Source: Lysobacterales bacterium (GTDB taxonomy: Bacteria; Pseudomonadota; Gammaproteobacteria; Xanthomonadales; Wenzhouxiangellaceae). From it: a stretch of 64,000 bases of DNA. The notes beneath the pieces are model-generated. The model did not search any database. It had not been told where the DNA came from and saw only the letters and a list, made by a program, of their open reading frames with translations. Positions 1-64,000 of this stretch are shown here, in pieces (the stretch's first letter is position 1; each line of letters opens with the position of its first letter). The stretch covers positions 4,169-68,168 of the forward strand of contig JAKSCJ010000259.1 in the NCBI GenBank assembly GCA_022360675.1. The letters run 5' to 3'. A program made the translations under genes and the position numbers.

Positions 1-1
1 G

Positions 2-430
2 CTTGAAGGTTTCAAGCGTGGCGCCGACGATTACCTGGTGAAGCCGTTTGAGCTGCAAGAAGTGGAAGCACGTTTGCAGGTCATTACACGCCGGGGGCGG
101 AATCAATCCACCCGCAAACTGCAGGTGGGCGATCTGGAATACGATCTAGATACCCTGATGGTGATTCGTGAAGGACGCGAACTGGAGCTGAATCCCATTG
201 GTCTGAAAATTTTACGGCGTTTGATGGAAGCTTCCCCGCGTGTGGTGACGCGCCAAGAGCTGGAATCCTATGTTTGGGGTGATGAGCTTCCCGATAGCGA
301 CAGCCTGCGTGTGCATATCCACAGCTTGCGTACGGTGATCGACAAACCCTTTAGTCACCCCTTAATTCAAACACGCCATGGAATCGGTTATCGCTTGGTG
401 ACTGCGGATGCAATACCGACGAAGGCTTAG
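2..430 (+). CDS. OmpR/PhoB-family response regulator, 5'-truncated by the window edge
   Basis: The frame is open from nt 2 (LEGFKRGADDYLVKPF is the end of a REC domain). A winged-helix output domain follows (LEYDLDTL, ELNPIGLKILRRLM, RVHIHSLRTVIDK, GIGYRL). The 3' end overlaps the downstream kinase gene, as is typical of two-component operons. Confidence 0.85.
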   Translation, partial: LEGFKRGADDYLVKPFELQEVEARLQVITRRGRNQSTRKLQVGDLEYDLDTLMVIREGRELELNPIGLKILRRLMEASPRVVTRQELESYVWGDELPDSDSLRVHIHSLRTVIDKPFSHPLIQTRHGIGYRLVTADAIPTKA

Positions 431-1721
431 AAGCCGGATTATCCTGTCGTTTCTGATTTTCGGTACGGTGCTCAGCGGCCTCTTTGCCGTGAGCGCCTTT
501 GTGCTGCAAGACTACATTACCGATCAACTGATTTCGCGCACGCTGAAAGAGGAGCTGGACGATTACGTTGTGCAGCTGCGCAAAAACCCCAGCGTGGCCG
601 AACCTTTCTATTCCCGTATCGATGGTTACGTGACCCGACCGGGCAAAGCCGATATCGTGCCAGCGCCGTTTCGTAGTTTGGAGTCGGGCGTGCACGAGAT
701 TTCCACCAACGGAAAATCCTACCGCGCCGCCGTTCGTAAAGAAGACGATTTCTGGGTTTTTCTCACCTACGATGTTACCGCCGACCGTAATATCACCCGG
801 CAGTTGTCTTGGGCGTTATTGGGCGTGGTACTGGTGTTTTCAGCGTTGTCTTATGGTTTAGGGCGCTGGTCGTCTGGGCGCGTGATGTCGCCGGTGCGCG
901 AACTAGCCAGGCGCGTCAGCGCCATGGGCTCCGAAGCTGAACCCCAGGCGCTCAGCACCCATTTTGCTGACGATGAAGTGGGGCAGTTGGCTGAAGCTTT
1001 AGATGACTACTCGGCGCGTTTGCGAGAATTGGTTGAGCGTGACAAAGCCTTTAATGCCGATGTTTCCCACGAATTACGCACGCCGCTGGCGGTCATTACT
1101 GGGGCCACCGAGCTGCTACTTTCGATGCCAAACATGCCACCCAAAGCCCACGAGCGCTTATTGCGAATTGCGCGGGCGGCACGGCAGTCGGCTGATATCA
1201 CTACCGCTTTGTTGCACTTGGTGCGCGCCGAACGTGGCACCACCGAAGACAGCCGGGCGCGTAATGTGGGCGATATCGTGGAAGAAGTGGCCGAGCTGCA
1301 TCGCCCGTTAATCGGTGCTAAAGCATTAACCATTGCGGTGGCGCATAAAGAAAAGCTGAGCGTGATTGCTCCCGACGCGGTGATCGCGGTGACGGTGGGG
1401 AATCTGCTGGGTAATGCCATCCGCTACACCCCAGAAGGTCAGGTGACCCTGACGGTGGAAAGTGGGCAAGTGATGATCCAAGACACCGGCCCTGGAATTG
1501 CTCCCGATGACTTACCCAAAGTCTTTGAACGCCACTATCGCGGCCACACCGCCGATGGCAAAGGCGCGGGCTTGGGTTTGGCCATTGTGAAACGCCTGTG
1601 CGAACTCTATGGCTGGAGAATTGTCTTTAGCTCACCACGCTCAGGCGGTTTACGCGCAGTGTTAGAGTTTTATCCTGAATCGCGCGGGCAGGTCATTCAA
1701 ACCTTGCAAGACGTGGATTAA
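408..1721 (+). CDS. Two-component sensor histidine kinase (2 TM, HisKA, HATPase_c)
   Basis: ATG at 408. Two hydrophobic segments flank a loop of about 100 aa. H-box VSHELRTPLA, N-box LLGNAIRYT, G-boxes QDTGPGI and GAGLGLAIV. Confidence 0.9.
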   Translation: MQYRRRLRSRIILSFLIFGTVLSGLFAVSAFVLQDYITDQLISRTLKEELDDYVVQLRKNPSVAEPFYSRIDGYVTRPGKADIVPAPFRSLESGVHEISTNGKSYRAAVRKEDDFWVFLTYDVTADRNITRQLSWALLGVVLVFSALSYGLGRWSSGRVMSPVRELARRVSAMGSEAEPQALSTHFADDEVGQLAEALDDYSARLRELVERDKAFNADVSHELRTPLAVITGATELLLSMPNMPPKAHERLLRIARAARQSADITTALLHLVRAERGTTEDSRARNVGDIVEEVAELHRPLIGAKALTIAVAHKEKLSVIAPDAVIAVTVGNLLGNAIRYTPEGQVTLTVESGQVMIQDTGPGIAPDDLPKVFERHYRGHTADGKGAGLGLAIVKRLCELYGWRIVFSSPRSGGLRAVLEFYPESRGQVIQTLQDVD

Positions 1722-1798
1722 ATCTAGTTTTGCCGATAGCACCAAAGCCAGTACTTTGCTGCACTTAAAAGCTTTGCTGTCATGCAATCCCTTACTTT

Positions 1799-1822
1799 GT
1801 GGGTCCGTTCAAGTGGACCCAC
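1799..1822 (+). terminator. Perfect 8-bp GC-rich hairpin downstream of the kinase gene (possible terminator or REP-like element)
   Basis: GTGGGTCC-gttcaagt-GGACCCAC. No T-run follows, so the call is weak. Confidence 0.3.
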
Positions 1823-1994
1823 TTAAGTTGGGCGGATCCAGCCATCTAACCCAGGTGACCTAACTCAGGTCGGGCAAATGTAATCGCTGAGCTTGCGCTT
1901 GGGCTGTGCTTGCACTTCAAACTGGTATGATGCCAGTCGTATTGAGCGCCCCCGCCCCCGCTTCATCCAAAATTAAGGTTATCGAAGAAGATCT

Positions 1995-2345
1995 ATGGCC
2001 ATCGTTCGTTGCCCATCTTGTACCAAACGTACTTCAGACCAACAGCAGCAGTGCCCTCACTGCGGTAGCACTCTGAATCTGGACGATGCCGATGTAGGCG
2101 AGCGTCGACGTTTTCTGAAAGATCAGCTTTACCGTTACCGTATGGGCGGGCATGTCTCAGTAACCGTGATGGTCTTGGCCATTATTATTTGGTGGATTCC
2201 CACCAACGGCCAGCTCAGTAACATTCCGCTGTGGTTGAAAGTGGCTTTGGCTGCCGGTGTATTAGGGCAGGGTTACTGTCGGTATCATATCTTTCGCTTT
2301 AAACGCTTGCTGAAAGCCCTGACAGACAACGATAAAGCGGGATAA
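1995..2345 (+). CDS. Small zinc-ribbon membrane protein (hypothetical)
   Basis: N-terminal CPSC...CPHC zinc-ribbon pattern, then two hydrophobic helices. An SD-like aaggttatcgaagaagatctATG lies upstream. Confidence 0.6.
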   Translation: MAIVRCPSCTKRTSDQQQQCPHCGSTLNLDDADVGERRRFLKDQLYRYRMGGHVSVTVMVLAIIIWWIPTNGQLSNIPLWLKVALAAGVLGQGYCRYHIFRFKRLLKALTDNDKAG

Positions 2346-2393
2346 CGATAAAGCGAGCATGCTCTGAGCAAGGCTTGATAATGTTTAGCGAAT

Positions 2394-2432
2394 AAAAAAC
2401 GCCCTGAATCAACATGATCCAGGGCGTTTTTT
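2394..2432. terminator. Bidirectional rho-independent terminator
   Basis: AAAAAACGCCCTG-(13 nt)-CAGGGCGTTTTTT. The A-run and T-run flank the stem, between convergent genes. Confidence 0.8.
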
Positions 2433-2555
2433 ATGCTTGAATCCAGAGCGCTCACTCGGCTTAAGTTTGAGCGCTCTCAAACTATCCTTGCTTGCAACCG
2501 TTGCTTAATTATTAAGTTACTTAATTAATCGGCAGATCAGTTGAGATGCGGCAAA

Positions 2556-3098
2556 TTACTCGACACGAGTGACGCGCAGGCGTTTATTAATACCGTCGAT
2601 GCGTAAATACCAAGCGCTTAAGAAACCAGGTTCAATGGTTACTTCGGGGTTTTCGCGGGTTTTCGCACCTAGCTTATGTTGCTCGGCCTGTTTCCAGATC
2701 ATGCCGTTTTCCAGTTCGAAGACGGTTTCGCCATTCCAACCGTTAAAGGTGCCTTTGATCCGTGTTGTGATGGGCGTGCGTTGGCCGTAGTAATCGCGGA
2801 AGCCGCGGCGATCACCTTCCTGATTGGCCGGATCGTTACCAGCGTATTGGCCGCCTTCCTCAGCACCTAATGAATGACCACGAATCCAGTCGTTAAGGGC
2901 GCGGAGTTCGTCTTCGCTGAGTTTTTCCAAGCCCGAGTTACGAAACTCCTTGGCGGTCATACGTTCTTCTAATGAAGAGAATCCTTGCTGCTGTTGTGCC
3001 CACAGCGATCCTGCCAGTAAACCTAAAACCAGTGCGAGTATGGCTTGTGCAAACTTAGTTTGGGCAGTGGTTTTTTTTGTCATGGATGTTTTCAACAT
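2556..3098 (-). CDS. Secreted/periplasmic hypothetical protein
   Basis: The ORF-track 205-aa ORF was trimmed to ATG 3098 (MLKTSMTKKTTAQTKFAQAILALVLGLLAGSLWA is a signal-peptide-like N-terminus). ATG 3083 is an alternative start. Confidence 0.6.
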   Translation of the reverse strand: MLKTSMTKKTTAQTKFAQAILALVLGLLAGSLWAQQQQGFSSLEERMTAKEFRNSGLEKLSEDELRALNDWIRGHSLGAEEGGQYAGNDPANQEGDRRGFRDYYGQRTPITTRIKGTFNGWNGETVFELENGMIWKQAEQHKLGAKTRENPEVTIEPGFLSAWYLRIDGINKRLRVTRVE

Positions 3099-3368
3099 AG
3101 TTTCTTTCAACAGAAATTTGTAACGAATCACCTTTGTAGTGTTCACAGGCAACCCAGGCCAGCGAGAGCACAAAAATGATCATGGAGTCTAGCATGTGCA
3201 CGCTGTGGCGGTGTTAATGAATAATTATCTTGCCAGCCACACGGCCCCTAAGCAGCAGTCTAAGCAAAGCTTAAGCCGCAGTTACGATGGGCCGGTCGGC
3301 TATAGAAGCCGGCCATTGGTAACTGAACGTGTGAAAACTGAAAGTGCCTCGTTTGAGATGAGCGGTAT

Positions 3369-4589
3369 TTATAAATCGTGCTTGTAGCGTACATAGGGTA
3401 CGCGGCCGAAAATACCGTCTAGAGGCTGGCGAGTATCGGGCTGCTGGGTGCTGGTGTCTTCTAAGCTGGTATCGAGCACATTGGTAGCACCGATACTGAA
3501 GCGGCCACTCCAAGGCGCTTGCCAGCTGAAGTAAAGATTAAAGGTGTTCCAGTCGTTGCTGGGCGTTGCCAAAGCACCGGGCTGGTAAACCTGATGAATA
3601 CCTTCAACACCACCGCTGAATGCACCTTTGCTCCAGCCCAAATGCAGGCGCGCTTGGCGTTGTAAGTCGTTGGTGCTTAACCAAGGAGGGTTGAAATCGA
3701 ACGCGGTGGCGCGTTTTAAGGATTCTTGACCAAAGTACTCGGCGATGGCCACATCCATCTGAAAACGACCCAGGCTGAATTCGCTGGTGTTGAGATGGAG
3801 ATCCATATCAAAACCGCTGCCTTGGCGCGGCTGTAAATCTTGTGCCGCTAAAGGTGAAGCTAACAAGGCGGCGTTGTATAACCCTTGATCCACCGGAGAA
3901 ATGGCAGATAAAGCGCCGCTATTGCTTTGTTGATCGAAAATCCCAAGCCCAAACTCAACCCCAGACGCCGGGCTAAAGCTGCCACCGAGGCGCAGGCTTT
4001 GGCCTAAGGGTGCTGCCGAACAACCGCTGGCGGTATAGCCGCTGGGGCTGAAATAGCCACCTTCGCAGTGGATTTGACCGATGGCTGCTAACGATTGAGC
4101 GAGTTGCTGTTCAACCTCAACAGTAACCGACCAAGTCGGTGCCGCTAAGCTCGTGTTATCGGTATTGCTCTGAGCCAAGGTGTTGTTAGCCGCCAAGCCA
4201 TTGCCAATGGTGTTGCGGCTGTGCAACCCAAACAGGTCGTTTTGGCTGCTAAGGTTGTTATCGTGCAGGCTAATGGTGTTAGCCGCATCGATAGAATAGG
4301 CTGCTTGGGAGAAATTGAGCGAGCTTTGGGGGGCAGAATTCGCCGCAGAGGGCGACGAAGTAAAAGCTAATTTGACCCGAGTCGAGTCGCTATTATTCGA
4401 AAAAACCAAGCTGGGTGCGGGTTGGCTGATCACAATGGCGAGTGGCGCATTGGTGTGGCTTTGACCGTTATGCGGGGAAAGCCAATTGATAACAGGATCG
4501 TCAGCAGCAGACGCAGCAAAGCTGCCGGTACACATCAGTACACCGAGCACGCTGGCTTTAATCTGTTGTCGCTGTTCTGTCCTGTTCAC
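3369..4589 (-). CDS. Putative outer-membrane beta-barrel protein (hypothetical)
   Basis: Signal peptide (GVLMCTGSFAASAADD), Ser/Asn/Gly-rich alternating segments, and a C-terminal region like the end of TonB-dependent/porin barrels (FSIGATNVLD...GRVPYVRYKHDL). Confidence 0.55.
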   Translation of the reverse strand: MNRTEQRQQIKASVLGVLMCTGSFAASAADDPVINWLSPHNGQSHTNAPLAIVISQPAPSLVFSNNSDSTRVKLAFTSSPSAANSAPQSSLNFSQAAYSIDAANTISLHDNNLSSQNDLFGLHSRNTIGNGLAANNTLAQSNTDNTSLAAPTWSVTVEVEQQLAQSLAAIGQIHCEGGYFSPSGYTASGCSAAPLGQSLRLGGSFSPASGVEFGLGIFDQQSNSGALSAISPVDQGLYNAALLASPLAAQDLQPRQGSGFDMDLHLNTSEFSLGRFQMDVAIAEYFGQESLKRATAFDFNPPWLSTNDLQRQARLHLGWSKGAFSGGVEGIHQVYQPGALATPSNDWNTFNLYFSWQAPWSGRFSIGATNVLDTSLEDTSTQQPDTRQPLDGIFGRVPYVRYKHDL

Positions 4590-4741
4590 AGCCCTTATTC
4601 CTAAGCTTTAGGTTTTTATGTTCTTCTGACCACTAATGTTGACATAAGTTCGGCATTTCTGCCAGTGCAAGAAGTGCCGGTCATAAGAAAATAAATAAAT
4701 AACTTACAATCGCTTGCAGTCATTTATTAAGAAGGATACAC

Positions 4742-5305
4742 ATGGCTTTAATGCATACCCCCATTTGCGATTTTAATGCGCCGGCACCTGAGTTTATTTT
4801 GCCCGGTACCGACGGCGAAGAATACGATTTGGAGCGCTTGCGTGGCCCCAATGGGCTATTGATTATGTTTATCTGTAATCACTGCCCGTATGTCAAAGCC
4901 ATTCGCGACAAACTGGTGCGCGATGCCAATGAGCTAATAGCCATGGGCGTGGGTGTTGCGGCCATCAATGCTAATGATGGCGATGAATACCCGGAAGATT
5001 CTTTTCCCAATATGTGCCGCGAAGTGGAGCAATTTGGCTACCGCTTCCCGTATTTGTGGGATGAAAATCAAACCGTTGCCCACGCTTATGGTGCCGTGTG
5101 TACGCCCGATTTCTTTGGTTACAACCGTCATTTACAGTTGCAGTATCGAGGTCGTCTCGACGATGCTGGCGCTCAGGCAGGTGTTAATGATCGTCCACGT
5201 GAGCTATTTGAAGCCATGAAGCAGATCGCCACAACCGACTCAGGACCGATTGAACAAGTGGCGTCGATGGGTTGCTCGATCAAGTGGAAAGCGCACTTTC
5301 GCTAG
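4742..5305 (+). CDS. Thioredoxin-fold thiol-disulfide oxidoreductase (AhpC/TSA-Redoxin-like)
   Basis: The CNHCPY motif is embedded in LLIMFICNHCPYVKA, with a thioredoxin-fold length of about 185 aa. Confidence 0.75.
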   Translation: MALMHTPICDFNAPAPEFILPGTDGEEYDLERLRGPNGLLIMFICNHCPYVKAIRDKLVRDANELIAMGVGVAAINANDGDEYPEDSFPNMCREVEQFGYRFPYLWDENQTVAHAYGAVCTPDFFGYNRHLQLQYRGRLDDAGAQAGVNDRPRELFEAMKQIATTDSGPIEQVASMGCSIKWKAHFR

Positions 5306-5521
5306 ACTTTATCCACACGCCCAGGCTAGTTTCGATAAGCATCTTAAGTAGTGGTTTTGCGTGGTGATAATGATCATTAATCACAATGGCTGCCGGATTT
5401 TGTTCATGCAGGAAAAACGCCATGACGGCACGATAAAATGAGCGAATGCTGATGAATGCCGGTTTGTCAGCGCTTTGTCGACCTGTGTAGTATTAGGCGG
5501 CCGATATTTTGGGGAGACACC

Positions 5522-5956
5522 ATGAGTGGGACAATTCTGCTGGGTATCGATGGAAGCGAAGGCGGCGCGCGTGCGCTGGATTTCGTTAAGCAATGGACGC
5601 AAAGCTGTAGTGGGCGCATTGTGGTGGCGTACGTCATCGAGTGGTCGCCTTATTCATTCAATACACCGCAAGAAAATGCTGAGCGACACCGGCGTCGTGA
5701 AGAAGAGTTAGAACAAGCACAAGCGAGTGTGTTGGAACCTGTGGTTGCGCAATTGAAAGCAGCGGGTTTTGAGGCTACTGGTGTGATCCAACATGGACAT
5801 GCCGCTAAAACCTTAGTGCGTATTGCCGATGAAGAACAGGCGCATATGATTGTGGTCGGTCGACGCGGACAGTCGGCAATGAAAACCATGTTGTTTGGCA
5901 GTGTGGCCAGCACTTTGGTGCAGTTGGCCAATGTTCCAGTCACCGTGGTTCCCTAA
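5522..5956 (+). CDS. Universal stress protein (UspA family)
   Basis: ATG 5522 gives MSGTILLGIDGSEGG..., and the C-terminus reads MIVVGRRGQSAMKTMLFGSVASTLVQLANVPVTVV (the Usp ATP-binding motif G-2x-G-9x-GS). The longer ORF-track start is rejected. Confidence 0.85.
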   Translation: MSGTILLGIDGSEGGARALDFVKQWTQSCSGRIVVAYVIEWSPYSFNTPQENAERHRRREEELEQAQASVLEPVVAQLKAAGFEATGVIQHGHAAKTLVRIADEEQAHMIVVGRRGQSAMKTMLFGSVASTLVQLANVPVTVVP

Positions 5957-5968
5957 GGACGGGCATTT

Positions 5969-7519
5969 TTGAGTGCCGATAACGAAAACTGTACCAACCA
6001 ACAAGGCTATTCCATGGTTTATCTGATTTTACTGCTGGGTCTGCTGATACCAGGCGCGGCAATGGCTGCCAGCTTGGATGAGCTTATTGATCGCGCGGTA
6101 TCGCCGGTCTCCGATGCCCTGACGAACATTATTTTCTATGAGCTGAATCTGGGCTTCGCCAATATTCCCTTTATTGTGGTGTGGCTGGTCACCGGTGCCA
6201 CTTTCTTCACTTTGTACTTCCGCTTTATTAATCTGCGCGCGATGAAACACTCGGTGCGCTTGATTCGCGGCGACTACACCGACCCTAATGCCACAGGTGA
6301 TGTAACCCACTTCCAAGCTTTGGCGACCGCGTTGTCTGGCACGGTAGGTTTGGGCAACATTGCTGGTGTGGCCATCGCAGTTTCCACCGGTGGGCCAGGT
6401 GCTACTTTTTGGATGATTTTAGCTGGCTTGCTGGGGATGTCGTCTAAGTTCACCGAATGTACTTTGGGTGTGAAGTATCGCCGTGTTAACGAAGATGGCA
6501 CCATTTCTGGCGGCCCAATGTATTACCTAAGCCACGGTATTGCCGAGAACTATCCGGCTTTGGCGGGTTTTGGTAAAGCCTTGGCGATGATCTTTGCAGT
6601 GTTCTGTATTGGCGGTGCTATTGGTGCGGGCTCTATGTTCCAAACCAATCAGGCCTTTGGTCAACTATTAGTGATTACCGGCGGCGACAGCAGCCCCTTG
6701 GCAGACTACGGTTGGGCCTTCGGTGCGGTAATTGCCGTGCTGGTGGGTTTGGTGATCATTGGTGGTATTCGCAGTATCGCGAAAGTGACCGAGAAAATCG
6801 TTCCTTTCATGGGGGCGCTGTATGTGTTGGTGGGCCTGATTATTATTATTTCCAACATCGGTGCCTTGCCTGCCGCCTTTGGCGCGATTATTAACGGTGC
6901 CTTTAGCCCTGAAGGTGTCGCTGGCGGTGCCATTGGCGTGTTGATCTTAGGTTTCCGTCGCGCGGCGTTCTCTAACGAAGCCGGTGTAGGTTCGGCAGCT
7001 ATCGCCCACTCGGCGGTAAAAACCAACGAGCCGGTCACCGAGGGTTTGGTGGCACTCTACGAACCGTTCGTAGACACCGTTGTAATTTGTACTATTACCG
7101 CCTTGGTCATCATTATTACCGGTGCAGTGGATCCCAACACCAGTATGGAAGGCGTGGCATTAACCTCACGTGCTTACGCCAGTGTGTTTGAGTGGTTCCC
7201 GTACCTGCTGTTCTTTGCGGTTTTGCTATTTGCTTTCTCCACCACCATTTCGTGGTCGTACTACGGTGTGAAGTCGTGGACCTACTTGGTCGGCGAGGGC
7301 AAGGGCAAAGAGTTGGTATTTAAAGTTATTATCATGATCTCGGTTATCCTGGGCGCTTCTGTAAATTTGGCAGCGGTCATGAATCTGGCCGATAGCATGA
7401 TTTTGGTGATGTCTGTACCCAATTTGATTGGTGTTTACCTGCTCACCCCCATCGTTAAGCGTGAACTCGATAGTTATTGGGGCCGCTATAAACGAGGCGA
7501 ATTAAAGGTTTATCGATAA
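5969..7519 (+). CDS. Sodium:alanine (amino acid) symporter, AGCS family
   Basis: Polytopic membrane protein with AGCS signatures (FQALATALSGTVGLGNIAGVA, GGPGATFWM, RRAAFSNEAGVGSAAIAHS). The start is ambiguous: TTG 5969 (AAGGA 10 nt upstream) or ATG 6014. Confidence 0.85.
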   Translation: MSADNENCTNQQGYSMVYLILLLGLLIPGAAMAASLDELIDRAVSPVSDALTNIIFYELNLGFANIPFIVVWLVTGATFFTLYFRFINLRAMKHSVRLIRGDYTDPNATGDVTHFQALATALSGTVGLGNIAGVAIAVSTGGPGATFWMILAGLLGMSSKFTECTLGVKYRRVNEDGTISGGPMYYLSHGIAENYPALAGFGKALAMIFAVFCIGGAIGAGSMFQTNQAFGQLLVITGGDSSPLADYGWAFGAVIAVLVGLVIIGGIRSIAKVTEKIVPFMGALYVLVGLIIIISNIGALPAAFGAIINGAFSPEGVAGGAIGVLILGFRRAAFSNEAGVGSAAIAHSAVKTNEPVTEGLVALYEPFVDTVVICTITALVIIITGAVDPNTSMEGVALTSRAYASVFEWFPYLLFFAVLLFAFSTTISWSYYGVKSWTYLVGEGKGKELVFKVIIMISVILGASVNLAAVMNLADSMILVMSVPNLIGVYLLTPIVKRELDSYWGRYKRGELKVYR

Positions 7520-7547
7520 AAGCACTGCCAAATATGGTTTTGCAGAG

Positions 7548-7620
7548 ATGATCCCCGGCATTCCACGCGTTGGGGATCATTTTTTAAACCCCGTACCTTT
7601 CCGTGCGGGGTTTTTATTTT
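7548..7620 (+). terminator. Tandem rho-independent terminators after the symporter gene
   Basis: GATCCCC-(15 nt)-GGGGATCATTTTTT, then CCCCGTAC-ctttcc-GTGCGGGGTTTTTATTTT. Confidence 0.75.
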
Positions 7621-7739
7621 TTATTAATTTAGAATAAATTTGATCTAGCCCCGTGAAAGCATGCTCTGTGCCTTGCCCCGGTGCGGTGCGATAAGCGAAA
7701 ATTAGCGACTTACCCCATGTAATGGCCCTCTTAAGATCC

Positions 7740-9755
7740 ATGACTGACTCCCGCACTCTCGCTAATGCCATCCGCGCCTTGTCTATGGATGCGGTACAGC
7801 AAGCCAACAGCGGTCACCCCGGTATGCCCATGGGCATGGCGGATATCGCTGAAGTTCTTTGGAATCGCCACCTGCGCCACAACCCGGATAATCCTCACTG
7901 GTGGGATCGCGATCGCTTCGTGTTGTCCAATGGCCACGGTTCCATGCTGTTGTACTCATTGCTGCATTTAAGTGGCTATGACCTGTCTATTGACGACCTC
8001 CGCGATTTCCGCCAACTGCATTCAAAAACGCCGGGTCACCCCGAGTTTGGCCATACGGTGGGTGTGGAAACCACCACCGGGCCTTTGGGTCAAGGTTTAG
8101 CCAATGCGGTAGGCATGGCGTTGGCCGAGCAACTGCTGGCGGCGCGCTATAACAAAGATGAGGCGGAGTTATTTAATCACTTCACCTATGTTTTTGCGGG
8201 CGACGGTTGTTTGATGGAGGGGGTTTCCCACGAGGTGTGTTCCTTAGCGGGCACGTTGAATCTGGGCAAGCTAATCTGCTTCTACGACGATAACGGCATT
8301 TCCATCGATGGCGATGTGAAAGGTTGGTTCAGCGACGACACCCCGGCACGCTTCCGTGCTTATGGTTGGCATGTCATTGAAGATGTGGACGGCCACGATG
8401 CCGAAGCGCTGGATCGCGCTATTCAGGCTGCCCAAGAATCCGACCAACCCAGTTTGATTTGCTGTAAAACGGTGATCGGCTTTGGTTCGCCGGCCAAGCG
8501 CGGAACGGCGTCTTCCCATGGCGCGCCCTTGGGCGATGAAGAAATCGCTGCCACCCGCGCTGAATTAGGTTGGGAACATGGTGCCTTTGAGATTCCCGAC
8601 GACATTTACACGGCCTGGAACGCTAAACAGCGTGGTGCCAGCTTAGAGAGCGATTGGAATCAACGCTGGGACGCTTATCAAGCGGCCCATCCTGAACTGG
8701 CCGCCGAGTTAAGCCGTCGTATGAGTGGCGAGTTACCGGCCGATTGGCGCGAAAAAACCGACGCCTACATCCAACAGTTGCAAGATGAAGGGCCCAAAGT
8801 GGCCACGCGTAAAGCCTCGCAAATGGCGCTGGAAGCCATGGCGCCCTTGCTGCCCGAACTTACCGGTGGTTCGGCCGACTTGGCGGGTTCTAACAACACT
8901 ATTTGGTCGGGCAGTAAAGATGTAGCTACCGATCCGGCCCAGGGTAATTACATTTACTTTGGTGTGCGTGAGTTCGGTATGACCGCCTTGGCCAACGGTC
9001 TAGGTTTGCATGGTGGCTTTATTCCGTATGTGGCCACCTTCTTGGTGTTTTCCGATTACGCGCGTAATGCGGTGCGGATGTCGGCACTGCTGCCCACCCA
9101 AGTCATTAACGTTTACACCCACGATTCCATCGGTTTGGGTGAAGATGGCCCCACGCATCAACCTATCGAGCACTTGGCCTCGCTGCGGATCATCCCCAAT
9201 GTATCGGTTTGGCGTCCTTGCGATGCGGTGGAAACTGCGGTGGCTTGGCAAGATGCTTTAGAACAGAAAAAAGCGCCCAGCGTGCTGGCATTAACCCGCC
9301 AAGGCTTACCGCCCCAAGCGCGTGATGCGCAGCAACTGGCCGATGTGCGTCGCGGTGCCTATGTCTTGCGTCGCGAGCAAGGTGATGAGGCTCAGGCCAT
9401 TATCATTGCCACGGGTTCTGAGGTGGGCTTGGCTATGGAAACTGCCGAGCAGCTGGCAGCCGACAACATCGATGTACGTGTGGTATCGATGCCTAACGCT
9501 GAAATCTTTGCTCAGCAAGACCCAGCGTATCGCCAGCAAGTATTACCACCTGCCGTACGCGCTCGAGTGGCCGTGGAAGCGGGTATCAGCCAGTACTGGC
9601 GTGCCTGGGTTGGCGACGGCGGTGCGGTATTAGGTATCGATAGCTTTGGCGCTTCAGCGCCGGCTTCAGTGCTAATGAAAGAATATGGTTTTACTCCGGA
9701 TAATCTCAATCAGATGGTGCGGGGTGTGATTGATCAACAGGAGCGTTCAGCATGA
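7740..9755 (+). CDS. tkt: Transketolase
   Basis: [57 protein letters not shown] and [16 protein letters not shown] are canonical transketolase motifs. The start was trimmed to ATG 7740. Confidence 0.97.
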
Positions 9756-10762
9756 CTGTAAAAGTCGCGATTAATGGTTATGGCCGCATCGGCCGCAATA
9801 TTCTGCGTGCGATCTACGAATCAGGCCGCAATAACGAAATCCAAGTGGTGGCAATTAACGATTTGGGTGACGCGAACACCAACGCTCACTTGACCCGTTT
9901 TGATACCGCGCATGGTCGCTTCCCCGGCACAGTTACTGTTGAAGAAGGCCACATGGTGGTGAATGGCGATCGCATTCGCGTTTGCGCCGAGCGTGATCCC
10001 GCTAAACTGCCCTGGGGTGATTTAGGGGTCGATGTAGTTATGGAATGCACCGGCTTTTTCGCCAGCAAAGAAAAAGCCAGTGCCCACTTAAACGCCGGTG
10101 CCCGTAAAGTGATTATTTCAGCGCCTGCGGGTAAAGATGTGGATGCCACCATCGTTTACGGTGTGAACCACAACTCGCTGAAAGCCGAGCACCAGGTCAT
10201 CTCCAATGCTTCGTGCACCACCAACTGCTTAGCGCCGTTGGTTCAACCGCTGCACGATGCCATCGGTATTGAACAAGGTCTGATGACCACCGTTCATGCC
10301 TACACCAACGACCAAGTACTGACCGACGTTTATCATTCCGATTTACGCCGCGCACGTTCAGCTACCATGTCGCAAATTCCCACCAAAACCGGTGCGGCTG
10401 CGGCAGTGGGCTTAGTACTGCCGGATCTGGCGGGTAAGCTGGATGGCTTTGCGGTACGTGTGCCCACCATTAATGTGTCGCTGGTGGATTTAACCTTCAC
10501 TGCCAAGCGCGATACCTCAGTGGAAGAAATCAACGAGCTTTTGCGTAGCGCCAGCGAAGGCCACCTGAAAGGCGTGTTGGATTACAACGATGAGCCTTTG
10601 GTCTCCATCGATTTCAACCACAGCCCGGCTTCTAGCACCTACGATGCCAGCATGACTCGTGTGAACGGTCGTTTGGTGAAAGTGTGCTCTTGGTACGACA
10701 ACGAGTGGGGCTTTTCTAACCGTATGCTAGACACCACACTGGCATTGATGAACGCCGCTTAA
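9752..10762 (+). CDS. gap: Type I glyceraldehyde-3-phosphate dehydrogenase
   Basis: [22 protein letters not shown] and [11 protein letters not shown]. The loop [11 protein letters not shown] is GAPDH-like rather than the Epd version. An ATGA-type overlap with the tkt stop is present. Confidence 0.92.
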
Positions 10763-10922
10763 ACGAGCGCTAACGATACTTTTTAAGTATCGTATTGCCC
10801 TTAGATCAACCGGGTTGGGATGTTTCCCAGCCCGGTTTGCGTTGGTTTCGCCTAAGAGCTTTTTTCTAAATTTGATGACAGGCAATCGCCGCCCGCCTCA
10901 CTGTTTTCAGGAGCAGACTCCC

Positions 10923-12089
10923 ATGCGCTTAATGCAAGATCTCGATCTTTCCGGCCGCCGCGTGCTCATTCGCGAAGATCTCAATGTGCCGATAAAAGAC
11001 GGAGCCATTTCTTCCGACACCCGCATTCAAGCCGCATTGCCCACCCTACGCATGGCGCTGGAAAAAGGTGCTGCGGTGATGGTGATGTCGCACTTGGGCC
11101 GTCCTAAAGAAGGTGAGGCTGCCGCCGAGTTTTCATTACAGCCGGTGGCTCAACGTTTAAGCGAGCTGTTAGGCCAAGAGGTTCGTTTAGCCAGCGACTG
11201 GCTAGATGGCGTTGAAGTGAACCCAGGCGATGTGGTGCTGTGCGAGAACGTACGCTTTAACGTGGGTGAAAAAGCCAACGACGAGCAACTGGCCAAGCGC
11301 ATGGCGGCACTGTGCGATGTGTTTGTCATGGATGCCTTTGGTACAGCCCATCGTGCTCAAGCCAGCACCGAGGGTGTGGTGCATCATGCGCCTATTGCTT
11401 GCGCTGGTCCGTTATTGGCTACCGAGTTAGAGGCTTTGGATCAAGCCTTAAAAGCGCCGAAAAAACCCTTGTTGGCTATTATCGGCGGTTCTAAAGTTTC
11501 CACCAAACTAGGTGTCTTGAATGCCTTGATGGACGAGGTGGATCAACTGATTGTGGGCGGTGGTATCGCCAATACCCTATTGGCGGCAGCGGGTAAGCCT
11601 GTGGGTAAGTCCTTATACGAACCCGATCAGCTGGACGACGCTAAACGCCTGCTTGCGAGTGGCCGAATTCCGTTACCCGAAGATGTGGTCGTGGCCAGTG
11701 AGTTCTCGGCTGAAGCCGAGGCGCGTATTGTCGATGCCGACGATGTGGGTGAAGACGATATGATTTTAGATGTGGGCCCCAGAACCACCGCACGTTATCA
11801 AGACGTAGTGGCTCAGGCGGGCACTATCTTATGGAATGGCCCTGTGGGTGTGTTTGAATTTGATGCTTTTGCTGCGGGTACCAAAGGCTTGGCCGATGCT
11901 ATCGCCCGTTCAGAAGCGTTCTCTATTGCGGGTGGGGGCGATACTCTGGCGGCCATTGGGCAATGGCAGCTGGGCGATCAAGTCTCTTATATTTCTACCG
12001 GTGGCGGTGCTTTTCTTGAATTTGTAGAAGGCAAAGTGTTACCTGCCATTGCGGCATTACAGCAACACGCCAACGATGCGAGCGCATGA
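10923..12089 (+). CDS. pgk: Phosphoglycerate kinase
   Basis: ATG 10923 is preceded by caggagcag. Motifs: [38 protein letters not shown]. Confidence 0.97.
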
Positions 12090-13429
12090 ATAGAAAACAA
12101 GAAATTGCCTTATTACTGAAGCGCAATAGCTGGGAACGTGCCGAACAGCTGTGTCAAACCGAGATTTTGCACCACCCAACCGATCCAGAAACCTGGTTTT
12201 ATCTTGGGGCTGTGCAAAGTGTGCAAGGGCGGCGAACCGAGGCTATTCGTTCATTAAAAGCTGCGGCCAGTTATATTCACGATGATGTGGCATTGCGTAG
12301 CAACGGGCACGATGTTAGCGATATCGAGCCGAAAGATAGCTTGCTGCTGCGCACCGCTCAAGCTTTATTACGTTTACGCGCTTACGCCGATGCCATGCCA
12401 TTATTTGAACGCATGGCTTTTGGTTTGCCACCGGTGATCTTGGGTTTGGGGCGTTGTCGTTGGGGCTTAGGGCGCTATGAAGAAGCGCTGATTAATTTCC
12501 ATGGCCTGTGGCAGGCGCGCCCGCAATGGGCCGACCTCACACTAACCTATGCCCGAGCATTACTCAGCTTAGATTCATTGGAACAAGCCGAGTTGGCGTT
12601 AACGGGTTTGGTGGATATTTATCCCAACGAACCTGAAGTGCTGCATCAGTACACCACCTTTTTGCTATCGCAACAGGGCGACGAAGCCGCATGGCAGTGG
12701 ATCAGCCAGCGCCATGTGGGCACGCCTTCGATGAAATTTGCCTTGCTGCGGCGTGCATTGATGGAGCGTCACGACGATATCGATGCAGAAAATCTGCAAG
12801 CGGTTCCGGGTAATGAACGCGAGCTCAGTCAATGGGAAAGCTATCAGGCACTGCGCCAGTTAGAACTCAAGCAAGCAGCGGGTTCGGTGCGTTGGTTTGG
12901 TGATAACACTGCCTTAATAAAGCATGTAAGCCAGTGCTTGCCCGCGCAGGGCGCTGTGGTGGAGTGTGGTGTTTTTTATGGCCGTAGCCTGCGCTTGCTG
13001 GCGAACTGGACACGCCGTGATTGCCATGGTTTCGACAGCTTTGCCGGTTTGCCCGAGGCTTGGAGCCGACAAGAACCTGCCGGTGCATATTCTACCCAAG
13101 GTCAAATACCTTCATTGCCTCCCAATGTCACTCTGCATCAGGGTTGGTTCGAAGACACCTTGCCCGACTTCGTGCAGCAATTAGATAACGATGTGGCTTT
13201 GCTTCATGTGGATTGCGATTTGTATTCCTCAACGCAAACTGTGTTGCAGCATCTTTTACCTAAGCTAAAGCCGGGCGCTATTATCGTGTTTGACGATTAC
13301 GCGGGTTATCCCGAATGGCGCGAACATGAAGCCAAAGCTTGGCAAGAAGCGATGGCCGCCCATGGTGTTAAAGCAGAGCTTATTGCTGCTGTAATGCTGG
13401 GCCGCTCGGCAGCTTTTCAATTGCAATAG
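12086..13429 (+). CDS. TPR-repeat protein fused to a class I SAM-dependent (TylF/macrocin-O-type) methyltransferase
   Basis: The ATG overlaps the pgk stop (ATGA). The N-terminus has helical TPR-like repeats. The C-terminus has [43 protein letters not shown]. Confidence 0.75.
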
Positions 13430-13500
13430 ATAGCGCGTGCTGATGTTTGGTTAGCGCTTTATTTCGCTGTTGCTTATTGGTTTTAAATCTTGTTTAAGAA

Positions 13501-13537
13501 ATGGCCTATGTATTGTGATGCATAGGCCATTTTTTTG
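13501..13537 (+). terminator. Rho-independent terminator ending the tkt-gap-pgk-methyltransferase operon
   Basis: ATGGCCTATG-(10 nt)-CATAGGCCATTTTTTT. Confidence 0.85.
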
Positions 13538-13561
13538 TTCTCATGTGGTGTTATCTCTTTA

Positions 13562-13585
13562 GGTTTTTAAGATTGGTTTTTAAGA
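13562..13585. repeat. 11-bp direct repeat x2 (GGTTTTTAAGA, 2-bp spacer)
   Basis: Read directly from the sequence: GGTTTTTAAGA tt GGTTTTTAAGA. Confidence 0.9.
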
Positions 13586-13801
13586 ACGAGAATCGCTTTA
13601 TTAGCTTGCTTAATGTCCATTGATGGATTAAAGGACAAGCCTATTTAATATGAGACCTTTAGTATTTTGAAATGTGAACCGATCGTTTTGTGCTAATGGC
13701 AAAAAAAACGGCAGTCTATTCGTAAACTTCAATATCGCTAATGTCTTTTGTAGTTGTTTTTCAAACAGATAGAAGACTTTGTCTATTATATATAGTAGAC
13801 A

Positions 13802-14295
13802 GAACGTTTTCCCTTAGAAGCATTGGGGATAAGGCTGTCACCTTTTGCAATGCGCTGTTAGTCTTAATACCAACTTCCTGGGTCGATTGTGCTACTAGGA
13901 GCTTAAGGGGGATAGTTATGCAGGTAAGGGGGCATGACTGTTACAGCTCAGCATCGAACGGCTCGTTAGGAACATGCACCGGCTAGTGTAATGAACCTAA
14001 TACTGCCAGACGATGGCGCAACGGGAAGTGAAAACGGTAAGCGAAGAGCGATAAGCCAAGTCTTACCAAGTAAGAGCGATAATTTAGACTTTATACAAGT
14101 ACTTTCGCTGAGGGAAGGCGGGAGTTGATGAAAGCGGTTTATCTTTTTGTTGGTATCAGTGATGGAGTCGCCTGATAACAACAGATTGACTCCTGGATTC
14201 TAAGGGGGCGTCCAGTGAGCAAAGATATAACCACACTTCTATTGCATAAATAGAAGCTCAAAATTGGTGGGCGGAGCGATTCCGCCCCATTTTCT
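13802..14295 (+). ncRNA. Candidate structured noncoding transcript or mini-ORF locus (class unknown)
   Basis: About 0.5 kb has no convincing ORF on either strand. It is preceded by a palindromic TATA-rich element (TGTCTA-N10-TAGACA, 13780-13801). It contains several clean hairpins (14036-14067, 14164-14193, 14236-14256). It ends in a GC-rich hairpin plus T-run (GGGCGGA-gcgat-TCCGCCCCATTTTCT, 14269-14295). Confidence 0.3.
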
Positions 14296-14572
14296 AAAAA
14301 GCACTTCTCACCTTCTACTTAATTTCTTCTTTTAGCTATTCACGCTTGCTTGATCTTTGCCGTTGGTTTTCCGCTGACAGCTTTTCACATCAATTAAACT
14401 CCCGAATCACTATATGCACAAAGCTACTACACGCTTTATTGGCAAGCTAGCCTTTAGCTTTTAAAACGGCTATGTGGCGCTATGGTGCCTCCTGGGCATT
14501 GCTGTTGTATTTGCCTACATTGTGGGCAAGCCCATACGAGCTTATGAATTAAGAAAGGCTTTCTTGTCGATG

Positions 14573-14596
14573 AAAAAAAGCCCCGATAACGGGGCT
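14573..14596 (-). terminator. Rho-independent terminator for the minus-strand two-gene operon
   Basis: The minus strand reads AGCCCCG-ttat-CGGGGCTTTTTTT, about 150 nt after the stop at 14746. Confidence 0.8.
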
Positions 14597-14745
14597 GGAG
14601 AGCAAAGCTCATGGCAAGTTGATAACCGTAGCTATGGCTTTTAAGTTATCTGTGCTTGCACATGGTATGGAGAGAGTTTATTGCCAAATTTAAAGGTGGT
14701 TTAAGTGCTATGTTTTTCTTTGGCTGCTGATTTTATTGCTTTGGT

Positions 14746-15183
14746 TTAGCTACAAGGATTCAGCGGGTTATTGACACTGCCCACTAAGACTTCAGTTTCG
14801 TTATTGTTTGTATCGATTTGGTGAAGCACTAAATCATACTGCGCACAGTTCATTAACAGCTCTACATAGCCCCACTGTGGGTTATAAATGGGCTCACCAG
14901 TGCCTGCGCTGCCTTCACGTGTGGTGTTTTGTTTACCGTTGTTGTGGCGCGTTTGTTGACCAATGGCCGTACTGCTGACCGGTATGCGTATGTAGCCATT
15001 GGTATTATTACCGTTACCGCTTAATAGCTGGCCATCAAATTCCATCATGATAGCTGTGTTGCCGCTAGCTAAGGGTAATACTTTCGCGTTGATATCAGCA
15101 GCCTGGCTGGTAGCGCTGATAACAGTCAAACCTAATAGCATGCCGAGGGAGGTTGACGTAAAAATCCGTTTACTTGCCTTCAT
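14746..15183 (-). CDS. Small secreted protein with two Cys (hypothetical)
   Basis: ATG 15183 gives MKASKRIFTSTSLGMLLGLTVISATSQA|ADIN (signal peptide). The mature part is Asn/Gly/Thr-rich with Cys at ...MNCAQ... and the C-terminal NPCS. It lies 4 nt downstream of the 310-aa gene. Confidence 0.6.
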   Translation of the reverse strand: MKASKRIFTSTSLGMLLGLTVISATSQAADINAKVLPLASGNTAIMMEFDGQLLSGNGNNTNGYIRIPVSSTAIGQQTRHNNGKQNTTREGSAGTGEPIYNPQWGYVELLMNCAQYDLVLHQIDTNNNETEVLVGSVNNPLNPCS

Positions 15184-15187
15184 AAGA

Positions 15188-16120
15188 CTAGTCCCTTTTC
15201 TGGTTGAATAGATCAAGCTTTATCTTGGGATGATGCTCAATATCAATGTATAAGCCATTTAGGCTTTCATTTGGTTGCCGCTGCCAGTAATACAGGCCGG
15301 CACCCACTAACACGGTGTTGAATTCGGGCTGTGAAGTATCTTCGTGGTTACGAATAATACGCTTGCAATCCTCGTGATAGTTTTTTAAAGCATCTGCTAG
15401 GTCTGTGCGAAGATCTTGGATTTTTTCCTGAGGCAGAGCCACTGACCAACTAAAACGCTGTACCCAGCGCTGATCAGATGATGTTGCTTCTATATTATGG
15501 ATTATGGTGTTAATTTGGTTTTCGATGCTAAATGATCCCACATCTAGCATTTCACAGTCCGTACCTTTAATGATGGTCCAATACGGATTCAATAAACGTA
15601 CCCAATGGTTGTTGATGATTTCAACATGACCATTTTCTAATAGCCGATCAAGTGCGGTTTGCGTGGTGACGCCGCGTCCTGCTACCGATGTCACCAAGCG
15701 CTGAAATGTACGCCCGCTACCTAAGACGAGAAGATCGATGGGCTCGTTGGTACTAGGATCACGGTAGCTAGGATCATTGGCCCAACGATTGAGAATTCGT
15801 GACTCTAAAGTAAGGTCGCTTTCATCGCAGGAGAAAGGCTCGTTCATGAGCTCTTTTACTTGTTGCATGCGCACGCCCGTGAGCATTGCGACACGTGACA
15901 AAATCACTTTGCCGTTGTTTTCAGCGGCAACACGTCGGCAGCCTTCTTCAACTGCGATACGGCGCATGATCTCGACGAGTACATCGAAGGTAATGCGGCC
16001 GATAAACAGGCGCATAAATCCGCGTAGCAAGCGTATCGCTGCGTTAATGAGCGTGTCTGAGAGTTGCTGAGGTTGTTCCACGTAGGGGGTTAACTTCTCG
16101 AGTAAGTTCGAGCGATCCAT
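15188..16120 (-). CDS. Uncharacterised cytoplasmic protein with HTH-like segments (resembles my recollection of the DUF6502 family)
   Basis: The 310-aa ORF has protein-like composition. N-terminal pattern: AIRLLRGFMRLFIG...VEIMRRIAVEEG...GKVILSRVAMLTGVRMQQVKELM (HTH-like). A second wHTH-like stretch reads GVTTQTALDRLLENGHVEII. The family assignment is not verified. Confidence 0.6.
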   Translation of the reverse strand: MDRSNLLEKLTPYVEQPQQLSDTLINAAIRLLRGFMRLFIGRITFDVLVEIMRRIAVEEGCRRVAAENNGKVILSRVAMLTGVRMQQVKELMNEPFSCDESDLTLESRILNRWANDPSYRDPSTNEPIDLLVLGSGRTFQRLVTSVAGRGVTTQTALDRLLENGHVEIINNHWVRLLNPYWTIIKGTDCEMLDVGSFSIENQINTIIHNIEATSSDQRWVQRFSWSVALPQEKIQDLRTDLADALKNYHEDCKRIIRNHEDTSQPEFNTVLVGAGLYYWQRQPNESLNGLYIDIEHHPKIKLDLFNQKRD

Positions 16121-16615
16121 AGCATTCCCTGCGTTTAAATATTATCGTTAAACCATTCACATTCTAGGCCCCGATTCCGTAGGGCAGCGACGAAAAAGCT
16201 AGCATGAAATCAAAGGTTTGTGAAATAGGGTCTGCGTTAGATTCGCACTGGAGTGATTTTTATGATCACCGGTTAAGTGCTTGTTACAGCAATAAAAACT
16301 TGCCTGTAAATGGACAGCCTTGGCAATGGTAAAAGTTACTTTTATCTTTTTGAGACGAGCATTTTGCTCTGAGACTTCGTTTTTTTTAGTGCTCTAAAGT
16401 GCGCTGCTAACATGACGCAAGCTTTTGTAAGTAATGTGTTTTTTTGGCGAAATTGAATTTATTTATTTGATGATAAATCGGCGTGTGTTGTGCCACTGTT
16501 CCAATTTCCGCATATGTAAGAATGGTATATCAGCCTAAAGTTGCAATTGCGAGATTGCTCATTTTGTATTAGGTTTTGCTAAATGTTTGAATTTACGCGA
16601 ATATATCTTGAAGCT

Positions 16616-17299
16616 TTAACGGTATAACTGATGGTTTTTAATGTATTCGATCACAGAAACGGGTAGTAAAAAGCGTGGATTATAGCCTTGCTGTATTTGT
16701 TGACGAATATCGGTTGATGAAATAGCTAACTGAGTTATGGGTAAGTGCAAGACCAGCCCATGCTGATAAGCGAGCAGGCGTTGCTGCGTTTGCGTGCTGC
16801 GTTGCTGCATCTGCGGCGTTAGTTGGGCACTGTACGCGCTGGCGCTTTCTGGGCGTGTCATCACGATGAGATGGCACAATTCAAACAATTCTTGCCAACG
16901 ATGCCAACGATCTAAATCATTGGCTGCATCTTGGCCCAGTACTAAGCTGAGCGAAATATCGGGGCTTTCTTGGCGAATCGATTTGAGCGTATCCACCATA
17001 TAACTGGGGCCGTTGCGTAAAATCTCTCGCTGATCGATGGTGAAATCGGGGTGATTTTTTAACACCAGCTCCAGCATGGCCAGGCGATGTTGGGCGTTGG
17101 CAAAGGTGTGGTCGCGATGTGGTGGCGTGCCTGAGGGTAGCAAGCGTAGTTCTGCCTCGCTTAAAGCCTCTTTAACCTCGGATGCGGCGCGCAAATGGCC
17201 ATAATGAACAGGATCAAAAGTGCCGCCGAAGATCACCACGGCCCGCCCTTGGGCTGGTTTTAGTGGGCGCTGGTTTTGTTGGTGAGCGTGGTTGGTCAT
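16616..17299 (-). CDS. nadD: Nicotinate-nucleotide adenylyltransferase
   Basis: ATG 17299 gives MTNHAH...VVIFGGTFDPVHYGHL (the (H/T)xGH motif), followed by ISSTDIR. It sits downstream of holA as in the conserved leuS-lptE-holA-nadD cluster. The Pro/Arg-rich extension in the ORF track is rejected. Confidence 0.92.
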   Translation of the reverse strand: MTNHAHQQNQRPLKPAQGRAVVIFGGTFDPVHYGHLRAASEVKEALSEAELRLLPSGTPPHRDHTFANAQHRLAMLELVLKNHPDFTIDQREILRNGPSYMVDTLKSIRQESPDISLSLVLGQDAANDLDRWHRWQELFELCHLIVMTRPESASAYSAQLTPQMQQRSTQTQQRLLAYQHGLVLHLPITQLAISSTDIRQQIQQGYNPRFLLPVSVIEYIKNHQLYR

Positions 17300-17304
17300 C
17301 GAGA

Positions 17305-18336
17305 TTACAGGCGAATGGCCTGTAGCGGGTTTTGGGCGGGTTGCAAAGTCACCGCGATAATAAAGCGTTCTAGTGCGGTGAGGAAGTCGCCTCGGCGCTG
17401 ACCTTTGGCCATGCAATCGAGCTGGGCCAGTGCGGCCAGGGCTTGATTGGCGTGATCGGCACCTAGGCGGCGTGCAGCTTGCTGAATAGGGCCTTGGCGG
17501 TTGCGCCAAATACCTAACTCTTTAAAAGCTGCATCGATGCCCTGGCGTGGTGCAAGATACATCCACTGACGCAGCAGTTGGAATTCGCGAATCAGTAAGC
17601 CCACCAATAAGGGCGGTGCTTCGCCTGCACGCAGTAAACCATGGGCCATGCGCAAAGCTTCGGCAGTGGCTCCTTTGAGCACGGTTTCCGTCATGCGAAA
17701 CACATCGAACTGAGCGCTGTCGGCCACTGCGTTTTCGATGGCGGCTAAGGTCACCTCACCTTGAGGCAATATTAAGGCCAGCTTATCCACCTCTTGCGCG
17801 GCAGCTAGTAAATTGCCTTCTACCCGACTGCTCAACAGTGCCACGGCATCGCCATTGGCCTTTAAACCCCGGCTGCGTAGGCGTTGTTGAATCCAACCAT
17901 TCAGGCGTTCGGGTTTAACCGCCCAAACCGGAACGTACACACCTGCCTGTTCCACTGATTTAGCCCAGCTGGTTTTTTCGCTGCTTAAATCCCATTGTTC
18001 GCTGGTGATCAGCAGGTAATCGCTATTGCCGGATTTCAGCCATTCTTGAATAGCGGCACCGCCTTCGCGGCCGATTTTGCCTGAGCTCAGCCTGAGTTCA
18101 ATGAGGCGCGAATCGCCAAATAACGACATGCTGGCACCGGCGCTGGCTAATTGGTTCCAATCGAAACCTTTATCGGCTTCTAAAATCTCGCGTTCGGTAA
18201 CGCCTTGTTGTTTTAAGCGCTCGCGGATGGCTTGCACGGCCTCTTCACGCAGGAGCATTTCGGGGCCCGCCACCAGATACACTGGTGCCGGATCCCCTTG
18301 TAGCTGGCGCGATAATTGTTGTGAGTCGATGCGCAT
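17305..18336 (-). CDS. holA: DNA polymerase III delta subunit
   Basis: 343 aa. N-terminus MRIDSQQLSRQLQGDPAPVYLVAGPEMLL is typical of HolA. Conserved position after lptE, with a TAATG overlap. Confidence 0.9.
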   Translation of the reverse strand: MRIDSQQLSRQLQGDPAPVYLVAGPEMLLREEAVQAIRERLKQQGVTEREILEADKGFDWNQLASAGASMSLFGDSRLIELRLSSGKIGREGGAAIQEWLKSGNSDYLLITSEQWDLSSEKTSWAKSVEQAGVYVPVWAVKPERLNGWIQQRLRSRGLKANGDAVALLSSRVEGNLLAAAQEVDKLALILPQGEVTLAAIENAVADSAQFDVFRMTETVLKGATAEALRMAHGLLRAGEAPPLLVGLLIREFQLLRQWMYLAPRQGIDAAFKELGIWRNRQGPIQQAARRLGADHANQALAALAQLDCMAKGQRRGDFLTALERFIIAVTLQPAQNPLQAIRL

Positions 18337-18872
18337 TAAGACTGAGCTGCCGAGCGTATAGGCAGTTCTTCCAGGCGGCGCAGCACTTCGCTCACCATAG
18401 CCGCTTCCATGTCGCGACGAAGGAACTCTTCCTCGCGGGTGGCGGCAAGAATTTCTTGTTCGTCGAAGCTGTAGTCGCGGAAAATTTCCACATGGCGCGA
18501 ATTAGAGATTTTTTTGCCGTCGCTAGATTGCAGGTGGAAATCCACAATAAACGACAAACGATACTCACGAATACGCGCGGTGCCGGCAAAGGACGCAGCT
18601 GTGCGCTGGAAGCGCGCTGTGGTCACTTTCAAAATGGCACTGGCATTGCCTGGGCTTTCTTGGATTGCCACGCCATTACCGCTTAAGGTTCGTTCTAAAG
18701 CACGGCCAAACTCGCCGTAGCGATCGGGCATATCGAGATATGTGCGAGACATAAGCTCGGGTAAATCGGCGCTGCCCCGTAATTGAAAGCCGCAACTTTG
18801 CAGTAGCAGCGTTAAACCCAAAACCATGGCGCTAAGCGCCACGGTTGGGAGTCGTTGAATCATTTTGTGCAT
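18336..18872 (-). CDS. lptE: LPS-assembly lipoprotein LptE
   Basis: Lipobox LLLQSC followed by GFQLRG, about 178 aa, immediately downstream of leuS. Confidence 0.9.
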   Translation of the reverse strand: MHKMIQRLPTVALSAMVLGLTLLLQSCGFQLRGSADLPELMSRTYLDMPDRYGEFGRALERTLSGNGVAIQESPGNASAILKVTTARFQRTAASFAGTARIREYRLSFIVDFHLQSSDGKKISNSRHVEIFRDYSFDEQEILAATREEEFLRRDMEAAMVSEVLRRLEELPIRSAAQS

Positions 18873-18875
18873 TAT

Positions 18876-21506
<2,631 letters not shown>

Positions 21507-21725
21507 TTAACGCAAGGTTTGCGGCCGGGATGGACGAGAAAAACTAGGGCGCCCGCATCGATCAGACATCGACCCGGGCGCCTTAAGAATGAACTGGCAG
21601 CAGAACAGGCTCTGCTGTGCATCGCTACTATACCCCGCCGCCGCCTTATAGAGTAGTCGTTGGCGGCAGATTAGCCTGAGATCTCACAGCGCAGCCAGGC
21701 TATGGAGAGATCAGTCGATGCAGAC

Positions 21726-22124
21726 CTATAAGTTATCGTCTAGCTCTTGCTCCAGCTCTGCGGCTTTTTCTTTGGCCGCTTCCAATGCTTCAGCAGCGCG
21801 CTCTTGGGCGTCGCTGGCGGCGTTATTCAGCGCTTCGGCGGCTTGCTCGCCCATGGCTTGAGCGTGCTTGCCGGCGGTGTCCATTTGTTCGCCGATATCT
21901 TGACCCATTTCCTGTGCAGCGGCTTTGGCGTCGTCCATCATTTGGCCGGCGCTTTCTGCCGAATCAGTGAGAATTTCGCCACCTTTTTCCATGCCCTCTT
22001 CAATGGCGGATTCAGCCGCAGCTTGTAAGTCCTGTGCTTGTTCTTTGGCCTCTTCTGCTTTTTCGCAAGCGCTGAGCATGAGGCTTGCTGCCAGTAATAC
22101 GATGGAATATTGAATGGTTTTCAT
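21726..22124 (-). CDS. Ala/Glu-rich lipoprotein (hypothetical)
   Basis: ATG 22124 gives MKTIQYSIVLLAASLMLSAC (lipobox). The rest is a low-complexity helical A/E/Q/M-rich sequence. Confidence 0.65.
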   Translation of the reverse strand: MKTIQYSIVLLAASLMLSACEKAEEAKEQAQDLQAAAESAIEEGMEKGGEILTDSAESAGQMMDDAKAAAQEMGQDIGEQMDTAGKHAQAMGEQAAEALNNAASDAQERAAEALEAAKEKAAELEQELDDNL

Positions 22125-22372
22125 AGCGCACCTCATTGGTATCAATGCCCATGGTTGTTCATGGTCGTGGTTGCTTGTTGATGGTTCAAACGTCGATCGC
22201 CCAAAGCATGGGGGATCATCAATACTGTACGCGGGCTAGAACGCAATTAAGGTTACAAGGCGTGAACAAAAGTAACGTTTAGGTGGTGAATCTTAGAACA
22301 ATTGCCTGAAGCGCTATACTCGCCACACCAGTTTGATATTCGTTGAGCTTAAACAGTAAAAGGTAGGTTTGT

Positions 22373-23833
22373 ATGCACTCGGTATTGATCGGTCAAAGTG
22401 GTGAGCAGCGTCAATCGCTAGTGGCTCGATTTGCCAATCGCCATGGTTTAATTGCCGGTGCCACTGGTACGGGTAAAACCGTGACCTTGCAAGTGCTAGC
22501 AGAAGGTTTTTCACGGATTGGTGTGCCGGTGTTTGCGGCCGATGTGAAGGGCGATTTATCGGGCATTAGCCAGGCTGCTGAGGCGAAAGAAAAGTTAGTT
22601 CAGCGCGCCGCTAAAACCGGAATGTCGGGCTATGAACCCCAAGCTTGCCCCACGGTGCGCTGGGATGTGTTTGCCCGCCTGGGCCATCCATTAAGAACGA
22701 CCATTTCTGACATGGGCCCTTTATTACTGAGCCATTTGTTGGAGCTAAACGATACCCAAGAGGGCGTGTTGAATATCGCCTTTCGCTTGGCCGATGAACA
22801 AGGCTTGTTGTTACTCGATTTAAAAGATCTACGCGCCATGTTGCAGCATGTTAGCTCAGAAGCCAAAGTGCTCTCGCGCCAATATGGAAATGTGAGCCCA
22901 AACTCGGTGGCCGCCATTCAACGTCGTCTATTAGTTTTAGAGCAACAAGGGGCCGATCAATTTTTTGGTGAACCGGCGTTACAGCTCAATGACTTGATGC
23001 AAACCGATGCTAATGGGCATGGTTTGGTTCATTTATTAGCGGCCAATGAATTAATGCAACGACCCCGCTTGTACGCCACTTTATTGTTGTGGTTGTTGGC
23101 GGAGTTGTTTGAAGAACTTCCCGAGGTGGGCGATGCCGACAAGCCGCGCTTGGTGTTTTTCTTCGATGAAGCCCATCTCCTTTTTAATAACGCTTCAAAG
23201 GCTTTATTGAGTCAGGTGGAGCAGGTGGTGCGCTTGATTCGCTCTAAAGGTGTGGGCATTTATTTTGTTACTCAAAATCCTGCCGATGTGCCCGACACAG
23301 TGCTGGGGCAGTTGGGAAACCGAGTGCAACATGCTTTACGTGCCTTTACCCCGCGTGATCAAAAAGCGGTGCGCGCGGCGGCCCAAACCTTTAGGCCCAA
23401 TCCCGCACTGGGCACTGAGCAAGTAATTACCGAACTGGCTGTAGGCGAAGCCTTAGTTTCGGTGTTGGAAGCCAAAGGGGTGCCCAGTATGGTGCAACGC
23501 ACCTTAGTGCGGCCGCCGGAGTCACGCATTGGTCCTGCCACTATCGAGGAATGCACGCAGTTGCAAAAAGACAGCCCACTCGCGGGGCGTTACGATGAAG
23601 TATTGGACCGTGAATCGGCCTATGAAGTATTGCAGCAACGTGCCGCACAGCAAGCGCAAAATGAAGCAAGTTTAAAAGAACAAAAAACACAAGAAAAAGC
23701 GATAAAGAAAAGCTCTGGACGTAAAAAACAATCGGTGCTTGAAACGATGGTGAAAAGCATGGCACGAACTATCGGCACTCAGTTGGGCAGGCAATTACTG
23801 CGCGGCATTTTAGGTGCTTTAGTGAAGCGTTAA
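22373..23833 (+). CDS. HerA-like P-loop NTPase, DUF853 (YjgR-like)
   Basis: Walker A GATGTGKT near the N-terminus and Walker [13 protein letters not shown]. The overall length and Lys-rich C-terminal tail match E. coli YjgR. Confidence 0.85.
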
Positions 23834-23910
23834 TTACCGACTTAGATATCGATTAACCCGTTGTGGGTGCATCGGTTGTGCTTTGTGATTAAAAAAAATC
23901 AGGCTATTTA

Positions 23911-23939
23911 AAACACCAGCACCGCGCTGGTGTTTTTTT
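23911..23939 (+). terminator. Rho-independent terminator
   Basis: AACACCAGC-accgc-GCTGGTGTTTTTTT. Confidence 0.85.
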
Positions 23940-24255
23940 ATGGGCGGAGTGACTCGTTTTGAATTCACAAATTACTGACATTTTGGGGGGCGTATTCTCA
24001 GGTTTTGAAAACCCACTTTGGCAAACTATAACGGTTCCGAAGAAATGGATGTGCTCGGAACTTACTGATGGGCAAAGCAATGAGGTAAAAGGAATTTAGT
24101 ATCCATTGATTTGTTTTTATTGTTAGTGATCTTTATTGATCGTTTGAATAAAAAATTTAACAGCAGCATTGTTGCTTTAGTGATGTTGATTTGATGATCT
24201 TAAACGCTTCATTGCAACGATGAAATACAGCTTAATTTGTAGGTGTTTGTGATTT

Positions 24256-25815
24256 ATGAGTACTCGTCTTTTTGATCGTATTAATGTTTTGAGTTTGGCT
24301 TTAATGACAGGTTTGATGTCGAGCGTTGTGCAAGCGCAAAGTCAATTTGCTTGGCAGCTAGAGCAAACAATCAACACCCAGGGCTTACCTGAGGCGGTGG
24401 ATATTGGTGATGTGAACGGCGACGGTTTGCTGGATGTGGTGGCGATTAATAACTCGTTTTCTGACTTACCGTTACGTAACCATGTATTGGTTTATTTACA
24501 GCAAGAAGATGGCAGCTTGGCTGAACCATTAGTGCATGAATATACCCAGCGTGATGGCAGTGCGAGAGGGTTAACCTTAAGTAACTTAGACGATGATGAT
24601 GCGATGGAAATTGCCACAGGATACTTTGGTGGCTTAACGCTTTTTGATGTTCAAGACGGTGCATTGTTTTCCCAATCAGTAAGCTCCAGCCGTGGTAATG
24701 GCGTTTTGGAGAGTTTGGATATCAATGATGATCAAATTATGGATTTGGTGGGATTGCATACTAATCGCTTGGTCACCTTCTACACCGGTGACGGAGCGCT
24801 CGGTGTCGATACGCAATTCGAGTTGGCAACGCCGAATGCAATGGGGACTCGAAATACTCTTAAAGTGGCTGACGTTAATCGAGACGGTTTGGATGATTTG
24901 GCAGTACTTAACGGAGGATCGAGCTTTGGTAGTAACCTAGCGATCTACCCGCAAGATGGTTTGGGTGGTTTTCAACTACCGCTCAATTTTGATTTAGGCG
25001 GCTTTGAAACTACCAGCAGTTTAGCTTTGGGAGACTTTAACAACGATGAGCGCACAGACGTGGTGCTGACTCGTTTTAGTAGTCAAAACAATCATTTTTG
25101 GTTGTATGAACAACATAGCTCGGGCCAGTTTTTAGCACCGCTTATGGTGCCAAGCGCTCGCCAAGCGCTAGTAGCCGAAGCTGGCGATCTTAATGGAGAC
25201 GGCCTGACCGACCTGGCATTGTTGCACGATGGTAGTAACGGGAGCTTTCTTGGTTTTCATTTGCAAACAGCTAATGGTTTTGGTGCAGAGCAGTTACTCG
25301 CCTTACCGCAGCCTGCGCAATACGAAGCTAATGCTTTGGCTTTAGGTGATATCAATAATGATGGTTGTGTTGATGCTGTAGTGGCTGATTTCAATCAAGG
25401 ATTATTATTGATTTCGGGTTCCGCTTGTCGCACAGAGGCGGATATGGCTGTGCAGTTGGTCAGACAAGGCGATTTAATTACCGCGGATTTGCTGCATCAA
25501 GTGGGCGACGACGTGGGGCAAGCTGAGTTGATGCTAAGCTTAAGTAGTCGTGGAACGGTTTCTGTAACGACTCCCGATGGTTGTTCTGCAAACCGCGTAA
25601 CACCCAATCATTACAGCGCGCGCTGCTTTGTGGGTGCGATGCAAGCCAATGAAAGTTTATCGTTTTTATTTCAGGTGAGTGCCGCCAGCGCGCTCAATAT
25701 CGATGCTTATGCAAGCAGTGAGTTGGATGATCCACAGCCTGAGAATAACCATGTCAATGTGGGGCCTGCTCGTCGACGGGCAGCAGTGCTTACCGGTGGA
25801 AACGATGGCGGCTAA
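24256..25815 (+). CDS. Secreted FG-GAP/VCBS-repeat beta-propeller protein with a DUF11-like C-terminal domain
   Basis: Signal peptide (LALMTGLMSSVVQAQS). At least five Ca-binding-type loops: DVNGDGLLDVV, DVNRDGLDDLAV, DFNNDERTDVV, DLNGDGLTDLA, DINNDGCVDAV. The C-terminal beta-domain ends with ...PENNHVNV. Confidence 0.8.
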   Translation: MSTRLFDRINVLSLALMTGLMSSVVQAQSQFAWQLEQTINTQGLPEAVDIGDVNGDGLLDVVAINNSFSDLPLRNHVLVYLQQEDGSLAEPLVHEYTQRDGSARGLTLSNLDDDDAMEIATGYFGGLTLFDVQDGALFSQSVSSSRGNGVLESLDINDDQIMDLVGLHTNRLVTFYTGDGALGVDTQFELATPNAMGTRNTLKVADVNRDGLDDLAVLNGGSSFGSNLAIYPQDGLGGFQLPLNFDLGGFETTSSLALGDFNNDERTDVVLTRFSSQNNHFWLYEQHSSGQFLAPLMVPSARQALVAEAGDLNGDGLTDLALLHDGSNGSFLGFHLQTANGFGAEQLLALPQPAQYEANALALGDINNDGCVDAVVADFNQGLLLISGSACRTEADMAVQLVRQGDLITADLLHQVGDDVGQAELMLSLSSRGTVSVTTPDGCSANRVTPNHYSARCFVGAMQANESLSFLFQVSAASALNIDAYASSELDDPQPENNHVNVGPARRRAAVLTGGNDGG

Positions 25816-25957
25816 TGTTATGCTGTAAGCGACACCATAGATTCACTCGAGTTGCTTGCCTGGATTGTTGAGTGAATTAATCTTTGATTTTGCGGTCTTA
25901 ATTCATGGATGTGAGAACAGGTTCTTAAATACCTGTTTACAAGGAGGTCGATTCACT

Positions 25958-26029
25958 AAAGATGGTCTGTATTCAGGGTCACAGGTCCATCTTTTTTTAG
26001 AGCCCGCCTTGCTGCGGGCTCTTTCTATT
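25958..26029 (+). terminator. Two consecutive terminator hairpins
   Basis: AAAGATGG...CCATCTTTTTTT, then AGAGCCCGC-cttgct-GCGGGCTCTTTCT. Confidence 0.6.
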
Positions 26030-26148
26030 GGCCATGCGGGCCGCTCATAAGCCTGCTATAAAATATTGATGTCTCTATAAAAGCTTACTTTATAGAAACT
26101 TACTTTTTCTGAGTTATTCAACTTCTGGAATGCTTAGCCTGCGCATAG

Positions 26149-27090
26149 CTAAGCGGCGTTGCTGCTGTTGCTTTGTAAGTGCTGGTGTAAACGTTGGCTG
26201 AGTTCGTGGCGTAATGATTCGTCTTCCATGGCCACATCTAAGGTGGCCTGTACAAATCCAGCTTTGCTCCCGCAATCGTAGCGTTGTCCACGAAACGCTA
26301 AGGCATACACCGGTTCATGTTTAAGTAATTGAGCGATGGCATCGGTCAATTGAATTTCACCACGATGATCGGCTGGTTGTCGCGCTAAGTAATGGAAAAT
26401 CTTGGGCGATAATAAATAACGCCCCACCACACCCAAGCGCGAAGGTGCGTCGGTGGTGGCGGGTTTTTCTACAATGCCGTTGAGTCGCATTAAATTCATT
26501 GGCAGCTCTTGATCGGCCGACTCGCTCACTGAAACCACACCGTAGCGTTCGCAGTCTTCATCGCTAATGGGTTCCACGGCAATAATGCTGGCCCCGGTGA
26601 GCCGGTGGGCTTCAATGAGTTGGTGCAAGCAACCTTGACCTGCGCGATCCAAGATTAAATCGTCGGCCAGCAATACGGTGAAAAACTCATCGCCAACAGC
26701 GGGCTCGGCGCACAAAACGGCGTGGCCTAAACCCAGTGCTTCGCCTTGAGGAATGTAAAGACGGCTGACTTCCTTGGGCAGCGTTTGCCGACAGCGCTTG
26801 AGGAGTTCTTCTTTGCCGCCACGCTCTAAGCGGGTTTCCAGCTCAAAAGCCACATCGAAGTGATCGCTAATGGTGTGTTTCATGCGACTGGTGATGAAAA
26901 TCAGCGATTCCACGTGCGCTTGCACTGCCTCTTCGGCGGCGTACTGAATCAGTGGTTTATCCACTACTGGTAGCATTTCTTTGGGGGTGGATTTGGTGGC
27001 CGGTAGAAAACGGGTACCTAAACCCGCCACCGGGAAGACGGCCTTGCTAACGGCCTTGTTGTCGGGATCGCTGGGTTTGGAGTGCGTCAT
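26149..27090 (-). CDS. galU: UTP--glucose-1-phosphate uridylyltransferase
   Basis: ATG 27090. Motifs VFPVAGLGTRFLPATKSTPKEMLPVVDKPLIQY and GVVGRYLL. The longer ORF-track start is rejected. Confidence 0.93.
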   Translation of the reverse strand: MTHSKPSDPDNKAVSKAVFPVAGLGTRFLPATKSTPKEMLPVVDKPLIQYAAEEAVQAHVESLIFITSRMKHTISDHFDVAFELETRLERGGKEELLKRCRQTLPKEVSRLYIPQGEALGLGHAVLCAEPAVGDEFFTVLLADDLILDRAGQGCLHQLIEAHRLTGASIIAVEPISDEDCERYGVVSVSESADQELPMNLMRLNGIVEKPATTDAPSRLGVVGRYLLSPKIFHYLARQPADHRGEIQLTDAIAQLLKHEPVYALAFRGQRYDCGSKAGFVQATLDVAMEDESLRHELSQRLHQHLQSNSSNAA

Positions 27091-27544
27091 GGTGCCGCCT
27101 GTGTGGGTGGTCGATGAGAATCTGAGCGTTATCTTCAAAACGGAACCAGCCATAACGGAACCAATAACGCCGTGGGCTAACAGCAAGCGGCCAAGGGCAA
27201 GGTGCACAGGGGCATGCTTCCTTGCAGCCTAGAACAAGCAAATGACAGCGCGATGGCGTGACGATGACAAACTAATGTCAGTGCAAATTTTTACCAACCG
27301 AATCGATGGCCGAAGCTAGAGCTGTGATTGCGCTCGGTGGCTGCCGCAGATTGTGGCTTTGCGTTATCATGGGACGCCGTATATTGATCGTCGGTCCTCA
27401 CTGCACCCAAGCTGGTGGTGCTTTGTCGATTAACTCCGGATCTGTGCCGGAGCGAGGGCCGATTTCATTCCTTTATAGATACCGAAACCGCATTCTTCCC
27501 GGTAAAGAATGGTGGTGGCGGAATCATTGCCAAGAAGTAGAGCC

Positions 27545-28711
27545 ATGCAGTCAGATTCTTCCTCTTTTGACCCTGTGTCGATGGCAGCGCCCGGAGTTCG
27601 CGGCCTGCACCCGTATATTCCTGGTAAGCCCATCAGCGAGCTGGAACGTGAGCTGGGTATTAGCGATGTGTTGAAGCTGGCTTCCAATGAAAATCCGCTG
27701 GGTACCAGCCCAAAAGCCTTGGCAGCGATTCAACAAGAACTGCAAGAACTGGCCCTATATCCCGATGGTAGTGGCCACGATCTAAAAGCAATTTTGGCCC
27801 AGCGCCACGGTGTGGATCCCGCTTGCATCACTTTGGGCAATGGCTCCAACGATGTGTTGGTGTTGTTGGCTGAAGCTTTTTTAACACCCGAACATGGCGC
27901 GGTGTTTTCGCAATACTGCTTCGCGGTGTATCCCATTGCGACTCAGGCCGTAGGTGCTATTGCCCAAGAAGTCCCCGCGTTGCCGGACGATCATGGGGAA
28001 ATGCCTTTGGGCCACGATCTCAAAGCCATCTCCGAGCGTATCGACAACAGCACGCGTTTGGTTTTCATCGCGAATCCGAATAATCCTACAGGCACTTGGC
28101 TTGACTCAGCTGAGCTGGAAGCCTTTGTCGCCAATGCGCCCAAGCATGTGTTGGTGGTGATCGACGAGGCGTATTTTGAATATCAAGATCCCGAACATGT
28201 GGTGGATGCCAGCGCTTGGGTGAATAAATACCCAAATCTCATCGTGAGCCGTACTTTCTCCAAAGCTTATGGCTTAGCCGGTTTACGCGTGGGTTATTTG
28301 TTATCCAGCCCCGAGGTGGCCGATTTGGTAAACCGCGTGCGTCAGCCCTTCAATGTGAATAGCTTGGCCTTGGCGGCGGCCAGTGCGGCTTTAGGTGATG
28401 ATGACTTTATCCAAAACTCGCGCGAGTTAAATCGCAGTGGTTTGCAGCGTTTAAACCAAGCACTGCCTGAATTGGGTTTTCGTGTGTATCCCTCGGCCGG
28501 GAATTTTGTGTTGGTGGATATGGGTAGCGATTCTGGCCCTTGGTATGAAGCCTTGCTGCGCGACGGCATTATCACCCGCCGTGTAGGTAATTATGGTTTA
28601 CCCAACCATTTGCGCATCACCATCGGAACCGAACAACAAATGGATCGGCTTTTAGCCTCGGTTGAGCGTTTGCGCGATGAACTGGGTACGGCCCAGCAGG
28701 CGGGCGCATGA
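27545..28711 (+). CDS. hisC: Histidinol-phosphate/aromatic aminotransferase
   Basis: ATG 27545. Motifs LASNENPLGTSP and TFSKAYGLAGLRVGY (PLP lysine). Conserved position before aroA-cmk-rpsA. Confidence 0.9.
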   Translation: MQSDSSSFDPVSMAAPGVRGLHPYIPGKPISELERELGISDVLKLASNENPLGTSPKALAAIQQELQELALYPDGSGHDLKAILAQRHGVDPACITLGNGSNDVLVLLAEAFLTPEHGAVFSQYCFAVYPIATQAVGAIAQEVPALPDDHGEMPLGHDLKAISERIDNSTRLVFIANPNNPTGTWLDSAELEAFVANAPKHVLVVIDEAYFEYQDPEHVVDASAWVNKYPNLIVSRTFSKAYGLAGLRVGYLLSSPEVADLVNRVRQPFNVNSLALAAASAALGDDDFIQNSRELNRSGLQRLNQALPELGFRVYPSAGNFVLVDMGSDSGPWYEALLRDGIITRRVGNYGLPNHLRITIGTEQQMDRLLASVERLRDELGTAQQAGA

Positions 28712-30039
28712 GCCTACGCTCCTTGCCCATTCACCACGCGTTAAAAGGTGAGATCACACCACCTGGGGATAAATCGATTTCGCATCGCTCGGTGATGTTT
28801 GGTGCTATTGCCGAGGGTGAAACCTATGTTCACCGTTGGCTCGATGCTGCCGACACCCGCGCCACCTTGAATGCTTGTCGTGCTTTAGGCGCGCAAATCG
28901 AAACTCTGGATGTGAACGGCGGCACCGATTTACGTATACAAGGCGTGGGCATGCAGGGCTTACAGCCCAGCGCGGAGTTTACGGCTAAAGGCGAACCTTT
29001 AGATCTGGGTAATTCAGGTACGGGCGTTCGTTTATTGATGGGTTTGTTGGCGGCATTGCCATTCACCAGCCGCTTGAGTGGCGATCACTCTTTATGCGCC
29101 CGTCCTATGGGGCGGGTGATTCGTCCGCTGGAGCAAATGGGTGCCGAGTTGGAATCTAATGATGGGCGCTTACCGGTGACGGTGCACGGCAAGTCGTTGT
29201 CGGCGATTCACTACGAATCGCCCATTGCCAGTGCTCAGGTGAAATCGGCGGTGTTACTGGCAGGTTTAAACGCGGCAGGCACCACTAAGGTGAGCGAGCC
29301 GGCTTTGAGTCGTGATCACACCGAGCGCATGCTGCAAGATTTCGGTGTGCATATAAAGCGCGATGGTTTAACCGTGGCCGTTGAAGGTGGGCAATCGCTG
29401 CGCGCCTGTGAATTGACGGTGCCCGCTGATATTTCTTCGGCTGCCTTTTTCATGGTGGCGGCTTCGGTGGTTCCGGGCTCCGAGATCACCATTCGCAATG
29501 TGGGTTTGAATCAAACCCGGCGTGGCTTACTCGATGTGCTGCAATTAATGGGCGCCGATATCGAGGTGAATACCGTAGGCCAGGGCGCTGAACCCATTGC
29601 TGATCTCACCGTGCGTCATCGCCAGCTGCGTGGTATCGATGTGCCACCCGAGCTGGTGGTCAGTATGATCGACGAATTCCCCATCTTAATGGTGGCCGCA
29701 GCGCTGGCCGAGGGGCGCACGCGTATTAGTGGCGCGGAAGAATTGCGGGTTAAAGAAAGCGACCGCTTGGCGGTGATGTGTAAAGGTTTAAGCGCCTTGG
29801 GCGTTACCTTGGAAGAAACTCCCGATGGTGCCATTATTCAAGGCGTTGCGGGTCAGCGCGTGATTCGTGGGGGCGCGGTGGAAGCGGCTGACGATCACCG
29901 TTGTGCCATGAGCTTTGCTGTGTTGGCCACCTGTGCCCAAGCGCCCATCGAGATTGCAGGTAGCGAGTTTATCGCCACTTCGTATCCAGCCTTCCAGAGC
30001 CATTTCTGTGCTCTGGGTGGGCAATTGGAGTCTTTATGA
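28708..30039 (+). CDS. aroA: 3-phosphoshikimate 1-carboxyvinyltransferase (EPSP synthase), without a fused prephenate dehydrogenase domain
   Basis: PGDKSISHRSVMFGAIAEG, LGNSGTGVRLLMG and RVKESDRL. The start overlaps the hisC stop. Confidence 0.95.
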   Translation: MSLRSLPIHHALKGEITPPGDKSISHRSVMFGAIAEGETYVHRWLDAADTRATLNACRALGAQIETLDVNGGTDLRIQGVGMQGLQPSAEFTAKGEPLDLGNSGTGVRLLMGLLAALPFTSRLSGDHSLCARPMGRVIRPLEQMGAELESNDGRLPVTVHGKSLSAIHYESPIASAQVKSAVLLAGLNAAGTTKVSEPALSRDHTERMLQDFGVHIKRDGLTVAVEGGQSLRACELTVPADISSAAFFMVAASVVPGSEITIRNVGLNQTRRGLLDVLQLMGADIEVNTVGQGAEPIADLTVRHRQLRGIDVPPELVVSMIDEFPILMVAAALAEGRTRISGAEELRVKESDRLAVMCKGLSALGVTLEETPDGAIIQGVAGQRVIRGGAVEAADDHRCAMSFAVLATCAQAPIEIAGSEFIATSYPAFQSHFCALGGQLESL

Positions 30040-30761
30040 TGAATACAACAACAGCGGGTCAGGAAACCGCGTCGGCCTCTGTGCCATTAATTACTGTGGA
30101 TGGCCCTAGCGGCTCTGGCAAAGGTTTATTAAGCGCCAAATTGGCGCGCCATACCGGCTGGCAAGTACTCGATAGCGGTGCGCTGTATCGGCTGGTGGCC
30201 TTAAGCGCTCTGCAAGCGGAGTTATCGTTGGACGACGAAGCAGGCCTAGAGCGCATTAGCCTCAATTTAGATGCTAGTTTTAGCCCGGGCGACGATGGTA
30301 TCGATGTTTGCCTGCATGGCGAGCCGGTGGCGCAAAAGCTGCGTCATGAAGATGTCGGTGCTATGGCTTCCAAGGTGGCTGCGATGGGTGTTGTGCGCGC
30401 CGCATTATTGCAGCGCCAGCGCGATTACTGGCAACTGCCGGGCTTAATTGCCGATGGTCGTGATATGGGCACCGTGGTGTTTCCCCAGGCCAAATTGAAG
30501 GTTTTCCTCACCGCCAGCGCCGAAGAAAGAGCGCGCCGTCGCTATAATCAGTTGATGGCTAAAGGGGAAAATGTTAATTTTAGTGGTCTACTGCGGGAGA
30601 TTGAGGCTCGTGATGAGCGCGATCAAAACCGTGCTTTAGCGCCTCTAAAGCCTGCAGACGATGCGATTTTGATCGACTCAACGGCTAATAGTCCCGAGCA
30701 GGTTTTTGCTCAGGTTTGTCAGTTACTGGTTGAAAAACAACTGTTTACAGAAAACGTTTAG
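30036..30761 (+). CDS. cmk: Cytidylate kinase
   Basis: ITVDGPSGSGKG, DSGALYR and DGRDMGTVVFP. ATGA overlap with aroA. Confidence 0.95.
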   Translation: MMNTTTAGQETASASVPLITVDGPSGSGKGLLSAKLARHTGWQVLDSGALYRLVALSALQAELSLDDEAGLERISLNLDASFSPGDDGIDVCLHGEPVAQKLRHEDVGAMASKVAAMGVVRAALLQRQRDYWQLPGLIADGRDMGTVVFPQAKLKVFLTASAEERARRRYNQLMAKGENVNFSGLLREIEARDERDQNRALAPLKPADDAILIDSTANSPEQVFAQVCQLLVEKQLFTENV

Positions 30762-30876
30762 GCTAAAGCGCAGGGCATTGGTGGTGCGGGTTTTTTATTT
30801 CGCCACACCAAAAATGCAGTTACGCAACGCCGCCGATCCGATCAAATCGATAGGTACAAATAAAGGATTTTGCTTT

Positions 30877-30897
30877 GAGGCCGCTAGCGGCCTTTTG
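30877..30897 (+). terminator. Palindrome plus T-run after cmk (weak terminator)
   Basis: GAGGCCGCTAGCGGCCTTTTGG. The usable stem is about 5-6 bp. Confidence 0.45.
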
Positions 30898-31275
30898 GCG
30901 CATCCTGAAAATTTTTTTAAATTTTTGTACCCAAACATATTTTTTTAAAGCATAAACTGCCCATCACCTGTTTTGGTGGTGTGGTGTTCTTTGCTTTTTT
31001 AATTGGCTTGGAAACCGGTGGCCGATCAAGCGATCGATCACCTGAATCTCCTCATGCGTTAAAAATGCCTTGTCAATTAATGTTGTACGCAACCATTGAT
31101 CTTCATCGATTAGGGGGCGCAATGTTATTGAGTGGTGTTGATTGCAATGAGTTCCAGGCTGTTGGCGTCGTTTCTCCGTTGGTGTGGGAAACGGTACTTT
31201 TTTTACTAACATTTGCCGGCTCTTTGGGCTGGTTAATTACTGGGTGGGAGCGCTAATACAGCTCCTGGGTAACGA

Positions 31276-32952
31276 ATGACTGAAAGCTTTGCTGAACTCT
31301 TTGAACAATCCATCGCGGCTAAAGGCCTGCAACCGGGCGCTATTGTTACCGGTCGGGTTATGGAAATCCGCGATGATGCCATCGTTGTTAACGCCGGTCT
31401 GAAAACCGAAGGCATTGTTCCGATCCAACAATTCATGAACTCTGATGGAGAGTTGGAAGTTGAACTGAACGACGAAGTCGAATTAGCGCTGGACGCAGTG
31501 GAAGACGGTTACGGTGAAACCCGTCTGTCACGCGAAAAAGCGAAACGTGCTCGCGTTTGGGATCACCTGGAAAGTGCCCACGAGGAAGAAGCCACAGTTA
31601 CCGGTAAAATCAGCGGTAAGGTCAAAGGTGGTTTCACTGTCGATATCGATGGCATCCGTGCCTTCCTGCCAGGTTCTCTGGTGGATATTCGCCCGGTACG
31701 CGACCCCGCATACCTGGAAGGCAAAGATCTGGAATTCAAGATCATCAAACTGGATCGCCGCCGCAACAACTTAGTGGTTTCACGCCGCGCTGTGGTTGAG
31801 TCTGAGTACAGTGCAGAGCGCGAAGCGCTGCTGGAACGCTTGCAAGAAGGTGCCATCGTCAAAGGTGTGGTCAAAAACCTCACCGACTACGGTGCGTTCT
31901 TGGATCTGGGCGGTATCGATGGCCTGCTGCACATCACCGACATGGCGTGGAAACGTGTTCGCCATCCGTCTGAAGTGGTTGAAGTGGGCAATGAGCTGGA
32001 AGTTCGCGTACTGCGCTTCGACCGCGAACGCAACCGCGTATCGCTGGGTCTGAAACAACTGGGTGAAGATCCGTGGCAAGATCTGGCGCGTCGTTATCCG
32101 CCCACCGCTCGTGTATTCGGTAAAGTTACCAACATCACCGATTACGGTTGCTTCGTTGAAATCGAAGACGGCGTTGAAGGTCTGGTTCACGTTTCTGAAA
32201 TGGATTGGACCAATAAGAACGTTAACCCGTCTAAAGTGGTTCACACCGGTGACGAAGTTGAAGTTATGGTGTTGGATGTGGACGAAGAACGTCGCCGCAT
32301 CTCACTGGGCATGAAGCAATGCACCCCGAATCCTTGGGAAGCATTTGCGGCCACCCACAGCAAGAACGATCGTGTTCGTGGCGTGATCAAGTCCATCACC
32401 GACTTCGGTATCTTTGTTGGTCTGGAAGGTGGTATCGACGGTCTGGTTCACTTGTCTGACATCTCTTGGATGCTGCCTGGTGAAGAAGCCGTTCGTAACT
32501 TCCGCAAAGGCGAAGAAGTCGAAGCCATGGTATTGGCTGTTGACCCCGAGCGTGAGCGTATTTCTCTGGGTATCAAGCAACTGGAACAAGATCCGTTTGC
32601 CACCTTCATGGCGAACTACCCACGTGGTTCTGTGGTTGAAGGTACGATTAAAGAAGTGGACGCTAAAGGTGCCGTTATTGAACTGGCCGATGGCGTTGAG
32701 GGCTACCTGAAAGCTTCTGAAATTGCCAAAGAGAAAGTGGACGACGCCACTAAAGTTCTGACCGCAGGCGAGAAGATCGAAGCTAAGTTCACCAACTTGG
32801 ATCGTAAGAACCGCGTTCTGAATCTGTCGATCCGCGCCCGTGAGGACGACGAGCTGGCAGAAGCGATCGAAGAATACCAAGGCGGTACCACCACCAGTAA
32901 TGGTGCCACCACCTTGGGTGATCTGCTGCGCGAGCAAATGGACAAAAATTAA
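31276..32952 (+). CDS. rpsA: 30S ribosomal protein S1
   Basis: [12 protein letters not shown] followed by six S1 repeats (e.g. [26 protein letters not shown]). Confidence 0.98.
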
Positions 32953-33028
32953 TTTGTCTTAAAGTCGGCTGAGGCACAGCCTCAGTCGTCGCCGTTGCAA
33001 TTTGCGCGGCGATGATGACTTAAAAAAT

Positions 33029-33065
33029 AAAACCACCGGCCTTTAGGGGTCGGTGGTTTTATTTT
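33029..33065 (+). terminator. Rho-independent terminator after rpsA
   Basis: AAAACCACCG-(12 nt)-CGGTGGTTTTATTTT. Confidence 0.85.
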
Positions 33066-33370
33066 GGCTGTAGCTTTTGCCTATCACCTTATTCTGGCCC
33101 TATTGGAAAAAGGTGCTGAAAAACAGGGGAAAGTGTGCACATAACTAATCGGCATGAACTATTCCTTACAATAATCAACAATTTACTAGCATTAATACTT
33201 GCCTTACGCGGTGTTTACGGCGACACTTATGTAGGGTTTCGGGGCTTGTGTATCCGGCTGCCCCAACCTTAGGCGAGTGAAGAAGGCAGCGTTCATTCTT
33301 GCTGTCTGACAACAACAATTCCGCCACCAGATGATGCCTGGTAGCGGTGACAATCAAGGAATGGTGGGCC

Positions 33371-33658
33371 ATGACAAAATCAGAGCTAATCGAGCGCCTG
33401 TCAGCGTATCAACCACATTTGGATCAAGCCGATGTGGAACTGGCAGTGAAAACTATTATCGAACGTATGACTCGTTCGCTTTCCACAGGCGATCGTATCG
33501 AGATTCGCGGCTTTGGCAGCTTCTGTCTGCATTTCCGCGAACCCCGTATCGGTCGTAATCCACGCTCTGGTGAGTCGGTGGCATTGCCCGGAAAGTATGT
33601 TCCCCATTTCAAACCCGGCAAAGCACTACGCGAACGGGTGAATAACTCTGGAGAGTAA
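33371..33658 (+). CDS. ihfB: Integration host factor beta subunit
   Basis: ATG 33371 gives [11 protein letters not shown]...[43 protein letters not shown]. Confidence 0.96.
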
Positions 33659-33661
33659 ACC

Positions 33662-34009
33662 ATGCGCCGCTGGCTAAGCCTCATTGTCATCGTTCTGGCA
33701 ATTACCGTTGGTAGCTTTTTGGGTATTTTGAATCCCGAGCCTGCGGCTGTGGACTTGCTGTTTATTCAAGTGCAGCAATCGCTGGGCTTGGTATTAAGTG
33801 TGACTTTAGTGCTGGGGCTTTTGTTAGGCGCTCTGGCTTTGTGGCTGTTTCGGGTGGTGCCACTGCGGGCGCGGATTCGTCGCTTGCAAAAAGAAGCCAA
33901 ACTAAACCGCGCGATTCAAGCCAGCGATACCTCCGCCAGTGGTGATGCACAAAAGGCATCGGAAACCGCTGCCAGCGGAGCACAAACCATCGAACATAAG
34001 GCAGCCTAA
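33662..34009 (+). CDS. lapA: Lipopolysaccharide assembly protein LapA (YciS-like, DUF1049)
   Basis: Small 2-TM protein directly after ihfB and before lapB. It has an extended Ser/Ala-rich tail. Confidence 0.75.
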   Translation: MRRWLSLIVIVLAITVGSFLGILNPEPAAVDLLFIQVQQSLGLVLSVTLVLGLLLGALALWLFRVVPLRARIRRLQKEAKLNRAIQASDTSASGDAQKASETAASGAQTIEHKAA

Positions 34010-34047
34010 CTGCCAATTTCTTAAAATAGCGATGCATTATTAAAATT

Positions 34048-34078
34048 GATCTGCCGCTTTAGCGGCGGATCAGTTTTT
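34048..34078 (+). terminator. Intrinsic-terminator-like hairpin between lapA and lapB
   Basis: GATCTGCCGC-ttta-GCGGCGGATC (10 bp, one G-U pair) followed by AGTTTTTGC. Confidence 0.6.
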
Positions 34079-34191
34079 GCTGCATCTAAATACGGTATGA
34101 TCCGGCGCAAACAGCGGAATTCCCGTGACGACGCACCCATTATGGTGTGTTCCCTGGGTGGTGTGTTCCTTGGTGCCACAGCGATATAGCT

Positions 34192-35373
34192 ATGCTCGAA
34201 CTTTCCATTGCATTAGTGTTGCTGATCCTTGCTGCAGCGATAGCGCTGTGGGCATGGTGGCGGCTGCGCGGCTTTTCAGCGCGCCCGCATCATTATCATG
34301 AAAATTTTGGCGGTGATTATTTTCGCGGCTTAAATTACTTATTAAACGAACAACCCGATAAAGCGTTGGAAGTTTTTCTACAGCTGGCTGAAGTGAATCC
34401 GGATACGGTAGAAACGCATCTGGCTTTAGGGAATTTGTTTCGCCGTCGGGGTGAAGTCGAGCATGCCATCCGCTGCCATGAAAATATCATCGCAAAAGAG
34501 TCCATCTCACCAGCCGAGCGTCATCATGCAATGTTGGAGCTGGCAGAAGACTACCGCCGTGCCGGTTTATTAGACCGGGCGGAAGATCTCTACCACCAAC
34601 TGGCCGAGAGCGAAGAAGGCCGCTCGGTGGCTTTGCAGCGACTGCTGGAAATTTACCAACAAGAGCAAGACTGGGCCCAGGCCACCCGCATGGCCGAACG
34701 CTTAATTCCACTAAGCCCTAGTGAAGTACATCCTTTGGTGGCACATTTTCATTGTGAGCGTGCCACCGCCGCTTTAAAAGAAAGCGAGCTGAACGAGGCA
34801 CGCGCTGCGCTGGCCGCCGCACGTGAGCATCACCCAGCCAGTTTGCGCTGCCAATTACTTGAAGCGGAGATTCTGTTAGGGGAATCGCAGCCGCGCCAAG
34901 CGATTGAATTACTGACTCGTTCTTTACAGCAGCAACCCGAGCTATTACCGGTGGCTTTAGATACGCTAACAGCCGCTTATCGTGCTGACCGTGCCACTTT
35001 AGAGTTGCAACAGCTGTTGGTGAGCTGGCTACAACAACGCCAAGATGTGAGCGCTGTGATCGCGTTGGCGGCATTGCATCAACAAGAAGGGAATGTGCAA
35101 CAAGCGCAATCCTTATTGATTGAACAACTGCGCTTAAACCCAAATGTGCATCTGCTGCGTTGTTTATTGAATCTGTTAGCCCCCGCCGAGTACCAACAAC
35201 TCAGCGCCCAGCTACGCCCTATTGTGGAGCAGCTGTGCGATGAACTGCTGACTGGTGAGGTGGCCTTTCGTTGCCGCCAATGCGGCTACGGTGGTCACGA
35301 TCACCACTGGCAATGCCCTAGCTGTAAACAATGGGATAGCACTTGGCCGGTGCGCGGTGTGACTGGCAAATGA
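34192..35373 (+). CDS. lapB: LPS assembly protein LapB (YciM): N-terminal TM, TPR repeats, C-terminal rubredoxin-type zinc finger
   Basis: ATG 34192 gives MLELSIALVLLILAAAIALWAWW. TPR repeats follow. The C-terminus reads FRCRQCGYGGHDHHWQCPSCKQWDS. Confidence 0.92.
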   Translation: MLELSIALVLLILAAAIALWAWWRLRGFSARPHHYHENFGGDYFRGLNYLLNEQPDKALEVFLQLAEVNPDTVETHLALGNLFRRRGEVEHAIRCHENIIAKESISPAERHHAMLELAEDYRRAGLLDRAEDLYHQLAESEEGRSVALQRLLEIYQQEQDWAQATRMAERLIPLSPSEVHPLVAHFHCERATAALKESELNEARAALAAAREHHPASLRCQLLEAEILLGESQPRQAIELLTRSLQQQPELLPVALDTLTAAYRADRATLELQQLLVSWLQQRQDVSAVIALAALHQQEGNVQQAQSLLIEQLRLNPNVHLLRCLLNLLAPAEYQQLSAQLRPIVEQLCDELLTGEVAFRCRQCGYGGHDHHWQCPSCKQWDSTWPVRGVTGK

Positions 35374-36410
35374 TCAATGGGGCGTTATTGGGCGAGGCTT
35401 TCTTAGGCTGGTCTTTATTGGTTTTTGCCTTGCTGAGCCTGTTGACCACGCCGTTAATGATTCTCTACGCACGTCGCTTTCAGTTATTAGATGAACCGGG
35501 CCAGCGCCGCAGCCACAGCGGTGTGATTCCGCGCGGTGGTGGTGCTGCGGCCGCCTTGGTGACCTTGCTGGCGGTTCTTTATTTTCATGCCACTCAGCAA
35601 TGGGCTTGGGCATTGATTCCGCCCTTGTTCGCACTAGGCGTTGTGGGGTGGATGGACGATCATCACCCGCAAACGGTGCGCGGGCGGTTGCTGATTCAAG
35701 TGGGCAGTGCGGTATGGCTCTGCTTCTGTTTAGCGCCAATGCATTGGCTGAGCGATTACTGGCAATGGAGTGGCGGCTTGTATTATGGCGCGGCTTTGCT
35801 TGTGTTTATTGTTGCCGTACTTACCGTTATTTGGTTAGTGAATCTGTATAATTTCATGGATGGCAGCCATGGATTGGCCACAGGCGAGGCTATTTTTGCT
35901 GGTGCTGGTAGCTTTATCCTGCTGCATGAGTCGGCCCCAGCCGCCGCTTATTTAGGGGCGATTCTGGCGGCTTGTATGCTGGGTTTTTTACCGTGGAATT
36001 TCCCCAAACCTAAAATTTTCATGGGCGATGTGGCCAGTGGCACTTTAGGGCTGTGTGTGGCGGCGATGGCCATGCTGGCGGGGCCAGATTGGTGGCCTGT
36101 ACCTCTGCTGTTATCGACCACATTTATTATCGACGCGACTTTTACGTTGTTTCATCGAATGTGGCGCGGTGAGGTGTGGTATCAAGCACACCGACAGCAT
36201 GTTTATCAGCGCCTCATTCAACAGGGTTGGAGTCACCAACGGGTGTGGTTGCTGTACATGCTGATTAATTGGCTATTCATTTTGCCCGTGGCATCATGGG
36301 GTGTTGAATCACCGCAGCGCTTGTTTTTAGCCTGTCTCATTATTGCCATTGCTGTGGCATTGGCGTGGATTTTGGCCATGCGGTCTTTAGTGCACGCAGC
36401 TCAAGCTTGA
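35370..36410 (+). CDS. wbpL: Glycosyltransferase family 4, polyprenyl-phosphate HexNAc-1-phosphate transferase (WbpL/WecA-like)
   Basis: Polytopic. MraY/WecA motifs GWMDDHH and VNLYNFMDGSHGLA. ATGA overlap with lapB. Confidence 0.8.
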   Translation: MINGALLGEAFLGWSLLVFALLSLLTTPLMILYARRFQLLDEPGQRRSHSGVIPRGGGAAAALVTLLAVLYFHATQQWAWALIPPLFALGVVGWMDDHHPQTVRGRLLIQVGSAVWLCFCLAPMHWLSDYWQWSGGLYYGAALLVFIVAVLTVIWLVNLYNFMDGSHGLATGEAIFAGAGSFILLHESAPAAAYLGAILAACMLGFLPWNFPKPKIFMGDVASGTLGLCVAAMAMLAGPDWWPVPLLLSTTFIIDATFTLFHRMWRGEVWYQAHRQHVYQRLIQQGWSHQRVWLLYMLINWLFILPVASWGVESPQRLFLACLIIAIAVALAWILAMRSLVHAAQA

Positions 36411-36420
36411 GAGCATTTCA

Positions 36421-38358
36421 TTGGATACACCCACCGCACAACAAAAAACGCCGAAATGGCGCCAATGGTTACATCCTAGACTCGCCGTCATCTTCCACGA
36501 TTTATTGATGATCTGGCTGAGCTGGTTGGCGGCGCGTGCCATTTCCACACCGGGTGGGCCTGGCCTCAATCTTCCACTTTCGGCACTGTTTTTAAGTGAG
36601 GTTCCGCTTATTATTGTGGCCCAGGGGCTGGTGTTTTGGTTTACTGGCTTGTATCGCGGCTTGTGGCGTTTTGCCAGCCTGCCCGATATGTGGAATCTCA
36701 TTCGTGGCTCGCTTATCGGCGTTGTGTTAGTTGCCTTACTGCTGTGGGCGTTTAGACCCGATGCCTTGCTGCTGAAACCTCAATTATTACTGATTTATCC
36801 CTTCGCCTTAACCGCCGCTTTGGGAATTCCGCGTTTACTGTACCGCTCGTGGAAAGATCTCAATATGGGGCGTATCGGCGGCGTGCGGCCGCGACGTACC
36901 TTGATTATCGGCGCTGGTCATTCAGGGGCGGTATTAGTGCGTGAACTGCGCCGTTTACCCGACTACCACGTGGTGGGGTTTTTAGACGACAACCAACGTA
37001 TGGGTGGTGCGCGTATTCATAGCGTACCGATTTTGGGCGGTATTGATCGCTTACCAGCCATTGCCCGCGAGACGGCTGCTGAACTGGCGGTGATCGCCAT
37101 GCCATCGGCCGATAACGAGCAAATGCAGCGGGTGGTGCGCAGTTGTGAAGATGCACAAATCGAATTCCGTACCCTGCCGCGCTTACAAGAAACCCAAGAA
37201 GGTGAGCGTTGGGATCGTATCAAGCCTGTGGTTATTGAAGATCTCCTGGGCCGCAGCCCCGTCACTTTAGACTGGGAAAGTATTCGCTCGCGCATTCAAG
37301 GCGCGCGGGTTTTGGTGACTGGCGGTGGTGGTTCCATTGGCGGTGAGCTATGCCGACAAATTGCACGCTTAAGCCCCGAACGCCTGGTGTTGCTTGAGCG
37401 CACCGAGTACAACTTATTCAGTATCGATCGCGAATTACGCCAAGCGTATCCGGAGTTGTCCATCCAAAGTGTGCTGGGTGATGCCGGTGACGCCCCGCAT
37501 GTGCAGCGCTTGCTGGCTAAAGAACAGCCGCAAATTATTTTCCACGCAGCAGCATACAAACATTTGCCCCTGCTACAGAATCAGCGTCGCGAGGCGGTAC
37601 GTAATAATCTATTTGTTACCCGTACCATGGCCGATGCCGCTGATGCCCAAGGGGTGCCGCTGTTTGTTTTGATTTCCACCGATAAAGCGGTGCGACCTAA
37701 AAATGTGATGGGCGCTACCAAGCGTGCGGCCGAATTGTATTGCGAAACCCTCAGTGCGCGCTCCGATACCCGCTTTATTACCGTGCGCTTTGGCAATGTT
37801 TTAAACTCCAGCGGCAGCGTGGTGCCTTTGTTCCAAGAGCAAATTGCCCGTGGCGGGCCGGTCACGGTGACGCATAAAGATATCGAGCGTTACTTCATGA
37901 CAATACCTGAAGCCGCCCAGCTCATTTTGCAGTCGACGGTGACAGGTAATGATGGCGATATCTTGGTATTAGATATGGGCGAGCCGGTGAAGATTGTGCA
38001 ACTAGCCGAGCAGCTTATTCGCTTGGCGGGCAAAGAGCCCAATGTGGATATTCCCATCATATTTACGGGCTTGCGGCCTGGCGAAAAGTTACAGGAAGAA
38101 CTATTCCACCCGGCTGAAGCTTTAGTTACCACCGATCATCCAAAGATTTTGCGTGCCCGCCATACCGAGGTCAATTGGCGTCAGCTAAAGACCGCCATCG
38201 AGCGCGCGGAAACCCATGTGCAAACCGACGACGAGCAAGCTTTAGCTCAGGTCTTGGACGAAATTTTACTCAGCGCCAATGGACATGTGCTTGAGCCCGA
38301 TAACGACACCTCGCAGGCCGTGGCGGCCGATACGCTAACTCAACAACAAGCACGTTAA
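36421..38358 (+). CDS. wbpM: Membrane-anchored nucleotide-sugar 4,6-dehydratase (WbpM/CapD/PglF family)
   Basis: TTG start and N-terminal TM helices. Two Rossmann signatures (LIIGAGHSG, VTGGGGSIG). ISTDKAVRPKNVMGATKR carries the catalytic Y/K-type region of the CapD family. Confidence 0.88.
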   Translation: MDTPTAQQKTPKWRQWLHPRLAVIFHDLLMIWLSWLAARAISTPGGPGLNLPLSALFLSEVPLIIVAQGLVFWFTGLYRGLWRFASLPDMWNLIRGSLIGVVLVALLLWAFRPDALLLKPQLLLIYPFALTAALGIPRLLYRSWKDLNMGRIGGVRPRRTLIIGAGHSGAVLVRELRRLPDYHVVGFLDDNQRMGGARIHSVPILGGIDRLPAIARETAAELAVIAMPSADNEQMQRVVRSCEDAQIEFRTLPRLQETQEGERWDRIKPVVIEDLLGRSPVTLDWESIRSRIQGARVLVTGGGGSIGGELCRQIARLSPERLVLLERTEYNLFSIDRELRQAYPELSIQSVLGDAGDAPHVQRLLAKEQPQIIFHAAAYKHLPLLQNQRREAVRNNLFVTRTMADAADAQGVPLFVLISTDKAVRPKNVMGATKRAAELYCETLSARSDTRFITVRFGNVLNSSGSVVPLFQEQIARGGPVTVTHKDIERYFMTIPEAAQLILQSTVTGNDGDILVLDMGEPVKIVQLAEQLIRLAGKEPNVDIPIIFTGLRPGEKLQEELFHPAEALVTTDHPKILRARHTEVNWRQLKTAIERAETHVQTDDEQALAQVLDEILLSANGHVLEPDNDTSQAVAADTLTQQQAR

Positions 38359-38365
38359 ACGATAA

Positions 38366-38393
38366 CAGCAGCGTCTAACATAAGGCGCTGCTG
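38366..38393. terminator. Hairpin between convergent wbpM and pheA
   Basis: CAGCAGCG-(12 nt)-CGCTGCTG. There is no clear T-run. Confidence 0.4.
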
Positions 38394-38454
38394 AGTTCTA
38401 AGCGGGAAGGTAAAGCCCCTAAAGTTGAAGAGGCGCTCTGAAAATTCGAGTGGT

Positions 38455-39552
38455 TTACAGATCGGTATTCAGTGCTTTGGGATAAGCGCCTAAGACCGTC
38501 ACCATTCGTGCTACCTGCTGCAATTCTTGTAAGGCTGAAACCAATGGCGCTTCTTGCGCATGGCCTTCTACATCCACGAAGAATACGTAATCCCATTTGC
38601 CCTGGCGCGATGGTCGTGATTCGATGCGTGTCATATTAATTCCGGCCTGGGCTAAAGGCGATAGCAATTCGTGCAATGCGCCTGGGCCTTGAACACCGGC
38701 CAGTAACAGCGTGGATTTATCGTCGCCACTGGGCGGGAATAGCTCGCGGCCAATCACCAAGAAGCGCGTGCTGTTATCGGGTTGATCCTCGATATCGGCA
38801 AATAACACCGGTAAACCATAAACCTCGGCGGCGCTGCGCCCAGCGATGGCGGCGGCATCGGGTGCGTGGCGTACTCGACGCGCTGCTTCGGCATTGCTGC
38901 TGACCGGAATCAGTTCCACATTCGGCAGGTGATCGCGTAGCCATAAGCGGCATTGCGATAACGATTGCGGATGCGAATAGACGCGCTCGATCTGCCCTAA
39001 TCCCGGCGCTTGGCTGAGCAGGTTTTGGTGGATGCGCAGCTCTACCTCGGCGCAGATCTTGAGTGGCGAATTCAAAAACAAATCTAAGGTATGGCTGACG
39101 ATCCCTTGAGTGGAGTTTTCCACCGGTACCACGCCAAAGTCGGCTTCGCAGGCTTGCACCTGGCTAAACACCTCGTCCATGGAGGCCTGAGCTACGGCGC
39201 GCACGGCATGGCCAAAATGTTGAATCACGGCTTGCTGGGTAAAGGTGCCTTCCGGGCCTAAATAAGCGATACGCAGCGGTTCTTGCTGCGCTAAGCACGA
39301 AGCCATGATCTCGCGAAACAAGCGTACCATTTCGGTGTCGCTCAATGGCCCAGCGTTACGCTCCATGACGGCACGTAAAACTTGGGCTTCGCGCTCGGGA
39401 CGGTAGTAGTCTACCGGCTGTTGCTGCGGACCTTTGGCTTCGCCCACAGCCAGCGCAATGCGGGCTCGGTCGCTGATCAATTGTTGAATTTGTTGATCCA
39501 GTTGATCGATTTGCTGGCGTAGCTGATTGAGATCCACCTTAGAAGAAGCCAT
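38455..39552 (-). CDS. pheA: Bifunctional chorismate mutase/prephenate dehydratase (P-protein)
   Basis: N-terminal CM coiled segment (LRQQIDQLDQQIQQLISDRA), PDT domain (IAYLGPEGTFTQQA, ENSTQGIV) and ACT domain (ESRPS motif IESRPSRQGKWDYVFFVD). Confidence 0.95.
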   Translation of the reverse strand: MASSKVDLNQLRQQIDQLDQQIQQLISDRARIALAVGEAKGPQQQPVDYYRPEREAQVLRAVMERNAGPLSDTEMVRLFREIMASCLAQQEPLRIAYLGPEGTFTQQAVIQHFGHAVRAVAQASMDEVFSQVQACEADFGVVPVENSTQGIVSHTLDLFLNSPLKICAEVELRIHQNLLSQAPGLGQIERVYSHPQSLSQCRLWLRDHLPNVELIPVSSNAEAARRVRHAPDAAAIAGRSAAEVYGLPVLFADIEDQPDNSTRFLVIGRELFPPSGDDKSTLLLAGVQGPGALHELLSPLAQAGINMTRIESRPSRQGKWDYVFFVDVEGHAQEAPLVSALQELQQVARMVTVLGAYPKALNTDL

Positions 39553-39557
39553 GCTCG

Positions 39558-40640
39558 TTATCCGTGTTGTTTTTTGAAGTTTTGCATGAATTTCACCAAT
39601 GCAAAAACGTGATGTGGTGTCACTGCATTGTACAGACTGGCGCGTAACCCACCCACCGAACGATGGCCTTTCAAGCCGATAAAACCGGCGGCCTCGGCCT
39701 CTGCTAAAAATCGCGCTTCTAACTCGGGCTTATGAATGCGGAACGGCACGTTCATCAACGAGCGCGAAGCGATTTCCACCGGGTTATGGTAAAAGTCGTC
39801 GCGCCCGATTTCGCTGTACAAAGCAAATGCCTTGTTTTGGTTTTGGCGATGAATGGCCTCGATGCCACCTTCGGCTTTAATCCAGCGCAATACTAAATTG
39901 CAGACGTACCAAGAAAATACCGGTGGTGTGTTGTACAAGGATTTTTTCGTGGCGAAATTTTGGTAATTAAACATGGGTGCGAGACGATCACCGCTGCGTT
40001 CTAGCAAATCGTCACGAATAATCACTAAAGTGACACCGGCGGGCCCCAGGTTTTTCTGCGCACCAGCATAAAGCAGGCCGAAATTATCGTACGGCAAAGG
40101 GCGACATAGAATATCGGAAGAGCCATCGATCACCAGCGGGATATCGTTGATGTTCACATTGTGGTGAAACTGAATACCGTGGATGGTTTCGTTGCTGGTG
40201 ATATGGAGGTAGTCCACATCTTCCCTAACTTCCCAAAGTTTGCGCGGTGGTAAACGATCAAAATCTGGCGCGCCTGAGGCGATTAAATGAGGTTGGGTGT
40301 GATAGTGCGCGGTATCGAAGGCTTTTTGGCTCCAACTGCCCGATACCAAATAAGCGGCCTTGCTGTCGGGACCTTTGAGTAAGTTCATGGGTACCAGGCT
40401 AAACTGCGAAGACGCGCCGCCTTGCATCCACAATATTTGATAGTTATCGGGTAATTGGAGTAGCTCGCGCAAGAGCGTTTGGCTTTCTTCCACCACCTCA
40501 TCGAAAGCTTTGCTGCGGTGGCTGATTTCCATGATCGAAGGGCCCTGACCATTCCAATTGGGCAGATCTTCGCGAATTTGTTGAACCACGGGCTCGGGTA
40601 GCAGTGAGGGGCCCGCGCTAAAATTGTAACAAGGCGTCAT
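39558..40640 (-). CDS. serC: Phosphoserine aminotransferase
   Basis: ATG 40640 gives MTPCYNFSAGPSLLPEPV. Motifs GGASSQF, GAQKNLGPAGVT (PLP Lys) and GGLRASLYNA. Confidence 0.95.
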   Translation of the reverse strand: MTPCYNFSAGPSLLPEPVVQQIREDLPNWNGQGPSIMEISHRSKAFDEVVEESQTLLRELLQLPDNYQILWMQGGASSQFSLVPMNLLKGPDSKAAYLVSGSWSQKAFDTAHYHTQPHLIASGAPDFDRLPPRKLWEVREDVDYLHITSNETIHGIQFHHNVNINDIPLVIDGSSDILCRPLPYDNFGLLYAGAQKNLGPAGVTLVIIRDDLLERSGDRLAPMFNYQNFATKKSLYNTPPVFSWYVCNLVLRWIKAEGGIEAIHRQNQNKAFALYSEIGRDDFYHNPVEIASRSLMNVPFRIHKPELEARFLAEAEAAGFIGLKGHRSVGGLRASLYNAVTPHHVFALVKFMQNFKKQHG

Positions 40641-40950
40641 AGCAGAAATATCCTGGTTTCCAACCGGCTTGCCTGCTGGGTGGAAAGCGATCATCATGAC
40701 CCTGTGCCCAGCAGGATGTGTGGCCATATTGAAAAAGTTCTGACGCTACTGTCAACGCCTTGCAGATGAAGCTTTGATGTTTGTCTCAATAAATGGTGGA
40801 ACAAGGGTGATGATCGACCATAGGTTTGCGTAGCGATGGTTAGGCCAATAGCCATATCCAGTGGCTGTGGCTTGAATATCAATATCAATCAATGGCAACG
40901 ACAATGACAGCAAATGCTTGCGTTGCGTTGAGGTCTGTGGAGCATTTTCA

Positions 40951-42285
40951 ATGGTCGGCATTCGTCGAACCGATAACTCGGACAATCAAGGTCCGGTACC
41001 TGCAAGCCCACCACGAAGCCCTATTCAAGCGGCACTGGATTTTGATCGTCTGCCCGCAGTGCCTGCCGATTCACGTGAGCAAATTGAACACGATTCCACC
41101 GGTTTGTTAATTACCCTAGGGCGTGCGTTGTTGAGCTTAGGTTCGCCTTCCCATCGGGTGGAAGCCGCTTTAGAGCTAATGGCCGCGCGCTTAGGTTTAA
41201 GCGCCCAGTTTTTCAGCTCACCTACCGCCTTGTTCGTAGCCATTAATCGTGAGCATCAGCAGCAAACCTATTTAGCGCGGGTCAGTGCTTCTAGCCCCGA
41301 TATGGGGAAATTGTCGGATATCGCCGAAGTCATCAATGCTCTGGAACAACGGGAGTTGGGGCCGCAACAGGCGGCAGCGCAAGTGCAAGAGATTTTCTCG
41401 GCGCCATCGCGTTACAGCGCCTGGCTGACTTTCTTAGCCTTTCCTCTGGTGGCGCTACCAGCCACTTTGTTGTTAGGTGGTGGCATTAAAGAGCTGCCCT
41501 TGGCGGGTATCTTAAGTAGCTTGGTGGGTTTTCTGGCCATCATCACCGGGCCGCGCCACCAATTGGGGCGGTTGTTAATTCCGTTGGCCTCGATGCTTAC
41601 CGCTTTTATCGCCACTTTGTGGTGTGGATATGAAGGACATACCGCCATGATGCCCGCTTTGATCGCAGGCATGATTGTGTTATTGCCCGGCTTGGATTTA
41701 ACCACCGCCACCCGTGAGCTTTCCACCGGACATTTGGTGTCGGGTAGCGCTCGTTTGGCGGCCACAGCCTTGGTGTTTGCCACCATTGCTTTTGGTTTAG
41801 CCTTAGGCAGTGCCATGGGCCAGTACTTTGTGGGTGAGGTGCCCAATGTGCAACCTCAGCAATTACCGCTGTGGTTGGTGAGCGTGAGCCTGGTGTTTGC
41901 GGCGGTGGGTTTGGCGATTATCTTGCGCGTGCGTGTTAGGCAGTGGCCGTGGGTACTGTTGGCCTGTGCCTTGGCGTGGGGCAGCGCCCAGTTTGGCCAA
42001 ATGACGCTGGGAGGCACGTTGGGAGCGTTCGTGGGGGGCGTATTGGTGGGTTTGTATGGCAATGCCTATGCGCGACTCACCAATCTACCGGGCAGCACTC
42101 TGCAGCTCCCCGGCTTGTTATTGCTGGTTCCAGGCAGTGTGGGCATGCGCAGCATGACCGCCCTGCTGGGAGCCGATGTGCTAACGGGTATTGAGGTTGC
42201 CTTTACCGCCATCTTAACGGCAGTAGCCCTGGCTACAGGAATGATTACCGCCAGCGTTATTTTACCGCCGCGTAATGAGCTGTAG
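40951..42285 (+). CDS. Threonine/serine exporter family membrane protein (ThrE-like, DUF1212+DUF3815 fusion)
   Basis: The N-terminal soluble part has LLITLGRALLSLGSPSHRVEAALELMAARLGL (DUF1212 signature), followed by about 10 TM helices. Confidence 0.75.
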   Translation: MVGIRRTDNSDNQGPVPASPPRSPIQAALDFDRLPAVPADSREQIEHDSTGLLITLGRALLSLGSPSHRVEAALELMAARLGLSAQFFSSPTALFVAINREHQQQTYLARVSASSPDMGKLSDIAEVINALEQRELGPQQAAAQVQEIFSAPSRYSAWLTFLAFPLVALPATLLLGGGIKELPLAGILSSLVGFLAIITGPRHQLGRLLIPLASMLTAFIATLWCGYEGHTAMMPALIAGMIVLLPGLDLTTATRELSTGHLVSGSARLAATALVFATIAFGLALGSAMGQYFVGEVPNVQPQQLPLWLVSVSLVFAAVGLAIILRVRVRQWPWVLLACALAWGSAQFGQMTLGGTLGAFVGGVLVGLYGNAYARLTNLPGSTLQLPGLLLLVPGSVGMRSMTALLGADVLTGIEVAFTAILTAVALATGMITASVILPPRNEL

Positions 42286-42311
42286 CTCGTAAATTACCGC
42301 TACATTGACCT

Positions 42312-42340
42312 GCCTCACTCTGGCCGAGTGAGGCTTTTTT
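42312..42340 (+). terminator. Rho-independent terminator
   Basis: GCCTCACTC-tggcc-GAGTGAGGCTTTTTT. Confidence 0.85.
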
Positions 42341-42359
42341 ATAGCGCACGCCAATGGCG

Positions 42360-42671
42360 CTAATGGGCGGCCATGTCACGCATCATCTTCAGCAGTTGTT
42401 GCATGCTGGGGCTTTGCTGGCGCTGGCCGGGGGCAAGCAATTGGCAGCCTTTGTAAGCGGCCTTGGCGCTTTGGCCGAGAGTTTCTAAGCCATACATACC
42501 TGCAGAACCACCTAAACGGTGTAAGTGGCGTAGCAGTTCGGTGTAACTTTCTTCGTCACCGTCGGCCGCGGCTTGCCATAGTTTTTCTAAATCATTGGCC
42601 CGTTCTTGTAATTGTGCGCGGTAACGGAGCTGGGCCTGATGTAAGGCCGACTGAGTTTGTTCACTAAGCAT
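42360..42671 (-). CDS. Hpt (histidine phosphotransfer) domain protein
   Basis: 103-aa four-helix-type protein with LLRHLHRLGGSAGMYGL (the HxxKG-like Hpt motif). It is the last gene of the GTPase/phosphorelay operon. Confidence 0.8.
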   Translation of the reverse strand: MLSEQTQSALHQAQLRYRAQLQERANDLEKLWQAAADGDEESYTELLRHLHRLGGSAGMYGLETLGQSAKAAYKGCQLLAPGQRQQSPSMQQLLKMMRDMAAH

Positions 42672-42721
42672 CTCATTGTCATCCTGGCAGTGTTGCCCTT
42701 GAAGCCGTGCTTACAGTGTGC

Positions 42722-44329
42722 TCATACGTTAGCGGTATATTGTTGTTGCGCCGCTAACATTTTGCCCAAGCTAATGCGCAAGGCAGAAGCTGATATTGGT
42801 TTGGCTAGCAATAAAAAGTTAGGGTTTTGATTAACCCGCACACTTTCCTCGCTAGGTACCGAACCGGTGAGCATCACCACGGGAATGTCTGGATCGAGGC
42901 GTCGCACCATTTGCATTGCCTCCACGCCCACACCGTCTTCAAGGAGATAATCGGTGATGAATAAATCCGTTATTGGTAAATCCGTTATTGGGTGCTTGTG
43001 CTGTGTTTCGTTTTGCTGTTCTCGTAGCCACTGCTTTAATTCGCCTATGCCGCTAAGCAATGTGGGCTGTAAACCCCATTCACTTAAAACGATATCTAAC
43101 CATTCCCGTAGGTCTGGGTCGTCATCGAGTACCAAGACCCGGCCACTGATGGGTGTTAGTGGCTGTTCGTCGGGAATCGGTGCTGGCACTACAAACTGAA
43201 AGCAAGCGCCTGGATATTCTTTATTATTCGTTTGCTGCAATAATTCTAAATTGCCGCCCATTAATTGAGCGAGTTGGCGGCAGATGGACAATCCTAAACC
43301 GGCACCGCCACCGGGTGCCGATTCGCCCCGCTCGTAGGCGCGGAAGATGCGCTCTCGATCGGCCTCGGGAATGCCTGGGCCGGTATCTTGTACGACTAAG
43401 ATCAAACGCTCTGATGCGTATGAAAACCGGGCATGTACCGAGCCTTGGCTGGTATAGCGTAAAGCATTGCCGATGAGGTTAATCGCGATCTGGCGAATAC
43501 GAACGATATCGAGCATAACCCGATCTGGTGTGTTTTCGTCACACTCAATTTGTAACTGGATGTCACGTTCTTTCGCCTGACTCTGAAATAAGTCATTGAG
43601 CAACATGACCAGCTCGCTGGGTTCGGCGGGCTCTTGGGTCAAACTCACCTGATCACGACCTAAGCGTGCTTGCTCGAGGACATTTTCGACCATGCTCGAT
43701 AAATGCCAGGCCGAGCGGCGAATGGCCGCCAAGTGATGCCTTTGAGCGGCTTTCGCTAAGGGATCGTCTTGTCGTTGGAGTAAATCGGTGTAACCCAAAA
43801 TGGCATTTAACGGCGTGCGGAATTCGTGCGACATCATGGCGATATAACGCGCTTGTGCCTGATTTAACGCCGCCAACTCATTGCGTTGTTGTTCTAATTC
43901 GTTGCGCTGGGCTTCGATGGCGGCATTCGCGCGGCTGAGTTGATCTAAAGTGCGTTGCTGGCGGCTGCTCAACAAGCGCACTTCGTTGGCTTGTTGCTGC
44001 TGCGCTTGTACTAAGCGGTGTTGTTCGCTGGCATCGAACAATAAAATAAAACGGCGCTGCTCTGCTTGGCGTAACTCGATATGGGCGATGGCGCCTGTGG
44101 GCAGTGTGACGAAGGACAGCGATAAGGGCTCGCCCATATCCATGCCTTGAAGAAAATCCAAACCCGGCGGCAGAATTTCGCCTAAGGTGAGATGCTCTAA
44201 ACCATAGCGCGCTGCCGGTCCGTCGTAGGCTACCAAGCAGAACAGGCTGTCGTATTCAATGCATAAGGGCGCTGCGAGCCGCTCGATTTGCTTCGCCATG
44301 AAGTGTTGAATCGGCTCTGGCAGGTTCAT
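42722..44329 (-). CDS. Cytoplasmic hybrid sensor histidine kinase (unassigned ~120-aa N-domain, coiled coil, HisKA, HATPase_c, REC)
   Basis: No TM segment. H-box MSHEFRTPLNAILGYTDLL, N-box LIGNALRYT, G-boxes VQDTGPGIP and GGAGLGLSI. REC domain: VLVLDDDPD ... FITDYLLEDG ... VVMLTGS ... LLAKP. ATGA overlap with the GTPase gene. Confidence 0.9.
   Translation of the reverse strand: MNLPEPIQHFMAKQIERLAAPLCIEYDSLFCLVAYDGPAARYGLEHLTLGEILPPGLDFLQGMDMGEPLSLSFVTLPTGAIAHIELRQAEQRRFILLFDASEQHRLVQAQQQQANEVRLLSSRQQRTLDQLSRANAAIEAQRNELEQQRNELAALNQAQARYIAMMSHEFRTPLNAILGYTDLLQRQDDPLAKAAQRHHLAAIRRSAWHLSSMVENVLEQARLGRDQVSLTQEPAEPSELVMLLNDLFQSQAKERDIQLQIECDENTPDRVMLDIVRIRQIAINLIGNALRYTSQGSVHARFSYASERLILVVQDTGPGIPEADRERIFRAYERGESAPGGGAGLGLSICRQLAQLMGGNLELLQQTNNKEYPGACFQFVVPAPIPDEQPLTPISGRVLVLDDDPDLREWLDIVLSEWGLQPTLLSGIGELKQWLREQQNETQHKHPITDLPITDLFITDYLLEDGVGVEAMQMVRRLDPDIPVVMLTGSVPSEESVRVNQNPNFLLLAKPISASALRISLGKMLAAQQQYTANV
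42962..42991. repeat. Perfect 15-bp tandem duplication inside the REC-coding region
   Basis: The plus strand reads TAAATCCGTTATTGG x2. This is in frame on the minus strand and gives PITDL-PITDL immediately before FITDY (the predicted phospho-acceptor Asp strand). Confidence 0.95.
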
Positions 44330-44883
44330 CCCAGCATTTCCATGGCAGTGGGGGCGATCATGGCACGCGCGAGGCGGTCAAAGGCCTCGGGCACGGCTTC
44401 ACCACTTAGGGCACTGGTGCACAGTATGTTCCAGCCGAGATCGCGTTGCTGTTGTATCCAGCTGTCGGGCACTTGCCATTGTTCGCTAAGGTCGTGTTTG
44501 TTCAACAGCATGATGAAAGGGCGTGGCCCCAGGCTGCGTACCACTTGTTGTTGAATGTGCACCGCGTTATGAACGGTATCCATACGGCTGCCATCGGCCA
44601 CCAATAAGTACCCCTGCATGCCTTGAATATACATTTGGCTCTGCGGGCCCAGCTCAGCCTCGCCGGCTAAATCCCACAACACCATTTTGACCTTGGTGGC
44701 TTCTGTGCTGCTGTTATCTTGGCTGGAGGCTGCATCAATGGTGACTTCGCAGGTGTCGATCTTGACACCCACGGTGGTTTGATAACTGGCATCGAACACA
44801 CCGGTTACAAAGCGCCGCACAAGGCTGCTTTTGCCGACGGCAAAATTACCCAGCATGCAAATTTTACGGCTGACTTCATTCAC
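44326..44883 (-). CDS. Ras-superfamily small GTPase (MglA/Rup/CvnD-like)
   Basis: G1 GNFAVGKS, G2 region YQTTVGV, G3 WDLAGEAE, G4 NKHD, G5 TSAL. About 185 aa. The GTG start at 44883 overlaps the upstream gene by 8 nt. Confidence 0.85.
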   Translation of the reverse strand: MNEVSRKICMLGNFAVGKSSLVRRFVTGVFDASYQTTVGVKIDTCEVTIDAASSQDNSSTEATKVKMVLWDLAGEAELGPQSQMYIQGMQGYLLVADGSRMDTVHNAVHIQQQVVRSLGPRPFIMLLNKHDLSEQWQVPDSWIQQQRDLGWNILCTSALSGEAVPEAFDRLARAMIAPTAMEMLG

Positions 44884-46759
44884 GAATGTTCACCACAATC
44901 TCACAATAACGCAGGGCCGCATTAAAACCGGGCGGCGGGCGTTCTAGTTGGGCGTCGGCTTGAAGAATAGATGGGTCGACGCCAGCGCTCAGCAAGGCGT
45001 CTCGGCTTGCTTCAGCACGGGCGCGGCGGATTTCAAGATTAACGTCCCAAGTATCGACGCCGTCGCTCATGCCGAGCAATTGAATGCTAATGGACTGCCC
45101 TGTAGTTGCTGCCAAGTGTTCGAGCTGTTGTATCTGTTTAGCCATTTCGGAGATACGTTGTTGGCTTTCAGAATCGAACACAATGCCACTATTAAAGTTT
45201 AATCGGCTGCCATTGAGGCTTTCAATGATTTGGCTCAATTGTTGGTGTTCGGCTACAGCCAGTTGCTGGGTGTTAGATTGGTAATAAATTGGAAGTTTAG
45301 CAATAAGTTGCGGAAGCTTCTTATGCCACGCTAGAGGTGCCTGGCCCGTAAAAATAAGTTCTGTGTCCTGTTGTGACATCTGGCTGCTGGCGGGCAGCTC
45401 TAAGGCTTGGCTCAGCGCTGCGTGGTCGAGCTGAGGCAGCGTTAAGGTCCATTGCGGCGCTAGCAGCGCTTGGCTTTGCCGCAATTGTTGCCATTGTTGC
45501 GTCGTTAATTGACCTTCTACACGTAGGTGTTGGTCTACCACGCTAAGCTTTGCTCGCGCTTCAGGGTCTGCGTTATCAATGTGGGCGGCATGTTGTAAGC
45601 GCTTTAGCAGTAGCTCTTGTTCCTGCGATAAATAGCTTTGCTCGCGTAAATTGATACGTTGCGGGGCTAATGCCACGGCTTCCAGGACTGCGGCTCGATT
45701 AGGTGCCAGCGGATCGCGCAGTAGGGTGCCACTGATCTGGCCGTCTTGAATACGGCTATCGAATAGCATTAAACCGGGCGTTTGATCTACATACTGTTGC
45801 AGCCGTTGTTGATCTTGCTTCAGCTGCCAAGTATGCAAAGCCCATACGCCCGTTAGCAGCAATAATGCGGCGATGCCCAAACCCCAGGCTAAACGGGCGG
45901 GGCCTCGTTCGGGTGATTTTGGACGCTGTTCGACCAGATGTTGATCGAGCAGGGCATCGACTTGGCTGTGCTGAATTTTATTGCCTTGATATTGCTGCAG
46001 TTCATCACGCAGCAAACGATGCACCGACTCCAAAGATTCATGCATGCCTTCGCGCAAAGACAAGGGTGGTTCGCCTTCAATGACGGCGGCTAAAATGGCG
46101 TCGGGGCCGTTAATTAACCACAGGCTGGCACCGCCCATTTCCACTGTGCGCAGTGGATCTTCAGCGATATCGGTTAGCGACTGACGGAGAAAGTTCTGAA
46201 TGGCGGTAAGCATGCTGGCCACAGCATCTTGGTCGAGTGCCAGTACCTCGCGCCGGCTACGACGCACCATCATCAGGCCGGTATTGCGGTGAATGAGAAA
46301 TAACTCATTGACACTGAACGACAAGCTGTGACGCAAAACAATTTGCGCAAAGGGCTCGCCACTACGCCAAGACTCTAAACGCCAGCGCCAGGCCCGTGGC
46401 GATAAACCATGCTCTAAAGCGAGATTAATGCGCTGAACGGCGCTACGCAGGCTTTCTTGTACCGCCCGGCGAATAGCTGGCCCCATTACCGGGAAAAGCA
46501 AAGAGGCGACGCTTTCGCGATCACGCTCGATACTCTCGTGGAGGGCGGCGGTTACCGGGCTCGATAAGCTGGCGCGCAGATCGGGATCGCCACGCAGCTG
46601 ATCTAGCGTTTGCGGTAAATCGCTACGCAGACGCTGTTGGCGTTGGTCGGATTGTTGTTGGTTTTCGAGCTGATCGAGCCGTTCACGCTCGTGGTTCAGC
46701 AGCAATTCCTGCAAGCGCTCCCATTCGGTCATAAGCTGATCACTCGGCGGCAGTGCCAA
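44876..46759 (-). CDS. Bitopic membrane protein: cytoplasmic coiled coil plus Roadblock/LC7-like module, one TM, periplasmic region ending in an OmpA/MotB-like peptidoglycan-binding domain
   Basis: TM LAWGLGIAALLLLTGVWALHTW at about residues 290-312. Cytoplasmic segment ELFLIHRNTGLMMV...LDQDAVASMLTAIQNF...RTVEMGGASLWLINGPDAILAAVIEGEP fits the Roadblock/MglB pattern. The C-terminus IQLLGMSDGVDTWDVNLEIRRARAEASRDALLSAGV fits the OmpA_C pattern. The start is TTG 46759 or ATG 46732. Confidence 0.75.
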   Translation of the reverse strand: MALPPSDQLMTEWERLQELLLNHERERLDQLENQQQSDQRQQRLRSDLPQTLDQLRGDPDLRASLSSPVTAALHESIERDRESVASLLFPVMGPAIRRAVQESLRSAVQRINLALEHGLSPRAWRWRLESWRSGEPFAQIVLRHSLSFSVNELFLIHRNTGLMMVRRSRREVLALDQDAVASMLTAIQNFLRQSLTDIAEDPLRTVEMGGASLWLINGPDAILAAVIEGEPPLSLREGMHESLESVHRLLRDELQQYQGNKIQHSQVDALLDQHLVEQRPKSPERGPARLAWGLGIAALLLLTGVWALHTWQLKQDQQRLQQYVDQTPGLMLFDSRIQDGQISGTLLRDPLAPNRAAVLEAVALAPQRINLREQSYLSQEQELLLKRLQHAAHIDNADPEARAKLSVVDQHLRVEGQLTTQQWQQLRQSQALLAPQWTLTLPQLDHAALSQALELPASSQMSQQDTELIFTGQAPLAWHKKLPQLIAKLPIYYQSNTQQLAVAEHQQLSQIIESLNGSRLNFNSGIVFDSESQQRISEMAKQIQQLEHLAATTGQSISIQLLGMSDGVDTWDVNLEIRRARAEASRDALLSAGVDPSILQADAQLERPPPGFNAALRYCEIVVNIRE

Positions 46760-46821
46760 CAGCGTAGTAAGAACTACGCTGTGGTGTGGTCATCGGATTG
46801 GGCACGACAAGGGCCGCCGGA

Positions 46822-47334
46822 TCAGGCGGACTGATCGCTGTCGACGGCAACCGGGGGGCGTATGGTGTCCGCCAAACCGGTGAGCAAGTCGGCCAATTGA
46901 CCGCGGCTGACCTTATCGCGTGTGAGCTGATCTTGCCGCTGTTGATGGCGTTGATCCAGGTTGTCGATAACGTCGCGCAGGTCTTTGTCCATGGCAGCCA
47001 AAGCACTGCGGAAGTCGTCTTCAACGGCACTGATGCGATTTTCGTGATCTTGCGCTTGTTGCTGTAAACGGCGCTCCAGTTCAGCGATCGCTTGTTCGCG
47101 GCTGTCGTGCTCGTTTTGTAACTGGCGCTGGAATTGATCTTCGAGCTGCTGAAAGCGTTCGTTAACGTTGGCTTCCAGCTGGGCGATACGTTGATCAAGC
47201 TGACGATAACTCTCACCAAAGAGCAGCTCGCGCACTTGATTCATGTTGTCGTTTGTCATCAGGCTCTGTTGATTGTTATCACCTGACTGCTGGTCTGCAG
47301 CGGTGTTGTCGGCCTGTTTATTCTTCTGCCCCAT
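46822..47334 (-). CDS. Coiled-coil protein (Gln/Asp/Arg-rich), first-gene-coupled
   Basis: 170 aa, with heptad-like sequence throughout. Its ATG overlaps the stop of the response-regulator gene (TAATG). An N-terminal motif (VRELLFGESYRQLDQRIAQLE) is echoed at the N-terminus of the 627-aa protein (LQELLLNHERERLDQLE). Confidence 0.7.
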   Translation of the reverse strand: MGQKNKQADNTAADQQSGDNNQQSLMTNDNMNQVRELLFGESYRQLDQRIAQLEANVNERFQQLEDQFQRQLQNEHDSREQAIAELERRLQQQAQDHENRISAVEDDFRSALAAMDKDLRDVIDNLDQRHQQRQDQLTRDKVSRGQLADLLTGLADTIRPPVAVDSDQSA

Positions 47335-48029
47335 TAATGTTCCTCAGACAATCGTTCCAGTCGATAACCGTAGTGGTAAACGGCTTGTAAATTCCAACCA
47401 TTTTCAGGGCGCAAATGCAGTTTTTGGCGCACCCGGCTTACGTGGGTATCGACGGTGCGGGTCTGCAGTTGCCCGGTCGCGCCCCATACTTGATGCAGCA
47501 GGGTTTCGCGCGACAAAATGCGACCTAGGTTTTCGAAAAAGTACAAAGCAAGATCAAATTCACGCGCGGTCAGGCTGATTTCTTCACCGTGGTGCGAACA
47601 AACCCGGCGCTTGCGATCGAATTGGTATTCGCCCACCACGAGTAAATCGGCGGGTGGCTCTTTCAAGCCGGTGCGGCGTGCTAAAGCCTGGATGCGGGCG
47701 GTAAGCACGGGGCGTGCTAAAGGTTTGACGAGGTAATCGTCGGCACCATTGTTGAGGGCTTCGACGATGGATTCTTCCTCATCGCGGCCGGTGGTGAAAA
47801 TCACCGGTAAATTCCAACCCAATTGACGACTAATCCAATTCAGGACCTCCATGCCGTCCATATCGGGTACGCACCAGTCCAACAGCACCATGTCGAAAAT
47901 TTCGCCTTTCAGTGCACGGACCAAAGCGGCGCCAGTGGAAAAAATAACCAGTTCTATATCGGTGTCCTGTAGCCACAAGCGCATGATGTGCGCTTGATCG
48001 CTATCGTCTTCCAATAAGGCAATACGCAT
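47334..48029 (-). CDS. OmpR/PhoB-family response regulator (REC plus winged helix)
   Basis: MRIALLEDD, VLLDWCVPDMDG, TTGRD, DDYLVKP, then LTAREFDLALYF ... VDTHVSRVRQKL ... GYRL. Confidence 0.92.
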   Translation of the reverse strand: MRIALLEDDSDQAHIMRLWLQDTDIELVIFSTGAALVRALKGEIFDMVLLDWCVPDMDGMEVLNWISRQLGWNLPVIFTTGRDEEESIVEALNNGADDYLVKPLARPVLTARIQALARRTGLKEPPADLLVVGEYQFDRKRRVCSHHGEEISLTAREFDLALYFFENLGRILSRETLLHQVWGATGQLQTRTVDTHVSRVRQKLHLRPENGWNLQAVYHYGYRLERLSEEH

Positions 48030-48532
48030 TCGATCAGCCTTCTTCTTAGGTTGTTCTAACCGGCAGCCTGCGCTGGTTCAAGCCTGCCACCAGGAGGAAG
48101 TGAGCGCTTGTTCGCGCTTTTTAAGCTCTTCCTTGCGCGTCCAGCATTAGTGATGGACGCCCGATCTTGTGAGCGATTACCACAGCTTTGGTGTGGTAAT
48201 TGGCACCAATGGGGATTAGCACCGGTAACGCCTTAACAGCAAGCGCACTTATTGGCGTTGGGGAAGCCGTTAAAGTTGTCATTTGTTATCTAAAGCTGTA
48301 CCAAAAACCATTGTGATACAGAAATTAGAATAATGTAAAACGCGTTGCGTCAATTGTAGCAAACTGTTTATTACATGCGGGAAATTGTGATAGCCGGTTA
48401 TGCTGATCAGTTTTTTTTATTGAGTACAAGAGCTATATTGGCCAGCTGTATTTAACCGTTCGTCTTCAAGGTGTGCGCAGCCTGCTTAAGTGGTGGGTGC
48501 GACACCGGCAAGCAAGCAAGAAAAGGCATCCC

Positions 48533-48808
48533 ATGGCAAGTATCGATTTAAGCCGCAGCCACTCTCTGGGCCAAAGCCAAGCCCGCGAAAAGGCCGATGA
48601 ACTGGCTGCTGAGTTGTCGCAACAGTTTGATTTTGATCACAGTTGGGAAGGCGACATCATGCACTTTGAGCGCCCCGGCGTGAATGGAACCATTGAGGTG
48701 AGCGCTTCTTCAATTCGGGTTTGCGCCGACTTGAGCCTCTTTTTGATGGCATTAAAGCCCACCATTCAAAACGAAATTAATCGCTATTTAGAAAAACATT
48801 TTCAATAG
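48533..48808 (+). CDS. Putative polyhydroxyalkanoic acid system protein (PHA_gran_rgn-type small protein)
   Basis: ATG 48533 gives MASIDLSRSHSLGQSQAREKADELA...WEGDIMHFERPGVNGTIEVSASSIRV...LKPTIQNEINRYLEKHF. This matches my recollection of the ~90-aa family (TIGR02610-like). Confidence 0.75.
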   Translation: MASIDLSRSHSLGQSQAREKADELAAELSQQFDFDHSWEGDIMHFERPGVNGTIEVSASSIRVCADLSLFLMALKPTIQNEINRYLEKHFQ

Positions 48809-48939
48809 TGTGCTAACGCTGTTGGGGCTTGGCAGTGGCGCACTTTGGCTTTCACTGTCATGATTATTTTATCAATATTTTATGAATTTGACGTGACAAA
48901 AAGCTTTTAGGTGTCACGGCGAGTGCAATTCCGACCTGT

Positions 48940-49659
48940 TTAGGCAATGGCTAACTGGGCAAAGGGTTGATCTTCACCTGCAAAAATAGCCTCCATCGCA
49001 GCACCTTCGCGCGTTTTAATGGCATCGAGAAAGGTATCGGCGCCATTGAGCTGTTTGAACGCGCCAAAGCCGGTTTCTAAAAACGTCTGTAATTCGCCAA
49101 ACCCTGCCGCCACAGCGGGGCCGCGCAGTAATTTAAGTAAGCGATAAACCCAAAACTTATGCACCACGGCATCTAAAGCCTGGCCTACATGCATGATGAG
49201 CTCAATCTGGTGTTCCCGTTGTTGGGGCGTGCCTGAGCTGCGATAAGCCTGGGCATAACGACTTTGCGTAATGCGCTGGGGGTCGCTTTCAGATTGTGCG
49301 GCCAGCTGGCTGCTGATCGCTAAGTCCAGCTCCAAGCTTAAGGCTTGCACCTCTAAAGCCTCGGCCACGGTAATCAGCAAGTGATCGGGCATCATACGGC
49401 TCATGATGGGCTCGACTCGAGCTAAGTCGGCGTGGCGCTGGGAAAAATCCTGGCCGCCGTAGAGTTCGTCTAAGAAAAACGCACAAGCGGGCTGGTAGCG
49501 CTCTTGTTCTAATAAATCGGCGTAGCTCAGGTGCAAGCGTTGGCGTTGCCAGTTTTGCAAGGCGGGTAACAGTGCGCTTCCGGGTGTATCTGCGGTGCTT
49601 GCTTGGCGTAGGCGTTCGTTCCACGCCAACGATTCATGTAAACGCTCCGAGGCGCTCAT
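48940..49659 (-). CDS. Conserved hypothetical protein
   Basis: 239-aa ORF with balanced, helical composition. No motif recognised. Confidence 0.6.
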   Translation of the reverse strand: MSASERLHESLAWNERLRQASTADTPGSALLPALQNWQRQRLHLSYADLLEQERYQPACAFFLDELYGGQDFSQRHADLARVEPIMSRMMPDHLLITVAEALEVQALSLELDLAISSQLAAQSESDPQRITQSRYAQAYRSSGTPQQREHQIELIMHVGQALDAVVHKFWVYRLLKLLRGPAVAAGFGELQTFLETGFGAFKQLNGADTFLDAIKTREGAAMEAIFAGEDQPFAQLAIA

Positions 49660-49850
49660 AATGACATTCCTAATACGATGTGGGTTAAAGCGCTAAGGCG
49701 TGTGCAGCTGCGCGCGGCACTGCTGTGGTTCAGCAGCGCCACTTTGGTTCGACTGTGCTGCTTGGGTTTACCAATAGGTCGTCTGTGTTTATTGGTCTGT
49801 ATTTAATCGCACACGATTATGCGGTTTGTTTTTAGACCGTTGGCATGCGC

Positions 49851-50300
49851 TTATGCGATGGCAGCCAGTGCTTCAACCAGTTCCTCGTGCTTGCGGCGAA
49901 AAACGCTCACGCTTTCGATGTGTTCGTATTGGATGACACCTTGGGCATCTAAGATAAACACTGCGCGTTTCATGCCTAACAAGCCTTTGCAGCCATATTG
50001 TTCGGCTACTTTGAGCCCGCGATCGGTGAGCAGGGTGAAGGGTAAGTCATACTTGGCACGAAATTTTTGATGCGAATCAGCATCGTTGTGACTGATGCCC
50101 ACCACATCTACGCCCAGGTTTGTGTATTCCTCAATGCCGTCGCGATATTCGCAGAGTTGGCGCGTGCATACCGGAGTGTCGTCGCCCGGATAAAACACCA
50201 GTAATAGCTTTTGCCCACGTTTTTGCGAGAGGCTGAAATCTTCACCTGCGTGATCGGGCAGGGTGAAATCCGGCGCTTGATCGCCCACTGTCAAAGCCAT
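49851..50300 (-). CDS. bcp: Thiol peroxidase / peroxiredoxin Bcp
   Basis: LLLVFYPGDDTPVCTRQLCEY (peroxidatic and resolving Cys), about 149 aa. Confidence 0.92.
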   Translation of the reverse strand: MALTVGDQAPDFTLPDHAGEDFSLSQKRGQKLLLVFYPGDDTPVCTRQLCEYRDGIEEYTNLGVDVVGISHNDADSHQKFRAKYDLPFTLLTDRGLKVAEQYGCKGLLGMKRAVFILDAQGVIQYEHIESVSVFRRKHEELVEALAAIA

Positions 50301-50931
50301 GAAGCAACACTCCTTGCATAAACCAAAGCCCGATCATAGCGAATTCATCATCATTTTGGTGTGTGCTGCGACCACCGCTATTGGTCTTGCGTTATTCTCT
50401 GGCGGTTTTTTTGTGGGTTGTTGTCACGGCTTGGGCAAATGAGCAGGCTCGAGAAAGCACAGGCTCTAAAGTTGACACTGGTGACCCACTGCTATGGGCG
50501 GCCCACCGCCATGGCGACGGCTGAAACTGATGACTTCGTTTTAAGATTGAGTGACTTAAGAACAAGCTATAACTGTGGAGTGCTTGCCAGCGGCTGGTGT
50601 ACACTCAATAACAAAGCTGCCAATAGCACGCAGGCAAGCACAAGATCCATAACCATAATGATCGCCGCCCTGCGCTAGACTGCCCCGCGACTGACGCCAG
50701 GATGGCGAGTGTTCAGCGCGGCGGATCATCGAATATTCAATAGCGAACATCGATTACCAGGCAACCACCCCATGGCCCATTTAGGCCCCACGGCCGATGT
50801 AAGGAATTTGGCTATGGTTGGTTTGCGTGGTGCTGTCATGCAAGCCGCCTACACTGTAGCCACGACGAAGCTCAGGTACCGCTTGCCCCGACAGCGTTTA
50901 GGGCATCGGTGTGAACGCGAGGTATACATTC

Positions 50932-52158
50932 ATGTTGACTCTACAATCGGCAAGCCAAGTGGTGGACCGACCACAACCGCGTATTGGGCTCGCGGTGGCT
51001 GGCGGAGGCCCGGTGGGGGCAATTTACGAACTGGGCGCATTGCGTGCGCTCGATGAAAGCATCAACGGCATGCATATGCACTATCTCAAAACTTATGTGG
51101 GTGTGAGTGCCGGAGCCTTTATTGCGGCCAGCTTGGCGAACCATGTGTCGACCACGCAAATGTGTCGTATTTTTATGGGCCAACCCGATGCAGAATTAGC
51201 GTTTCGGCCCGAGGCTTTTTTACGCCCGGCTTATCGCGAGTATTACCAGCGGGTGAAACAGATTCCCGGCATCATGGCCGAAGCGGTGGTGGACTGGCTG
51301 AAACGGCCGCGTTTATCGGGCTTGTCGGAATCGTTAAATGGTTTCAGTAAAGCGATTCCCGCCGGTATTTTCGATAATGAAACCATTAATCAGTTCATCG
51401 AGCAGGTGCTGAACGTACCGGGACGCAGTAACGATTTCCGCGAGCTGGATACCCGTTTATTCGTGGTGGCGGTAGATTTAGATACCGGCGTGGCTGTGCG
51501 TTTTGGTTCTGAGGGTTTCGACCACATCCCCATTTCGCGTGCCGTACAGGCCAGTGCTGCCTTGCCCGGTTTGTATCCGCCGGTGCGTTTGGAAGGGCGC
51601 GATTATGTGGATGGCGCGCTGCGCCGCACTTTACACGCCTCCACCGCGCTGAATGAAGACATAGATTTACTGATCGGGGTGAATCCGCTCGTACCTTACG
51701 ATGCGGTGAGCGGCCAAAGCGAGCACCAGCATTTAGCGCTTGAAGGTTTACCGCTGGTGTTATCGCAAACCTTCCGTGCGCTGATCCAATCGCGAATGAA
51801 GGTGGGTATTGGTAAATATCAATCCAGTTATCCTAATGCGGGCATCATGTTGCTGGAGCCCAATCGCGACGACGAGCAGATTTTCTTCACCAATGTGTTC
51901 AGTTATTCCAGTCGCAGCAGCCTGTGCGAGCACGCCTATCAAACCACCCGCGCTGAATTACGCTCGCGATCTGAAGAGTTGGATGATTTCCTCAGCCCCT
52001 ATGGTTTGAGCTTGAATCACGAAATTCTAAATGACCAGGAGCGCAGTTTATTTATGAGCTTGAAATCGGAGCCACGTCGTTTGGCACCGGTGACCCGCGC
52101 TTTAGAACGCGCCTTAAAACGTTTAGACGACGGTTTGGGCAGTCTGAAAAATTCTTAA
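50932..52158 (+). CDS. Patatin-like phospholipase
   Basis: Oxyanion GGGPVGAIYELGALRAL, nucleophile elbow GVSAGA, catalytic Asp region YVDGAL. Start at ATG 50932 (GTG 50911 is possible). Confidence 0.85.
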   Translation: MLTLQSASQVVDRPQPRIGLAVAGGGPVGAIYELGALRALDESINGMHMHYLKTYVGVSAGAFIAASLANHVSTTQMCRIFMGQPDAELAFRPEAFLRPAYREYYQRVKQIPGIMAEAVVDWLKRPRLSGLSESLNGFSKAIPAGIFDNETINQFIEQVLNVPGRSNDFRELDTRLFVVAVDLDTGVAVRFGSEGFDHIPISRAVQASAALPGLYPPVRLEGRDYVDGALRRTLHASTALNEDIDLLIGVNPLVPYDAVSGQSEHQHLALEGLPLVLSQTFRALIQSRMKVGIGKYQSSYPNAGIMLLEPNRDDEQIFFTNVFSYSSRSSLCEHAYQTTRAELRSRSEELDDFLSPYGLSLNHEILNDQERSLFMSLKSEPRRLAPVTRALERALKRLDDGLGSLKNS

Positions 52159-52184
52159 AAAACGATCTTAATTAAAAAACGATC

Positions 52185-52676
52185 TTAATCGGGCGTTGGA
52201 TCGGACTTTTTACGATGCTGGGCAATCCGTTGCAAAATGGCGGCCAGCTCGGCGTCGCTTTGGTTTTCTGCACATTGGCTGAGGTGATCACATACCTGCT
52301 CGGACAGCACTCGAGGCTGTTTAACGGGGGTGGTTTGCGGTGCTCGCGTCTGGACGCGAAACTTCAGCTGGCGTATGCTGCCGGGCCAGTATTTGTAGAC
52401 GGCGGTGAGCCATTGCTCACTTTGCAAACGGGCACGGGTGCCCCAAGCAGCGGAGTCGGCGGCGATCACTAGCACCCCGTCACGAATACAAGCGATACGC
52501 GTGTGACGCGCTAAATCTTCTGGCAGTTCGGCACTGGCCAATTGATTGAGGCGCTCGAAGGCTTGGGCGCGACTCAGCATTTGCTTCAACGCACCAGCAT
52601 CCTCTGCACAAATATCGCCGACCGAATTTGCCTTGGGAATGGGGCCTGAGGGGAAAAACTTGAGTGAGTCTGTCAC
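52185..52676 (-). CDS. dciA: DUF721 protein (DciA-type replicative helicase loader candidate)
   Basis: The length and central pattern (ARHTRIACIRDGVLVIAADSAAWGTRARL) are typical of DUF721. It is divergent from secA, as in pseudomonads. Confidence 0.65.
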   Translation of the reverse strand: MTDSLKFFPSGPIPKANSVGDICAEDAGALKQMLSRAQAFERLNQLASAELPEDLARHTRIACIRDGVLVIAADSAAWGTRARLQSEQWLTAVYKYWPGSIRQLKFRVQTRAPQTTPVKQPRVLSEQVCDHLSQCAENQSDAELAAILQRIAQHRKKSDPTPD

Positions 52677-52892
52677 GGCTTACTCTTGGATCGTTTCAAC
52701 AACAATAAATCATGAAGGCAGACCGTAAATTCCCGGTCCCCTCACATGATGGTAATACACAGCCACATTAAATAATGGCGACACTCATTAAAGAATATCA
52801 GCTTCAAAACCAAGCAACACGCTTTTTCAGCGCCCAGTGGGTTGTACCGATGGGTTGTTGTTGCGCACTTGATGATGCTGGAAGTTGTCTGG

Positions 52893-53039
52893 ATGAGTGA
52901 GCATTCATTGGTCAAATGGCTGCCGATGAATCGCGGCCGCTCGTTATTTATTGTGGGGACTCATATTGCATCTGGACACAAGCAACCCTATATGCTTGAT
53001 TCTGGCACTGCCAACTGCACCCGTCCAGTAATTAGATGA
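52893..53039 (+). CDS. Candidate 48-codon leader ORF ending 17 nt upstream of secA
   Basis: GGAAG lies 8 nt before ATG 52893. Peptide: MSEHSLVKWLPMNRGRSLFIVGTHIASGHKQPYMLDSGTANCTRPVIR. It is in the same frame as the 65-aa ORF-track entry. There is no homology evidence. Confidence 0.25.
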   Translation: MSEHSLVKWLPMNRGRSLFIVGTHIASGHKQPYMLDSGTANCTRPVIR

Positions 53040-53055
53040 TTAACGGAAGCGCCTC

Positions 53056-55773
53056 ATGCTGAACCGCATAATGACCCGGATTTTCGGCAGCCGTAACCAA
53101 CGGTTGTTGAAACGCATGCAGAAAACAGTTGCGGAGATCAATGCTCTGGAACCCAAAATCCAAGCATTGAACGACGACGAACTGAAAGGAAAAACTGCAG
53201 AGTTTCGCCAACAGCTCGAACAAGGAAAAGCCTTAGACGCGCTGTTACCGGAAGCCTTTGCGGTTTGCCGGGAGGCAGCCCGACGCACTTTAGGCCTGCG
53301 TCATTACGACGTTCAGCTGATCGGTGGCATGGTTTTGCACAATGGTCAGATCGCCGAGATGAAAACCGGCGAGGGTAAAACCCTGATGGCCACCTTGGCA
53401 GCGTACCTGAACGCTCTGCCAGGTAAAGGTGTGCATGTGGTTACGGTGAACGACTACCTGGCCACGCGTGACGCCGACTGGATGCGCCCTGTTTACGAAG
53501 CTCTGGGCTTAACCGTGGCCACTGTGGTGCCGGGGATGACGGGCCCGGCCAAACGCGCTGCCTACGCAGCCGACGTGAGCTACGCCACGAACAACGAGCT
53601 GGGCTTCGATTATCTACGCGATAACATGGCTTTTGCCGCCGATCAAAAAGTACAGCGCGAACACGCCTTTGCTGTGGTGGATGAGGTGGATTCCATTCTC
53701 ATCGATGAAGCACGTACACCGCTGATCATCTCGGGTCCGGTGGAAGAAAGCCCGCAGCTCTACGTACAAATTAATCAGCTGGCACCTCAGCTGGTGAAGC
53801 AGGAAGAAGAAGACGGCCCCGGCGATTTCAGCGCTGAAGAGAAAAACCGCCAAGTGTTCCTCACCGAGGAAGGCATGGCCAAGATGGAAGGCCTGATGAT
53901 TGAGGCCGGCCTGCTGAAAGAAGGCGACAGCCTTTATAACGCCAATAACCTGAATTTGGTGCATCACCTCAACGCGGCACTGCGTGCGCATCACTTATTC
54001 CACAAAGATGTGGATTACATCGTACGTGATGGCGAGATTGTAATCGTTGACGAATTCACCGGCCGCACCTTGGCGGGTCGCCGTTGGTCCGATGGCTTGC
54101 ACCAAGCGATGGAAGCCAAAGAAGGCGTGCCGGTTCAGCGCGATAACCAAACCTTAGCTTCAATCACCTTCCAGAATTATTTCCGTCTGTACGACAAATT
54201 GTCGGGCATGACGGGTACCGCCGATACCGAAGCCTACGAGTTCCAGCAAATTTATGGCTTAGAAGTGGTGGTGATTCCCACCCATCGCCCGATGAAACGC
54301 AACGATATGGGCGATCTGGTGTATCTCACCACAGAAGAAAAATTCAAAGCCATCGCCGATGATATTCGCGATTGCGTAAAACGTGGCCAGCCCTCACTCG
54401 TGGGCACCACTTCCATTGAGACTTCAGAGCTGATCGCCAAGCTTTTGAAGAAAGAAAAAATTCCCCACGAAGTGCTCAACGCCAAGCAACACGAACGCGA
54501 AGCGCACATCGTGGCCCAGGCCGGTCGCCCCGGTGCGGTCACCATTGCCACCAATATGGCGGGCCGTGGTACTGACATTGTGCTGGGCGGTAACTTAAAA
54601 GCCGAACTGGCCGAGCTGGGCGAAGAGATTTCCGACGAGAAAAAAGCGGAAGTCGAAAAAGCCTGGCAAGAGCGCCACGATAAAGTTTTGGAGGCCGGTG
54701 GCCTGCATATTATCGGTACCGAGCGCCATGAGTCGCGCCGTATCGATAACCAGCTGCGTGGTCGTTCTGGTCGTCAAGGCGATTCGGGTTCTTCGCGCTT
54801 TTATCTGTCACTTGAAGATAGCCTGATGCGTATCTTTGCTTCTGATCGTCTGGGTGCCATGATGAAGCGCTTAGGCATGGAGAAAGACGAAGCCATCGAG
54901 CACCCTTGGGTAAGCCGTGCTATCGAAAACGCCCAGCGTAAGGTGGAAGGCCATAACTTCGACATTCGTAAGCATCTGCTGGAATTCGATGATGTGGCTA
55001 ACGATCAGCGTAAAGTGATTTACGAAATGCGTAATGATCTGATGGGCGCTGAAGAAGTCCAAGAAACCATTCAAGATATTCGCCAAGATGTGATCACAAG
55101 GCACATCGCTACCTACATTCCGCCCGGCAGCATCGACGAGCAATGGGATGTTCCCGGCTTAGAGCGTGCCTTAGAAGGTGATTTCGGTATTCAATTGCCG
55201 ATTCGCGAGTGGTTGGAGCAAGATGACAAACTCCACGAAGAAGCGCTGCGCGAAAAGATCCACGGTGCGGTAGATCAGTTCTACACCGACCGTGAAGCGG
55301 TTACCGGCAGCGATGTGATGCGCCATCTGGAAAAAGCCGTGCTGCTCAGTGTGCTCGACCAACAATGGAAAGAGCATCTGGCCAATATGGATTACCTGCG
55401 TCAAGGTATTCACCTGCGCGGTTACGCCCAGAAGCAGCCCAAGCAGGAATACAAGCGCGAGTCCTATGAAATGTTCACCGATTTACTGGAGAACATTAAG
55501 CTGGAAACGTTGAAAATTGTTAGCCGCGTACGGGTTCGCGATGAGGAAGACGTGCAGGCGATGGACGACCAACGTCGCCGCCAAGACGAAACCCAAATGG
55601 AATACCAGCACGCCGAAGCTCAATCCTCTTTAGCGGGTAATAACGAAGAAGCCGCGGCGGCAGAACAACAAGGCCAACCGGTCATGCGTGATACCCCGAA
55701 AGTGGGCCGTAATGATCCTTGCCCCTGTGGTTCAGGTAAAAAATACAAGCACTGCCACGGTCAACTGAGCTAA
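53056..55773 (+). CDS. secA: Preprotein translocase ATPase SecA
   Basis: [21 protein letters not shown], Walker [28 protein letters not shown], and the C-terminal zinc motif [14 protein letters not shown]. Confidence 0.98.
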
Positions 55774-55827
55774 GTCGACTCTCGGCAAGCGCTAGAGCAT
55801 AACTGCTCATCAGCAATAATCAGCAAC

Positions 55828-55855
55828 AAGCCCCGCATCTGCGGGGCTTTGTGTA
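55828..55855 (+). terminator. Rho-independent terminator after secA
   Basis: AAGCCCCGC-atct-GCGGGGCTTTGTGT. Confidence 0.8.
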
Positions 55856-55867
55856 TCTGAGAAGATC

Positions 55868-56806
55868 ATGAAGCAAATCATCGTAGCAGCGGGCATAGTG
55901 TATGGCCCCGAAGGACAAGTCTTACTGGCCCAACGCCCACCCAAAAGCCATCAAGAAGGCTGGTGGGAATTTCCGGGTGGCAAATTAGAAGCTGGTGAAA
56001 CCCCGCACGTGGCCTTGGATCGTGAGCTGCAAGAAGAATTGGGTATTCGGGTACTGGCCAGTCGGCCTTTTATGACGATTCGCCATCGTTATGAAGATCG
56101 CGAAGTTACTTTGCTGGTGCGCGAGGTTTTGCGTTATCAGGGTGAGCCACGTGGTGCCGAAGGCCAGGAAATCGCTTGGGTTAAAGCCAAAGACTTGCCC
56201 CAGTGGCGGGTGCTACCGGCTGATGCACCGGTGATTCGCGCGTTAATGCTGCCCCATCAATATTTGATTACTCCCGATCTAAAACCCGGCGACCACGCTA
56301 CCTTAATGCGTGGTGTGCGCTCAGCATTAGCGCGTGGTTTGCCGATGATACAACTGCGATTACCGCGTTGGTCGACGGAGGATTACGCCGCAGCCGCCAA
56401 AGCGGTGATGGAGGTTACTCGTGCTGCCGGTGGCCAGCTGCTGTTAAATCGCGATTGGCGTTTAGCGCAAGAACTCGGGGCTGCGGGTGTGCATTTATCG
56501 GCGCCCCAATTGAATGAATTGAGCGAACGGCCGGCGGGTTTATCGGTGGTGGCGGCATCCACCCATAATCTGGAGGAATTAAACCGTGCACAGGCTTTGG
56601 AATGTGATTTTGTGTGTCTAAGTCCGGTACGCAGAACACCGACCCACCCCGAGGCTACGGCTTTAAACTGGCATGGTTTTGCCGAATTGGTGGCAGAGAG
56701 TAATTTGCCTATATTCGCTCTGGGCGGCGTGCGGCTTGAAGATTTTGACCAAGCGCGCGAAGCCGGCGCTGTGGGTGTGGCGGGGATTCGCGGCTTTTGG
56801 CTGTAA
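55868..56806 (+). CDS. mutT: Nudix hydrolase (MutT-like 8-oxo-dGTPase) fused to a ThiE-like TIM-barrel domain
   Basis: Nudix box GGKLEAGETPHVALDRELQEELGI. The C-terminal ~170 aa has thiamine-phosphate-synthase-like segments (GVHLS..., IFALGGV). It follows secA, like the Pseudomonas fusion protein. Confidence 0.85.
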   Translation: MKQIIVAAGIVYGPEGQVLLAQRPPKSHQEGWWEFPGGKLEAGETPHVALDRELQEELGIRVLASRPFMTIRHRYEDREVTLLVREVLRYQGEPRGAEGQEIAWVKAKDLPQWRVLPADAPVIRALMLPHQYLITPDLKPGDHATLMRGVRSALARGLPMIQLRLPRWSTEDYAAAAKAVMEVTRAAGGQLLLNRDWRLAQELGAAGVHLSAPQLNELSERPAGLSVVAASTHNLEELNRAQALECDFVCLSPVRRTPTHPEATALNWHGFAELVAESNLPIFALGGVRLEDFDQAREAGAVGVAGIRGFWL

Positions 56807-56905
56807 CCACCAGGGTTTTGCTCAGATATTTTATCGATTAGGAATATTCGTTCCAAACTTGATGCTGTTCATGGACGGTTCATTGGAATCGTGCATAATG
56901 AAGTC

Positions 56906-57481
56906 ATGAAAGGGTGGATATTTCTTCTATTGCTGCTGCTCTCAGCCAGCGCTCAAGCTAATTTGCACTGTGGTAATCGCCTTGTGAATCGCGGCGACCC
57001 GCAGTATCACGTGGCCGAGCATTGCCCCGAACCGTTTTGGGTCGAGCGTTGGGAAGCACCTCTTGATCATCAATACCATTACAGCGGCCCCTATGGCGGC
57101 CGTGCCTTTGGCGGTGTGCGTTTTGAAGCCTGGTATATCAACTTTGGCTCCAACAAGCTGATGCGGCGTTTGGTCTTTCGTAATGGTTATTTAGAATCTA
57201 CCGAAAGCTTAGGCCGCGGTGTCGGTTTCCGTCCGGGTACACGCCGTTGTAGCTCTAGAGAGCTGCGTTTGGCGGGTAACTCGGCAGGCGAAATTTACGC
57301 TAACTGTGGCGCTCCCGATTACATTTACGATGAGCCGGTGGCTTTCGTGCAGCCGCGTCATAATGGCGGGCACTTTGTGTATCGTACGCGCTGGGTTTAC
57401 GACTATGGCTCTGGGCGTTTGGATCGGGAATTAATCTTCCAAGATGGCCGCCTCATACGAATTAACGATTTCCGGCCCTAG
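56906..57481 (+). CDS. Secreted protein with two DUF2845-like repeats
   Basis: ATG 56906 gives a signal peptide (MKGWIFLLLLLLSASAQA). Two copies of a C...G(D/N)...C(G/P)xP...F(Q/R)(D/N)G.L module follow. Confidence 0.65.
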   Translation: MKGWIFLLLLLLSASAQANLHCGNRLVNRGDPQYHVAEHCPEPFWVERWEAPLDHQYHYSGPYGGRAFGGVRFEAWYINFGSNKLMRRLVFRNGYLESTESLGRGVGFRPGTRRCSSRELRLAGNSAGEIYANCGAPDYIYDEPVAFVQPRHNGGHFVYRTRWVYDYGSGRLDRELIFQDGRLIRINDFRP

Positions 57482-57567
57482 TTTGCTATTCTAAACTGGT
57501 GACACTAAGGCTATGCTTTAAGGCTTAGTGCATTAATTAAAGAGAAAAAACAGTCGATCGACGAAAT

Positions 57568-57595
57568 CGATAAGCCAAAAGCGATAAGCCAAAAG
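57568..57595. repeat. Perfect 14-bp tandem repeat x2 (CGATAAGCCAAAAG) with a degenerate third copy
   Basis: Read directly from the sequence, in the A-rich region upstream of the ECF sigma gene. Confidence 0.95.
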
Positions 57596-57829
57596 TGAAA
57601 TCGCATAGGCAAAAACAAGATTAAAGACAAAACAATAAATGGCCACAATAGGCCGTCAGCCAGATAGGGCTTGATGCCCGCTCATATCTCACTGCCCAGG
57701 CCTGGGCGGTTTACTCTGAATCAGGACGATCAAACGACATCCAAGCCGTGCCTATGCATTGGGCAGCTTGGAACGTGGACCAAAGGTGGTGCCCCCACAC
57801 CGGCTTTGTGCCTGAGAGAGGTTACAACA

Positions 57830-58402
57830 ATGCCACAAGTTGAATGTACGCAACTGATCCGTGCTTGGCAGGGGGGCGATTCCCATGCTCGCGACCAGCT
57901 ATTTCAAATTATCTATCCTGAGTTACGGCAAATAGCAGCGCGCCAATTGCGCCAATGTAATCCGGGTAATACGCTCAATAGTACGGCTTTAGTTCATGAG
58001 TTATACGCCAAGCTGTATAACGACCGGGCAGCCTATGAAAGCCGAAACCACTTCAAGGCGGTGGCAGCCAAAGCCATGCGCCATATCATCACCGATCATA
58101 TTCGTCGCAATAAAGCGCAAAAACGCGGCGGCGATTTAATGCAAACGGCCATGGATACCAGCCTGCTGGCGGTGAACAACGATCCACACAACACGGTGGA
58201 AGTGCTGGACCTGTTGGACCAATTAGAGGTTTTAGGCGAGCGTTTTATGACGGTGGTGGAATGCCGCTTATTTGCCGGTATGACTGAAGACGAAATTGCC
58301 CAGTCGTTATCGGTATCGCGCCGCACCATTCAGCGCGACTGGGCTAAGGCTGTGGCGTGGATTCAGTATCGTATGGATCACAGCGGCGCACCTGCGGTTT
58401 AA
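57830..58402 (+). CDS. ECF-type RNA polymerase sigma factor (TIGR02999/Sig70_X6-like)
   Basis: ATG 57830 is preceded by gagagagg. N-terminus TQLIRAWQGGDSHARDQLFQIIYPELRQIAARQL...LNSTALVHELYAKL is characteristic of this ECF group. The region-4 HTH is EDEIAQSLSVSRRTIQRDWAKA. Confidence 0.85.
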   Translation: MPQVECTQLIRAWQGGDSHARDQLFQIIYPELRQIAARQLRQCNPGNTLNSTALVHELYAKLYNDRAAYESRNHFKAVAAKAMRHIITDHIRRNKAQKRGGDLMQTAMDTSLLAVNNDPHNTVEVLDLLDQLEVLGERFMTVVECRLFAGMTEDEIAQSLSVSRRTIQRDWAKAVAWIQYRMDHSGAPAV

Positions 58403-58606
58403 GCGCCTTCTTTGCGTCGGCACGGCGCGTTTCAAATAAGCTTGCTCGGCACCGCTTGGATAGTGAACGATATGTTCGCTGTCCAGGCAGTTGCTGGCGA
58501 AGCTTTGCCGCTTTGACGAAATTCTCGCGTTCTCGCTAAGCCCCCGGCTTCTGGTGCTGACTCGATGTGAAAGCGAATCATCGATAAAAATCTTCACATC
58601 GTTGTT

Positions 58607-58625
58607 GATAATGATTCTCGTTTGT
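58607..58625 (+). promoter_or_regulatory. Fur-box-like operator within a sigma70-like promoter
   Basis: GATAATGATTCTCGTTTGT matches GATAATGATAATCATTATC at 13/19 positions, with the first 9 perfect. It lies between a TTGATA -35 (58605-58610) and a TAAATA/AATAAT -10 (about 58629-58637). Confidence 0.5.
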
Positions 58626-58639
58626 GTTTAAATAATTCC

Positions 58640-58750
58640 ACCCCTAGCCTTTCCGTAAAGAAAGACAGCCTTCAGAGAAACAAAGATTCAGTTCAGTAAG
58701 CGACTTTCCCTATCAGGCCGAGTAATTGACCCTTACTCGGCCAATTTTTT
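58640..58750 (+). ncRNA. Candidate Fur-repressed small RNA (PrrF/RyhB-like logic)
   Basis: No ORF is present. The promoter and Fur box lie immediately upstream. A strong terminator GGCCGAGTAA-ttgaccc-TTACTCGGCCAATTTTTT sits at 58716-58750. The C-rich/U-rich single-stranded stretch CUUUCCCUAUCAGGC before the terminator resembles the PrrF 3' region from memory. Confidence 0.45.
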
Positions 58751-58906
58751 ATCTGCAGCCTTCGTTTTTCAAAATCTCCACTTTGATTAACTTCTGTCAC
58801 TCCCGATTTTTCCAATGTGTGCACTCAACACTGAATTTTTTCCATAAAAAAACGCCGCCGGGCAGAGGCACCGACAGCGTTTTTTCTAAGCTTGTGTGAA
58901 TACTGC

Positions 58907-61309
58907 TTAACGCGGAGCGCTGAGCAAGCGGATCGGTAAGTCGCTACGTTGCCACACAATGGTGGGGCTTTGCGCGGAGTCGATATCGATACTGATACGA
59001 TTGCCCGCTGCAAAGTCTTGCGAGGGGGACGTGAGGTTCAGCGTAACCGTACCGGCCGAACTGTTGCTAACAGCCTCGGGCGAGCAAGAACGACAATAGC
59101 CTTGGAAGCGCATCATCTCCACCGAGATGGCATTACCGGTGCCGCGGTCGGCGGTGCCCAGCAGCCAACGAGGATCGCCGTTGGTGTCGTAGATGTATAA
59201 GGCCACTGCAATGCGGTTATTTGCCAATTCGTACAGGCTTAAGCCCCAGCCGTTTTCGGTATCGCCAGCGTTCCATGCGCCGCTAAAGCCGGTGGAATCG
59301 ACCGAATCAAACAGCGGGCGCAAGCACGATTCGCCTTGCTCGCCGTTCAAGTTCCAACTAAAGCTGCCTAAATTGGCGATATTGCTTTGATCCACCGTGG
59401 CGCATAGCGGGTTGTACGGACCACGATGGAAGTCGAAGCTGCCTTGCCCGGCACTCACGGTGGCGGCTAAGCCTTGTTCATTGCGTTGGAAACGGTTCAG
59501 ATCGGCCTGCCAAGCGCTTTGGTCGGCGTTGCTGGCACCCAGTAACCATTCGCTATTGCCGTTGTCGTCGAAGGCGAACTGCACCACAGCGGTTTGCTCG
59601 CCCACTTGGTAAATCTCGATGCCTTCGCCGTTGCGTTCGGGGTTCCAGTAAATACCAGGTTCTGCTTGGCGTGGTGCTGGTGTTTCGCTGAGCCAATCGC
59701 AGTTGAGCGCCGTTTCCATCAACTCATCGCGACCGGCGGCAATGCCTGCACGAGTGGGAAACTGATGGAGATCGGGCACAATGCCAAAGCGTTGGGTGGG
59801 CGTGCCGTCGGGATAAAACACGCCCAGCCCGCTAAAGTTCACGTCGATGCCGCCGGGCAGGCGGATCTCAGTGATATCGCCATCGGCACCGGCGGTTTGG
59901 CTACCGATAGTGATGGTATTGCCGTAGGCCTGTAAGCCCATCACTGTGTATTCCGAGCGACTGATGCTGCGTTCATCCATCAGCACAATTAAACGGCCGC
60001 TGTAATCCACATGACGCTGGGCAGGAAAACTCACCACATTGGTGGTGAAATTACCGGGCGCATTGAAATCGGGCTCGGTAAATGCGGCCACTTCGCGGGA
60101 CTCGCCGTAGAGCATATCGGCAAGGTTCGGAATCACAAAGTTGGGGTAATTACGCACATCGAAGATGATGCCATCGGTTTCGCGCAGATCATTGAGCATT
60201 TGGCCGACTTGACTAGACTCCAGACGGTCCAAATCCACCACGCCATATTGGCAACTTTGAGCCGGGGGTGTAACCACTTGCCAAGGCGCTTGATCGTTAG
60301 GCGACAGCTCCTGGCCAAAGATGAAGTTCAGCGGTAATACGCTCTCGTACTCGCTGCCATCGATGCGGCGGAAGCGATAGGTTCGCTCGGCGACACCCGC
60401 GCCATTCAAAATATAGCTATTCAGAATGTACTCACGACCGATAGGGTTCGAGCCGTGTGCCAGGCTTTCGAAGCGGGCGCGTAAATCCGCCACGCTAACG
60501 CCATCGACTGCAATGACTGCATCACCACGTTCCACACCCCGCGCTTGAGCCAGGGTGTCGTCAACAATAAGCTCACCTTGAATGCTGCGCACCGAGAAGG
60601 GGGGTGGTAGGGTGCCGACGAATTGGAAAAACTGCAACTGGCTGAAATGTGTATGGCCGTCTTCGGTGGCTGCGGTGAAGCGGCGCATGGCGAAGATATA
60701 TTGGCTGATTTCTTCAGCGTTAAGGATATCGGGCAGGTGTTGGGCTAATACGTTTTCCCAGTCGTCGCCAATTTGGTCGCGATAGGGGAAAAAGTATTCC
60801 ACCGCATTCCAAAAGCGAAAGGCGGCCAGAGCGCGAGTATAACGGTTCTCGGTACCGGTAACCGGGCCGCCTAGAAACGGCTCGCTGGAAAAATCAGCCT
60901 GACCCACATTGCCTTCGGCCACATAGCATTGTTGCTCGACATGGCGCTGAGTCAGCGCGATGAGTTGCTCGCGGATTTCGGCGTTGATGCGTGAATCCAG
61001 CAACCAGGATGGTGTATCGGAAGTGGCTGCTGCGGTGGTGTTTTGGCCACCGGCACGTTGCAGCAGCAATTGCAAAGACTGATTCAGGGAATCAGCCGAG
61101 GTGGAGGTTTCGCTTAGGTTCAGGCTGTCTTTCAGCGCTTGATCCCAGTCCACCGCACAACGCGTGACTTCGGGATGCGTGTATTTCATCAAACCCCATG
61201 CGCGCCCGATGGTGATTAAGTCGCTGTGGTCTGTGTTTTGGGCAAATGCACCTTGGCATAGACCAAAACAGAGGCCAGCCAAAGTCAATGAACGAAAAAC
61301 GCCGGACAT
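58907..61309 (-). CDS. Secreted S41-family (tail-specific/C-terminal processing type) peptidase with PDZ-like region and a duplicated C-terminal beta-domain
   Basis: Signal peptide (LTLAGLCFGLCQGAFAQ). S41 core: LIVLMDERSISRSEYTVMGLQ...TIGSQTAGADGDI. Two C-terminal copies of GxWNxxxxGxG(I/L)x(I/L)Y...DxNGxxxWLLG. Confidence 0.8.
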   Translation of the reverse strand: MSGVFRSLTLAGLCFGLCQGAFAQNTDHSDLITIGRAWGLMKYTHPEVTRCAVDWDQALKDSLNLSETSTSADSLNQSLQLLLQRAGGQNTTAAATSDTPSWLLDSRINAEIREQLIALTQRHVEQQCYVAEGNVGQADFSSEPFLGGPVTGTENRYTRALAAFRFWNAVEYFFPYRDQIGDDWENVLAQHLPDILNAEEISQYIFAMRRFTAATEDGHTHFSQLQFFQFVGTLPPPFSVRSIQGELIVDDTLAQARGVERGDAVIAVDGVSVADLRARFESLAHGSNPIGREYILNSYILNGAGVAERTYRFRRIDGSEYESVLPLNFIFGQELSPNDQAPWQVVTPPAQSCQYGVVDLDRLESSQVGQMLNDLRETDGIIFDVRNYPNFVIPNLADMLYGESREVAAFTEPDFNAPGNFTTNVVSFPAQRHVDYSGRLIVLMDERSISRSEYTVMGLQAYGNTITIGSQTAGADGDITEIRLPGGIDVNFSGLGVFYPDGTPTQRFGIVPDLHQFPTRAGIAAGRDELMETALNCDWLSETPAPRQAEPGIYWNPERNGEGIEIYQVGEQTAVVQFAFDDNGNSEWLLGASNADQSAWQADLNRFQRNEQGLAATVSAGQGSFDFHRGPYNPLCATVDQSNIANLGSFSWNLNGEQGESCLRPLFDSVDSTGFSGAWNAGDTENGWGLSLYELANNRIAVALYIYDTNGDPRWLLGTADRGTGNAISVEMMRFQGYCRSCSPEAVSNSSAGTVTLNLTSPSQDFAAGNRISIDIDSAQSPTIVWQRSDLPIRLLSAPR

Positions 61310-61636
61310 GACAAATCCTCCTTAAGCAGACCTTCGATCATAAAACAAGCGTGCCTGCCTTGACCATATCGGCTAGGCAACTTTCAACGAGAAATCATCG
61401 ATTTATCGGCTTTTTCCGATTTGGGCCGGGAAATATTAAAAAAGATGCAGCGAAATGCTTTGAGCAGGCATTGATCATGTCGCCATTGGTGCTGTCTTTG
61501 GCGCAATTTTAATTGCGCATGAATTTTGTGTTGATTTCGTAACTGCCGGCTTACATTCACGTAATCTGTGCCGGATATGTCCCTTTTTAAGGAAGTTTCT
61601 GTAGGTTGTTGGTTTATTAGTAAAAACGTACGTGTT

Positions 61637-61655
61637 GATAATGAGAATGGTTATC
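61637..61655 (+). promoter_or_regulatory. Fur box upstream of the TonB-dependent receptor gene
   Basis: GATAATGAGAATGGTTATC matches the 19-bp Fur consensus at 16/19 positions. It lies about 45 nt upstream of ATG 61700. Confidence 0.75.
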
Positions 61656-61699
61656 ATTACAATGTCGCGGCTTTTCTCAAATACAAGGCGTGACTTCAG

Positions 61700-63883
61700 A
61701 TGCAATCATTCATTCCTCAAGGGCAACACGGTGCACGACGCACTGCGCTGTGTTTCTCTATCGCATTGGCATTAGGACTATTGCCACTGTTTGCACTAGC
61801 AAACGATGAGGGGAAGGAATCTGATGATGAAGACAAAGTGGAGCTGGAAGCACTCCAGGTTACCGGTGGCCTGACTCGCTATTCAGCTACAAAATCCGAC
61901 ACGCCCATTTTAGAAACCGCGCGTTCGGTATCGGTAGAAACTGCCGATCAAATTCGCGATAAAGGCGCGCTGGATCTGGCCGACACCTATGCCTACACCG
62001 CTGGTGTTATTGGCAGTCCATTCGGCATTGCAACCCGGGGCGACTTCTTGGCGGTTCGTGGCCTTGAAGTGCCGCAGTATCGCGATAGCTTGCAGGCTTT
62101 GTTCAGTAGCTATAACAACACCCGCGCCCATGTCTACACCTTGGAACAGGTGGAGATCTTAAAAGGCCCGGCTTCGGTGCTGTATGGCCAGGGTTCACCC
62201 GGCGGTTTGGTGAATGTGGTCAGCAAACGGCCCACTGAGTATATGGATCAAGAAGTCCTGTTGAAGTTGGGTAATTTTGACTATGTTGAAGCCGCTGCCG
62301 ATTTAGGTGGTGTTTTAGATGACGATGGTCAATGGCTGTATCGCTTTATCGGTGTGGTGCGCGATAGCGATACGCAAATCGATTTTGTTCACGATGATGG
62401 TTGGGTGATTGCACCGTCCATTACTTATCGCCCGACAATCGATACCAACATCACCTTGTTGGCTAATTTCCAAGAAACCGATAGCGATACCGCATCCCAG
62501 TTTTTACCCATTGCAGGCACGCTACGCCCAGCGCCCAATGGCGAGCGTTTCGACTTCGATAACTACTACGGCGAGCCCGGCTTTAATCGTTACGATACCG
62601 AAACCCAGTCCATCACCTTATTAGCCGACCATGTGTTTAACGAGGTGTGGTCGGGCGAGTTAACGGCACGCTACACCCATGGTGAGGCCGATTACCGCCA
62701 AGCCTGGATTTCGTTCACCGGTGGTGATCGCTATATTCGCAATGCCGACGGCAGTTTGTATCGCGATGGCTTTGTGCCACGCACCTTCTATCAAAGTGAC
62801 GCTGATTCTGATCAGTTCGCCACCGATACCCGAGTACGTGCGAAGTTTTCTACCGGCGCTTTTGATCATGAAGTGCTAGCCGGTTTCCAGTATCAAGATG
62901 TCAGCACCGATAACGATTTCTCATCTCTCTATGCCTTGGGTTTAGATCTAACTACGGGTCAGCCCAACGCTATCTTCGGTGATCGATTCTGGATTAACGC
63001 GTTTGATCCTCAATACGGCAGTTTTCCTGATCAAAGCATTTTTGATTTAGCGTTTGTCGATAGCCCAGAAGCGGTGACCAAAGACTACGGCCTGTACTTA
63101 TCGGATCAAATCGCCATCGATAACTGGCGCTTTACCGCTGGCCTGCGCGCCGACTGGGTGAGCACTCGCGTCAATGGTCGTACCCAAAAAGACGATGCCG
63201 TGAGCTTTAGCTTGGGTGCTTTGTATCGCTTCGATAGCGGCTTTGCTCCGTATGTGAGTTATTCGGAATCGTTCGATCCGGTGGCGGGTATCGACACCAT
63301 TACTCAAGAAGCATTAAAGCCCCAGCGTGGTCGCCAATATGAAGTCGGTATTAAATACCAGCCCGATGGCAAGCAAAGCCAAATTACCATTGCGGCCTTT
63401 GATATTGAACAAAGTAACTTGCCCAACCCTAATAGCGCGGTGGGTACGGTATCGCAACAAGAAGGCGTTGCTGAAATTCAAGGTATTGAATTAGAAGCGG
63501 CTTTGTATGTAGACGACTTTAGCTTTGAAGGCAATATCAGTCACTTAGATACCGAGAGTGCAGATGGTTTCCGATTTGCATCGATTCCTGCAACCCAAGC
63601 GTCGTTCTGGTTGGGCTGGCGTCCAACTGAGGTGTTAGCAGGTTTCAAGATGGGCGTGGGTGTGCGCTACGTAGGTGCTAATTACGGTGGCTTAGATACT
63701 GTTCGTACGCCGTCTTATACCTTGGGTGATTTGCTGATTGGTTACGAGTATGAAGACTGGGATCTGTCAGTGAACTTCCGCAACATCACTGATAAAAAAT
63801 ATCTCTCCACCTGCTTAGCGCGTGGTGATTGCTTCGTGGGTGAGCGCCGCAGTGTTGTGGGTACTTTGGCGTATCGTTTCTAA
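61700..63883 (+). CDS. TonB-dependent siderophore receptor
   Basis: Signal peptide, TonB-box-like ELEALQVTG, plug motifs (VEILKGPASVLYGQGSPGGLVNVVSK), a beta-barrel, and a terminal ...VVGTLAYRF. Confidence 0.92.
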   Translation: MQSFIPQGQHGARRTALCFSIALALGLLPLFALANDEGKESDDEDKVELEALQVTGGLTRYSATKSDTPILETARSVSVETADQIRDKGALDLADTYAYTAGVIGSPFGIATRGDFLAVRGLEVPQYRDSLQALFSSYNNTRAHVYTLEQVEILKGPASVLYGQGSPGGLVNVVSKRPTEYMDQEVLLKLGNFDYVEAAADLGGVLDDDGQWLYRFIGVVRDSDTQIDFVHDDGWVIAPSITYRPTIDTNITLLANFQETDSDTASQFLPIAGTLRPAPNGERFDFDNYYGEPGFNRYDTETQSITLLADHVFNEVWSGELTARYTHGEADYRQAWISFTGGDRYIRNADGSLYRDGFVPRTFYQSDADSDQFATDTRVRAKFSTGAFDHEVLAGFQYQDVSTDNDFSSLYALGLDLTTGQPNAIFGDRFWINAFDPQYGSFPDQSIFDLAFVDSPEAVTKDYGLYLSDQIAIDNWRFTAGLRADWVSTRVNGRTQKDDAVSFSLGALYRFDSGFAPYVSYSESFDPVAGIDTITQEALKPQRGRQYEVGIKYQPDGKQSQITIAAFDIEQSNLPNPNSAVGTVSQQEGVAEIQGIELEAALYVDDFSFEGNISHLDTESADGFRFASIPATQASFWLGWRPTEVLAGFKMGVGVRYVGANYGGLDTVRTPSYTLGDLLIGYEYEDWDLSVNFRNITDKKYLSTCLARGDCFVGERRSVVGTLAYRF

Positions 63884-63926
63884 GCGAAATCCAACTGATT
63901 GAGAACGCGACTTGGAGTCTGTGTAA

Positions 63927-64000
63927 ATGTTTCTCTTACTTAGCTGTTTGACAACTATTGGTGGTGTGTTTTTTCTTCACCAAGCATGGACTTCAGGTCG
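63927..64000 (+). CDS. 5' end of a downstream ORF with a hydrophobic N-terminus, truncated by the window edge
   Basis: GGAG lies 9 nt upstream of ATG 63927. Peptide MFLLLSCLTTIGGVFFLHQAWTSG... Function unknown. Confidence 0.35.
   Translation, partial: MFLLLSCLTTIGGVFFLHQAWTSG

Follow-up and report, generated by a model that had tools for sequence, protein, structure and literature searches.

Six tightly packed open reading frames lie on the minus strand at positions 42360-48029 of the window, the whole 64,000-nucleotide stretch of Lysobacterales DNA analysed here, in the order OmpR-type response regulator, coiled-coil protein, bitopic membrane protein, Ras-like GTPase, soluble hybrid histidine kinase and Hpt. 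A check of the reading frames bears out the six-gene operon, gene coordinates and junctions included, that had been proposed in an earlier sequence-only reading. The regulator and coiled-coil genes share one nucleotide (TAATG), a 62-nt gap separates the latter from the membrane-protein gene, which overlaps the GTPase gene by 8 nt; GTPase and kinase genes meet in an ATGA overlap, and 50 nt separate kinase from Hpt. Because stop and start codons overlap, co-translation of the genes is suggested. From upstream to downstream the features are:

48030-48472, minus strand: divergent intergenic region of 443 nt upstream of the regulator gene
47334-48029, minus strand: OmpR/PhoB-family response regulator, 231 aa, with phospho-acceptor D51, K102 and a winged-helix DNA-binding domain
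46822-47334, minus strand: coiled-coil cytoplasmic protein, 170 aa, the equivalent of 'DUFY' in the Group 1 Rup neighbourhood
44876-46759, minus strand: bitopic membrane protein, 627 aa, the 'DUFX:OmpA' equivalent, with cytoplasmic N-terminus, one transmembrane helix and periplasmic C-terminus
46361-46759, minus strand: its cytoplasmic helical region, aa 1-133 (alignment and AF2)
45995-46351, minus strand: its predicted Roadblock/longin-fold domain, aa 137-255 (AF2 model and Foldseek against the PDB)
45833-45892, minus strand: its single transmembrane helix, aa 290-309 (Kyte-Doolittle)
44879-45190, minus strand: its periplasmic OmpA-like peptidoglycan-binding domain, aa ~524-627 (family profile against the PDB, Pfam)
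44326-44883, minus strand: Ras-superfamily GTPase of Group 1 Rup type, 185 aa (Pfam and homologue motifs)
42722-44329, minus strand: hybrid kinase, 535 aa
44030-44329, minus strand: predicted PAS-like domain at the N-terminus of the kinase, aa 1-100, with a D-A-S junction at its end (AF2 and Foldseek)
43994-43999, minus strand: codons for Q111-Q112, in the helix between the PAS-like and DHp domains
42722-43855, minus strand: kinase core and receiver, comprising HisKA (H168), HATPase_c and REC
42360-42671, minus strand: stand-alone Hpt, 103 aa (Pfam Hpt 1.8e-08), with H51 in HRLGGSAG
42312-42334, no strand assigned: GC-rich hairpin (9-bp stem, 6 GC pairs) lying between the Hpt gene and a convergent ThrE-like gene

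Of the two boundaries first ascribed to the operon, the convergent terminator stands as far as its hairpin goes, but the T-run is confined to the plus strand, the minus strand having an A-run preceding the hairpin. The supposed long leader is actually the divergent intergenic region, where promoter-like matches (3 versus 6.1 expected) are not above chance and no Rfam family matches; it contains a block common to relatives, TTTGCTACAAT, and a stem-loop ahead of the ribosome binding site AAGAAGAAGG.

The original impression that this architecture could not be mapped to any described system does not hold. The core is the Group 1 Rup neighbourhood, defined computationally as DUFY > DUFX:OmpA > Rup > output, the output having an N-domain with an invariant Gln (Wuichet and Søgaard-Andersen 2014, Genome Biol Evol, PMC4316618), with this order given for the Gammaproteobacteria Alteromonas, Glaciecola, Marinomonas and Pseudoalteromonas (PMC4316618, Table S2). 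Judged by sequence, the locus is a lineage-specific six-gene form of that module, its four middle genes being the published core: DUFY is upstream, DUFX:OmpA follows, the output has the invariant Gln, and the GTPase motifs include the family hallmark, DxxG without the G3 Gln (PMC4316618). Whereas the published module has four genes, here an OmpR-type regulator precedes and a separate Hpt follows; these genes flank the core, and a complete relay is therefore contained within one operon. In the searchable literature we found no experimental work on any Rup system, and no measured interaction, GTPase activity or phosphotransfer for one.

How widely is the arrangement kept? We compared 80 related loci, which span seven or more phyla or classes (Gammaproteobacteria, Desulfobacterota, Acidobacteriota, Verrucomicrobiota, Binatia, Gemmatimonadota and Betaproteobacteria). 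In 69 of the 76 loci with room for a GTPase gene, one comes directly after the membrane-protein gene, about 9% of loci having the membrane protein without the GTPase; a coiled-coil homologue is upstream of the membrane-protein gene in 58/80, and Rup is followed in 58/67 by an output that has the N-domain or a kinase core. The cluster is far beyond chance, its gene order being found again in different phyla, and the gene neighbourhood is conserved. The outer genes are more particular to lineage. All four close relatives and 18 of 75 distant loci have a regulator orthologue (E<1e-40) just upstream of the coiled-coil gene. Hpt accompanies the core in 6/62 loci; it is its own gene in 4/4 close relatives and in loci L002, L015, L057 and L075, and in L003 and L039 it forms one protein with the kinase. 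In relatives, all six genes stay together at 47-53% identity beside a downstream flank that differs.

Pfam and NCBIfam profiles support the domain calls made earlier for the operon proteins. For the GTPase the matches are to Ras (3.9e-23) and Roc (2.4e-21), and its motifs are G1 GNFAVGKS, G2 T37, G3 WDLAGE, G4 NKHD and G5 TSAL, with Phe at the position of Ras Gly12 and Glu at that of Gln61. Among 70 homologues G1, the G2 Thr, the G3 Asp-x-x-Gly, NKxD (70/70) and SA[KL] are strictly kept, and the position adjoining the G2 Thr is T in 66 of them rather than Arg. Automatic gene calling places the start 9 residues too late; the GTG start is right, as it retains strand beta-1, in which K7 and C9 never vary among the 70 homologues.

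The membrane protein is bitopic as first described, though its start is more likely ATG 46732, giving 618 aa rather than the 627 of the TTG start, as in homologues. Its Kyte-Doolittle 19-residue maximum, 2.04, falls at residue 290 (LAWGLGIAALLLLTGVWAL), with no other segment reaching 1.6, and the other five operon proteins have no hydrophobic segments. The family of its cytoplasmic part comprises 3358 clusters at 50% identity, and at least 565 GTDB species representatives have a relative of the protein. The helical region, for which AF2 predicts long helices (pLDDT 55-80), contains the motif most strongly conserved in the family, FPVMGPAIRR (aa 89-98); N112, W126, R127, E129 and R132 there are also among the invariant or conserved polar positions of the alignment. 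The following domain had been called Roadblock-like, which is upheld by predicted structure but not by sequence profile, Robl_LC7 matching neither the window copy nor homologues. Its modelled topology is alpha-beta-beta-alpha-beta-beta-beta-alpha (helices 137-145, 177-194 and 233-255; strands 148-157, 163-168, 203-208, 211-217 and 221-229), with pLDDT of 86-93 for the strands and last helix and only 53-67 for helix 177-194. All top 50 Foldseek matches in the PDB are longin/Roadblock proteins, including AP sigma, COPZ1, MglC (7ct3, 6.5e-4), Mon1-Ccz1, Rag/Ragulator, an Asgard Roadblock protein and MglB, and every top structural neighbour is a small-GTPase partner; the call comes from one AF2 model of mean pLDDT 73 and modest E-values, 3e-4 to 7e-3. 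DUFX was among the domains left unmatched in PMC4316618, so that a predicted Roadblock/longin fold for it is an addition to the Group 1 Rup description, and we propose that it is a GTPase-regulating or docking platform. The OmpA-like domain suggested at the outset is weak in the window copy alone (Pfam 0.047, NCBIfam YiaD 1.2e-06) but clear across the family: Pfam matches 28 of 35 homologues (best 7.7e-16), the family profile against the PDB finds YiaD (6.7e-15), Pal (6.1e-13) and Rv0899 (7e-13), as well as YfiB and MotB, and the conserved columns D566, N574, R581 and R617 are kept. The coiled-coil protein matches no curated Pfam or NCBIfam family, only weak coiled-coil look-alikes; 56 homologues define an N-terminal motif, IR[DE]ILFG..R....RF..LE, and a C-terminal one, KV.R..LA.LF.

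The kinase was rightly called soluble, for its sequence is free of transmembrane segments. Its N-domain, at first thought novel, is predicted instead to be a divergent PAS-like fold (AF2 pLDDT 85.6), with Foldseek matches to FlrB/VC2136 PAS-like (7.3e-4), phytochrome PAS, NifL, PYP and BvgS PAS; the output N-region too was unmatched in PMC4316618, and this is a second model-based addition to the description. By sequence the domain is downstream of Rup in 42/67 loci, on outputs that may be HK, HK-REC, HK-REC-Hpt, SpoIIE phosphatase, HD-GYP or PAS proteins. Since the domain keeps company with Rup whichever catalytic part it is joined to, it stands out as the input module, and we propose that it binds Rup. 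Q111-Q112, the sole invariant columns among 35 N-domains, are the 'invariant glutamine' of Group 1 Rup outputs (PMC4316618, section 18); the pair is present in 50/50 loci, with Q112 invariant also in a second, independent alignment. Since the helix that bears them probably forms a coiled coil, their invariance may be structural and not catalytic.

Beyond that helix are HisKA (3.3e-16), HATPase_c (3.4e-23; N-box 287, G1 315, G2 344) and Response_reg (7.3e-09; D460, T488, K510). The regulator matches Response_reg (3.5e-23) and Trans_reg_C (5.5e-21), scores under all NCBIfam equivalog cut-offs, and is proposed as terminal acceptor of the relay. The complete His-Asp-His-Asp phosphorelay claimed for the operon is borne out in its residues: kinase H168, receiver D460, Hpt H51 and regulator D51. 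Such a chain is shared with multistep phosphorelays (LuxQ-LuxU-LuxO, and TorS, ArcB and BarA with fused Hpt), and in NCBIfam the kinase core comes closest to TorS, ArcB, BarA and LuxQ, scoring under every equivalog cut-off; in contrast to LuxQ/TorS-type relays, the kinase here is soluble and its sole input domain is the Rup-associated PAS-like one.

The analogy drawn at first to conservon and MglA/MglB logic is a sound one, with the parts differing. In conservons (CvnA-D, MfpB-D), which are restricted to Actinomycetota, the GTPase is of the MglA family with GTPGQ in G3, the kinase is membrane-bound with HAMP, CvnC is DUF742 and the Roadblock protein, an MglB homologue, stands alone, unlike the fusion to transmembrane helix and OmpA-like domain seen here; conservons lack OmpA-like domain, response regulator and Hpt. 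The MglA-MglB-RomR/RomX module of Myxococcus xanthus likewise has a small GTPase under a Roadblock-fold partner, linked to receiver-domain proteins, and MglB and MglC both appear in the structural matches to the DUFX domain. However, MglB is soluble, MglA carries TVPGQ with an intrinsic Arg finger adjoining the G2 Thr where Rup has DLAGE and Thr, and the module's output is the polarity of motility instead of a phosphorelay that ends in a transcription factor; according to PMC4316618, Rup proteins are not expected to act with MglB homologues. Structurally, the cytoplasmic domain of DUFX is best matched by eukaryotic platforms, Ragulator-Rag, Mon1-Ccz1-Rab7 and AP sigma-Arf1, all of which dock or regulate Ras-superfamily GTPases on membranes. 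The likeness is at fold level only (7-20% identity, from a predicted structure), and, unlike them, the bacterial domain is joined to a transmembrane helix and cell-wall anchor.

That a Group 1 Rup GTPase gates a phosphorelay to a DNA-binding regulator is the reading we favour, with a probability of roughly 0.6. Is Rup, though, a switch at all? In Ras, loss of either Gly12 or Gln61 alone cripples hydrolysis, and here Phe replaces Gly12 in 66/70 homologues while Gln61 is missing in 69/70; the Phe could mean that Rup never hydrolyses GTP. It would then be a permanently GTP-bound adaptor with no cycle, signalling by sequestration: the membrane protein would hold Rup, or a Rup-kinase complex, at the envelope and free it when peptidoglycan contact shifts, in the manner of YfiB/YfiR, the OmpA-like domain being similar to YfiB and Pal. 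We regard this as improbable, if the most serious of the rivals. The strict retention of the nucleotide-binding motifs fits a working switch, the partner's invariant Gln-Gln and the conserved Arg and Asn of DUFX look like trans-acting catalytic machinery, and Rap, also without Gln61, still cycles since its GAP provides the missing residue. The Rap case is also discussed in PMC4316618.

Might the device instead be spatial, a peptidoglycan-anchored Roadblock protein marking pole or septum from which Rup recruits the kinase, so that the relay reports cell-cycle or positional information and not envelope stress? The neighbourhood of MglB and MglC in fold space, a coiled-coil partner such as many polar scaffolds have, and outputs that include the often localised c-di-GMP and phosphatase enzymes all speak for it, yet the GTPase is not of MglA type, its G3 having Asp but no Gln and its G2 Thr no adjoining Arg, and nothing ties the locus to motility genes, either in the window or in close relatives, which makes this a distinctly unlikely account. 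Least credible, a long shot, is that two unrelated units merely adjoin, an ordinary PAS-kinase/Hpt/OmpR relay sensing a small cytoplasmic ligand through its PAS-like domain and a separate DUFY-DUFX-Rup module. PAS domains do usually bind ligands or cofactors, the topology here is standard PAS, and regulator and Hpt join the core in some lineages only. Against that, the PAS-like domain and its Gln-Gln helix sit beside Rup across phyla whatever the output, the GTPase and kinase genes overlap here, and the six genes have stayed together at the divergence given above with differing flanks.

In the GTPase-gated relay that we prefer, the periplasmic OmpA-like domain would tie DUFX:OmpA to peptidoglycan, with the helical region and Roadblock/longin domain facing the cytoplasm. 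That platform, probably with DUFY, would set the nucleotide state of Rup or its retention at the membrane according to the state of the envelope. Rup alone would hydrolyse GTP inefficiently because it lacks equivalents of Gly12 and Gln61. Docking of Rup-GTP on the kinase, at its PAS-like domain and signalling helix, would switch autophosphorylation, and the helix's Gln-Gln may complete the active site of the GTPase, in which case the effector would double as off-timer. Phosphoryl groups would pass from H168 to D460, on to H51 of Hpt and to D51 of the regulator, altering transcription; on this reading the operon would carry signals from the envelope to transcription.

Group 1 Rup GTPases, as defined by Wuichet and Søgaard-Andersen (2014, PMC4316618), have eukaryote-like G motifs without the G3 glutamine, which these authors proposed to be supplied in trans by an unidentified GAP, and their sequences group closely with eukaryotic Ras, Rab, Rho and Ran. 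The rup gene is accompanied by three conserved genes: one for a cytoplasmic coiled-coil protein (DUFY), one for a DUF protein to which a membrane helix and then an OmpA domain are often added at the C-terminal end (DUFX, or DUFX:OmpA), and one for an output protein, as a rule a histidine kinase or c-di-GMP enzyme, with an invariant glutamine in its N-terminal region. Table S2 of that paper has the order DUFY>DUFX:OmpA>Rup> in Alteromonas, Glaciecola, Marinomonas and Pseudoalteromonas, among others. The sequence-only reading had taken the architecture of the present operon to be undescribed, a claim that fails as the core matches this neighbourhood. The window shares the order coiled-coil DUFY, DUFX, Rup; its GTPase shares the G3 Asp without the catalytic Gln; and the fourth gene of the set, joined to that for Rup by an ATGA overlap, encodes a hybrid kinase whose N-terminal region (N-domain) carries invariant Q111 and Q112. 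Each of the four defining features tested was found and, judged from sequence and gene order, the operon belongs with the Group 1 Rup systems.

The six minus-strand reading frames are all present with exactly the coordinates and junctions proposed for them.

The operon and the hairpin beyond it
47334-48029, minus strand: OmpR-type regulator, 231 aa
46822-47334, minus strand: coiled-coil protein (DUFY), 170 aa
44876-46759, minus strand: membrane protein (DUFX:OmpA), 627 aa
44326-44883, minus strand: Rup GTPase, 185 aa
42722-44329, minus strand: hybrid histidine kinase, 535 aa
42360-42671, minus strand: Hpt protein, 103 aa
42312-42334: hairpin, with a T-run on the plus strand only

The regulator and coiled-coil genes overlap by 1 nt (TAATG), the coiled-coil and membrane-protein genes are 62 nt apart, the membrane-protein and GTPase genes overlap by 8 nt, and a gap of 50 nt separates the kinase gene from that for Hpt. 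Two starts deserve comment. Homologues of the membrane protein begin at its residue 10, a Met, and its start is probably ATG 46732 (618 aa) and not TTG 46759. Automatic gene calling starts the GTPase at Met10 (176 aa; window 44857-44883, and 9314-9871 in the related locus L001), with loss of K7 and C9 of strand beta-1, which are invariant in 70 homologues; since GTG 44883 keeps that strand, it is the right start. The choice of the later start by gene callers also accounts for the GTPase having no exact match in the assembly index, where the membrane-protein look-up did match. Of the terminator suggested downstream of Hpt, the hairpin is real and the T-run is limited to the plus strand.

On the other side, the divergent intergenic region 5' of the regulator gene is 443 nt (48030-48472). 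Neither at Rfam gathering thresholds nor at E<=1 did this leader match a known RNA or riboswitch, and since promoter consensus matches in the upstream region were fewer than expected by chance, no promoter is claimed. When aligned with three relatives, the leader has little in common with them besides a TTTGCTACAAT block, an extended -10 look-alike present also in locus L084 (4019-4574) and degenerate in L082, and a GGCAGGC...GCTGCC stem-loop just 5' of the ribosome-binding site, common to the window and L084. The surroundings are ordinary core chromosome, encoding SecA, LeuRS, transketolase and ribosomal protein S1, and G+C content is even across the operon.

Likeness to the actinobacterial conservon and to MglA/MglB had also been remarked on, and by analogy the present system would work like both in its logic. 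Identity with either is ruled out. The conservon CvnABCD has an MglA-family GTPase with GTPGQ in G3, whereas G3 of the window reads DLAGE; its CvnC is a DUF742 protein, whereas none of the six window proteins matched DUF742; and its kinase is a membrane HAMP protein with a C-terminal LPxR, unlike the window kinase, which is without a TM segment. MglA/MglB is characterized by a TVPGQ G3, an intrinsic Arg finger by the G2 Thr and an adjacent gene for MglB (Pfam Robl_LC7), whereas the window has neither TVPGQ nor the intrinsic Arg nor a Robl_LC7 sequence match.

Rup itself is a single-domain protein (185 aa, the criterion being at most 240 aa), and profile search agrees with the Ras-like fold ascribed to it (Ras 3.9e-23), making it a Ras/Roc-type GTPase by profile. 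Its motifs are GNFAVGKS (G1), T37 (G2), WDLAGE (G3), NKHD (G4) and TSAL (G5); G1, G2, G4 and G5 are intact, and G3 keeps the Asp of DxxG with Glu at the position of Ras Gln61. The nucleotide-binding motifs show strict conservation in 70 homologues, every one of which has the G3 Asp, and Gln stands at the Gln61 position just once, the commonest residues there being Glu, Thr, Ala, Ser and Asn. The position of Ras Gly12 is Phe in 66 of the 70, and the residue before the G2 Thr, where MglA has its Arg finger, is Thr in 66 and not Arg. From Ras-family enzymology such a GTPase should bind GTP and hydrolyse it poorly unless a partner gives catalytic groups, and Rap with RapGAP works by a partner-supplied catalytic group. 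Here the candidates for such a group are the invariant glutamine pair (QQ) of the output protein and the conserved Asn and Arg residues of DUFX; the former was proposed as its source already in 2014 (PMC4316618). An apparent GTPase-PAS fusion, P0109, was considered as Rosetta-stone evidence and rejected: in this read-derived, truncated chimera of 174 aa, residues 1-63 of the GTPase are followed by a sequence that begins midway through the PAS-like domain.

In what way might DUFX be fitted to deal with a GTPase? An AlphaFold model of its residues 1-290 (35-sequence alignment, mean pLDDT 73) has long helices up to residue 133, followed at 137-255 by a predicted alpha-beta-beta-alpha-beta-beta-beta-alpha domain in which the strands and last helix reach pLDDT 86-93 and helix 177-194 just 53-67. 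When this domain was compared with the PDB by Foldseek, the top 50 matches were without exception longin/Roadblock proteins, partners of small GTPases (probability 1.00, E from 2.9e-4, TM-score on target 0.4-0.69), including AP sigma subunits, COPZ1, MglC (6.5e-4), Mon1-Ccz1, Rag C-terminal domains with Ragulator, Asgard Roadblock and MglB. Robl_LC7 and longin sequence models run against window DUFX and 35 homologues gave no Robl_LC7 match, and Fuz_longin_1 appeared in one of the 35 at 0.0097, below any threshold. The Roadblock-like module suggested by the sequence-only reading thus stands in predicted structure, and only there, and falls in the profile searches; a Roadblock/longin fold for the cytoplasmic domain is a prediction from the model. 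The strongest conservation in the family lies just N-terminal of the domain: FPVMGPAIRR (89-98), N112, W126, R127, E129 and R132.

At the other end of DUFX, the OmpA-like C-terminus also suggested earlier is weak in the window copy taken alone (0.047) and is borne out at the level of the family, with Pfam OmpA in 28 of 35 homologues (best 7.7e-16) and, for the family profile against the PDB, YiaD at 6.7e-15 together with Pal, Rv0899, YfiB and MotB. Pocket residues D566 and R581 are kept and, at family level, the periplasmic C-terminus is a putative peptidoglycan-binding OmpA-like domain. A MotB-like stator was considered for this combination of TM helix and OmpA domain and rejected, the helix (LAWGLGIAALLLLTGVWAL) having no acidic residue and the operon no MotA/ExbB/TolQ-like gene. 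A homologous motif common to the coiled-coil protein and the DUFX N-terminus was likewise unsupported (hhalign probability 0.8%, E 0.072), and the likeness is a visual resemblance only. Separately, P0053, a DUFX homologue of 642 aa, has the coiled-coil-partner motif IQELLFG...RISHLE directly before its own N-terminal motif (LQELLLAAERGRLDQLE) and is a possible partial DUFY-DUFX fusion. Genomes of the Beggiatoa/Parabeggiatoa type have two tandem DUFX-type genes (L068 2482-8232, L073 3535-9854, L079 2320-9316), with products of 790-1077 aa each as against the usual ~600 aa.

The kinase N-domain is PAS-like as modelled (residues 1-125, AF2 from a 43-sequence alignment, pLDDT 85.6): the model has the five-stranded antiparallel sheet, the flanking helices and the D-x-[ST] junction to a signalling helix expected of PAS. 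Foldseek found FlrB/VC2136 PAS-like (7.3e-4, the best), phytochrome PAS, NifL, PYP and BvgS PAS; no Pfam PAS sequence match was found in the kinase. Residues 1-150 used as a single-sequence query also found no homologue, and homologues were found by a profile built from the N-domains of related loci. The near-invariant D99-A-S junction leads into the helix, lying between the PAS-like domain and DHp, that bears the QQ pair. The N-domain carries QAQQQQANE, and when 35 N-domains were aligned no column was invariant other than those of its Q111 and Q112; QQ was present in 50 of 50 loci. The outputs that follow Rup vary (HK, HK-REC, fused HK-REC-Hpt, SpoIIE-type phosphatase, HD-GYP, PAS), and a QQ N-domain that stays the same throughout is what characterizes an input module reading the GTPase.

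Among other lineages, Variovorax has the Rup-associated N-domain on a SpoIIE-type PP2C phosphatase, and fusions with HD-GYP also occur; loci with it on other outputs are L044 (10258-11466), L061 (10210-11421), L055 (10337-11821) and L016 (11982-14384), the last having a kinase and then an Hpt-REC-REC-EAL protein. From the non-kinase fusions and this EAL protein it follows that Ser/Thr phosphatases and c-di-GMP enzymes are further outputs of the Rup module. In Acidobacteriota, Verrucomicrobiota and some Desulfobacterota the post-Rup kinases have, instead of the N-domain seen in the window, a second and divergent one, FPFLEDFLED ... SGxWxE (L035 10242-11357, L037 10213-11334, L039 10240-12315, L029 10482-12704), and L033 and L055 have both types within one protein.

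For the remaining components, profile matches are Response_reg (3.5e-23) and Trans_reg_C (5.5e-21) for the regulator, HisKA, HATPase_c and Response_reg for the kinase, and 1.8e-08 for Hpt; the coiled-coil protein belongs to no family, profile searches giving weak coiled-coil look-alikes only. The claim of a complete His-Asp-His-Asp relay is upheld at the level of residues, since all those required are in place: H168 of the kinase H-box (SHEFRTP), D460 of its receiver with the acidic pair, T488 and K510, H51 of Hpt (HRLGGSAG), and the terminal D51, with K102, of the regulator. Just one of the six proteins, the 627-aa membrane protein, has a hydrophobic segment (residues 290-309), so the kinase is soluble, as had been supposed. 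Within the kinase gene, at window 42962-42991, 15 nt are duplicated in tandem, perfectly and in frame (TAAATCCGTTATTGG, plus strand); the duplication encodes PITDL-PITDL directly before the beta-3 strand and D460 of the receiver and looks like a recent slippage event.

How widely are these genes kept together? Scanning one genome per GTDB species gave at least 565 loci encoding a DUFX relative, and in the best 80 of them six-frame ORFs were scored with the window proteins. These 80 come from Gammaproteobacteria (Lysobacterales, Woeseiaceae, Chromatiales, Methylococcales and Beggiatoa relatives), Desulfobacterota, Acidobacteriota, Verrucomicrobiota, Binatia, Gemmatimonadota and Variovorax.

Gene neighbourhood in the best 80 of at least 565 loci
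GTPase gene directly downstream of the membrane-protein gene: 69 of 76 loci with room
Coiled-coil gene upstream of the membrane-protein gene: 58 of 80 loci
Following the GTPase, an output with N-domain or kinase core: 58 of 67 loci
Receiver domain on the post-GTPase kinase: 28 loci
Orthologous OmpR-type regulator upstream (E<1e-40): 18 of 75 loci
Hpt downstream: 6 of 62 loci

The membrane protein occurs without the rest of the cluster in ~9% of loci. Co-conservation of the full set was also found: four contigs have all six genes in the same order, one of them near-identical and the other three with a membrane protein 47-53% identical to the window copy. Their flank is conserved upstream and variable downstream (ThrE, a UbiE-type methyltransferase or DUF2167) and, the six genes being kept in order while the downstream side changes, they form one unit in this lineage. 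In locus L014 (Methylococcales) a 409-aa ORF (10106-11335) occupies the place expected of the GTPase and the Rup-associated N-domain is encoded by a gene 7 kb beyond (16938-17312); the cluster there may be interrupted by an insertion.

The reading that we favour, with a probability of about 0.6, runs from a DUFX platform through Rup, the kinase and Hpt to the regulator. DUFX, anchored on peptidoglycan, would offer its Roadblock/longin platform to the cytoplasm and, probably with the coiled-coil partner, set the nucleotide state or membrane retention of Rup. Rup-GTP would bind the soluble hybrid kinase at its PAS-like domain and signalling helix, toggling autophosphorylation, and the phosphoryl group would then pass from receiver to Hpt to the OmpR-type regulator. 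That Rup is a hydrolysis-dead adaptor acting by sequestration seems unlikely to us, and that its module has a positional, MglA-like role is more doubtful still. Least credible is that the operon consists of two unrelated units merely adjacent, a strong argument against this being that the N-domain co-varies with Rup.

A further reading, somewhat less likely than not, is that the cytoplasmic Roadblock/longin domain of DUFX is the cognate Rup regulator, whether as GAP, GEF or docking platform. If it is, Ras/Rab-like GTPases were paired with longin/Roadblock platforms anchored in a membrane already in bacteria, and not in the MglA lineage alone; in this operon cell-wall state would be coupled to a phosphorelay, and the effector kinase would give the missing catalytic Gln.

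Experiments on Rup systems published since, or on the locus tags of Table S2, were looked for and not found in literature that included few subscription-journal papers. The additions made here are modest: a six-gene form that includes regulator and Hpt, the predicted Roadblock/longin fold of DUFX and the model-based PAS-like assignment for the output N-domain. The two fold assignments, the latter with its QQ helix, make testable hypotheses of two domains of unknown function, suggest which partner regulates the GTPase and which reads it, and bear on the statement in PMC4316618 that no MglB homologue is predicted to act with Rup proteins. As a compact, self-contained Rup system the locus has sensor, switch, kinase, Hpt and transcription factor in one operon, so that an input-output assay is easy to design. 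Its interest comes mainly from this compact experimental handle, from there being no experimental study found, and from the size of the family: the cytoplasmic part of DUFX gave 3358 clusters at 50% identity in a full-library search (2374 with E<=1e-10) and, as relatives occur in at least 565 species of GTDB, any mechanism established at this locus would apply widely.
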